A DNA stretch of 64,000 nucleotides. It comes from Adineta vaga. Lineage: Eukaryota > Animalia > Rotifera. The position numbers and the translations under genes are program-made. Under the pieces are notes generated by a model, which saw nothing but the letters and a program-made list of their open reading frames with translations, had not been told where the DNA came from and did not search any database. The stretch lies in NCBI GenBank assembly GCA_021613535.1, contig CP075494.1:7626001-7690000 (forward strand), read 5' to 3'. Below, one piece after another: positions 1-64,000 of the stretch. The first letter of the stretch is position 1. Each line of letters begins with the position of its first letter.

Positions 1-868
1 AGAATTATATGGTGAATATCGTTGCGGCAAATCACAATTATGTCATCAAGTTGCTGTCACTTGTCAAGTACACTCATTTGCTGAAAATTGAATTTCAATT
101 TTACTGTTCATTTTAGTTACCAATAGATATGGGTGGTGGAGAAGGAAAAGCAATCTATATAGATACAGAAGGTTCATTTCGTCCGGAACGTTTATTAGCT
201 ATTGCTGAACGTTATGGTCTATCTGGTCAGGATGTCTTAGATAATATTGCCTATGCACGTGCTTATAATACCGATCATCAAATTCAATTGTTATATATGG
301 CATCTGCAATGATGTGTGAATCGAGGTATCAGAAAGATCTCTATTGCTATAGATGCATATAAAGTTGTCTTCAATCTAGATATGCAGTATTGATTGTTGA
401 TAGTGCTACGTCACTTTTTCGAACGGATTATTCTGGTCGTGGAGAATTAGCAGCAAGACAAATGCAATTAGCAAAATTTATGCGTATGTTATTACGTATT
501 ACAGATGAGGTTCGAATGATCTGTTTGCATTCGTTCTTTCAATAAGATTGAATTGATTTTAGTTCGGTGTTGCAGTATTACTTACAAATCAAGTCGTTGC
601 TCAAGTTGATGGTCAAGCTATGTATGGTGATCAAAAGAAGCCCATTGGTGGAAATGTAATGGCACATGCATCAACAACACGGTAGTGAAAATTTTCATTT
701 AATTTTCATTCTAATTTTTGATGATTTTCTAGGCTTTATTTGAAAAAAGGCAAAGGTGATTCACGTATTTGCCATGTAGCCGATAGCCCATGTTTACCTG
801 AAACTGACGCAATATTTGCTATTGGCCCAGAAGGAATTGTTGACGCAGCACCCAAAGATCTTTGTTAA
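1..868 (+). CDS. RAD51: RAD51 recombinase, 3' portion (5' end outside window); exons ~1-67, 117-325, 380-509, 563-681, 733-868
   Basis: Spliced translation [41 protein letters not shown]...[20 protein letters not shown]...[10 protein letters not shown]...[24 protein letters not shown]...DSPCLPE; RAD51-type rather than DMC1-type L2 loop; GT-AG introns of ~50 nt; TAA at 866-868. Confidence 0.95.
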
Positions 869-1917
869 TTGTATATAGATATATCTTTCGATTCTTATCC
901 AATGACAAAATAAGTCAAAAAGTTGTGCAGATATTTCGTTTATTCGATAGTAAATTTATGTTTGTGTTTAAAAAAGATTAGTGAAAACATTTTTTGAAAA
1001 TAAAATTTTTTATATTGATGAAGAATAATTAAAAATAAGCATGTAATTGTAAGAAGATTCTGCTATTGTATTATTTATATAAGTGGAAATGTTTAATTTC
1101 TATACTTCGAAGCAAGCTTCTATGACATACTTGTTTTAATGATCTTTTCTAGTTAAAGTAATATTTATACAACAGTAATTAGTTTTTTTTTCAATATTAC
1201 TTACAGAAGGTTGCGGAGCGCTCTACTTCCTTACTTTGATGACTTATTCTTTTCGATAAAAGATCATTCACTTCTTTCACCATCATATTGTTTTTAAATG
1301 ACACCTCTGAAGAAACACGTTACATTGCGTTTCTAATCTACATTGTTTTTCAAAAAATATAAAATGTGGAATATCACGCATCTATTCAATATTTTTATCG
1401 GATAGAATTTTTTCTTAAGAAAAAAAGTCAACTTTACCTGGATTCATTGAATCTACCATCCATAAAAGTAGAAACAAGAAGAATTTCTGATATTGACATT
1501 AGTTAGGATGTTAACTCTGTCACTTTAGTGAACCGAGTAAACATGCTTTCATAGGAAGTGCAAAGATCATGATTTGGTCATTATTACATTTTTCAGAACT
1601 TTGGATTAAAATACTGAAGCAAACATAATTGATATTTTAAAATTGTAAACTATACTATAGTCGAGTTTTCCAGCTCGGAAATTCTTTTCCATTTGTCGAA
1701 GCAACTACGCTTAGGTGTGAATAAGTTGATCATTGAAGAAAACAAAAAGTAATCGAATACTTCTGTTTTAATACTAAAATAACTTCAATTCAGGTTAGTT
1801 ATTCTATTTCATTTACTAAGAAGTAAAACTATAAATGATATCTGCCTTGAGAAAGAATTTTGTTTTTCTTCTCTAGTTGAAATATCATTAATATTCAAGT
1901 AGAAAACAAAGAAGATT

Positions 1918-2841
1918 ATGTCGACGAACGGTACAGCAATGAATGCGCTATCAACAGAAACTTGGATTGTTGCTTATTATTCATTAATATTAATGATTGT
2001 TGGAACAATTTTCAATCTTCTAACCCTCGTTGTACTTTGTCAATCAACATTTCGAAATGGAAAAAACAGAGGTACATTGTATTATATGCGTACAATCGCT
2101 ATATTTGATATTTTAATGTTATATGGATGGAATCTTGATCATTTTGTATATCCTGTATATGGATTTACTCTTTTAAAATATTCAATTCCATCATGTAAAT
2201 TCATAAGTTTTATTAGTTATTTTACTCCACAAACATCAGCATATCTTCGTGTATTTATTTGTATTGATCGATATTTTTCTTTGAGTGGTCTTCATCGAGT
2301 TTGGATTCATCGTTCGAAAAATATTCTAATCATCATTGTTTGTATCATTACAATTGCAATATTATTAAACTTACATATCCTGATTTTTGTTTGTTTTACA
2401 AGAAAAAATGGAGCTATCGCTATCGATGCTGTATCTTATCAACTCTATCCAATGTGGGATTATGTTAATTTAGGTGTATATAATTGTCTACCATTCCTAT
2501 TGATGGTCACTTTCAATAGTGGAATTATTTATCATCTAATTCGACTTCGTCGGACAACAACAATCCTTCAGTCACATCTTCAACATCGATCGATTACGAT
2601 CACATTAATTATCACAACATTTCTCTTTCTTATTATGACAATACCGGCAACAGTGGCTTATGCATATTTTATTCAAACGAATTCCACAGTTCTACGACTT
2701 CTAGATGGAATTCTTTATACATATCATATCGCATCATTTCCATTATACATGATTACATTGCATAAATTTCGACGAGCATGTATCGCTATGTTGACCGGTA
2801 AAAATCATCATCGTAGAGTTCAACCTCAAATGCAAAACTGA
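1918..2841 (+). CDS. Intronless class A (rhodopsin-like) 7TM GPCR, peptide-receptor-like orphan
   Basis: 307-aa ORF with seven hydrophobic segments, GTIFN in TM1, IAIFD in TM2, C at top of TM3, CIDRY motif, CLPF in TM5, IPA in TM6, FR helix 8; N-glycosylation sequon at the N-terminus. Confidence 0.88.
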   Translation: MSTNGTAMNALSTETWIVAYYSLILMIVGTIFNLLTLVVLCQSTFRNGKNRGTLYYMRTIAIFDILMLYGWNLDHFVYPVYGFTLLKYSIPSCKFISFISYFTPQTSAYLRVFICIDRYFSLSGLHRVWIHRSKNILIIIVCIITIAILLNLHILIFVCFTRKNGAIAIDAVSYQLYPMWDYVNLGVYNCLPFLLMVTFNSGIIYHLIRLRRTTTILQSHLQHRSITITLIITTFLFLIMTIPATVAYAYFIQTNSTVLRLLDGILYTYHIASFPLYMITLHKFRRACIAMLTGKNHHRRVQPQMQN

Positions 2842-3324
2842 TAGAATGTTCATAATTGTAAATAGTTTATTTTTCTATAACTTGTAAAGATGATAAAATA
2901 TGATTTCTTGTATTAGTTTATACAACATAACTCAGACATCTTCATCATACGAGTGTTCATAACAGTGAAGATTATTTAAAATAACTCGAATTAATTGAAA
3001 ACTTTCAAGTTATTGTTAGTAACAGACACCTACAACTACTCAAAAGAAGTGAAAAGTCAATGCAGTCATGATGTTAGAATATCTATCACACGCATTCCCT
3101 AGAATTGATTGTTTGAAGTATAGGAAAATGAAAAGTTATTGTTTCAATATATTTTTCTAGTTGTACTTGACACATACTTTTTTTTATATATCAAACATAT
3201 CGAGCAAGAAAGAAAACCCACGAACAATACGATTCGGGTTGTTAAAGAAAAACAAAAAGAAGAAGAAGAAGAGAGAAGACGAATTACATCAATAGGAAAG
3301 AAAAAGTACAAAGTTCTATTTTTC

Positions 3325-6226
3325 TTAACGTGGTGGCGGTGGTGGAGGAGGAGCAGATTTCGGTAAAGGAGGTACAAAACCAGTATTATTGTTTTGATAA
3401 TATTGTTGTTGTTGATAAACACTTTGATAATACATTGCGTTGTATTGATTCCATTGATTCCATTGTTGCTGAGGATTGGACCATGAGGATGATGAATTCG
3501 TATTACTATTAGTTCCTCCATTCTCCATCAATGCTGGAATATGTTGAGCGCGATATGAGTCGCCTTCGATATAGGACGAATAATTATTATTACGATTATT
3601 TCGTCGAAGAAGATAATGTCCATCAAATACATCATTATTATTATATCGAGGGCCAGTATTACTCCAATAATTTGATGAAGACGAGGTCGATGATGGTGGT
3701 TGTGGTTGTGGTGGTAGTGGTGGTTGTAGTGATTGATTCGAAGAATTATTATTTGGATTGAGAGACATTAACGATGGAGGGTTCTAAATGTAGAATAAAA
3801 ATGTTTATATTTAATTTGATATTCTCATATAATAAACAGAAATCTCTCGAAATGAAGTTTATTACTTACATATCCATTCGTAGTATTTGTCGGTATATTA
3901 TTGTAAGATGCAGGTGTACCAGATGTATTATTTCCACCAGGCATTCCACCTGCGATTGCTAACGTAGGTCCACTTGTTCTTGATCCACTCATTAAATTTT
4001 TTCGATCTTCTAACGACAAAGCACTTGTATCCGAATCTTTTTTACCTGTTAGTTCATTAATTAAAGATTGATACTAAAAATACAAGAAAATCTTTACTAA
4101 ATCAATAGACATTTTTTACTTCGAAACACTTACTTCACAATCTAATTTTTGTTGTTCAACTCGATTTGCGCCAGCAATCATGAGTGATCCATCAGGATTC
4201 AATTCAGCATAAGTACCATCTGGATTTTTACGAAATTTACAATCTCCTGAAATATGTCCCGCTCCACCGCATATTGTACACACTATTGTATTTGTCACAA
4301 TCTTTTCAGCTTCAGTCATTAATTTGAGTTTACTAAAAGAGAGAAGAATATTTTAGAAAGAAAAATAAACCACAAATTTATTACTCACATGAGACAATCA
4401 TTTTCTCGTAATGTACCATGAAGTAAAGCTAATTCTCTTAGTTGTTGTTTACGCAATTCATTCATGCCTTCGGGTTCATCAATGGCTTGACTGATAATTT
4501 CATTGACTTTTTCCACAGCTTTAGCGACAATTTCTGGTGTAGTTCCAGTTATATAAGCATGTAATGGTTCATCTTCACCAGGCAATGGACCAAATTTGAC
4601 TAGACCCATTTTACCATCTTTAATTGAGCCTTTACCTAAAAAAAGACGAGATCGTACATTGGAAAATCCATATCGATTAGATTTTATACCTCTTATGATA
4701 ATTTTTGCATTAGTCTAGAGAAGAAAATGAAAAAGATTTTTCTTTTCTTTACAGATGAAAATATACAATGAGATAAATTACTTCTTTTTCTAATGTTTTG
4801 AGAGTGTTGCCACGCGGTCCAATAATTAAACCAACAAAATTAACTTCGGGATGATCTTCTTGTGGAATCATCACTTTATCAATATATTTTGCTTGTTGTG
4901 GTCTAAAAAACAAATACAAAATCAATCTCCTTAATTTAAATAAATCAATTTTCTCTAGATACATACTTATAATCTGCAGGTGCTTTATAATCTGGATTGA
5001 GTACCAATAATTCAGTAACAAGTTGATGACGTTGATCTTCAATTTTACGTCGTGCTCGAACTTCGCGTGTATTTTGTCGTTTTCCTTGTTGATCATAGAT
5101 GGGTTCAGGTGATGGCGATCTAAACAGAAATTCAATTAATTCTTTTCTATCAAGGATTCGTTTTTACTACATAAAAATTATGAAAATTAATACTCCATCG
5201 TGTAGAATACGGAACTAGAATACAAGAGAATATTAGAAATTCACCTGAAAGAAAAAATGATTAGAGAGGGATTCATTTAGAATACATGTTGGTTTGTACG
5301 CTTGGCTTTTTTTTTATATGTAATCTCACCTTGCAATATCAATTGACGTTCAACGTCACACATATACAGGAGAAGATGACTAGAAAAAGGAAGAGGAGTT
5401 TATTATTAGAGGAAAACAAATCATAATGGGAGGAGCACTTCTGTTCGGTATATATACGGTGCATTAGAAGTAGAATTCGTAGCACTAAATAAAACAAAAA
5501 AAAAAGAGAGAGCTTTTTCTTCATTATTAACTAACATAGAATCGATACTCATAGAAGAATGTATGGATAAAAACGAAAGGCGAAGAAAACGAGATAATTG
5601 AAAAGAAAGATGATAAGTAATTTTTTAATTATATTTACCTTGCTTCTATATTGGATGGAATACCTAGATCATTCATTTTTAAACGACGTGTTAATTCTTC
5701 AATTTGAACTTGTACTAAAAATGAAAGAAATATAAAAATTCAATTTAAATATCAAGAAAGTCTTACGAATATAAATTTTTTGTTGTTGATCGGTCATGTT
5801 ACTTGTCGAAATATTCGTTGGCATGTTTGGGAGAAAAACTCTTTCTGTTTCATCACCAAAACGTCGTTTGCGCTTTTTTTGAGTATTAATTCCATTCGTA
5901 TCCGCTGGAAGAGATAAACAGATGGTGAAATTCCTTGAAATGACTTCTTTCTTACCTGGTGATTGATCGCCTATTGGTGAGCTATTTTTTTCTTCATCTT
6001 TCACATCTAGTTTGGCCAAAACTGCTGGAGGTACCATTACAGAAGGAAGTCGTGCTTTATAGACGGAATTATTTCCATTTTCATTTGTTGATCCTTCTTC
6101 CTTTTTCATAGAAATATTCGTTGATGGTGGCGTACCTTCATCACTAGATTTACGGGAACGTTTATGACTTTTTTTATGTCGTCGAGATGGACTTCGACTA
6201 CGTGAACGAGGACTTCTTGAAGGCAT
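3325..6226 (-). CDS. SF1: Splicing factor 1 / branchpoint-binding protein (KH-QUA2, zinc knuckle, Pro-rich C-terminus), multi-exon
   Basis: RS-rich N-terminus, KKRKRRF ULM-like motif, RSPSPEPIYD motif (exon from 5119), NFVGLIIGPRGNTLKTLEKE KH domain, LRKQQLRELALLHGTLRE QUA2, CTICGGAGHISGDC knuckle, PPPPPPPR* end. Confidence 0.95.
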
Positions 6227-6807
6227 ACTTAGAACTTAGTTAGAATGAGAGTTTATTTTTGATGAATGAAACTGTTTTGTGTGAGAGAACAAGAAGTAAT
6301 TGACAAAGATATAGAAAGAAAATATTATTTACATCATTACTTTCATTTCATTGGTATAACTGCCTCCTTGAGAAAGAAGACACAAATTAATTGAGAAGAT
6401 TTTTCGTTAGATGTCGCTAGGTAATAATCGAATGAGATGTATGAGAAAACAATAAACATAAAATTGTTCATTTTAGTTAGATGAAAGAAACAATTTTGTA
6501 GCATTATTCAAGATGAAGTTCTCTATTTTTCAATATTCATAGCATACGTATTCTCCATATATTCACGATATACATTATATCGTTATAGAATAAAACACAT
6601 AACTTACCTTCAAATATATCTTCAATGAATAATTGACTTCATCAAACTATAGAAAAAAGATGATCATGAAAGTATACCAATGAAATCTTCGATGATTTTA
6701 TACAATTTATTAAAAATTAAAAAACAGACAATAAGTATAAGATATATATATATATTCGTGATTAAAATTTGTTAAATAAGAAAAAACAAATCGAAAAAAT
6801 CTCCTTG

Positions 6808-7311
6808 ATTGCGAAATTATCTGCGAACGAGTGTTCCTTCAATCAACATATTCCAATGAATTCTTAGACAAATTGTGATAGTTTGATTCTCCAAACTTTT
6901 CGAAAAGACGTAAATATTCGAATACGATCTATCTTGTAGCATCAATTCAGTTGATTACGTTTATCAATAAACAAATAAGATTCTTTCTATCGAAATTAAT
7001 GACTTAGATCTTTCAGATCATTCACCAACTTTATATTTATATACAAAACCAGATGAATGATATGAAAGAAACTAAGAAGAGAAAAGGTAACCCATTGACT
7101 GTTACAGATACAAAAAGTCTAAACTCAAAAATGATGTTTTTTTTTAATAGTAATTTTAAGTGGCGCAGGGAGAAAGGGGAAGTTGTTTTTGTGTCGAAAT
7201 AAGCACAGAACTCTTTTCGAGAAGTTTGGAAAATCAAACTATCATAATTTGTCTAAGAATTCATTGGAATATGTTGATTGAACACACTCGATACAAAGAT
7301 AATTTAACAAT
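6808..7311. repeat. Inverted repeat: arms ~6808-6908 and ~7212-7311, ~300-nt spacer
   Basis: Reverse complement of 6838-6908 matches 7212-7282 with only 3 mismatches (all transitions); weaker similarity extends ~30 nt further outward. Confidence 0.9.
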
Positions 7312-7568
7312 TAACAGTATTCTCTCGTATAAAGAAAAATACTACTATCAAAGTCTATTCATAAAAACGTAATCTATATTCTATGTATTCTTTCTGAATG
7401 ACTAACTCAGGTTAGTCATTCATGAAGAATACATAGAATATAGAATGCAATTTGAATTTATTCTTTTCGATGCACTGAAGTTGTGTGGACGCATCACGAT
7501 CTGCATGATGTATCATGTAGATCGTGATGCGTCCACACAACTTCAGTGCATCGAAAACACTTCTACAA

Positions 7569-10500
7569 TTACTCTTCAATTGCTTTAAACTCCTGAACAA
7601 TACTCGAAGTAACGAGATCTTCAGGTACTTTGCATGTCAATGCAATGCTATGAAGAACTAAAAGACACTGATGTGCTATCGGTTGTAGATTCTGACTACT
7701 ACTATGGTTTGCCTTGGAAAGGATATCAATTAAGAATAAAAATCCTTTGGCGATTTCATTTTCACATGACCTAGCAGACCTTTTTATGGATAAATAGTTC
7801 TCATCGAAATGACATTCTTTTTCTAACTGTTCAAGCCAAATTGATTTAGCGCTTACATTTTGAAATCTATTTTCTATCAAACGACTCACAATTCGATATA
7901 AAGTTTTGTTGTTACTAATTGATATTTCACTCATAGCCTGTTTTAACGCTTTGCCAATTTTTGCCATTGATTGGTAGTAACACAATAGTTATTGGCGGTC
8001 GTTCAGATCGATCTTTTTTAATTTGGCACAAAATATCAGCTACAGTCCATGGAAAGCTCAAACAAGGATATTGAGTTGATACGTACTCATTTATTGAAGT
8101 ACATGAATAAGCAACATAATACCAAGCTGCACCTTTTCGTTTAATATCTAAATCAGAACTAAAAACGGAGAAATGTTAGATAAGGATCTTAGTAAAATGC
8201 CTACAAATACATACTGTTTGTCGATATTGTTATAGAATAATTTTCATGTCTCGGCACGTAATGCTCGAAAGTCTTGACCTGCTGTTTCTGCATCTTCGTT
8301 ATTTGACGATTCCTCAGGTATATTAAAATGACAACGAGTGATTACTTCTGTTTCATCATTTAAACCGTAAGTATTGATAATCGTCCACATTTTATTACAA
8401 TAATTAGCATAGTCACGTTCTGCTTGTTTGATATATTTTTCGAATTCGACAATAAGAAAATCTGGATCAATTATAGGTTTTCGAATAATCTCGGTGCATG
8501 AAGAATGATATGAATGTAAATCTTCTACTTCGTGAAATAGATGATTCAATGCTTTATCACAACGAACTGTTTCTTTTGTTTTATTTTTCATAAAGCCCGG
8601 ATATTCATGAACATTATATTGTTGTAATATTTCCTCTGTGATTGAATTAACTCCTGTTTTTGGAAAATCTAAAGTATCGCTTATAAATTGAGCAATTTTA
8701 AGTGCTTTGGAATTATCCGGTGATTTTAGTGCACATATAGCCAGATGACGGCGAGATAAAATACCGATGTTACATCTATTCATGAGAATATCTAGAATGA
8801 ACTCGACTTGTTTACTTTTGGTATGTTCACCTTCAAATAATGTTTTCTCAGGTGCTGCATATTCTGCAGGCTCGTTCATTTGAGGAATTTGTTGAATAAG
8901 TTCGCTACTCCAGCAAGTCCAGTATTCGTCACCATCATAATCACCGCCAGCCATTTCAGTTGAATGAGGTCGAGGCCCTTTTACTGGAAAAACGATACAA
9001 TCGACATAATGATGAAGGCAAGGTTTATCAACAGCACGCAATACTCGAATATCACCCGGATGGTGACATGGCATTCGTCTAACAATTACATTTGTTTCAC
9101 AAATAATACGATATTTTTTATTGTGATCCGACTTTTCGTCTGTTATTTGTATGAATACTTCGCCATATTCGAGCGTATAAGTTTCATCAACAATACCATA
9201 AAGCATACGACCATCGCTCATTGAAATAGGAATATGTGTTTTCTCAAGTAATTGTTGTAATCTATTTAAAAGAAAGAAATATAAATGGAGACTCTTTGCA
9301 GTTTTTCATCTTAGATCAATAACTCACCGTTTACGGCAGAATGTCACTAATAAAGATCGAAAAAACGATTCCTGTGGTATTGAAATATCACTTTGGTCGA
9401 TATCCTTCTAATTATAATAATGATGATGAAGAGCATGTTGAAGTAACGACATCGATGATTTTGAGATATAAGACCCATGGATAGCTTTTTATGAAATCGA
9501 TTTTGGAATTCTATAAACATCGATGTAGGAATTCCCATATGTTCTAATAATGTGATAACTTGTCGATTAAATGAAATTGATTCTAAATAAAATAAATCAT
9601 TAAAAAGATATATAGAATGTGATAACAAGAAAAGAGAAGTTGAACTATCAACCAGTGAAAGTTTCATTTTAGTAGATCATGAATAGCATTTATAAAATTG
9701 ATATTTGTATTACATACTTGGTTTAGAATAATTCATTAATTCAATAACTAAATGATTCGATTCGAATTTCAATTGGCTCGGACGATAATGAATGACATCT
9801 CCTTGCAAATCTGGTGATTCGACTAATGTACCCTTCAAACCACCGCAACGAATTTGAATAACACATGGCAATCGCTTTCAACTGATGTCTTGTTTTTCAA
9901 CGACATCGAATAGCTTTTCAAAGAAAGATTATTACAAGATATCGAGAAAAAAAACATTCTCTATTTTACCTTGCGAAGAAGTAAACTCGATATTTTACCA
10001 CATCCATCTGTGAAACATCGATTTTTTGCATCAAACAAATCTGGAATAGGTATTAATTGTTTAGATTGAAGCTATAGTTTTAAAAGTCATATATATTTTC
10101 AAGTTAGATGAAATTTAATCTTACATTAATTCCATGGGTTGTCGATGTAAAACATTGTGCCATACGTGCAATTCTTGTTCCAATAGCTTTTTCGTGATTA
10201 AAATTGCCCATCCATTGAAGAATATGATCAACAGTATATTTGTATTTATGATAGAAATAGAAACTTGCGTCACGTAATTGACTATTTGAAAATAGTAAGA
10301 AGTGAAAAGGACTTCGACCAATAATTAAACCTTGATTATTAAGAATATTTTGAAGTTGTTGACGCCATGATTGAATAAGATCAGATTGAATTAAGTTCAT
10401 ATCACAATCGCGTAAAGTTACACGACAAAAATGTTCTGTTGCTGGACCAAATTCATCATGTTGCCGGAGAACACGATTTCCACGAAGTTGTTTCAGTGGA

Positions 10501-11507
10501 CGAGGATATTGACCATATGGTGTTAAGAAGATTCTTGGTACATAATCATATGATGGTTGTTTTGGAGGTATCCATTGTGGCTCGATTTTATCAAATTCTA
10601 TTTCAAAATTAAAGAATCGATTTTTCCTGGCAATATGATAAATGGCAATCATTTGCCGATAAAATCGATGTTCAGGATATTGTTCTTTTCTTGATTCAAA
10701 AGCTGATTGTTTTATCTTTGTCATTAATGCAGTAGTCAGACGATCTTTTATATTATAACCAAGTGATAAAACCATTTCCAAAGCATAGTGTGCAAGAAAA
10801 TTGTTATCACCCAAGAGTTTAAAATCCGTATTAGCTGCTTTATCCTGTATTTTTATTGGAGATACAGAATGAAAGCATTGTAATTGCATTTTATCAATTA
10901 AAAACTTCATTAATGTCTGATAACTTGATGGATCTGTCAAACAAATGACTGATGTATCGGCTAGATCAATTGATGTAACTTCTTCTGTGTACACAAAGCA
11001 ACGACGTAGATATTTTCCATCGAATTCTTCAAAGCATCGAGCAGGTTTTTTCAGTAATAAGAAGAAATGATAATTTTGATCAATTATAAAATACTTTTCC
11101 AAACAATCCATTGACAATAGAATACGGGCTTTTTGTTTGATCACAAAAATTTCTTTTCTATTGTTAACAATTTTCACGGAAATACCGTCAATTTTCTTAT
11201 GGGAATTAAATGTTGACATATCAGTTATTGAACCAAAGCTAATGGAAGGAATTATGTGCATAAATTGTCTTTTGAGAACGTTGAATTCATCATGATTAAG
11301 CCAAATATTAATCAGTGGTCTCACTTTTCGAATTTCGCATAAATTTAACATCTGGTTTGTGAATAGAACTCGACGTACGATTAAACCAGAAATATTTATC
11401 GATGGAGATTGCGTTTTATCGATAACATTACCGAATTTTTCAAGTATTGATGGAATATCTTTATCCGAATTGAATACAACTGTTACCGAGTTTGTTTGAT
11501 TCGTCAT
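7569..11507 (-). pseudogene. Cellular RNA-dependent RNA polymerase (RNAi RdRP family), disabled copy; 3' limit uncertain (may extend to ~6839)
   Basis: RdRP motifs FSNSQLR, RIARMAQCFTST, CFTDGCGKIS, PCVIQIRCGGLKG, PCHHPGDIRVL, GGDYDGDEY, DFPKTG, AAWYYVAY, LSFPW. Disablements: in-frame TGA 9878-9880, frameshift ~9460, TAG 9408-9410, TGA 8244-8246, probable frameshift ~7990. Confidence 0.85.
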
Positions 11508-12503
11508 ATGAAGAGAGTTGTTTATATAATGCTCTATAGAAGTATCTCCGCTATTTAAATACCTTGCAGAAGAACCGAGACGATGTTATCTTTCAAAGTT
11601 GAAGATGATAGGATTTCATTGGAAAATCAAATTCTAAAGTCAATATTTATATCGAGAACGAAGAAAACCATTGTTTTTTATACTATGAATCATTCTCCAT
11701 TTGTTGAAAATAACCAAGAAGAAAGTTTCTATTTCTAGTATGTATGACCCAAACGTTATCTTATATAAAACAGTACTTTTCTTTTTCAATGTATGAGTAT
11801 GATCAAAGATAAAACGGTTGAAGATTGATAGTTAAACGCGCTTTTGTTCTGTATGATGCTTTCTTAACATGTGCCAAGATATATCTGATTTTAGGTTATG
11901 ATATATGTTATAATATCTTCATGTCGAATGGTCTAGCAATGGGATCTTCATGTAGTAATCACTATTAGTGTTCCTTCTTGTAGTCATGATAACGATAATT
12001 GTAGGTTTATTCGACATAATTTCAATTATACATCTGAGACTAAAATGAATCTTATGAAAGCAAGATTTCGTTCTTTTTGCATCGAATTTCCAAAAGAATT
12101 CTCTTTTACTTTGAAGTAGACACATCTTAATAAAACTACAAAGCAAATTAAATTTCATAGAATCGTCTTTGAAAGAGTTCATCTATGCATAACAATCATA
12201 AAACTTATCAATTCATGTCTATATTTCGATTCGATCTGAAAGAACGCAATGTAGTTGTTTCATTAGCGCCCTCTACAATCGATTTGTTAGATTCGAGGAA
12301 ATACACAATAATTCTTGTTTCTCATTGGTTCAAATATTTCTCCATTGATCGTTCGTTCATTGTTCTAACGACCTTTTGTCTTGTTTGTTTTTGTTGTTCT
12401 CTTCTTGTTGCATCGTCGTTAGACCTCGAAAGCAGCTGATAAACCTTCTTCTAATTTACAGAATGCGTAACAAATCAGATAATTAATCACAACCAAATAA
12501 AAA

Positions 12504-15210
12504 ATGAGTGAAGATACGGGCAAATCACCCGTTGAACAACCAATCTCATCATCAACTCCGCATACAGAAATCAAAGTTTTCTACTATATCGATGATCAAG
12601 ATCCACCCTATTTAACCAAATTAAATGTTACTGGTGCACCATATTTACGAGATTTTAAAAATGCTCTTGATCGAAATTGTGCAAAATATAAATTTTTCTT
12701 CGCAACAAACGATCCATCCATTGGAAAAGTGAAAGAAGAAATTGTTAATGATGATCAAATTCTACCATTTGATACACAAGATCGTATCCTTGCTTATCTT
12801 GTATCAATCGAAGGTAGTACAACGTCAAGTTGGCGGCGGTAGTGGAAGTAAACCGACGAAACATCCTCATCATTTTCGTGATGATACAATGTTAACATCA
12901 ACAACAAATAGTTCATTTAATATTCAACAACCACGTTTGCAACGTATGAGTCGACGTTATGCATCAGCGAATAGTGCAGATTATCAGAAATATTTCGCAA
13001 AACCACGAGCGATTAATGATGCTTCTTCATTTCCAAGTAGTGATTTAGAATCAACAACATTTCTCGATGAAACTGAAGATGATAGGTAAGAAAATTTGTC
13101 TTGATCCTTTTTTTTTATAGAAAACAATATTTTATTCATTTTTCCTTCAGATATTCAACGGTTACAGATTCAACAACTATTTCTTCACGATATCATGGTC
13201 GAAATCGACCTCGCCGCAGAAAACATCGATTACCATCAGGACTTGACCGAGTATGATCATTCATTTTCGTATTCATATTCAAATTCAATTCTTGTTTCAG
13301 GCATCGTCATTCAGTAGTTTAAATTCGGATTCAACAATGACATTGAATATTATTACGGTTACTCTTAACTTAGGTATGTGTCTGCATTGGTAATTAGTCA
13401 TAGTCTTGACTAATATAAATCAAATCATTTTTAGATGCAGTCAATTTTTTGGGTATTAGTATTGTCGGTCAAAGCGATAAGACAGGATCTAGTGACGGCG
13501 GAATTTATGTTGGTTCAATTATGAAAGGGTATGAATCTTTTTGTTTTTGCACCAAAGAAATAATACAAAAATTCTAATTTATTGTTTTGTCTAGAGGTGC
13601 TGTTGCTCAAGATGGTCGAATTGAACCAGGTGATATGATTCTTCAAGTCAATGATATAAGTTTTGAAGGTTTATCAAATGACGATGCAGTTAAAATTCTA
13701 CGTGAAACTGTACAGAAACCTGGGTAAGGATTCTTTTTTGTCAATTATCATTTAATCTTGCCTTATTGTTTCTCATTAGTCCAATCAAATTAGTCGTAGC
13801 AAAATGTTGGGATCCAACACCTCGAGGTTATTTCACATTACCTCGCCATGAACAAGCACGTCCGGTTGATCCTCTATCATGGCTTGCACATACTCAAGCT
13901 GTACAAAACACATATAATAATCCTCAACAACAAGTTCTACTTCATCAGCGACAATCAGTTCTTAATTCAACAACAAATATGAGTTCAACAATATCAAGTA
14001 CAAATAATACAATGATTGATAATCAACGTATGTTTTCATTTCAATTGATATGAAATCAATTCTATTGTTTTTATTTCGCTGAAGGTTTTGGTCTTGATCT
14101 AAATTTAACAATCAATTCTGATATGGATACAATTGTACGAGCAATGGCAGAACCCGATTCAGGTTTAGATATACGTGATAGAATATGGCTTAAAATGCCC
14201 ATACCAAAGTCATTTCTCGGTAAAGATTAACGATTCAGTTCTTTTTTATTCAAAGAAGGAAAATATGTTATATTTAGGTTCTGATTTGGTTAATTGGTTA
14301 TTTGAAAATGTCGATGGCTTTGTTAATCGAAATGATGCAAGAAAATATTCTTCATCAATGCTTAAAGCAGGTTATATTAGGCATACAGTTCATAAATTAA
14401 CCTTTTCTGAACAGTGTTATTATGTTTTTGGCGATATTTATTCACAAGGTAGAATCATAACAATCTTTTCCCACCCTTATTTCACACTTTATTCATTCAT
14501 TCAGGTCTCTCTCAATTAACACTTGATGAAGAACCGGAAGATTATGAATCTGTTTCTGATCATACTAATACTACTGATCGTCGTAGTGGTGATTCAATAT
14601 TGACAACATCAACAGCAAGACAACATACGGTTACAACATTCGGTTTCGTTGATAAAAATAATGCGCCACTTCAATCACCCACCCAATCATTTCTAACTGA
14701 TACACATCATTCAGGTAAGATTAAATGACTGCTAGATAACAAACAAGGAAAGAAAAAAAAACGAATGAAATACTTGTACTTAGTTATGCTTGTGAAAAAT
14801 TCTCATTGTCGACATCTTTCATGCATCAATCCGATGGCTTTATGCAATAGCAATGATGATAATGATTTAACGACATGTTCATCATCTGTCGATGTATAAT
14901 TTCATCTGTATTCAGCATTTGTCGGATATAAACGATGCTATAAATATTCATTTTGTTCTATGTGTGATGAAAAACTTTCTTCTCTAATAAAAAAAAACTA
15001 TGATTTCTTATATTTTCTAATTCATAATTATACTTATGTTTTCCTTTTCTAGGTACACTTGGAACAAAATCATGTTCAACATCAACGAGTAGTGGTAGTG
15101 AAACACGACATTTAGTTGATGTACCGAATAAATTACGTTCAAGCAAAGAATCCTTTCAACGTGCGATGACAAATCCATTACCTCGAGAATTTTTCGTTGA
15201 TGTTATGTAA
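12504..15210 (+). CDS. DVL: Dishevelled (DIX-PDZ-DEP), multi-exon; apparent frameshift at ~12830
   Basis: DIX ([15 protein letters not shown]...[15 protein letters not shown]), [12 protein letters not shown] ([11 protein letters not shown]...[32 protein letters not shown]), VAKCWDP, DEP (DRIWLK...GSDLVNWL...[12 protein letters not shown]), C-terminus SFQRAM...EFFVDVM*. Confidence 0.93.
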
Positions 15211-15601
15211 TCAAATTTTTCTTCTCTCTTCGTTTTGTCAGATAATTAACAAACTAATTTTTTCTTGCTTTTTTTGCTTTTTTTTCTCGTGTATAAAAAA
15301 TTTCTGTGTGACTACTCTTCATCGTAGCATTTGAATATTCGTGTAGAAAGAAAACATAATCTATATTTAATCTCCGTCTTCCTCATCTCTTCTTTTCTCG
15401 TACTATTTTTTTGTGCTTACGCGCTTGCCTTTTTCTTTTCTTGAACAAAAATACAATTTCCTTTCGTCTTGGAATAATAAATATAAATAGAAACAGAAGC
15501 AGAAGAAAATTACAACATTTGTTTGATTTTCATTTTCTTTCAACAAATACAAAGTTTATTCAACGGAAAAGATAGATTATTTCTTTTTTCATTTCTTTTA
15601 G

Positions 15602-17608
15602 ATGTTTATTATCCTTCTCTTGATCAATATTTTTCTACTCCTGCCATCTCTTGTTCATAGTAATTGTTACTCGAAAGTGCCACAAATATGGTTTTGTAAT
15701 AATGCATCCCGTCCAACCATAGATCTCGATTATCAAACAGTATTAACTAATCAAAATTTGGAGAAATTTTTTCTAAAATTCTATCAATTATCTGAATTTA
15801 AAGTTGATGATTATTCGTCAACACTTTATTTATTAAATGCAAGTAATAATCAATTTGAAAAGGTTATTATTACTTCAAAACATCGATATACATCAAATCT
15901 TCGTCAATTAATACTTCAATCAAATAATATTCAACAACTGAATGTCGATACATTCATTCTACCAGAATTAGAAACCATTTCATTAGCAAATAATCGTTTA
16001 GAAATTCTTGATGCTCGTATTTTTTCTCATTTGAAAAAATTAACTAAACTTGATCTGAGACAGAATCAATTGAGACGTATTTTACCTCGATTATTATTGA
16101 ATCTCAATGTTCTTCTAAATAATAATCCATTAGAATGTCGATGTACACCGGAACATTATCGAGTTATGTGTGAAAACTCAACAAATATTAAACAGATGAC
16201 GGATAGTAATAATTGCATGGCACCTTATTTTTCACCTCAACTTGATAATAGTCCTTCGTTGCCGTATTTGCGTTTTTCTACATTTACTCTTACTTGTCCT
16301 ATTTATTCGGAACCGCCTCCTATCATTATTTGGTCAACACCATTCGGTAGTTTGACGTCAATGAATTCATCCGATATTGATCTAATTTCTTTAGAAAAAG
16401 ATGAACCCATCTATGTTGTCGTAATTGCTTTAGCTGGTCCATTCACTGCACGTACACGTCATCGTCTACATGCATTCGATACAAATCAATTATTAGTTAC
16501 ACAAGCTCGTGCTGGTTTGCGACATCGTATTTCTTGTTCAGGTATCAATATGCTTGGAGTATATAAACACGAATTTGATTTTCATATTGATTCTTACGGA
16601 CATAAATATCCTCTTTGGAATATTATTTATACAATGGGATTTGGATTTTTTATGGCACTTGTTGCTGGTGCACTTTGTGTATCAATTAAACGCACATCAT
16701 ACTATTCAGATGATCATCTGCGAACGCCACCTGTCTATCCAACAATGACAGCAAATAGTGCTGCACGTACACCACCGAATTTCGAATTGAATCAATGGTT
16801 ATCTGTTGCTGCAGCAAATATCAGTGGTACACTTGAACAAGTTCGAGATAGACTTCGTTCTGGCGTACAACATGTTAGTGAACATATGGGACAAACAATG
16901 GGTCGAGCTTCAGAATTGTTCACTTATGGTGTCCAACATGCCGGTGGAACTATTCGACAAGCTGCAGAATCGTAAATATTTTCTCTAATGAAAACACTCA
17001 TATTCATCAACTTGATAATCTTTCTTTTTAGATCTGCTGCATATCTTCATTCATTTCGTGAAACAAGTCAACAACGACTGAATGTAATGCGTGTTCAAAC
17101 CGTATCATCATTACGTAATCCAGGTAGTTTAATGCGTGCTGGTATGCATATGTTAACAACACAAGTCAATTCATTACGTGATTATTGTGGTGTAACAACA
17201 GGTAATACTATTCCAACAAATTATCTACTACAACAACAAATTCATCAGACACAACAATCACCTGGTATCGTGCCATATTTCCATCCACATTTTCAAATAC
17301 CGCCTATAACTGAAGACGATGAGTCTTTGATAGAATCAGCAGCATTATTAAATCCTTCAGGGCAAACCCCATATGCTGGATATACACCAGCAACTGTATC
17401 AATCGGTGCATCCGGCATTGGTCAACTTGATGCTGCAAGTAATTCAGCTCTATTAGCATTAAATAATTTTAATCAAGATCAAAATCGAGATGTTGGAAGT
17501 AGTGGACAAATGACAAGTGGAATTGGAACATTTCATGATCATACTGATGAACTTATCAATGAACCAGAAAGATTGACAATTTACGGTGGACAACGACCAC
17601 CCTCATGA
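15602..17608 (+). CDS. Type I membrane protein with signal peptide, LRRs, LRRCT, Ig-like domain, TM and long cytoplasmic tail; one intron ~16972-17032
   Basis: Signal peptide MFIILLLINIFLLLPSLVHS; LxxLxLxxN repeats; NNPLECRC; LTCPIYSEPPPIIIW Ig-like; TM IIYTMGFGFFMALVAGALCVSI. Confidence 0.85.
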
Positions 17609-18224
17609 GAGAGAGAAAGAAAGTTTTTGTCAGATGTTTAAAAATCAACTTTTACTTTACCAATGTCGGTATTATTTATATAGACATATATAGGAATGAA
17701 CTTTAAATCTATAGATTTCTAAAAAGTTTCGTGTCTTTCGTCTTATATTTTTTGTTCGTAATACTTTCATTGTTTCATGCAAGATTGATGGATGCTTTCA
17801 AAATCATTTACTTTAGACTATTGAAAACTTCAATAGGAACACGAAGTGATTGATCTGTTTTATTCTTTCTTTCTTTCTTTCTTTTTCCGGTTTTTAGTTA
17901 TACACAAAAGAACTATTCTATTTTAAAACTTTGTTTTCCTTAGTGTGATATAGAACAACGTGTAACACGATAATTCAATAAATATTGTTTTGTATTTAGT
18001 TCTTTCAGATGATGATCGACAAATTGTTATCATTTTCTACAGACGAATAAATCTGTCAGGTAAGTTACTTTCTCTCACTCACACTAATAGATTTATCGAG
18101 AATAATAAATAGCAACAAAGATCATACCTTAAATCTTATTCTATCTCTTATTTTTATTTAAACAGATTCCAATCATATTCGATCTAATCATTGTAAATAT
18201 CGTTCTCGAAATTGTGGTGAACAA

Positions 18225-19076
18225 ATGCAAACATCATCTTCCATCTTACTCAATTTAGAAACATTCAACAACGAATCATTTCATATTTTACCAAATAGTA
18301 ATATTTCAATAACATTTCGTTTTTTACGTCCTGGTGATCAATCCGAAGTGAAATCACTCTGTCATGATTGGTTTCCTGTTGAATATCCTGACAAATGGTA
18401 TGATGATATCGTTCATAATAAGAAATATTTTTCCCTAGCAGCATGTGATGTTTGTACGCAACAAATTCTCGGTTTAATTGTTGCAACTATTCTTCCATTA
18501 GGTAGTTGTAATCGTGAAGATCAACAAATTCTACATAAAATCTTTTCATTAACAACATCAGTTTGTTATATATTAATATTAGGTGTTGCGAAAGAATATC
18601 GACGACAAGGTCTAGCAAATCTTCTCTTAGAAAATTTATTAAATACATTATCGAATTATGAAACATGTAAAGCTGTTTATTTACATGTTTTATATTCGAA
18701 TAAATCGGCAATACAATTTTATCAAACGAAATCATTTCAATATCGTAAACATCTACCTTATTATTACTTAATTAAAGGCCAACATTTTGATGCATATTGT
18801 TTTACTCGTTATATTAATGGTAAAAGAACACGGCTTTTATTTTCAAAGCGAATTTCAATAAATATTGATTTCTATTTAGGTGGTTATCCTCCATTAACTA
18901 TATCAGATTTAATTACAAATCTATGCATATATATATCCAAAGCAAATCCATGTCGATTACTCAATACAATGGGATATTTTGTAACAGATAAATTTTTCTT
19001 TCTGAATACTAATAAACGTCTGTCATCATTGTCGTCGTCATCGTCATCATATAAACACTTATCACGTGTTGTATAA
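18225..19076 (+). CDS. NAA60: N-alpha-acetyltransferase 60 (NatF); 60-nt intron 18820-18879
   Basis: LCHDWFPVEYPDKWY, YILILGVAKEYRRQGLA acetyl-CoA motif, KAVYLHVL, HLPYYYLIKG, YINGG.PP characteristic of NAA60. Confidence 0.92.
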   Translation: MQTSSSILLNLETFNNESFHILPNSNISITFRFLRPGDQSEVKSLCHDWFPVEYPDKWYDDIVHNKKYFSLAACDVCTQQILGLIVATILPLGSCNREDQQILHKIFSLTTSVCYILILGVAKEYRRQGLANLLLENLLNTLSNYETCKAVYLHVLYSNKSAIQFYQTKSFQYRKHLPYYYLIKGQHFDAYCFTRYINGKRTRLLFSKRISINIDFYLGGYPPLTISDLITNLCIYISKANPCRLLNTMGYFVTDKFFFLNTNKRLSSLSSSSSSYKHLSRVV

Positions 19077-20094
19077 ATTTTTCGATAATTATCTGTTTAT
19101 CTATGAAATAAACAACAAAATCTTAGTGATAATCATGATGTTTTCTATTAAAATGAAAAATCTAGTAGTCTTTGCATGTACTGACGTCAGTGAAAATTAT
19201 TGAAATATTAATAATAGAATGCATGCCAAAAGGATACGAATGACAGGCATGTTAACATTTTATTTCCTATCTAATGATGAACGGAAACCGATAAAAATGT
19301 CGTGTGCAGAGTAGAACGTCAAGTTACCTTTCATCTCATACGAAGTTATCATCTTCATGTCATCGAAACATAAAGATAAATTAAAGAATTGACACTGTCT
19401 TTAGGTAATTATACATTTTCAAACACGCGAACTCATCGAAAGAATTACTTTCCACATTGATTAACAAGTTTATATGAAAATTATAAATATATATACATAA
19501 GATCGACATTTGTACTAGGAAATATTTGCTTCTAAAGTACATCTAAACAGAATTGATTGTTTTTTTCTTGCAAATATTTATATTTATGAATTGCGTCGAG
19601 ACCCATTTTGTTTTGTTCATCGCATACGCATGAAAACTCATTAAAAATTTGTTAATAATTGAATAACACATATTTAACAAAAAAAGAAATGCTGATAATG
19701 CTTATTATATTAAGATAAAATAAGACTAGCTAGAAATTGATCGAAAAGAATAGAGAACAGTGACTGACAAGGCTTAAAAGCCTTTTAGAAACTCATTCAT
19801 GTATTTTTTTTCTATTTTTCATATATATATATATATCCGAAAATGCAATTTGTATCTTTAATCAGTTTGTCATTTTCTCGTTTCCATTTAGTTTCTCTCT
19901 GTAGAATAACAACATATCCATTAGTTGAAGAGATAAAACGTTTAGTTTGTAAATGTTCGAGGTTTATTAACAATTTTTTATTTATAATGAAAATTTGCTT
20001 TGATTTTATTCAATTATCTTCTATGTGCAACTGCTATAGATAACATCATATTTGTTGTTTATTGAAATGATAATAGTTAAAATATTATTTGTCT

Positions 20095-22069
20095 TTATAC
20101 AGGATTACTCGATCGTTTTTGACATGGTTCGGGATGTACAGAACCGAATACATTCAATTCAAATGAACACATCAGAATGATGACAGTTAACCAGATGAAA
20201 ATTAGAAAAACGCCATAAAGTTTTGTAAGACGACATCGATTGATGAAGAATGTTAAAAGGAAGATAATCAACGCCATAAAAAGAACAATTGTAGAATAAA
20301 CTAATCCTCGTGAGTGAATTTCGACATAGAATGGTACATTTGTTGATTGAATGTTCAAACTATTATCAATTGATAAACTTGTTGTTAGAATAGCAAGATT
20401 TGAATCATGTATTAATGGTGGTGGTGGTTGATAAGTAAAACGCATTAAATTACGAAATAACCATGGAATACCTAAACCCATAAGAATATCAAAAACATTC
20501 GAACCAATTGAACCTGCAATAGCCATTTCTGGATGACCACGTCGTGTCATAACAATTGCTGAGAAAATTTCTTCAATTGATGAACCAATTGCTAATATTG
20601 TTAAACCCATAATACTATCTCGAACGTTTAAAGTATAACCAACAATGACAACAAGCCATACAAGAAGATAGGCTAGACCAGCAACCTACAAAATCAGAAA
20701 ACTTTTTCATACGAAAAAAAGGATCAATCATAAACTTTATTTACCCAAATCGTTGACATGACAAATGTAAGCATATAATAATTATGAAAAACTTCTTTTC
20801 GACAATCTGGAATAGTAATATGCATAAGTAAACGAACAGGATACATCAAAATCCATTTTAAAATTTTATATTTCTTCTTTGGTAATTTAAGTGGATCAAA
20901 TATTTCAGTTGCATTTGCAACTATTTGATGATTATCTAATGTATCTTTCAAACGTTTTTGACATGGTTTATATGTTGAACGTCGTTTCATATACTGATTT
21001 CCCATAATTGTTGTTGCTGTATTCATCATAACAGATTCGGATACTGAACGAGCACGTAATGCAAGATTTTGTTCTATTTCAACATTATCATTCAGTGATT
21101 GTAATTGTTCGAGATGATGATCACTTGATTTACCATGTGGTGGATTTGTTGATGTATTACCATGTATTAAACGTGCGATTCGATCATTAAATTTTAAGAT
21201 AGCAACATAAACAAAATAGAGTAAAACGAGAGCTAATCCTTCGTACCAATAGACACGTTGATCATAGATAATTACAAAAAGTACAGCAACTGCAATACAA
21301 TAAAATCCAGCATCTCGAACAATTGGATATGCATCCAATTGGCAGACAGTTGTTGATGTAAGTGCACATAGAGCAATGACAAATAGCACATTAAATACAG
21401 CCGAACCGACAATAGTACCCACTTAAAAAAAAGAAAGAATTACTAAATTAATTTTCAAGAAAGAAATAAGTGTTAGTTTTCTTTTCTTCCATTTTAATCT
21501 AAATATAAAAAACTAAACTCACAAAAAAAAGAAACATTTCCGATTTACTCGTCTAACTATGGTGTATTTTAAGTTTGTTTATAAAAACTCATACTTACAC
21601 GCAATATCCGATTTAACAAAGAAAACACCAACAATTGAAGTGAAAAATTCCGATGCTGATGTAGCTAATGCCATAAATGTTGCTCCAGCAACATCCTATC
21701 AAACAAATCATTACTAAATTATTAGTTTATTTATCTTTCGAAAAAATGTTTTACCGGTGTTAAATTTAAATTATAGCTGATTTTTTCTAAGGCTGATGCA
21801 AAATAATCATCACAAACAATTTCAATTGCTGCAAATGAATACAATATAAGAAGTATATGAATTAGAACACCACCTTGACGAAGTTGTTCATTACTAAAAA
21901 TTAATGTCGGAAATTCATCAATCGATGCTGATTCACATTTATTAGTTGCATTTTCTTTAACTAATTCAGTTGATTTGATATCCTTGATTGAAAGTGTATT
22001 TGTTGTCGCGAAAAATATTTGAAAAATAAGTCCAAAAAGACTAACTAATATGATTTGTCGACGAATCAT
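20095..22069 (-). CDS. K+-dependent Na+/Ca2+ exchanger (NCKX/SLC24 family), multi-exon
   Basis: DEFP..IFS, IVCDDYF, DVAGATFMALATSASEFFTS alpha-1, GTIVGSAVFN, MGLTILAIGSS alpha-2, AIAGSIGSNVFDILMGLGIPW. Confidence 0.92.
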
Positions 22070-24092
22070 AGTAATGGATGCACACGAAAGAATCTAATAA
22101 TCTTCATCTATAATCAAGTGTAAATCTATAGAGTAATAGTTAAAAGAAATTAATGATTGACTAGTTGATTATCTCCGAGAAAAGAAAAGAAAAGAAAAGA
22201 AAAAAGGTCTTATTTTTTTGTCATTATAAATGTCATTTTTTCTCGTCGATGAGCATTGAATAGTTTGACAAGGTAAAGAGCTTTTTCTCTTTAAATATCA
22301 GGAAAAAACGTTATTCACTTACTTAGTCTCGATTCAAACGAAAGCGCATGACAGTCATTATGAATATGAGTGTACATACATGACAAAAGAAGAAAAAATT
22401 TTTGAATCACAATATTAAAAAAATGATTGCTTTCTCTTGTGATACTCTCGTTCTCTCTCTCTACGTTTTTCTCTCTCCTCCTTTCGTTTCCCTCTCAGTG
22501 TGTGACATTAAAAAAGAAAAGGATAGTTTCTTGCTAAACTGCCTTGCATGAGAAAATATTGCGATAGACGGCACAGCAGCCGAAGAGAGGGTTGTCAAGC
22601 CAATTCTTCGTCTTGTCGTTTTCTTCGATTCTTTTTATGTCTATGTAACTCATATAGTTCTCCAAACATGAACGAAGAGAATCTGCTAGAATAATGGCTT
22701 TTACTACCGTATGCCATGGCATATAAGCATAATTCATATTCTCGAAATTAGAAATATGTAAGAAAATACCTTTTTTCTCCCTAAGATAAAGAAAGAAAAA
22801 CGAACCGAAGTGGAAAAAAAGACATCGACTGAACATGACAGAGGATTAACGATTTGCCTAAAAACATCATGTCAAAGAATCTAATGATATGTTTTCTAGT
22901 ACGTTAGATAAAACTCTCTTTCTATATTTATACATTCTTAAACTCTTACCTTAACCTGTCTTTAATCTTCAAATGAAAATCTTCTGAAACAAAAAAAAAT
23001 CGAGGGTGTGCCTAGAGCATACTGTCAAATAGATTGATCTAATTGCTAAAGAGATACTTATGTACTTAGGGAAAAGGAAGAAGAAACATGTTATTGTTGT
23101 GGTTATTTGTTGATTTTTGTAGCATCTCATGGGAGATTCTCAGAGTATTCAATCGACTCAGCACGCATACAATGAATGAATATAGAGATGCACACATCCG
23201 TCGAAACATACTTTACAGTGTCATTTCCGTTGTCGACCATCAAAAAAAAAGAGAGAGAGAGAGGAGAGGAGAGGAAAAAGACAGATATAAACATATTTCC
23301 GCTTGAGTAGAAATTTATAAAGCTTATCAAAAAAAATCTGCACGACTTGTTCGCATTTCCGAAATAATTATCACTGTACGCTTGTCTATTATAGTCATTT
23401 GAAATGAATGTTACGATCAAATTATTCTTAGTCATTCGTTAATAGAACTACTTGATAGAAATATGAGATAATTTTCATCCTTTCTTGACAATACTTCTTT
23501 CTCATTTAAAAGCATATCAATGTGTAATGTGCCAAAAGCTTTTAAAAACATATTCACATAGTTTTGTTCTTCATCATATTAATCATGCTAAAGTAGTGTA
23601 TATTAGTTATGAAGTTCGACTCTTAATTAAATTTAAATGACAAGTTCATGTTCAAAGGAAAAAATGCTTTTAGTAGAATTTATTCCTAATGAGTGACGAA
23701 ATGTCTGGTCAAACGTACCATTCATTTTATCATAAATAATTTTCTTGTTAAGATGTGTTTTATTCTTTCGAGTCTGTAATTTGCGTAGACTTTCAGATAC
23801 TTATAGAGTATAATTAAAGGTTTAACGTTAATCATTATTTTAGTATAAATCTTCTTATCGTATGCATTTTGGAAAGAAATGTTGTTTTTTTTCTCTCATT
23901 ATGTTTTGTTCTTCTCGATAATCACATATATCAAAGAGAAAAGGAAAAAAAAGAGAAAAACTCGGCAATAGCAAAACAAACAAAAGATATCTTCTTTTCT
24001 GTGAATGTTGGTGAAAGATTGAACTACAGGAAAAAAAAACAATGAAGATTTGTTTTTCTTCTAACAGTTATGTTCGAAACGTGAACGTCTTC

Positions 24093-26563
24093 CTAAACCA
24101 TTCCACCACCCATCAAATTTGAAAAGCCACCAGGTGGAGGAAAACCGCCGGGAAAATTTAAACTAAGACGTCGAATTGCTCGACCTTGTGCTCGAATAGC
24201 ATAGAGTAAAGCAGCATATTGAAGAAGTTTTTCATCACCACGAGTACATTTTATTGCACGTTCATATAATTTTGCAGCTTCTTCAAAATCATTTCTAAAT
24301 CAAACGAATATTTTATTGAAAAAGTAAAGAAAACGTTTGATTGAATAACAAACCGATTGCATTTGAATATTGCAAACATGGTTAGAACAGTTTCATTGGA
24401 AGGATCCAGTTGAAGTGCATCTGTAAAGAGTTTTTCTGCTTCAGCATTATTCGATGGATCAGTTGACATTAAACAATTTCTAAATAGAAAAATATTATTT
24501 ATGAAATTCTAATTTAATACTATGAAAAAATATTATTGACATGATGCCAACATGCAAAAGATTACTCGAGGGGAAAATTACGTTAAATACTTATATACGA
24601 GATTAAACGATACAAGGTTGTCGTTGAACCGTATTTTTTGAGAACAACTTTATAGAGAATTAATCTATACGTACGCTTTTAAAGCCATTAATGTTGGATT
24701 ATCTGGTATTTCTCTGACGAATTTATTTAAATATTGAAGTGCTTTGTCTTTTCGATCATTATCCAAATAACACTAAATATATATCAATATTTGTTTTTTC
24801 AACATTTCATTTTTATGAATATTTACAGATGTTAATGCAAGTGCATAGTAAATATCGTGTTTACATGTATCAAAATATTCTTCGAAACTAGCTAATGCTT
24901 GTTCAACACGTTCAGGTCGATTTTCTTTAGCACCTATCTTGGCATCATTGATTAATTTTTGATATTTTGCTCGAAGATTTGTTGGAGCGATATTCAATGC
25001 TTCAGTAAAATCATCATATGCTTCGGAATAACTTTCTAATAAAGTTTTCAACTAAATGATAACAATAAAATCAAACGAGAGAAAACATTGATGAAACAAC
25101 AAACCATTCCACGATGAACACGTGGTGAACATTCAAATGGATGATTATTAACACATTGATCATATTCTTGTAAAGCTCCTTCCAAATCACGTTGATGAAT
25201 TTTCGTATTTGCTCGTTTTAATTCAGCATTTAGTTTCAACTAAAATTTCAAAAATAATCTCTAAAATAAAATTGATTATTTCATTTAACAAAACCTTTTC
25301 TGACGCTTCAGGATTGCTAATCACACTATTAAAATCAGCGATGGCTTCGCTATAATTACCCATTAATAAATAGAATGAACCACGTAATAATAGTGTCTGT
25401 AATTCATAGGGGGATGAATCAAATAGTTCAAGTTCTTGTGTACATAATGATGGAATATCAGTGAAACGTCCTTCATCAAATGCTTGATAAGCACGTGCTA
25501 ATGGACTATCAGGTTGAGCAGCAAGAACCTCATTAATAAATGCTTGACTAATCGTTGGATCATCTTCGAATTCATTGAGTGATGTACGAACAAAATCTTT
25601 CGATAATTCAGCATCACTCTAATTTTAACAGAAGAGGATGAATTAACTTCGAAAAAATGATTTTTTCACTTACGGGAGGTAAAGTTTCTATATAACGTTT
25701 TGCTAATTCAGTTAAAACTTTATCAGCAGCCATTATATATGCTGGCTGATATGAATCAATGAAACATACTGTTGAATAATCTATGGAAGATTTCGAATTT
25801 TAAAAATAATGTCAACAGAATAGAACAAACCTTCAAGAGCTAATTCAAAATTTTCAATTGTTTCCGCTGCACGAGCACGCCGTTGAATACATTTGATGTA
25901 TTTCGCATTGAGTTCAATAGCTTTTGAACAATCTTCGATGACTTTGTCATAATTTTTCTAAATCATAAGTTAAAAAGTTAGAGAAAGAAATCCACAAGAT
26001 AATCTCACTAATGATTCCCAAGCAGCTGCACGATTCTGATAGAATTGTGAAAGTTCTTCGGTTGATTCAGATGGACATGCTTCAATTGCTTCTACAAATA
26101 CAATCAAAATGTATATGAAAAATTGAAATGAACAAATTTTCATGGTCTCACTCGTATAGAAATCAATTGCATCGTTAAATTTTTGTTCACGATATTTGAC
26201 ATTACCTTCATTTTTCAAATCGATAGCTAATGCTAAACGATTCTAATTATCGATAATAAAAAGTGAATATGTAATAAAACGAGAAAAGAAGAGAATTTTA
26301 GCTAAAACCTTTGGTCGATTATCTAATGTTGCATCTCCAGCAGCTTTTGATAATGGTGTTGGCAATGGCGAACGTCGAGTAGTTGATGTTTTATCTTGTT
26401 TCTGTTGTTGTCGATATACTAAGTATGCAGCAACACAAACTGCAGTTGGTACTCCAATAATCAATGCCCATTTTGCTATACGTTTGCCTAAATCATTCGC
26501 TGGATTATTTGAATTTGTCGTTGATGATGAACTTGCTGCAACAGTACGAAGATAGGAAGCCAT
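24093..26563 (-). CDS. TOMM70: Mitochondrial import receptor TOM70 (N-terminal anchor plus TPR repeats), multi-exon
   Basis: N-terminal TM (WALIIGVPTAVCVAAYLVY) followed by basic linker; KNEGNVKY...AIDFYTEAIEACP...FYQNRAAAWE...DCSKAIELNAKYIKCIQRRARA clamp TPRs; further TPRs; TAG at 24093-24095. Confidence 0.85.
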
Positions 26564-26782
26564 TACTTGATTGATAAAGAAAAACAAGAGCGTTTGAAAA
26601 AAAACCAACGTGTACACACCTATTGCACGAAGGTGTTGTCAATTGGTATAAAAAAGAACCAATAAAATTTTCTCTTATAATGATTGGTAGTCCATTGTTT
26701 CTCATTTATATTTTCGGTTTTGGGGTCAAACTTTCATTCCTCTGATTTATCCTTTCGACAGGGCAAATTAACATCAGCAGTT
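26564..26782. promoter_or_regulatory. Probable bidirectional promoter between TOM70 and ACADM with three CCAAT boxes
   Basis: 219 nt between divergent ATGs; ATTGG 26642-26646, CCAAT 26659-26663, ATTGG 26683-26687. Confidence 0.6.
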
Positions 26783-28736
<1,954 letters not shown>

Positions 28737-30605
28737 ACACTTATTCGACTTGATTATTCTGTAATAACATTTGGCGCTTATTTGCTATGCAATTACGCAT
28801 GATTACTTTTTTTTCTTCTCTTTTTCTAATAGCGGTAGGCGTAGCCTGCGTTCTTTTCTTTTGAAAAGTATTCTTATTAATTCAACAGAAATAAAGAAAC
28901 ATTTATGATTAATCGATTTCATTAGATCAATATGTTTTTATTTATTGATTATCACATTCGAGAAAATAATATGGCGAATATTTTAATGAATTCTCTCAAA
29001 TGAGTATACTTTCATTTATTAGTGAATAATCTATTCCGTTTACATCATCGCTATATTCAAATGCGTTTTATTACTTCTGAAACAGACAGAAAAATCTAAT
29101 CTGACACCTCTCTGTCAAGTCAAATATTAATCAACGAAACACATCTGTTTCTATTTTGTAATCAGATACTAATCGATTTCAATCTATACATATAACTATT
29201 TGTCTTTTGGTTATGTGCGATCACATACTGTTTGATTAAACTTGTTATATTCATAACATAGTTGTCGTTATGTGTATAGAAAACATAATATGTAGAAATA
29301 ACTTAGACAGTAAAATCATTGTTTTTCATTGTGACTCGTGATATTTTGATTAAGGATAAAATAACGAATAAAAAGCAAAAAAAAAGCAATACCTCTATGT
29401 TTGTTGTCACCTATACAACAACATAATACTCTTACTGTGTGATTTTTACATATTACTTTTTCTCATTTTTCGACCAATATCGAACCCAGTAAGCACTTGT
29501 TTGACCTCAAATTTAAGTTTTGCTTTGCAATATTTATTACTCTTGAAACTTACGAATAACTATTGAATACCATTCATCATTCTCTTCATTTCTTTGATAT
29601 TTTAAAAGTTCGTCATCTATGGAAGTGGACGAGCAAGAGTCAGCCAGACCTTCGATTAGTCTAGATACTCTTCAAATACCAATATCCAATGAAATCGAAA
29701 TAGCTGATATAACAAGACAAAATTCCGTAAGTGGATCATCCGAATTTAAGTGAACTATACGTCAGTATATGCCCAAATCATGTATTCATAAAACTTCTGT
29801 TCTCTAACAGATGGATTTATAGTCGAGGCTGACGTGTCTTTTTAATAAAGAAAAACAAATGACTTGATTCTTTGTATGAATCATTGAAGACAAAGAAAAT
29901 TGCAAGTTATTATTATGGATGATGATGGTAATGATAACGTGTAAGCGTCCTACTCATGTACCGTCTTTTTTTCATATTTTACATATAGAAAGAAAAAAAT
30001 CAAGAGAAAAAAAGAGCACCCTCGGCAGATACTAAAAAGTGGTTTTCGTTCGAGCGCGACGGTTAAGTACACATAGGCAATATACTTCCAAAGATATTTT
30101 ATTTTCATGATACTCCTCTATACTACTTCTCATGTACATTTATGAAAAAATGCGAGAATCATCAACGTACGGCACGTACTTTTCTTTTTCTCTGGTTCTC
30201 TCTTGATTTCTCTACCGATTGTCCTTCGCAAATGGTGCACATTTGCACATCCAGATATTTTTTCCCGCGTCATTTCTTTGTAAGACTGATATTGTTTTCT
30301 CCATCGTTGACTACTACATCGATATGAGATACTGTGATCGATCACAAAGGGTAATCCGACTAGTTAGAAAGGAGAAATCGTCTTGTAATTGAGATATTGA
30401 TATCCTAAAAGGAGTTGTTGTTTATCATTTGTTTATATTAAAGCATTTATACTTCTAACAGAAAGACGAAAAAAAAGGCAGGTGATATTCTTGTTTGTTT
30501 TAACGGTACTAATTGAATGTATAGATAATATATACATATATTGACAACGATTTTCTTCGTCGATACGCTTCATTTATATATTCATAACGAGAAGCAAAAA
30601 GAAAT

Positions 30606-31857
30606 ATGTCTTCAGACGATCCACATGGTATTGAATCGGCAGGTGTAAGTTTTATGCTTAATATTTTCTTTCAAAATTATCTTTCGTTTCTATTCTTATA
30701 TATACGAAAAAATACTGATTCTATTATCTTGTCTTCATGTAGCCTGCTCTATTCGAACGAGACCGTGAAGGGTCGGAATCCGAACGACATGGTTGGAATT
30801 TTAAACAACGTTTACCTGTAGCCATGCGTCCTCCAGATCGAACAGTACGTGTTCTATCTTATGATAATTTTCAATCGATCATATTTTTTTGTTGTCTAGA
30901 GACCACCAAATTTTTTGTTGGACGCTCGATTTTATTCAATGAAGAAAACAGCTATGACTTTAATGTGTCTACTGGTAAGAAATCGACTCAAGTTAAAGTA
31001 GAATAGTCTAAATATAGACACGTATTTAATGTTTGTCACGATCTTGATATTAGCAGTCATTGACGTCGTTTCAATATTAACCTTGCATATGATGCAATTG
31101 AATAGCGTCGATATAATAATTATGATATTATCAATAGTCATAAAGAAAAGAAGATTGTTTTTTTTATTTGTAGAGAAAAAGAACTAATGTTTTCGTTTCT
31201 TTTTTTTATTATATTCCATTTCTTAGATGATTATCATGAGCAATAGTGTTCAATTAAAACATGTATTAAAACAAGGTTCACTACATTCATTCTATGGTAC
31301 TCAAGTTACATTGGGAATTATATCAATATTGATGTGTACTTCGATTGGTAAGTTCCATAGATATTTTTTCTTACTTATTTTTCAGTTCTTAACAGTTCAA
31401 TTTTTCTTATTCATTTCGTTAAATAAGTCGTAATCGTTTCCTACCTTCCCTTGACGGTTTCTAGGCTTTATTCAATTGTATACATTTCTCTTTACATGGC
31501 ATGATCATCTCCTATTGCCATCAAGTCTTACAACAAGTTTGACACGTTATGATCAACTTCTTATCGTACTTCCAGCGATTTTAACCATCATTCTATTTTT
31601 ATTTGATGCAATTTTTTTGACGATTATGTTTCAGTTTTAATAGAAAAAGAAAATAAATAGCTTTTTAGTTGGACATTATTCTTCGATTTCGTATTGTCAA
31701 ATATCTTCTTTTTTTAGGTGTGGTTTTAATGTATGTTATGCGAGTCGATTACAATGATCAATATAAACATTCGAAACTTGATTACATAGACAATTGTGTC
31801 ATATGTCTACTATTCATTTTGGGTATCTTTAACATTTTTATTACTGCATGCAGTTAG
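30606..31857 (+). CDS. Ninjurin-family membrane protein; exons 30606-30644, 30743-30845, ~30900-30974, 31227-31347, 31718-31857; alternative first exon 29619-29726
   Basis: Spliced translation FYSMKKTAMTLMCLLMIIMSNSVQLKHVLKQGSLHSFYGTQVTLGIISILMCTSIGVVLMYVMRVDYNDQYKHSKLDYIDNCVICLLFILGIFNIFITACS parallels NINJ1 (YASKKS...LLMANASQLKAVVEQG...YDLNNPAKHAKLDFLNN...VNIFITAF). Confidence 0.82.
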
Positions 31858-32683
31858 TACAATTATGTTTCGTTTCCCATTTTCAATATGATGTAGAATT
31901 TTAGGGTGTCTTTCGTTTCTTTTTTTCTCTTTGTTCTCTTTTTTGTTTATGGTTTATGTGTAGAGAAAACAAGAAATATACATAAAAAACACATTTGTAT
32001 TAAGAATAACTGTGAATTCTAAAGAAAAAAAAGTACTTTCTTTCATTGATGTATATTTTTGTTCGTGAATGTTATCTGATTATTTCAATTCATTTCACCG
32101 ATCATAAAATATGTATTTTAGTGGTTTTCTTGATATCATTGGTATGTACTATTTCTAACTAAATTACATATTTATCATAGTCAAGAAAGTATGCTCGATT
32201 CATTGTATCTTGGTTATAGTGCGTGTGGTATGAATGGTCTTCTTTTTATAGCTCACATTCATCATCGAATTTATACGAGTCATCACCACAATATGAATTA
32301 TCATCGTATCTGATTAGAATATCTTCTCCTCTTGTGAAATGTATTCAATCATCAGTTACTGAACTAGTTTCTAGAAAGTGATCTGCGCGTAGTACGAATA
32401 TATTTGATTCTATGGAAAGCGACATCTTTTGTTGAGTTTATTTTCTATTGGTTCAAGACATTTCATCCAATGAAAAAATAAGGTCTTCTCATTTGTATGT
32501 CTTTGTACTCATGTATTGAACTTGATTTAGCCGATGCATTCAATCTAATCTTATATTAGCTAACTGATCTATTCATTTCAAACTCGGAAAGTCTCATATG
32601 GTAGAGGTAGATTTTTACAAATAAGAAAGTCAATGAATATGTATTGTTTGTTTTGAATTATATCTATCTAGACAGATTCAAAC

Positions 32684-34293
32684 ATGGCATCAGCCAAAAA
32701 ATCAACAGCAACACCGAATCCATTGTTAAAAACATATGGCGAACGACCTGTTCCATTTCAATTTCCTGGTAATCAGGAAAAAATGTATATTGGATCTGAA
32801 GTATAATATTTCAAGTGACACTTTTTTCGATGTATACTAAATCTTAACTTTATTTTAGGTTGGCAATTATCTACGATTATTTCGTGGAACATTGTATAAG
32901 AAATATCCTTCATTATGGCGTCGAATGATTACATTAGAGGAACGTAAATGGTTAATCGAATTAGGCTGTTCAGAATCATCATTACCAACAAATTTAACAT
33001 TATTACGTGCAAATGAAGTAGATGAAATTTTAAATGGTGATGATGAAAAATATCGTGCCTTAACTTTAAATAGTGAATCAGCTACAACACGAGCGTATGA
33101 ATATCAATCAATCTTCTAGTTCTTTTGTAAAATAAAAACAATCATTTTCTTCTAGTGATAAATCAAAACGATCAACATGGGTACCATCATTTCCAACAAA
33201 TTCTCATCATCTCGATGCTGTACCAGCTGCAACACCAATCAATCGAAATCGAACAGCAACGAAAAAGAAAACATTTCCTTTATGGTAATTATCTTCAATT
33301 CTTCTCATTATTTATTTGATCATCTATGAAAAAAAAACACTTTAGTTTTGATTATACGGATGCATCATCTGCATTAGACAACTCTCAACAATCAGAAGAT
33401 CTTGTACCTATTCGATTGGATATGGAAATTGAAGGACAAAAATTACGTGATACATTTACATGGAATAAAAATGGTAAACATAAGCACAATATCTCAACTG
33501 AATATTTTGACTATATTTTGTTTCTAGAACAATTGATTACACCGGAAATGTTTGCAGAAATTCTTTGTGATGATCTAGATCTGAACACAATGGCATTTGT
33601 ACCTGCCATAGCACAAGCTATTCGACAACAACTTGAATCACATCATAATGATTTTCTCGAAGATAATAGTGATCAACGAATTACAATAAAAGTAGAGAAA
33701 TAGATCAGTTAGAAGAACATATCGTTAGATTTAAAATTGTTATGTTTTATTTTAGTTGAATATTCATGTTGGAAATGTTAGTTTAGTAGATCAATTCGAA
33801 TGGGATATGTCGGATAAACACAATAGTCCAGAAGAATTTGCTCGTGTATTAGCATCAGAATTGGGTAAGCAAGAATTAACCGATGACAAACGAAAGCTTG
33901 ATGAAAATTTTGTATGTATTCTTAGGACTTGGTGGAGAATTTGTTACTGCAATAGCTTACAGTATTCGAGGTCAACTAAGTTGGCATCATAAAACTTTTT
34001 CCTATAGGTAAGCAAAGATAAATTCTATTGTCGCGAAATATTCCAAAGTATTTTTGTTCTAGTGAAACGCCAATGCCAACTGTTGATGTTGCTACACGAA
34101 CAAATCATGATGCTGAACAATATTGTCCATTTTTGGAAACACTTACAGATGCAGAAATGGATAAAAAGATTCGTGATCAAGATCGAAATACAAGGTATTA
34201 TCATATTTTATTGAATATTAGAAATTACAGTTTCTTTTTGAATTTATTTCTAGACGTATTCGTCGTCTGGCTAATACTGGTTCAGCTTGGTAA
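32684..34293 (+). CDS. SMARCB1: SWI/SNF subunit SNF5/INI1, multi-exon
   Basis: KTYGERP...[105 protein letters not shown]. Confidence 0.97.
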
Positions 34294-34525
34294 ATATAAT
34301 TGTATCTAACATTTTCTTCTTATTGTTGTTCGTTTGTCTTTGTCAAATTTTCTCTATGAATAAAAAGAAACTTAATATAAGTATAGCGAGGAATGAATAT
34401 TATTGTGATTTTATCAAAGGAAACTCATATATTTCGTTCAATGTTAATGAATTCTATTCTATAATAAATTTAATACAAGCAAAATAAGTAAATTCTGTGC
34501 TATAAATATCGATTATGAAACTTGA

Positions 34526-35017
34526 TCATTGTCCTTGTTTAGTATTGATAATTTCTCGTGTTAAATAACGTTCGAATGAAGGAACTATACGTGTATATGA
34601 ACTGTGAATATACGGTGAAGTAAATAGAAAATCTGCTGTTGATACATTACATGCCATTGGTATATTCCAAACACTTGCTAATCGAGTCAAAGCTCGAACA
34701 TCGGAATCATGTGGTTGTGCTTGAAGTGGATCTGCCAGAAAGATTAACATATCAATACATTGTTCAGCTATTTTCGCACCTAATTGTTGGTCACCACCTA
34801 ATGGTCCCGACTTATACTTAATGACTGGTATACCTAAATTTGATTCGATTAATTTTCCAGTTGTACCAGTCGCATGCAATTCATGTTTGATCAATTCATC
34901 ACGATTTCGTTTCACCCATTCGAGTAATTCACCTTTTTTATTATCATGAGCAACTAATGCAATGCGTTTTCTTTCACCGATTTGAAATGTTTGATCATTA
35001 GATTGATTTACAGACAT
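34526..35017 (-). CDS. mgsA: Methylglyoxal synthase, bacterial type, intronless CDS (candidate horizontally acquired gene)
   Basis: 163-aa ORF with IALVAHDNKK, ATGTTG, SGPLGGDQQLGA, DPLQAQPHDSDVRALTRLASVWNIPMACN.STADF; all hallmark MgsA motifs present. Confidence 0.95.
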   Translation of the reverse strand: MSVNQSNDQTFQIGERKRIALVAHDNKKGELLEWVKRNRDELIKHELHATGTTGKLIESNLGIPVIKYKSGPLGGDQQLGAKIAEQCIDMLIFLADPLQAQPHDSDVRALTRLASVWNIPMACNVSTADFLFTSPYIHSSYTRIVPSFERYLTREIINTKQGQ

Positions 35018-35642
35018 CTAAAATGATTTTCTGAAGATAATTGATTTAGTCTGATTCTGATTCTGATTCCATATAAATCAATTCGTAAACTCAATCGTTA
35101 TTATATTTATTATCATATTTTTCTGTATTTGAAGAAACGATTTTTTGTATAGAATTTCTTATTGAGAAATCTATATTAGAAAATTGTAGGAATAATCAAG
35201 ACATGAATGATAGTGTATCATTTTGTTGTTATTCTTTAAGTCTGTTACAAAAATCATCAGCAATGGCCAGCTAGTTTTTCTTATATATCAGCGATATCTT
35301 TTTTCCAAAACGATATCGTGTTCTTCTTCTTCGGTTCGGTTATCTATCTATTAATAGATCGACAAGTCTCATTCTCATCTCCATGTAAAACTGATTGACA
35401 AATCCATCCTTTTTCCTTTTTGTTGTACTTATTATTGTATTGGTTCAGATTTTAATCCAATCATTGTCAAGGAAATATTTGTAATCTGATGACTAATAAA
35501 TCATCAAATGCTTATATGTTCTTATATTCTGTTCTGTCTTCTTCCGAAACCTGTTTTTTCTATTAATAAAAACCTATATTGCAACAATCGAATTATATAT
35601 ACAGTGAGCATTTGTTTTTGTCTATAAAAAGAATCCTAGTAG

Positions 35643-38600
35643 ATGGCAGAGATATCATCAGCAACAGAGAATAAAACTCTTGGTGATTTTTATCAGAATG
35701 TTACGTCAAAAGAACCAAGTATACGATTAGAATGCTTTCCAGCAATGGAAAACTTTTTATTGAACAATGAAACATCACTTGATTGTGATGATCTACCTGG
35801 TTTTATTAATGGGTTGATCAAATGGATTGAAGGCAGTAATTTTCGAGTAGGAGTTGTTCTGTATGGTTGTTAATAAATATTTGAGATTCTATTTAGATTG
35901 CACATAATGGATTGCGAACGTTAGAAATGCTTATCGATCGATTAGATTCGAATGAATTTGGAAATTATGTTGAACAAGGTATTTAAACATTGTTTTTTTT
36001 CTTCGAAAAGAAAAACATGTATGTTTTATGTAGTTACATCTGCAACAGTTGATCGATTGGGTGATTCTAAAGATCAAGTAAAATTATATATTTCTTCAAT
36101 CAAATATAAACATAATAACTCTACTTAGGTTCGGGAAGCTGCATCTAATCTTCTAATTAAACTTATGACTACTTATACTGTTCAAGTAATGACTCATTCT
36201 AATTTGTATATATGCATGATTTTATTCGTTATAGCGTATTTGGGATTTAATACAACCATTAGTATTTGATAGTAAACAATTTCGTATCAAAGAAGAAAGT
36301 CAACGTTTATTAATACGATCATTAGATGAGTATGTATTTTATATAGTATAACAAATGTGGAAAGAAAAAGAATAAGATCTTATCTTTCCAATCGACCTTT
36401 TAATCTTCCTAAAGGAATCATAATCAACCTTTTTTTTCTCATACCCCGGATTATTTGTTATTGTAACAATTGACTGAATTCTTTTCTACATAAAGCAATC
36501 ATTTCAATGATAAACAAACATATGTTTGGATGCTTTATAATTGAGCATATACAATCAACTATTACAATTCTTTTTCTTGTTTTTTTGCTCATACTCATAG
36601 ATACGTTTGTATATGTCTGCGTCCTTCTGTCATCATTAATAAAAAAAAGGATATAGTGAAAGAAATGTAAGGACAGCTGTTGAACGGTCAGCAACTATGG
36701 GAAGTATCAAACATTACAAAAGAACGAAAGAAACAGAAAGAGAGCGAGAGAGAGAGAGAGAGAGAGAAAAGATGCTATTGTGACTATCTAATAGAATGTA
36801 TTAAAAGAAAAGCTCTTATGTACACTTCTTCATTTCTTCTATCATACGATCTATGAGAGTGTTGGAGTAGCAAAAAAGAACTCAAGATTATTACATTAAT
36901 AATCAATCAAAGATGACAACGATAAAACGTACTTCAATCATTGAGTAAGTTCATCAGCAGAACTTTGTTATTGTCATTGTATCTCTGAACATTTTCCTTT
37001 TATATGAAAAGGCTAATTCAATAAAAATGTAAGAGATTGATCTTTGCATACTAATGAGTCATTAGAACATTGACATCATGTCTTCATTACAGCTTTTTTT
37101 CGCAATCAAATTGAAAACTAAATATACTTTTATAACTACATACCTTGACTCTTGTTCGTTCAAGCACGAATATACAAGTTCATTGATGAATATACATATA
37201 CGTATAGATGTGTATGCATAGGATGAGAGACATCGTACTGTGTGTAACATACAAACAGATAGAGATATAATGATTGTTAGAGTCTATTACGCAAGATGTA
37301 AATGACATATTTCTCTCGTTAACGATCGCCATCGCCTTTCCTTCTGTCTATTTAATCCAACTGAGTGTTATTATTTAGTGGATTTCGATCTTTTCTTTGT
37401 CTTGTCGTCTATAGTGAGTTACTTTCGACTGAATTAATTTCCCTGGTCAATAGGCAAGAAAGGATTAGAAATTATAGTAGTGTTATCAATATATTGTCGA
37501 GTTGATATGAAACGTACCTCGCCTACACAGATCATTAATAAGTAAGTAAATTAGGAATAGATCAGATTTCTGTGAATATTTAATTCACATTAAAATCATG
37601 AAATAATGACATTTTGTTTTCTTCTAAAAGGTTTGGTGCATCAACAATACAGTTGAGTAAACTTGTCCCATTGATATGTAAACTTGTATCAGATTCGAAT
37701 GGTGCTGTAAGTATTTGATTGATGACGTAAAGTCGATGATTTGTTATGATTTATCAATAGGTTCGTCAACAAGCAATTGATACTCTTGTGGAAATCTATC
37801 GTCATGTTGGAGAAAGAATACGTGGTGATATTGCTAAAAGAGATATTCCGGAAGCGAAGTAAACTAAGATTAATTGTTATTGAACTTACTTGAAATTATA
37901 ATCATTTTAGATTGAAACAACTCTATGAAAAATTTGATGATGTTATTGCAACTGGTCGAATGATTGCTAAAGCATCTGATTTAACTGATGATAGTAAGTT
38001 ATATATTGTAAATGTTACGTGTTCTTTACTATTGAATCGTTGACTTTCTTTTTTTTGATTATTAATCAAACTGAAAGATCATACTTGTATTAACTCAGTT
38101 ATCGAAAATGTAACGATAGAAATGATGATAAGATGATTGGGAGATATACGAAAAGAAAGTGCAAAACGAGGGAGGCATACATTGAATGTGTACCTATATA
38201 TATATATACATATGCAAGTCACAACGTACGTTAGTATCGTACTTGAACTTATCGAAATTGAATAGGTACTTGCTTGAATTGAAGCAATGGATTCATCTTT
38301 ATTTGAACGATTTCTTGGTACATCATCTACTCATTTTCATTTACCAACATTAAATGAAGAAGAAAATGATGAAGTTTATCCGTTACTTCATATTGAATTC
38401 TGTCGATTAAATAAAACGAGACAATTATTAATAGGTATACAAAAAAGAAAAATTAAATTTCAAATGCAAAGTTTTCGTTCTATTTACTCTCATTTTCTTT
38501 GCATTTACCCTTTGTTTCTTTATCGAATTGTAATCGATTCGTTGAACCTAGAAATTGATTTCTCTTTCATCTCTATTCTTTCTTTCTACACGTGTACATC

Positions 38601-41600
38601 TATCAATGCTTCATTTTCTTTTTTTTCAATTCCATCTAAGGTATCGATGATCGTTTATATGTACATGTGTAATTTTCATTGATATTCAAATTTGATCAAT
38701 AGTCAAAAGAATAAGAGAAAGAACGAAAGAGCATATCAGTCATAGAGATGTTTTTAGCGAGTAAACCCCGTAAGATCAAAATTGATTTGTAAATTTCGTT
38801 TCTTTTTTGTAATAAAAATGATCTATTTTTAGCTCGACCCAAATCATCAACAACTCGATCTCGATTGAATTCAGATAGTAGTACAACATCAATTCGTTCA
38901 CGACCAAGTGGAGGTATTCCAACACGAACGACTTCATCCATTTCTGCAGGTAATTTAAATGGAAACTCATGAAAATTAGAAAATATTCGAGACATAACTA
39001 AATATAGTTTCATCATCTAATAATTCTCGTATTCGTTCATCTTCGAGTATATCTCGCCCACATGCATCTGCAACAATAACAACAACAACAGGAGGTATTA
39101 TCATTATTATCTCTTGCTCTTCTTCGTGTTGTCCGATATCTGTATTAGTCGTTTTTCTAACACGTGTTTCTATTATTGTTGTTTGATTCAGTCATATGTA
39201 CATTTATTGCATGATGATGTAAGATATATTGATCATGCAGAGAACAAGATGTTTGATGTAGTAAAGAATATTAAAACGAGATAATTGAATTAAATGAATT
39301 GTAAGAGAAATCTTTTTGTTTTTAGCTGCTGCCAGTGGTGCTGTTGATGAAGCACTGTTTGAAGATGCATTCAATTCATCTCATGCAATGTCGGTAAGAA
39401 TGATAACTTTGACCTATTGTAATCTAAGATGAGAAAACATTTGCTTATATGTCAACTATCCCATCTGGCAAAGATATATATATATATTATCTCATCAAAT
39501 GTATTGAATCCTGAAGATATTTTCTTTGAATTTAAGATTTCATCGGGTAAAGATGTTGAAAATCAATTGTTGGCAGTTCGAGAAATACTTGCCGATACAA
39601 ATAATGATTGGGAGAAACGTGTTGAAGCAGTAAGAAAAGTTAATTTATTAATTTTATCACACATGTTTATTCAATTTAGATCAAACGTTTACGTTCGATC
39701 ATATCCGGTGGTGGTGATCAATACGATGAATTTTTTCGGACACTTCGTCAACTTGATTTACCGTTAGTCGCAACTGTCAAAGATTTACGTTCACAAATTG
39801 TTCGTGAAATTTGCATTACACTTGCATTTATGTCAATACGTTTAACAAATCGTTTGGAACGAACAGTAGAATTTGTTCTTCCTGCGATGCTTAATCTTAT
39901 TCAAAATAGTGTAAAAGTCATGGCTACAAGTGGAACTGTTGCTTTGCGTTATATTATAACTAATACTCAATCGAGTAAACTTATTCCATTAATATTAGAT
40001 GGAAGTGTATCAAAATCGAAAGATATTCGAAGGTTAGTTGATATTTGTTCTTTCTTCCATTATTGATCACAAAAGATTTTGATTTTGTATTTTATAGACA
40101 AGCTTATGAGCTATTAGTTATTATACTTTCACAATGGAATTTTGTTTACCTGGAAAAGCATGGTCAATTAATGCATGATGTGATTAAAAAAGGTTTATCA
40201 GATGCTGATGCAGAAGCAAGATCAAATGCTCGAAAAGCATTTGGATCATTTCGTGAACATTTTCCAGCCATAGCTGAGACACTTCTTGCTTCATTGGAAC
40301 CATCAAAAAAGAAGACATTGATGGTTTGTTTCGAAATTAATAATGAAAGTTTTCTTCAATTAGTATTCATCATTAAAATAGGGTGAAATGAGCAATGCAT
40401 CAAGTACACATTCATTAGCAAGTGTTGGTAGTTCAAGAATACGTTCTGGAAAAGAGTTAGTAAAATTCAAAAGAAAATAAATTGTTTTGTATTGAATGGT
40501 TTGTTTCTTTTAGAACGGCATCAAGACAATTGAGAAGAGAAAGCATTGGTAAGACATCTAATTTTATTTGAAATTAAAAGAAAATCTGTTCGTTATTATT
40601 CTATTATTTAGAGAAACAAAATTCATCGAGTAATTTAGCTCGTTCATCAAGTGCGAATGAACTCGCGCTACGACAGAAAAATTCTCTATCAAACAGTAAG
40701 TTATGACACTATTTCGATGAATCAATTCGAATAATATTATTCTTTCAAGGTTTAAATTCAACTGGTATTCCAACAAAAACAAGTAAAGATTGATCACGAA
40801 GATTTGATTGTATGCTCTATATAAATGATTTAGGTCGAACTCGATATCTTCCTCAACAATCGAATGTAGCAAAATCTGCTTCAACAACATCAGCTCGTCC
40901 ACCACAAATTGTTTCTCAATCTCAACCTGGTAGTCGTTCAACATCACCAAATTCATTACGACTATCTTATCTTTCATCGTCATCACGTACACCGACGAAT
41001 GCTCGTGCACGAATACCAATTAGTTCAAATGGAGGTTCAAGAATATCGAGTCGAGAATCAAGTCCAGGACGAACAAGTACGTTTGGAATTCTTTTGTGTT
41101 CTTTTTCACTTTAATTCATATGTGAAAGTGAGATATGTCATTATCAAATACTGAGACATTTTTCAGCTTTGTCTATCAATGGTGTCAGTGGTAATAGACG
41201 TCGATCAGGACGTAAGTTTTGTAGGATAAATATATGTTGTGTGTTAATATCTTAGTTGTGATTTCTTGATTAATAGGATTTCTTAATTAACATGATAGCA
41301 TTTATTATTTGAAATTGAAATGATTATATTTATATTTTAGGATCTTATGGTTATCGAGGACCAGGAAGTGATTATGGTGATCATGGAGGTCAACGTCGTG
41401 TTAGTGGTTCTTGGTATGGTGATAGTGGTGATGATGCATCAGAAACATCAAGTATCTGTTCAGAAAGATCATTGGAAGTATGTTTACAAACAATGATAAT
41501 CTTAATGAATTGATCTATGAGAGAAAATCATGTATTTGTTTTTAGGATATTGCTGATGTTTTACGTCGTATGTCAAGTAATGAATGGGCTGAACGAAAAG

Positions 41601-44600
41601 AAAGTTTATCTAGTTTATATCACATGATTCGAGCTGGTCGTGTATTCAGGTATGCTATTACTTAAGTCTGTAAGTCTTATCTAAAATTTTGTACATTGAA
41701 GTCCTCCAGAATTGAAACGTTTAACAGAATTATTAACAAAACGTTTCTATGATCCACATTCACAAGTGTTTGCTTCGTTTCTTGATGTTCTACCTGAATT
41801 TATCATTGCATATAAACGTGAATTAAATGATTGGCTTTATGCTTTATTAACTCGTTTATTAATTCGTTTGGGTGCAGCTGATTTACTTGATTCCGTTGCA
41901 AAAAAATTAAAACATTGTTTAACAATTGTTAACTCTTCGTTTGATGTTCATGCGCAATTTACAGTACTCATTCGATTTGTTAATGATAATTCATCAGCAC
42001 CAAGCGTAAAAGCAAAAGAAATTGTTTTACGTTATTTACAACAAGTTATTCAACATATGGAACCGGTAGATATCACTAATAAAAGTGATATACGAACTGC
42101 TCTATCAAAAATTATTAATTGGTCAAGTGAACCGAAAAGCATTGAAATGAGAAAAGTAAGATTATGCTTAATATTTGACAACTTTCTACAATGTCATTAT
42201 AGGCAGCACAAGCCGTTATTTTTGCTCTATATAATCTGAATCGACCTGAATTCAATCTGATGCTTACTGCACTACCACAAGATTATCAAGTAAGGATTCG
42301 TTAATGAAGTATAGATCATGGTTCGATGCTTCATTCTTTGATTATTATTATAGTTTAGAAAAGTGTTGAAGATCTGTAATCGAGAACTCTGTAGGAATAC
42401 AAATGTATCGTATTAAAGAGCTTTTGTACGACATTATATTATGCACTCTCTTCCTTTTTTATTCGTAATTTTATGTGAAAAGAACATAAAGAGTAAATCC
42501 TTCGTAGTTTGTTCTCAGCATACATTTACTCTATCTGGGAAAATAAGAACACTTTCAATGAAATCATTCGCAAAAATCTACGTGCTAAAAATGAATAAGA
42601 GCAGATCTGATGTAGATTATCTAGTGTAAATATTTAGAGTGATGATTTGCGCTTGTATCTAAAGATAGATTTATCAATTATTAAGAAGTTTTAAAGTTGT
42701 CTGGATCTTTCAAGAAAAACTTATCCTTCTCTAGCAAGAAATGTATTCATTTGCCTTTGTCATTTTCTTTTACATTTATTCATTCATTAAATCATGACCC
42801 GAGGAAATGTCGTCTGGAAACTGAATTTCAAAGTTTAAAAACAATGCCATATATCTTTTCTAGGATACTGCAGCAAAAATTATTCAATCTGCTAATGATA
42901 CTCCGTCACAACTTGACAACAAGTAAAACAAAATCTTTCGTCTCTTTGTCTTCTTTAATATTTTCTATTCATTTCATTTTTAGATATGACTTTTTTCGAC
43001 GAACAAGTCTTTCTGGTTTACCATCACCTATGACAACATCAATGCATTCCGATGTTCATGCACCAACATACGCTTCTGACATGCGTATTTTAATGGAAAA
43101 TATGCAAGCATTAAATGTTAATCATCGTCAAGAAGATTCATTAATGAATTCAGCACCATTAAAAGATAAAGAACATCGTTCAATGATACCAGTTCGTCAT
43201 CATACATCGCAATCATATCATTCACGAGCACATCAAACAGAACCATCAGACGTATGTAATCTGAGATCATGCTAATTTTGTTTCTTTTATGATGTAATTA
43301 ATGTAGAGTATTTCTGATGCTACTGATCGTCCTGAAGCAATTGATCAAGCTCTTAACACCGCTAATAATAATGCAGTATCAAAAGATCAACGACAACATG
43401 CTCTCCGTTGTATTTTAAAATTTGCTAAAATCAATGATATTGAAACATGGGATTTAGCATTTAGTAAAACATTAAACGTTGTAACACAAATTCTGGATAA
43501 TCCTACAGATGATATTATCTATAAAGTCTATAGTTTACGAATCTTACGGGAATTATTAATACATCATACAAATTTATTTATGAATTATATTGAATTAACA
43601 ATATTTCGTATTCTAAAAGCTCAAAGTGAAAGTGAAAGCGAAGTAAATAGTATCATATCTATGAATGTCAAAGTCTTCACTTTCTTCTTTCTTAAGATTA
43701 CTCGTTTTGCCGAACAAGCAGCACATGCTGCTGCTGAACATTTACCAGCAGAGAATACTGTTCGAGTATTGAAACCAATTATAGAACAAGCGAAATATCC
43801 AATGAATCAATCTGCTATAGCTATGTTACAAAAAACAATTGAACTAATGAATAAAGAAATCTGTATTGAATTAATGCCTGAAATGATTCCACCACTTTTA
43901 ACGGTAAAGAAATTTTTCTCTATTTCATTTTTGTTCTTTTTTCTCAAATAAAAGGTATGGGATAGTAATTCCCATAATATCACCGGTGCAACTAGTGTAA
44001 GTGCATGAGATAAACGTAAGCGAACAGTGTTTTTTTGTGTGCAGGAAATGAAGATGTCAATGCTTTTTGCGAAAAACCTGCATGTTGAAAAAGGCATTAA
44101 AACAAAACTGCTTGAGACATCAACTTGTACTTTGATAGAAAATAAAACCATTTGTTTAAATTCTAGTCATGGGATAATGAAACATCAAGTGTACGGAAAG
44201 CAGCAGTCTTCTGTTTAGTATCAATTTATATGGTTGTTGGTGATGCTCTACGTACACATTTGCACAAACTAAGTGCAAGCAAGGTAATGAATGTTTTCTA
44301 TTCTTTCATATACTTTTCGGACATATTTATTACGTTTGATTATTGATCAATAATGTATAGATAGAAACGCTAACTAATGACTCCTTCATAAATCATTAAA
44401 ATGTAATTTGACATACTACCACTAATATGTAGTCATCAGAGACATAACATCGATTTTCAGATAAATTAAAATAATTATTATGATTAGCAGAATTCTTTTA
44501 TAGTCAAAGAATTTCGATAAAATGTCACTAGAAAGAAGCAAATGCTTAGGAATAGATGACAGTTTTGTTTTTGAAAATAACATAGATGTAAATTACGATG

Positions 44601-45410
44601 AATTGTGTTAGATTTTCTAAGAAAGAAAATAAATCTATGCTACACTTATTGCTCCTATGCATATTTCAAAATCAACGTCATCATGCATAAAATGCAAAAA
44701 GACAATGTCGCACTCGATCTGTTCTTCTTCGATAGTCATCTTTATGATTAATGACTACTATAACTTTTAATGATGTTAGCGAACCTTGCTTTGTAACATT
44801 TCTTAGGTTATTCTCTTAGGTTATTCTCTTAGGTAAATTGATCTACAAAGAAAATTTTGTGCAACTCACTAAAAGTTCACTTTAACGGACTGTATTGACT
44901 GAAAACTAATGTCTCGCAAAACAGAAATGATAGTCTACGATAAAAATGTTGAAATAATTGTTATGTGACATTTTAACTATGTCGCGAAGAAAAAAAAACT
45001 AAACATCTAAAAATGAACTGCAATGTTCTTTACAGGAAACATTCGAATGACTAACCATCAATAATGACAGCTACTTTTTTTTCTCATATTTCATAGATTA
45101 TTATCGATATTTGTTTCCTAACTACTGGATAATTAGTCTAAAGAATGATGATTATAAATAAGAACATTGTCGAAAATCCAGATTTAGATTTCAATTATTT
45201 CCAATGAGACTTTCTTAGTGTTCTTTTTTACTTTAGAATATCTTTCTTAATTAGGATATCTGCTTAGCTATAAATATAAATCCTATTCTTCTATACTTTT
45301 AGCTTAAATTGTTAAATGTTTACATCTCAAAAGCTCAACAACAAACAACTACAAGTGTCTCCGAAAAATCAACACCATTGAATGGGCTTAACAATAATCA
45401 AACTTCCTAA
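35643..45410 (+). CDS. CLASP: CLIP-associating protein CLASP (TOG1-TOG2-SR-rich-TOG3-CLIP-ID), many exons
   Basis: WIEGSNFRIA, DRLGDSKDQVRE, DWEKRVEA, VKDLRSQIVREICIT, GLSDADAEARSNARKAF, SQSQPGSRSTSP, DDASETSSICSERS, WSSEPKSIEMRK, SSVRKAAVFCLV, KLKLLNVYISKA; TAA at 45408-45410. Confidence 0.95.
36743..36767. repeat. (GA)n microsatellite in a CLASP intron
   Basis: agcgagagagagagagagagagagaa. Confidence 0.8.
44802..44834. repeat. 13-bp tandem repeat (TTAGGTTATTCTC) x~2.5 in the last CLASP intron
   Basis: tcttaggttattctcttaggttattctcttaggt. Confidence 0.7.
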
Positions 45411-46662
45411 CATTATCTTTCTTTGCTTGTTTTTTCTTTGATGTGCGTGTGTGTGTGTGTACATAGAAAGTTAGTCTTTTTACCTTTCTATTAACTTAAT
45501 GTACGTGTGTATTTAATAAAAACAAAGAACTTTTAACTTGATTGACAACGAGTTACCTATCATCATAGCGAATGCGAATAGATTTTTTCATATCCGAGAA
45601 TTCTGGAATTGATTGTTCATGGATAGAAACAAAATCAAAAGCTTTTACGAAAATCCTATTTATGCTTGTTTGTCATAACAGAAAAGAATTAGCAAGATTT
45701 ATTCGTCCAAATGATATATATGTATGTCTATTTATCTGTGTAATCAAATGAAGAAAAAAAGACGAAGATCAACAAAATATTCGTGGTGAAATTCATTAAA
45801 TAATTAGAAAATTAGCAATGCATGATTTGTCGGAAATAATTATTATTCATCCTAGAAAATTTTTCGTACATATCTCTGGTTAAAAGAACGAGTGGGCAGA
45901 GAACAAATATCGTTTTTAGTACGATAAACAGATGGACTACTTATGGATTCTGTTCAACAGATAAATAGCATCTGTTAATATTATCGTATTATATATATAT
46001 ACATGTATCGATTTATGGCTGGGAAGAATATTTGTATCGATTAGTAATATATTATAACATGGTTAGAATTCTAATGAATGTGATAATTGTTTTTATCTGT
46101 CACCAAACAGGATATATAAGATCCGAAATGATACAACTGATTCTATGTCATTTTTCTTTCTTTTGTAATCTTACACTTGTTAAAAAGAATACTTTCTTTT
46201 TGAACTTTTGAATTATTAATAAGCCTTTTTTTCTTTTATAAAATTAAAGTTAGTTTTCTTTATGTCAGAGAAAGAAAACAAGGTAAGTCTTCTATATTTA
46301 TATCAATTCTTTCTATTGAATGTGAAACACATCTGCATGTATTTGAATAACAATTCATTTCCGAAGAAGATTCTAATAAGAATATTAAAATCAAACAAAA
46401 AATCTCTCTATTAATAGAAAATATTCAACTCAAGCAATAGTATTATCTCAATGAATAACAAAAATATCTTTCACAGGGGGCGGAGATCGAAAATAGAGAG
46501 GGAAAGAAAGAGAAAAAAAGACGAAGAAAATTTTCTCTCTTCTTATATTTTCTCCACTTCTTTTTCTCTTCTCGCGTCTCATCGGTGTCATTTCATTCAC
46601 CTTCAATCCATACTCAACATTGTCTTTTCAAGCCTTTCTTGCATTTCAGACTTCTCATCAAT

Positions 46663-47394
46663 ATGAAATTGTATTTTTTTTTATTCGTTGTACTTATCGT
46701 TCTGGTACAAACCTTTTCGTCATATGCTGAACAATCGGATAGCTCGTCGGAAAATGAAAATCTCGATCGGTAAGTCAACAGAATTCATATTCTTCAACTT
46801 ATCAAGTTTATCTTTCTATTGAATCATCTGTTACAGATTAATGAAGGAAAATCTAAGTGTATCGAAAGGTGTCTAGTTTTCCGATAGAGTTTAGTGCTTA
46901 AGTATTCATCATAATATTATATTCTCTGCTCGTGAAAAATGAGTTGAAGTATTTATTTGCATAGTCATTTCTTATTATTTTTCGATGAGAATAGCATGTT
47001 GTCCTCCAGGATTGTTAAATCAACTGATTAATATTTACATCAATGGAATTCTTAGTTCGATTGGTTCGTGGTTCAATTGAGTTGTTCATTAGATTTAGTA
47101 CTTGTTTAATTTATGAAAATGATGTTCTTTCTTTTTTATAGTGTCTTGAACAAACGTTTGAGTTCACAATGGGGAAAACGTTTACAAAAAGTTTGGGGAA
47201 AACGATCTGAAAGTGATAATACCGAGCTCTATCAACATATTCTCCGTGAACTTTATCACAATGCACGTTTACGTCAACTCGAACATCCTCTACATTCAGA
47301 TGACAATGATCGTAGGTAAATATTTATTATTTCATTAGTGATTAATTTACTAACATGTTTTGTTCTATCTTTTAGTGAATCTTTCAACTCTTGA
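46663..47394 (+). CDS. Neuropeptide precursor (Wamide); exons 46663-46769, 47142-47315, 47376-47394
   Basis: Signal peptide MKLYFFLFVVLIVLVQTFSSYA, acidic spacer, then KR-LSSQWG-KR-LQKVWG-KR: dibasic cleavage sites with Gly amidation donors. Confidence 0.85.
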
Positions 47395-49158
47395 AGAGTT
47401 CGTAGCACAGCATTCAACAAGGAATAATGACAATTCAAAAGAAACGGAAAATATGTTATAAAAAAATCCTAAAGAATAATCTTAATCCTTTTTTCTTTAT
47501 CTCTCATTTTTTTTCTTATAAATTTTTGTGTCATATTCTACTACAACAAATAAAACATTATTCAACGTGCTGTGCATATTTTTGTAACATCAAGTTGATG
47601 TCTAACTTATTCGAAGTAATAGAAAGATAAAGGAAGACTATTCATTATATTCAATTCTGGCATTTGTTTTTAGTACAAATGACTCATATGAACAGGCAGA
47701 GAAGTATCGATGCTTTGTGTTTTACATATTTATTGGCAATTAAATCAAATTTATTTATGAAACGAACTTTGTTATTAATATTTTTGAAATTGAGTTTGAG
47801 AAAACATCGTATTGTTGAATGAAATCAAGAGAACAGCTTTAGAGGTTAATTAGATAAAATGTCAATATTCTCGATTTTTGAAACAGAGGAACTACGCATG
47901 ATCTTGTAGCTATATAAAGTTTCTTGAATCGTTTTGAGAAAATATTTGACTTTTATTCTGTGAGACTAGCTGTATTTCTTGATGGTTATTTATTTTGAAA
48001 GTAGCATGCAAAGATTGAGTAAGACAGTCGTTTTTCTTTTGCTGAAAATAACATAATTCACTAGATGTCTATGGTTTCATCATGCAAGAGAATTTAAAAT
48101 ACCATCTTCAAAGATTAAGATAGTCGGATAGAACAAAAAGCTTGACAATAGATTTCAAAAGATAGGATCAATAGAAATGCGAAAAACATGATATGCTTCA
48201 AAGAAATAACTAACTACCTATTCATCTGACAATCTATCTTTTCAATCTGAAACAGATATTACTGACAGTTGCATATGTCAACTCCATATATCAAATCAAC
48301 TATCAAAAACAATCTAGAAACCGGCTGATTTCAATGGCGATTTCTTTCGCGGAGAAATGATTTCCGTGCAAATCGTAAAGTGCATCAATTGTAATTCTCC
48401 TCTTCACTAAAATCAATCTGAAAACCACCGTGTCTAATCTTATTTAGCATATAGTTTTCGATGAGAGAAAAATATGTTTAATAACGTTGCTTTAATTTAA
48501 TCCATTCCGGATATTAAACATTTATTTTCGGAGGGAAAATTATAGATATGACTTTCAGGATTATTGACTTTATTAACTTCAATATCTTTTTCGAACGAAA
48601 TTACCTCGCGGAGGTTGAACAGTTTACAATTTCAATTATCTAATCTATATATGACACTGTTTTTCTTCTGTTAATATAAGCAATCGACATAGTATATTTC
48701 ATTCATAGAAAAAATCTCAATCAAATAAAAAGAACGGATTATTCATTTAATACATTTCAAAATACGCTTATAGAGAAATAATGCAAAAAAAAAGAAAAAC
48801 GCTGGAACAATTAAATTGGAATGAATTGAACATATTCAGGAAAAGAAGAAGAAAGGAATATATTATTGTATAAAATAAATTCATATGTTATTGAATTAAA
48901 GCACAAATAAATCTACGAAAATATCGAAAAGAAAAACGAAACCCGGAAGAATATGTTAAAAAAACACTTTTGTTTTCATAGTTTCCTACAAAAAAAAATA
49001 TGTTATTAAACTCAATGTACTCAAAGCATCACTGAATACATTTTGTTTAATCTAAATTTCCACAACTAAATTAAAAAAAAACGAGTAATATATAGTCGAA
49101 TATTTCCATTATCAAGACGATTCCAACAGAAAAACAAAGAGAAGGAAAGGAATACTTT

Positions 49159-53066
<3,908 letters not shown>

Positions 53067-53856
53067 TAGTAAAATATGAAATCTAGAAAAGAAGAGTAGA
53101 TATCTCCATATTCCTATCGAATCGATTGTAAAATGAACAAACATAAGTGTCAAATGAGTCGTCAACAACGTTAGTGATCACGTCTACACACTTACGTTAC
53201 ATCTGATATTTGTTTAGTGTGTACATGGTGATCAACGAAAGGAAGTGTCACATCACAATCATATCGAATGATTGAACTTCTATTGTGTTGAGATCGGCAT
53301 TCAATCAAAACTGTTGTATTGAACTTTTTCGCTTTCTCTTACTCAATTTGTTTTTATTTTTTTCAAAAAGAAAAGAACGAGAAACAATGAACAGAACAAA
53401 TGTAAAATAATATTCAATGATTCACCATTTAAAAGTAAAGGAGGACAAAACTGATAAAACGCAACCAATGTTTTTAAAGCAGCGTTCGTTTATATCCAAC
53501 TATTTCACTGATAGCATTACCTTATCTTACCGAAAAAATCGGTCAGATTTCTATACGGTAGTTCTTGAGTGTAATATTTAACTACCGCCATCTATCGAAC
53601 TAGAAAATATATTTCTTCTCTATTTCTTTTTGAATTTTTTTTCTAATTATATCTTAATTTTTTTATGAGAAATTTTCTTGAATCTAATTGAATTGATTAC
53701 TATCGTATATATCACGCGTAATTCGATTCGAGATAATCATATATTTATACTATTTCTCACCACTCACACACTACTTTTTTCTCTTTCCGTTCTTATAGTT
53801 ATTTATAAATATACAATAAGATAAATTCATTCATTGATTCATATTTGAAAGATCAA

Positions 53857-55052
53857 ATGACTGATAAATCAACTCCAACAACACCAGGTGTTTCAGGTGT
53901 CGATGAATGGCATGATGCATCAGCAGAAAATAGTCCAGCAACTGATGAATCTTCAGCAAACCAAGAATCAAAGAAGAAAGCAAATACTGGAACTAATGAA
54001 AAACGTTCCATGCAATTCAGTGGTGGTCTTGATATCAATGTTGACTTAAATTTAGGTCCAGCACCTTTATCCTATGAAGAAAAAGCGATAAAAGAACGAG
54101 AAAATTGTGATTATACAACAAAAATTACAATAGACATGGCTAAAAATGGTACAGCTCCACGAAAAATTCGTATTTATGCTGATGGTAAGAAAGATTTTTT
54201 AAAGATTTACTCAATGATAGAAAATCAATCTTTAGGTATTTATGATTTATTTCATGCTGGTCATGCTCGTCAATTAATGCAAGCCAAGAATATATTTAAA
54301 AATGTTTATCTTCTTGTTGGCGTTTGTAATGATGATTTAACACATAGTAAGAAGGGTAAAACAGTTATGGATGAAGCTGAACGTTATGAAAGTGTACGAC
54401 ATTGTCGTTATGTCGATGAAGTTGTGATTGATGCACCATGGGTACTTGATGATGAATTTTTGACACAAAATAAAATTGATTTTGTTGCTCATGATGAAAT
54501 TCCATATGGAGCTGAAGGAAGTGATGATATTTATCAACATATCAAAGTAAATACAAACATTTCATTGATGTGTTTATGAATTGATTATTTTAGGCTCGTG
54601 GTATGTTCGTTGCTACTCAACGTACTGAAGGTGTTTCAACATCTGATATTATCTGTCGTCTTGTTCGTGATTATGATATGTATGTTCGACGTAATTTAGC
54701 TCGTGGATATTCAGCACAAGATTTAAATGTTGGATTTATCAAGAAAAATCAACTGGAATTTCAATCAAAAATTGATAATGTCAAATCAAAATTTCGTTCA
54801 TATGAAGAAGAATCGAAAACATTTATGGAACGTTGGGAAGATCGAAGTAAAGAATATATTCATAGTTTCATCGGTTTATTTGAAAAAACTGGTGTTTTAC
54901 ATTTACTTCATCGTTCTCAATCACCCTTTATGATTGCTGGTGGTCATAGTGGTAAAAGTGACACTGAAGATGAAGATCTCATTGCATCAAAACATGTTCG
55001 TCAAGATAAAAAATCCGAACAAACTAATAAAACAACGAATGAAACGAGATAA
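53857..55052 (+). CDS. PCYT1: Choline-phosphate cytidylyltransferase (CCT); introns 54185-54235 and ~54547-54593
   Basis: [24 protein letters not shown] (HxGH), [60 protein letters not shown], amphipathic M-domain. Confidence 0.96.
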
Positions 55053-55679
55053 TACTATTATCTAAATAAGAATTTGCTAGTTTTTATATGGAAATGTGCA
55101 GAACATTGATGTATAATTTCTTTCTTTTTTCCTTCGAACAATTATTTAACTAAACTTCTCATATAAAAATTGCCTGATTGTGATCTTGTTGTTTATTATT
55201 TGTTTTTCATTTTTACAAACACTTCAGAAAATCTACTAACTAAATCGAACGTTTCCTTCTTCGACTTTTTCTTTATTGTTATTCAAGTATTACTAATCAC
55301 TTTATAGCGTTACTATATAAGTGAAATAATAACACAGAATATATTTTTATATTTGATTCTGATGTTCGATAGAAGAAAGATCTAATGAAACCTTTTAAGA
55401 AGAATAGAATAAGAATGAAAGAGAGAACGCCAATCATCAACATTTGTATCAAGAAGAGGAAGAAAAAACTTCGGCGTTCGAATATAAATATTCTCACATG
55501 AAGGAAAGAAAAGAAGAAAAAAAATGTCAAAGAAAATAGAACTCACCAAAAGAAAAAGAAAAATATTCATGTGGATGCTGGTTGGCGCTCGATGTCTCGC
55601 ATTTGCTATCTTATTACTATGTAATTTCAGCATTTATTTAACAAACACGTAGCAGAAATTCACATCAAAGCAGCAATAC

Positions 55680-55701
55680 ATATATATATATATATATATA
55701 T
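55680..55701. repeat. (TA)n microsatellite
   Basis: atatatatatatatatatatat. Confidence 0.8.
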
Positions 55702-56238
55702 TTATTTCTTTATTCGAGCAGGTGAATGATTGAAAGGAAGAAAAAAAAAGAATCTTTCTGCTATAGTACATCTTACAATCAAATGTATTTCGTCTGTTCT
55801 CATAAACAGGTGAGGTCGCCAGTTAAATATTGTAAAAGAGTTATTTATTCTTCATGGTTGTCGTATGCATTAATCTTTCGTTGCAAAGATGTCTTCGATA
55901 ATTTTCTGTCCCTTATCGGTAAGAATAGATAAGAATCATTTAGTCGACAATAGATAGTTATTCACATCATCTTTTGTAACTAACGAGTATACTGTATAGA
56001 ATAAAAACATCCGAAGAATAAATCGTTTCAGTTTCTATTCGGATCAGAACTTTTCTCGATCAATCTCTATTGAATTGATTACGAAGCATATAGCGTGCAT
56101 TTCTCTTAGCGATCGGAATGTTTGCATTTCATAACGTATTCATTGAGAGTGTTTTCTTTAGTTCTAGATTATTGATTGCAAATACATCGAAGATATTCTT
56201 CTTTTTACAATGTGTTAATATCGATGCATTGATACACC

Positions 56239-57827
56239 ATGGACAAACGTATTCATACAAAACGCTCAACAAATTTGACATGTCGTCATTATCTCAGTCA
56301 TTTTAAATGGCCATTATTCTTTTGTTTATTTTTAATTATATTTATTTCATTAAATCCGATGAATTTAACTTCTTTTTTGTATTCTTCAAATGAATCTGAA
56401 GTCAATCTAGAAATTCCATATACGAATGTGATCTATCCAATTGATGTATTCCATAATGATAATGGTAATTTTAGTATTTTATATTATTTTAAAAGAAAAG
56501 ATGAATTAAAAGCAATTGATGATAAAAAATCGATCAATAATACACAAAAAGTTATCTTACCATTCCAAGAAAAAAAATCATCATTAAAATCTTATTTAAT
56601 TCTGGAATTTACACGTGTTTTTCAACGTCCACGTTTTTGTTCACATACAAAGAATGATATCTTTGGTAAAACATGTCCGTATACAAATTGGTATGTTTTA
56701 ATTATCGAGAATTAGTCGAATTCATTCACCTATGTTTTTATCTTTTAGTGAATATACATGTGATTTGAAACGTGAAAAAGAAGCAGATGTACTCCTGATG
56801 CATAAACGTGATTTAAATTTTGAACAACTTGAAAATAAGACACGAAATCCGGAACAAATCTGGCTTCTATGGCATGATGAATCGAATGAAAATTCAGAAA
56901 AAATCAATAAATTTAAATTCAATTGGACAATTACTTATCGAACAAGTGCAGAAGCATCTTTAGGTGCTTATGGTATCACTATAGTTAAACGAAAACCTTG
57001 GTCAATGAAACAATTAAATTCATGGATAGATCAACAATTTATTGAACGATTCAATCAAGCTGTTTGGTAAGAAATTTCTGTTGATTTTTTTTGTTGACTG
57101 TATGGAAATTGTTCTGCTTTCGTACCTCACCAACTCTTGTAATCAAAAGAGACAAGCAATACATCGGGGAATACAGATGAAATGAATTAATATGTAGATA
57201 TCGGAATACAAAATTCCGTCTGACATTAATTCGATTATTTCTATCATTTTCATTTTCTTTAGGTTCGTCTCGAATTGTCGTCCTCAAAAACGTTTAGCAA
57301 AATTTCGTTCATTTCGTAAACATTATCCCATTGCTGCATTTGGAAAATGTATCTCTCCGAATGATTCGTTTTCACTTACTGCTCAATCTCTATCTAAAAA
57401 AGATTGTGGTCGTCAATCATCATGTGAGAAAAATTATCTTACAAAATCGAAATTCTATCTTGCTTTCGAATCTCAATCGTGTACTGATTATGTAACGGAA
57501 AAATTCTGGCGTACACTTTTCGTTGGTGCAATTCCGATCGTTAGTGGACCTGAACGAGACAATTTCGCACGCATTGCTCCACCGCATTCATTCATTCATG
57601 TGAATGATTATTCATCGGATAAAGAATTAGCTAATGCATTGAATTTAATCGAACAAAATCGAACTTTATACGGAAAATATCATGCATGGAGACGATATTA
57701 TGATGTTTATTATGAAGCGAAAGATGTTGATCCATATCGATTTTGTGAATTATGTTATCGATTAAATACAAATCAACAACGTATTTGGTATGAGAATATA
57801 AATGAATGGTTTTTGGAAAAATGTTGA
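56239..57827 (+). CDS. Alpha-1,3-fucosyltransferase-like (GT10), type II membrane; introns ~56691-56748 and ~57067-57262
   Basis: N-terminal TM, CPYTNCEYTCD, QIWLLWHDES, FNWTITYR, AVWFVSNC, KFYLAFESQSCTDYVTEKFW, GAIPIVSGP, APPHSFIHVNDY, FCELCYRL. Confidence 0.9.
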
Positions 57828-57923
57828 TTCGAAACTGAACATTCGGATATTAAGTCAGATAATATATACTTATGTTGAAGCTCTTCTATAGTTTTTCAGT
57901 AATAAAAATTTTTGTTTAGAAAT

Positions 57924-60900
57924 TCAGAAAGATCTATTAATAGAAATATTGACAATATTTGGAACGATAGGCAATGATGACATAGAAGATTTCTTTCCTG
58001 ATTTGAATTGAGTAACGGATTGTTTGACTATGATTTTATCACCATATGTTTCAGATAATTGTTCGAATGTATTGATGAGATTATCATCACCAATGGTTAG
58101 ACAGAGAGAGATGAGTTGTTGTTCAAGTTTTTTATTGGTTTCATGTTGTACACGGATATCAATATCTTCTTCTTTAATCGTTTGTTCATAACGTTTGATC
58201 TAAGATAAACAAACTGAAGGGAAATCATTTTATTGTAACAAATACGAACTAATTGATCAGCTCGAACTGTTTTGATTCGATATTGTTCGATTTCATTTTC
58301 AAGTTTGATCAATATTTGACGTTTGCCTTCATTTACGATATTATTTCGTTCAATTTCATTCGATAATTCAGTAGGATTGATCTACATTCAATAAAAACTT
58401 ATTTCATAGAGCAAATCTCGATAATTTACCGCTTTATTCTTGTCGATTAAATCTTTCAAACGTTTCCGACGAATTTTCACTTGTTCAGTTGCAGCTCGAA
58501 GATGTTCTTCAAGTTCTTTCATTTCACATATTTCTTCACCTAAAATCATATTCAGTTCGATTCTTAAGCAATTCATCTTCATTCAAACTTGATTCTTTCA
58601 ACTTTTCGAAAGTCTTTTTCACATCTGAATTCTTCCAGTTCAAAATCTGTACTGTATTTTCTAGAGCACGTAATTCAGTTTCAGCTTTAATCACCAATGC
58701 TTCTAATTGATCACCTTGCTTTAATAAATCTTCTTTCATTTGAGCAGACTACAATAAACATAACAACAATGTTTGTTTTTAAAAATCAACTCATCTACTT
58801 TAATCACATGTTGAGCTTGAATAAAAATATTGTCGTCATTAGACTTCTCAGCATTTCCCATTACAGCAAAACTTTCGTACCGTTGTTTTAATTTCGTTAT
58901 TTTTGTAACACGCATAGCAAATTCAGTCGATAGAACAGCTTTCTTTGTTCGTTCATCATTATATCGCATACGGAATAGATGTGTGTTTGCTTGAACTTCC
59001 ATACGACGTTCTTTTATTGCCTATATATTGAGTTATAAACGAGTCATATCGTACTATACCTATTGCAATACTTACTTTTTGTATTTCAATTCTCTGTTGT
59101 TCTAAATTAGAATTGGTTCCACTTGAATCATGTAGATTATTTTTCAAACGTTTTAATTCTACATGAAGAAGATTTACTTCAACTAGATAATCCTAGAAAA
59201 GAAGAGTTGAGCACAGAGTTTATATCAGACTAAATTTCTTTACTTCTTTTTCAGTATTTAGTTTTTGAATCATTTTTTCACTTAAATTTATATAAAGATC
59301 AAACTGAAGAAATTTTTCATTCGAATCATTCTTTTCTTCATTCAATTGATTAAAATCACGTTTGATTATTCGTAATTCTTCTTGAAGAATTTTCATTTGA
59401 TTTGCTAGTTGAATATGTTGAGCTTTTTTCTTTTGAAATTCATTTTGTAATTGACGTATTTTTAATTCTGATTCCGACGTTTTTTCATTACTTTTTTCAC
59501 CCAATAATCTATTTAAACGACGATCAACCGTTTGTTTGAGAAAATCTTGATGGTAGATTAATTCTTGTTGTTTGAATAATTGTTGATCGAGTTTCTGAAT
59601 TTGATTTTTGCTATTATGAAGTTGATTTCGATGGATCTGGTTATCAATATCGACTTGTTTTTCACGTTTACATATTGAAGATACTTCATTATTTAATAAG
59701 AAAAAAGTTTCTGAAAGTTTCTTATATTGACTATTGAGATTGTTCTGATATTTTTGTTCGTTTTCCATGGATTTTTCAAGTTTTGATAGTTTGTCTTGAA
59801 TGGTTATGTTTTCATTGAGAATGAATCGTTTACGATCAAGAATCTGTTCATGATGTTGTTTGAATTTAGCCAGTCTGAGATATGAAAGAACGTTTGAATT
59901 AGTGGAAAGAATGAAATTTTTACTGTTGTGCTTTAGAAGAAATATTCATTTTCAATTCATTGAATGCAGCACGTTCACGTTGTAATTGATGATCAGTATT
60001 GAAAAGAACAGTTCTCACGGAGAGAATCTATTCAAAAATTGAATTCCTTGAAATGTTAAAGATTCACTTACATTTGTTTCTAAATATTGATGTTTCTCAA
60101 TCGAAGTCTTTTGTTTAATTTTTAGTTTCTTAAGATTTTGTTTAGCTAAATCGATTAGTTTCTCGGTAATTTCATTATTTTTCTGTTCACGTTCGTAGAA
60201 AACTTTCTGTTCATTGAATGCTTGTTCATTTGAACGAAATTTTATTTTAATTTGAATCAATTCCTAAACACATTCAACTTCAGATTTATCTCAGTAGGTC
60301 ATTAAACTTACATGAGCAAGTTTATCGATATCATTATCTTTTCGCTGCATTTGTGTTAGAATTGTTTCCCATTGTTTGATCAATTGTTGACGTTGATAAT
60401 GAGAACGACGAAATCCTTCCGCTATTTTATCTAATTCAACTTCTAGACTCGAATATTCAAGTCTTTCTTCTTCTGTAGCTCGTTTTAATTTAATTGATTT
60501 TTCAGATAATCGTTCTAATTCATTTGTTAATTCCTATCGAAGAAAAGTTCGTATATACATAATCAATCACAGCGTTTCTTACTCTGATTCGAGTATTATC
60601 TTCTTGGGTATATTTGATAAAACAGAACGCTTCTTCGTCATGTTCTTTCATCATTTCAATTAATTTTTCTAATGCTTCTTTTTCATTCATTGTCTCCTTA
60701 TTAATCCGCATTATTTCTGCATTCAAATGGTTTATTTCCGACTAGTAGAAATAGATGAAATTCTTGCTATCTATATCAAATCTAGTTCACTTCGAAGGAT
60801 GTTTTTCGCTTTGTGAATTTCATCAATTGGTAATCTAGATTTGTATTCATTCGTTCAAGACGTTGTATTTCCGCAAGATCAATATCAAAATGTAATTGTT

Positions 60901-61240
60901 CAGTCGTTTCTTCCATTCGACGTGCTGTTAATAGTCTCTATGAAAAAAAAACGAAAATAATAAAACAGACTTGAATTTGAGTACATATATTTTTATAAAC
61001 TTGAATCGTTTGAATTTCATCTTGAACTATTTTATGATGATCTTCAAGTAATTGAATTCGATCAATATTTTCATCAATATCTAATTGTTTTGATGCGAGT
61101 TCTTTTACTTTTGCTTCCACGTTTTCTTCTAATAATCGATTGTCATCGTTACTTAATGCAGCTGGAATACGAGCATCAATGTATTCACCATCAAAGAAAT
61201 CTCGATTGCGAAACCAGTTTGATATATTTTGAAAGTCCAT
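57924..61240 (-). CDS. CCDC39: Coiled-coil domain-containing protein 39 (motile cilia axonemal ruler), multi-exon
   Basis: Long coiled coil; IP...NDDNRLLEE N-terminus, ELDKIAEGFRRSHYQRQQLIKQWETILTQMQRKD, QELIYHQDF, EDLLKQGDQLEALVIKAETELRALENT resemble CCDC39; TGA at 57924-57926. Confidence 0.85.
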
Positions 61241-61583
61241 GTTTAGAATCTTACTTGTAATCTATGTTAAGGCGCCTAGTTATTATAAATAATTAGTCTG
61301 TGTGTGTGTCTAATAAGAACAATGTTAAAGGATTTGAAAAATAACTTTCTACTTGACATGAATAGAAGTACTTCAAGTTTAGGGATGTCAACAAACTAGA
61401 TAAAGGTTAGAGAGAGAGAAAGAGAAAAAAAGTAATTATATCCATTTAATCACGTATAGAAAACATTCTATATAATATAGAAATAGAAATAAGAGATTTT
61501 ATAAGGTTGTTTTTTTGTGAATATTTTTCTCTTAAACGTCGAGAACAAAGTTACAGATTACTCGTACCTCTTGATTATTAAAT

Positions 61584-61851
61584 ATGGCGGTAAAATTAGA
61601 ATACGGTCCTAATAATTTGGCATTTTATACAACTTGGTGGTTAAATTCAAAACCATCAGATTTATCTCATATAAATATATCATCATCTCAACTTTGTGAC
61701 AAACCAAATGATGAATGTATTGTTTTTCCGCAGGTAGTTTTTAGTTGAATAATAAATCTGTTTCGTACATTTGTCATTTTAGATCGTGGATGAAGTAGAA
61801 TCACAAGTCGATTGTTGTCTTCCATTTGCAAAATTCCTTCCAAAACGATGA
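61584..61851 (+). CDS. Putative two-exon 72-aa orphan protein (exons 61584-61733, 61783-61851)
   Basis: ATG, 50 open codons, 49-nt GT..AG intron in phase 0, second exon IVDEVESQVDCCLPFAKFLPKR*; divergent from CCDC39. Confidence 0.4.
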
Positions 61852-62619
61852 ACTTCTAGAATTCATCGAGTAAAACAAAATTATACGGACTGGTATTACT
61901 TCTGCTTCGTGTATTTATCCTATTATATTGACAAACATAAAAAAGTGATGAAAAACATTCGTTGTTTTTCTTAGCATCTAGCGAATATCTTGTTAAATTC
62001 ATCATCTTTTTAAAATATATTACTATAGTGAAACATTATCGATGAGAGTGGGTGTGATTGTAGATACAGAAGAATACTTATACATCCACATTCTCTTACA
62101 TATACCTCATCACTATTCTTAACCTTTTAAGCAATTTTATCGATCGATTCATTCAAATCAGTTTGAGACCAAGATAGCACTACATATCTATTATTTATGA
62201 ACTATATAGCTAATTGAACATGTATGTATCACAGTCAATTACAATGTTCTTTCGTCATTAATCCAATTAAGACTCCTCGCTTCTAATTTTAAGTATCATA
62301 CTCAGTCATGGTATTCTCGAGTACTTAAGTGAAATCTGTGAACATAAATTCACTTGGTTATACATTTTGCACAGAGAAACTGTTGAGAAAATTAAAAAGA
62401 ATAAAAAAATCAAGAAAAATCTATGTTGTAAACTACTTCAACATCCATCAGATAAAAATAAATCTCTTTCGATTATTTTTGTTTCGCATTTGGCACTCGA
62501 ATTCTCGATCGATTCCTTTTGTTCAAAGTAAAAGGAAATTGTATAAGAGAACATTCAAGAAGCTCTATTCTAAAGTCCTCTCACTATTAACAAAAAGCAA
62601 ACGTAACCTGCCAATATTC

Positions 62620-64000
62620 GCCAGAAAGATTGAGACGACAGATTTTACTTCACAAGGAACAGCTGAATCTCAATCTAGTGATTTGCAAAAAGTGCAGAAT
62701 GTTGTTTTGATCTGATTAGATAGTAGTATTGACAATAACAACGAAGTTCATCAAAACAAAATTACACAACTTCGATCTATGGTTAACGAGATTCATATAT
62801 TCACCGATAATGATCAATGCGTTGTACACACGAAATTTCTCAGCTTGATTCTATTTTTATTTTTTTGTGGTGATAAGCAATGGCACGAACACTGGATTGC
62901 TAAATGAACGAAAATAAAGGGCACTCACACAGGAATTATATCCATATGCGAGGCTGTGAAAGAAATGCTAGTTCCATGAGTTTCGCGACATCTGGTAAAA
63001 ACTTGGATCAATTAGAATCATCGTTTATGTATACACAACTGATAAAAGAAATATGATTAACTATCGAATCGGATGATAAACATATTTAACAATATTTTGC
63101 CTATTGTCGTAATCTATTTGATGATAATGAAAAACAAATGAAAACGATCGACCGAGATTATTATTCTCAGCGACCTAATTTTTGGTACAGTTTCATTACT
63201 TTTCTATATACCATGCTCAATCAATCTTTACGAATGAGATTTTTACTGTCTAACGTGGACGAGGATTATCGAAAGCAGACTTTGAACGAATGGTACATGC
63301 TAAAGGTAGTTTAATCTCTTTCAATAACTTTCTATCAATCAACAGGAATTATAATGTCTCTTCTGCTTTTGTACTGAGTAGTGCAGGTAATCCTGATTTG
63401 GTGGGAGTTCTATTTGTTATGAAAATTAATTCAAGCGAAACAACAACATCATTCGTCTCCGTCAACTCTTTTAGTCATTTCTAAGGTGAAGATGATATTC
63501 TCTTTTCCTCAAAATATTCAGCACATGAGTGATGATAATTTACTGTATCAGATTCATTTGTCACTTACCATGGACAATGATCCAGAGCTACTTACTCTTA
63601 CGAATCACCTGAACGAAGAGAATCTTTCAAACCATGAAGGATGATTTAGATTATGTAGTAAACTCATGCAAATAGGTAACTATCGCAAGGACGAAGAGAT
63701 TTATCAAGTTATCCTACATTAAGTAATAGATGAGTTTCGCAGAGCGTATATATATAATAATCTTTGATTCATTAGACATCAACCACGGGAATACTTCAAA
63801 GCAATCACATTTTTAATAAATCACTTGCCATCAACGAAAACAAGACTTCTATTTCATCATCCCATTTTAGCTATTTCGTACAGTAACATCGGTGGTGTGC
63901 ATCTTGGCATGGATGATTATCAGCAAGCATTATCGTCATAAGAAAAAGCTCTTGCGATTCAATGGCAATCTCTTCCTTCGAATCATCTTGATCAGCTACA
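62620..64000 (+). pseudogene. Decayed ADP-ribosyltransferase-TPR family gene (runs off window end)
   Basis: Fragments VQNVVLI*LDSSID, ITQLRSMVNEIHIFTDNDQC, DQLESSFMYTQLIKEI, GSLISFNNFLS, NPDLVGVLFVMKIN, F*GEDDILFS, TPR LAISYSNIGGVH...ALSS*EKALAIQ..SLPSNH; many stops and frameshifts. Confidence 0.8.

What the first reader, a model, noticed from the sequence alone, without database searches (positions are those of the whole stretch)
34526..35017. Intact bacterial-type methylglyoxal synthase domesticated between SMARCB1 and CLASP
Seen: an intronless 163-aa ORF with complete MgsA catalytic and phosphate-binding motifs (AHDxKK, ATGTTG, SGPLGGDQQ, DPL..QPHD.DV.AL.R). It lies tail-to-tail with intron-rich SMARCB1 (~230 nt between stops) and head-to-head with CLASP, has host-like AT-rich codons, and has a TTTTAG acceptor directly before its ATG (5'UTR intron or trans-splice site). 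Established: MgsA (DHAP to methylglyoxal + Pi) is a bacterial glycolytic bypass; animals normally only detoxify methylglyoxal. Inference: a horizontally acquired, expressed enzyme could give this animal a methylglyoxal/D-lactate bypass for phosphate recycling under starvation, anoxia or desiccation, or a chemical defence.
Basis: partly seen in the sequence, partly recalled or inferred. Interest (0 to 1): 0.8.

Follow-up and report, generated by a model that had tools for sequence, protein, structure and literature searches.

The report
Bacterial methylglyoxal synthase in a rotifer
A bdelloid rotifer chromosome (apparently Adineta vaga) carries an intact, transcribed and conserved bacterial-type methylglyoxal synthase gene, one more case of the foreign-gene uptake these animals are known for, in an enzyme family that a recent paper says occurs only in prokaryotes.

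Summary
Window 34526-35017 (-) is an intronless 163-aa ORF. It scores as a methylglyoxal synthase equivalog (205 and 184 bits; cut-offs 84 and 147) and keeps every catalytic and phosphate-binding residue of E. coli MgsA.

- **Genome:** six contigs, 100.8 Mb, apparently Adineta vaga.
- **Not contamination:** an RNA contig joins spliced SMARCB1 exons to the mgsA sequence. GC3 matches the host (0.17 vs 0.14). A copy 81% identical lies beside the other CLASP copy on contig C2. Rotaria sordida and Adineta steineri share the order SMARCB1 - AAA ATPase - small ORF - mgsA - CLASP.
- **Expressed and constrained:** RNA contigs from two studies cover the gene. dN/dS is 0.15-0.28.
- **Derived layout:** the tail-to-tail and head-to-head arrangement is specific to this copy, which lost the AAA and small genes and inverted mgsA.
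- **Family:** a second bdelloid-wide MgsA lineage exists (50% identical, basic tail; some Rotaria members carry a UBA-like domain). All 29 bdelloid sequences fall on one side of a branch (98/93) against 69 non-bdelloid rows, bacterial where named. This fits one old transfer followed by duplication. No donor can be named.
- **Open:** the TTTTAG acceptor idea, and any enzyme activity or physiological role.
- **Earlier notes:** first readers of this scan had flagged the other two copies of this genome.

This is a new member of a known kind, bdelloid horizontal gene transfer.

The parts
34526..35017 (-). mgsA coding sequence: 163 aa, no intron, stop TGA at 34526-34528
   Evidence: ORF list. NCBIfam equivalogs NF003559 at 205.5 bits and TIGR00160 at 184.1 bits. 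Ungapped alignment to E. coli MgsA 1b93_A with all active-site residues kept.
34502..35029 (-). Smallest transcribed stretch seen: one unspliced RNA contig that covers the whole coding sequence
   Evidence: X4 record 16 (528 nt) lies on 34502-35029. X2 records 12 and 13 lie on 34509-34921. X1 record 1 runs from spliced SMARCB1 exons through 34252-34963. The same runs skip the GT..AG introns of both neighbours, so they are RNA.
35018..35037 (-). Two acceptor-like motifs just upstream of the ATG: TTTTAG (35018-35023) and TCTTCAG (35031-35037). Candidate trans-splice or 5'UTR acceptor, not proven.
   Evidence: Sequence. A TTTTAG followed by AT is kept upstream of the ATG in the three orthologous loci, ending 19, 22 and 29 nt before the ATG. 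The X4 RNA contig reads through the TTTTAG and ends at 35029, with no loose end.
32684..34293 (+). SMARCB1 (INI1/SNF5) gene, intron-rich and convergent with mgsA. 232 nt separate the two stops.
   Evidence: Pfam PF21459 and PF04855 on single exons. Seven introns of 54-64 nt confirmed by RNA contigs in three runs. The C-terminal exon and TAA at 34291-34293 were read from the sequence.
35643..42239 (+). 5' part of the CLASP gene, divergent from mgsA. It continues beyond 42239.
   Evidence: Exon 1 ORF matches exon 1 next to the C2 copy. PF12348 matches at 39830-40386. Four introns are confirmed and the RNA contigs begin at about 35531-35539. The locus is collinear with the A. steineri CLASP locus.
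35030..35530 (.). Intergenic stretch between the divergent mgsA and CLASP genes, with no RNA contigs; presumed shared promoter region
   Evidence: depth is zero in X1, X2 and X4 between about 35030 and 35530, while the DNA run X10 covers it. GC of 35018-35642 is 0.27.

Best explanation
This is a methylglyoxal synthase gene (MgsA; dihydroxyacetone phosphate to methylglyoxal plus phosphate) of bacterial origin. It became a resident, expressed gene of bdelloid rotifers. The window copy is one of two old duplicate copies in what is apparently Adineta vaga.

The transfer was ancient. It predates the split of Adineta and Rotaria. Both bdelloid MgsA lineages also include Didymodactylos, so it probably predates the bdelloid radiation.

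The gene first sat in a same-strand row: SMARCB1 - AAA ATPase - small ORF - mgsA - CLASP. In the window's copy of that row the AAA and small genes were lost and mgsA was flipped. It now converges on SMARCB1 and shares a roughly 500-bp upstream region with CLASP.

Shown here: identity, integration, transcription, purifying selection, conserved gene order, and retention of all active-site residues. Inferred: the protein makes methylglyoxal from DHAP as bacterial MgsA does, with the product removed by the glyoxalase I and II genes present in the genome. That would give a phosphate-releasing bypass of lower glycolysis, or a controlled source of a toxic electrophile.
For: - **Family:** NF003559 at 205.5 bits and TIGR00160 at 184.1 bits, both over their cut-offs. 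All three genome copies exceed the TIGR00160 cut-off.
- **Active site:** the alignment to E. coli MgsA 1b93_A is ungapped. H19, D20, K23, T45, T47, T48, S65, G66, D71, D91, H98 and D101 are all kept, at positions +5.
- **Integration:** RNA contig X1 record 1 joins seven spliced SMARCB1 exons to 34252-34963. GC3 is 0.17, against 0.14 for SMARCB1.
- **Second copy:** a copy 81% identical lies beside the other CLASP on C2.
- **Shared gene order:** R. sordida and A. steineri have the same order.
- **Expression:** RNA contigs in three runs of two studies. Transcript variants are five synonymous and two conservative.
- **Constraint:** dN/dS is 0.15-0.28.
- **Origin:** the named eukaryotic hits are all bdelloids. 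The best bacterial relatives are 54-63% identical (Bacteroidota, Chloroflexota and others). All 29 bdelloid sequences are on one side of a branch with support 98/93.
- **Downstream enzymes:** a glyoxalase I match of 174 bits, and a split glyoxalase II gene.
Against: - No enzyme assay exists.
- The RNA evidence comes from assembled contigs. These cannot give strand, level, or true transcript ends.
- Absence from other animals, in particular monogonont rotifers, was not tested directly. It rests on the named entries among the top 120 hits of two searches.
- The tree is unrooted.
- The shared AT-rich composition of bdelloid genes could help pull the two bdelloid lineages together.
- E. coli His21 is Asn here, and the counterpart of Arg150 is uncertain, so regulation may differ.
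Confidence: 0.85

Rival explanations
1. Bacterial contamination or a chimeric assembly: the ORF belongs to a bacterium and was joined to rotifer DNA by mistake.
For: The protein is a typical bacterial enzyme and the gene has no intron.
Against: One RNA contig holds spliced SMARCB1 exons and mgsA together. GC3 of 0.17 equals that of the host. A second copy lies beside the second CLASP on another chromosome. Independent assemblies of R. sordida and A. steineri have the same neighbours. No bacterial protein is more than about 65% identical.
Confidence: 0.01
2. The gene was not acquired by bdelloids. It was inherited from an older ancestor (Rotifera/Syndermata or deeper), or it came from a non-bacterial donor.
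For: The donor cannot be named because the bacterial backbone of the tree is unresolved. Other rotifer classes could not be searched.
Against: Every named eukaryotic hit in both searches is a bdelloid and every other named hit is bacterial. A 2024 paper states that MGS is found only in prokaryotes (PMC11897720).
Confidence: 0.08
3. The two bdelloid MgsA lineages (this gene's type 1, and type 2 with the basic tail) come from two separate transfers rather than one transfer plus duplication.
For: They are only about 50% identical, no closer than each is to bacteria. They lie in unrelated neighbourhoods.
Against: In the careful tree all 29 bdelloid rows are on one side of a branch (98/93), and 98% of bootstrap trees agree. 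Didymodactylos branches first in both lineages.
Confidence: 0.1
4. The protein is kept for a role other than making methylglyoxal, such as a binding or regulatory role or a different substrate.
For: Animals are not known to need this reaction. Some type 2 relatives in Rotaria carry added eukaryotic parts (a UBA-like domain), and the A. vaga type 2 copy has a basic tail. His21 of E. coli is Asn here.
Against: All residues that bind phosphate or act in catalysis in E. coli MgsA are kept in all three copies. The equivalog models score far above their cut-offs.
Confidence: 0.1

Closest known systems
Bacterial methylglyoxal synthase MgsA (E. coli 1B93/1EGH/1IK4; Thermotoga maritima 1VMD; PDB entry 6PHE)
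   Same: It has the same length class and a single MGS domain. The alignment is ungapped over about 141 residues, and 47-56% of them are identical by my count of the printed alignments. Every catalytic and phosphate-binding residue is kept. The equivalog HMMs score above their cut-offs.
   Different: It is encoded in an animal chromosome with animal codon usage, next to intron-rich animal genes, and is transcribed there. It has a 12-residue N-terminal extension and a short C-terminal extension. His21 of E. coli is Asn. No activity data exist.
Horizontally acquired metabolic genes of bdelloid rotifers (Boschetti et al. 2012, PMC3499245; Nowell et al. 2018, PMC5916493; Nowell et al. 2024, PMC11258130)
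   Same: It is a bacterial-type enzyme gene that is integrated, matched to host composition, expressed, and conserved across bdelloid genera. It adds a reaction that animals are not known to have.
   Different: This enzyme is not named in the main text or in the held supplementary files of those three papers. No paper in the library pairs 'methylglyoxal synthase' with rotifer or bdelloid. The gene lies at 7.66 Mb on a 16.9-Mb contig among conserved animal genes, and its neighbourhood is kept between Adineta and Rotaria.
The other two MgsA genes of this genome (C2:12010322-12010789; C5:15261072-15261518)
   Same: All three are intact, have no intron, and score above the TIGR00160 cut-off. The C2 copy is 81% identical and also lies beside a CLASP gene.
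   Different: The C2 copy keeps the ancestral same-strand order with the AAA ATPase and the small ORF, while the window copy is inverted and lost those neighbours. The third copy is 50% identical, has a roughly 50-residue Lys/Ser-rich tail, and lies beside a P450-like gene.

Membership tests
Methylglyoxal synthase (MgsA, EC 4.2.3.3; TIGR00160 / NF003559) | Scores above the curated cut-off of the equivalog models over their full length | tested here: met
   NF003559 scores 205.5 bits (cut-off 84) over positions 4-143 of 145. TIGR00160 scores 184.1 bits (cut-off 146.9) over positions 2-141 of 143. The genome scan gives 183.9 bits.
Methylglyoxal synthase (MgsA, EC 4.2.3.3; TIGR00160 / NF003559) | Catalytic residues of E. 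coli MgsA: Asp71 (base), His98, His19, Asp91, Asp101. Their roles are taken from my own knowledge of the Saadat and Harrison structures. | tested here: met
   The ungapped alignment to 1b93_A (query residue = E. coli residue + 5) gives D76, H103, H24, D96 and D106, all identical.
Methylglyoxal synthase (MgsA, EC 4.2.3.3; TIGR00160 / NF003559) | Phosphate-binding residues Lys23, Thr45, Thr47, Thr48, Ser65, Gly66 | tested here: met
   K28, T50, T52, T53, S70 and G71 are all identical.
Methylglyoxal synthase (MgsA, EC 4.2.3.3; TIGR00160 / NF003559) | Converts DHAP to methylglyoxal plus phosphate; homohexamer inhibited by phosphate | not testable with these tools
   This needs recombinant protein. 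No structure prediction was run, because roughly half the residues match solved MgsA structures and that already fixes the fold.
Horizontally acquired gene of bdelloid rotifers | Closest relatives outside bdelloids are non-metazoan | tested here: met
   Beyond the bdelloid entries, every named hit is bacterial. The best genome hits are 54-63% identical, from Bacteroidota, Chloroflexota, Pseudomonadota and others. The bdelloid versus other split has support 98/93.
Horizontally acquired gene of bdelloid rotifers | Physically linked to metazoan genes, so not contamination | tested here: met
   An RNA contig joins spliced SMARCB1 to mgsA. Gene order is conserved in three further loci.
Horizontally acquired gene of bdelloid rotifers | Absent from other animals, including the sister rotifer groups | tested here: inconclusive
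   No non-bdelloid animal appears among the named top hits. Only 120 hits per search are visible and most have no name. No monogonont genome could be searched.
Horizontally acquired gene of bdelloid rotifers | Expressed and under purifying selection | tested here: met
   RNA contigs in three runs of two studies. dN/dS is 0.15-0.28. Variants in the transcripts are mostly synonymous.

The most novel reading that the evidence does not exclude
Bdelloid rotifers would be the first animals with genetically defined, active methylglyoxal synthases. They would hold a small family: two ancient lineages, three genes in A. vaga, and UBA-like-domain fusions in Rotaria. With the glyoxalase genes, this family would give them a deliberate, regulated route from DHAP to methylglyoxal and D-lactate. 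Such a route could release phosphate or unblock glycolysis during recovery from desiccation or starvation, or could make an antimicrobial electrophile.
Probability: 0.4. Interest if true: 0.55.

Novelty: new member of a known kind. Interest (0 to 1): 0.4.

Why it matters
Large-scale uptake of foreign genes by bdelloid rotifers is well established, so one more bacterial enzyme is not a surprise in itself. Two points make this one worth recording.

- **Unreported gene.** The literature held here treats methylglyoxal synthase as prokaryote-only (PMC11897720), and none of the searched papers names it in a rotifer. A conserved, expressed, multi-copy mgsA family in an animal is therefore an unreported exception. 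It would let methylglyoxal biology ask what an animal gains by making this toxin on purpose.
- **Clean dating example.** The locus has the same neighbours in Adineta and Rotaria, both old duplicate copies are retained in A. vaga, and the two copies differ by an inversion and by gene losses.

Tried and rejected
- **Contamination or chimera:** rejected.
- **Naming a donor:** the bacterial part of the tree has supports of only 24-69, so no phylum can be named.
- **Spliced leader or 5'UTR intron at the TTTTAG:** the RNA runs are assembled contigs. None carries a loose end at the mgsA 5' end, and one reads 12 nt through the motif. The question stays open.
- **Inverted repeats at the edges of the flipped segment:** only short AT-rich pairs turned up (15 nt at 93% complementarity, 25 nt at 72%), which are probably chance.
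- **RNA families:** no Rfam match in 30000-40000.
- **Literature:** 'methylglyoxal synthase' with rotifer or bdelloid gave 0 papers. The held supplements of Boschetti 2012, Nowell 2018 and Nowell 2024 have no occurrence of methylglyoxal, MGS-like or PF02142.
- **Gene order in Didymodactylos:** none of the Adineta/Rotaria neighbours lies within its contig of about 12 kb.
- **ESM Atlas look-up:** it only returned MgsA clusters, one of them partly Rotifera.
- **Searches not run:** the big representative-protein search, because it holds no names or taxonomy and so could not show absence from other animals. Structure prediction, as unnecessary.
- **Spliced models:** Exons were scanned one by one by reference. 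SMARCB1 exons were joined only inside a local script to measure GC3, and that script also printed their translation.

Full report
**Observation**

The minus strand of window 34526-35017 holds a 163-aa ORF from ATG to TGA. It matches Pfam MGS (PF02142, 64 bits). It also matches both NCBIfam methylglyoxal synthase equivalogs: NF003559 at 205.5 bits (cut-off 84) and TIGR00160 at 184.1 bits (cut-off 146.9). Solved MgsA structures match at E = 1e-52 (6phe_A) to 3e-45 (E. coli 1b93_A).

The alignment to E. coli MgsA has no gaps, with the query residue equal to the E. coli residue plus 5. The residues I know as catalytic or phosphate-binding from the E. coli structures are all identical. These are His19, Asp20, Lys23, Thr45, Thr47, Thr48, Ser65, Gly66, Asp71, Asp91, His98 and Asp101. 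Their roles come from my own knowledge. Their conservation comes from the tool result. His21 is Asn here.

**Genome and neighbours**

The window is C5:7626001-7690000 of a 100.8-Mb genome in six contigs. The second copy is letter-for-letter 'hypothetical protein I4U23_009503 [Adineta vaga]', and the third is I4U23_026847. The genome is therefore apparently the chromosome-level Adineta vaga assembly. GC is about 31% throughout, with no compositional island at the gene.

Upstream on the plus strand lies SMARCB1. Its exons match PF21459 and PF04855, and its stop TAA is at 34291-34293, 232 nt from the mgsA stop. Downstream lies CLASP, with exon 1 at 35643 and PF12348 at 39830-40386.

**Integration and expression**

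Contigs of four public runs were laid on 33000-37000. Runs X1, X2 and X4, from two studies, skip seven GT..AG introns of SMARCB1 and four of CLASP. Run X10 does not. So the first three are RNA and X10 is DNA.

- X4 record 16 (528 nt) covers 34502-35029, which is the whole coding sequence, unspliced.
- X2 covers 34509-34921.
- X1 record 1 (1916 nt) joins the spliced SMARCB1 exons to 34252-34963.

The X1 contig physically ties mgsA to a spliced animal gene in data other than the assembly. A contig across two convergent genes does not show a single transcript, and contigs give no strand or level.

Variants seen in the transcripts are five synonymous and two conservative changes, P64T and I43V. 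GC3 of mgsA is 0.17, against 0.14 for SMARCB1. Contamination and chimeric assembly are excluded.

**Family in this genome and in other bdelloids**

The genome has three MgsA genes, all intact, without introns, and above the TIGR00160 cut-off.

- The window copy.
- C2:12010322-12010789, 81% identical.
- C5:15261072-15261518, 50% identical and 197 aa long, with a Lys/Ser-rich tail, lying beside P450-like exons.

Word searches found 'type 1' relatives of the window copy in Rotaria sordida, R. magnacalcarata, Rotaria sp. Silwood2, Adineta steineri and Didymodactylos carnosus. They found 'type 2' relatives of the tailed copy in A. steineri, A. ricciae, several Rotaria and Didymodactylos. Several Rotaria type 2 members also carry PF14555, a UBA-like domain. 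Many unnamed metagenome proteins 70-87% identical to the window copy are probably bdelloid too.

**Gene order**

In R. sordida and A. steineri the order is TIR-domain gene - SMARCB1 - AAA ATPase - 81/82-aa ORF - mgsA - CLASP, all on one strand. The C2 locus of this genome keeps TIR - AAA - small ORF - mgsA - CLASP, with only weak, compressed fragments of SMARCB1.

The window locus keeps SMARCB1 and CLASP but has no TIR, AAA or small ORF, and its mgsA is inverted. So the tail-to-tail and head-to-head layout is a later rearrangement of this copy.

The insertion predates both the Adineta/Rotaria split and the duplication that gave the C2 and C5 copies. The Didymodactylos type 1 gene has none of these neighbours within its contig of about 12 kb.

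**Origin**

The best hits in one-genome-per-species bacterial and archaeal contigs are 54-63% identical. They are spread over Bacteroidota (Siphonobacter, Chitinophaga, Arcicella, Ohtaekwangia), Chloroflexota (Anaerolineae), Pseudomonadota, Actinomycetota and others.

The tree used IQ-TREE with LG+C20+F+G4 by PMSF on 98 rows and 158 columns. The rows were 29 bdelloid sequences and 69 others thinned at 72% identity. Of the others, 28 came from named bacterial genomes and 41 were unnamed proteins.

- Type 1 forms a clade with support 99/86.
- Type 2 forms a clade with support 100/99.
- All bdelloid rows lie on one side of a branch with support 98/93.

The bootstrap had not fully settled (correlation 0.953). 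The bacterial backbone has supports of 24-69, so no donor can be named.

This favours one old transfer followed by duplication. The caveats are that the tree is unrooted, that only the nearest non-bdelloid sequences were sampled, and that shared AT-driven amino-acid bias may draw the bdelloid lineages together. Rows left out were proteins over 200 aa from two loci, and near-duplicates above 72% identity.

**Constraint**

Pairwise Nei-Gojobori dN/dS among the window copy, the C2 copy, A. steineri and R. sordida is 0.15-0.28. dS is probably underestimated at this extreme AT3 content. The window copy is the most diverged of the four.

**The TTTTAG**

It lies directly before the ATG (35018-35023, minus strand), and a TCTTCAG ends at 35031. 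The three orthologous loci each have TTTTAG followed by AT, ending 19, 22 and 29 nt before the ATG. The same-strand, closely spaced ancestral row looks operon-like, and from my own knowledge bdelloids do use spliced-leader trans-splicing.

Against this, the only RNA contig that reaches the 5' end reads 12 nt through the TTTTAG, ends at 35029, and carries no foreign letters. I leave the idea as a plausible but unshown acceptor.

**Downstream pathway**

The genome has a single-exon glyoxalase I match (C5:15733463-15733915, 174 bits, above the cut-off). It also has a split glyoxalase II gene (C4:11291111-11291918, 124 + 41 bits). D-lactate dehydrogenase was not searched.

**Literature**

No paper in the library pairs 'methylglyoxal synthase' with rotifer or bdelloid. 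The held supplements of three main bdelloid gene-transfer papers do not mention it. A 2024 paper states that MGS 'is found in only prokaryotes' (PMC11897720). First readers of this scan had independently flagged the other two copies in this genome. I confirmed both.

**Verdict**

This is a real, intact, integrated, transcribed and constrained bacterial-type MgsA gene in a bdelloid rotifer, and part of a small and old bdelloid gene family. It is a new member of a well-known kind, bdelloid horizontal gene transfer. Enzyme activity and physiological role are inferred, not shown.

Exons were scanned singly, and SMARCB1 exons were joined only in a local script that measured GC3 and printed their translation.

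Noticed in passing
L003:1480-2073 (G000:C5:15261051-15261644): A third MgsA gene of this genome: 197 aa, 50% identical to the window copy, active-site motifs intact, with a roughly 50-residue Lys/Ser-rich C-terminal tail, lying beside P450-like exons. It belongs to a second bdelloid-wide lineage (Adineta, Rotaria, Didymodactylos).
   Followed up: partly
proteins P0137, P0144, P0146, P0149, P0163-P0166 (Rotaria spp.): Several Rotaria members of the second MgsA lineage are longer (206-268 aa) and carry a UBA-like domain (PF14555) as well as MGS. This would be a bacterial enzyme fused to a eukaryotic domain, if the gene models are right.
   Followed up: no
L093 (G000:C2:12010001-12020000), reverse strand about 6211-7295: On C2, only short and compressed fragments of SMARCB1 remain between the TIR gene and the AAA ATPase. 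The window (C5) kept SMARCB1 but lost the TIR, AAA and small-ORF genes. This looks like reciprocal loss between the two duplicated regions.
   Followed up: partly
G000:C5:15733463-15733915 (-): A single-exon glyoxalase I match (174 bits, open frame 190 aa) lies about 470 kb from the tailed MgsA copy on the same chromosome. Its origin, animal or foreign, was not examined.
   Followed up: no
L087:4582-8606; L089:5991-8477; L002:1495-2933: AAA ATPase, an 81/82-aa ORF with a hydrophobic stretch, and mgsA lie on one strand with gaps of roughly 120-420 bp in three loci. Each mgsA has a TTTTAG a little upstream of its ATG.
   Followed up: partly
window 34252-34963: In one RNA run a single contig runs from the SMARCB1 3' end through most of mgsA on the opposite strand. 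The 3' ends of the two convergent genes therefore overlap or nearly touch, and antisense read-through is possible.
   Followed up: no
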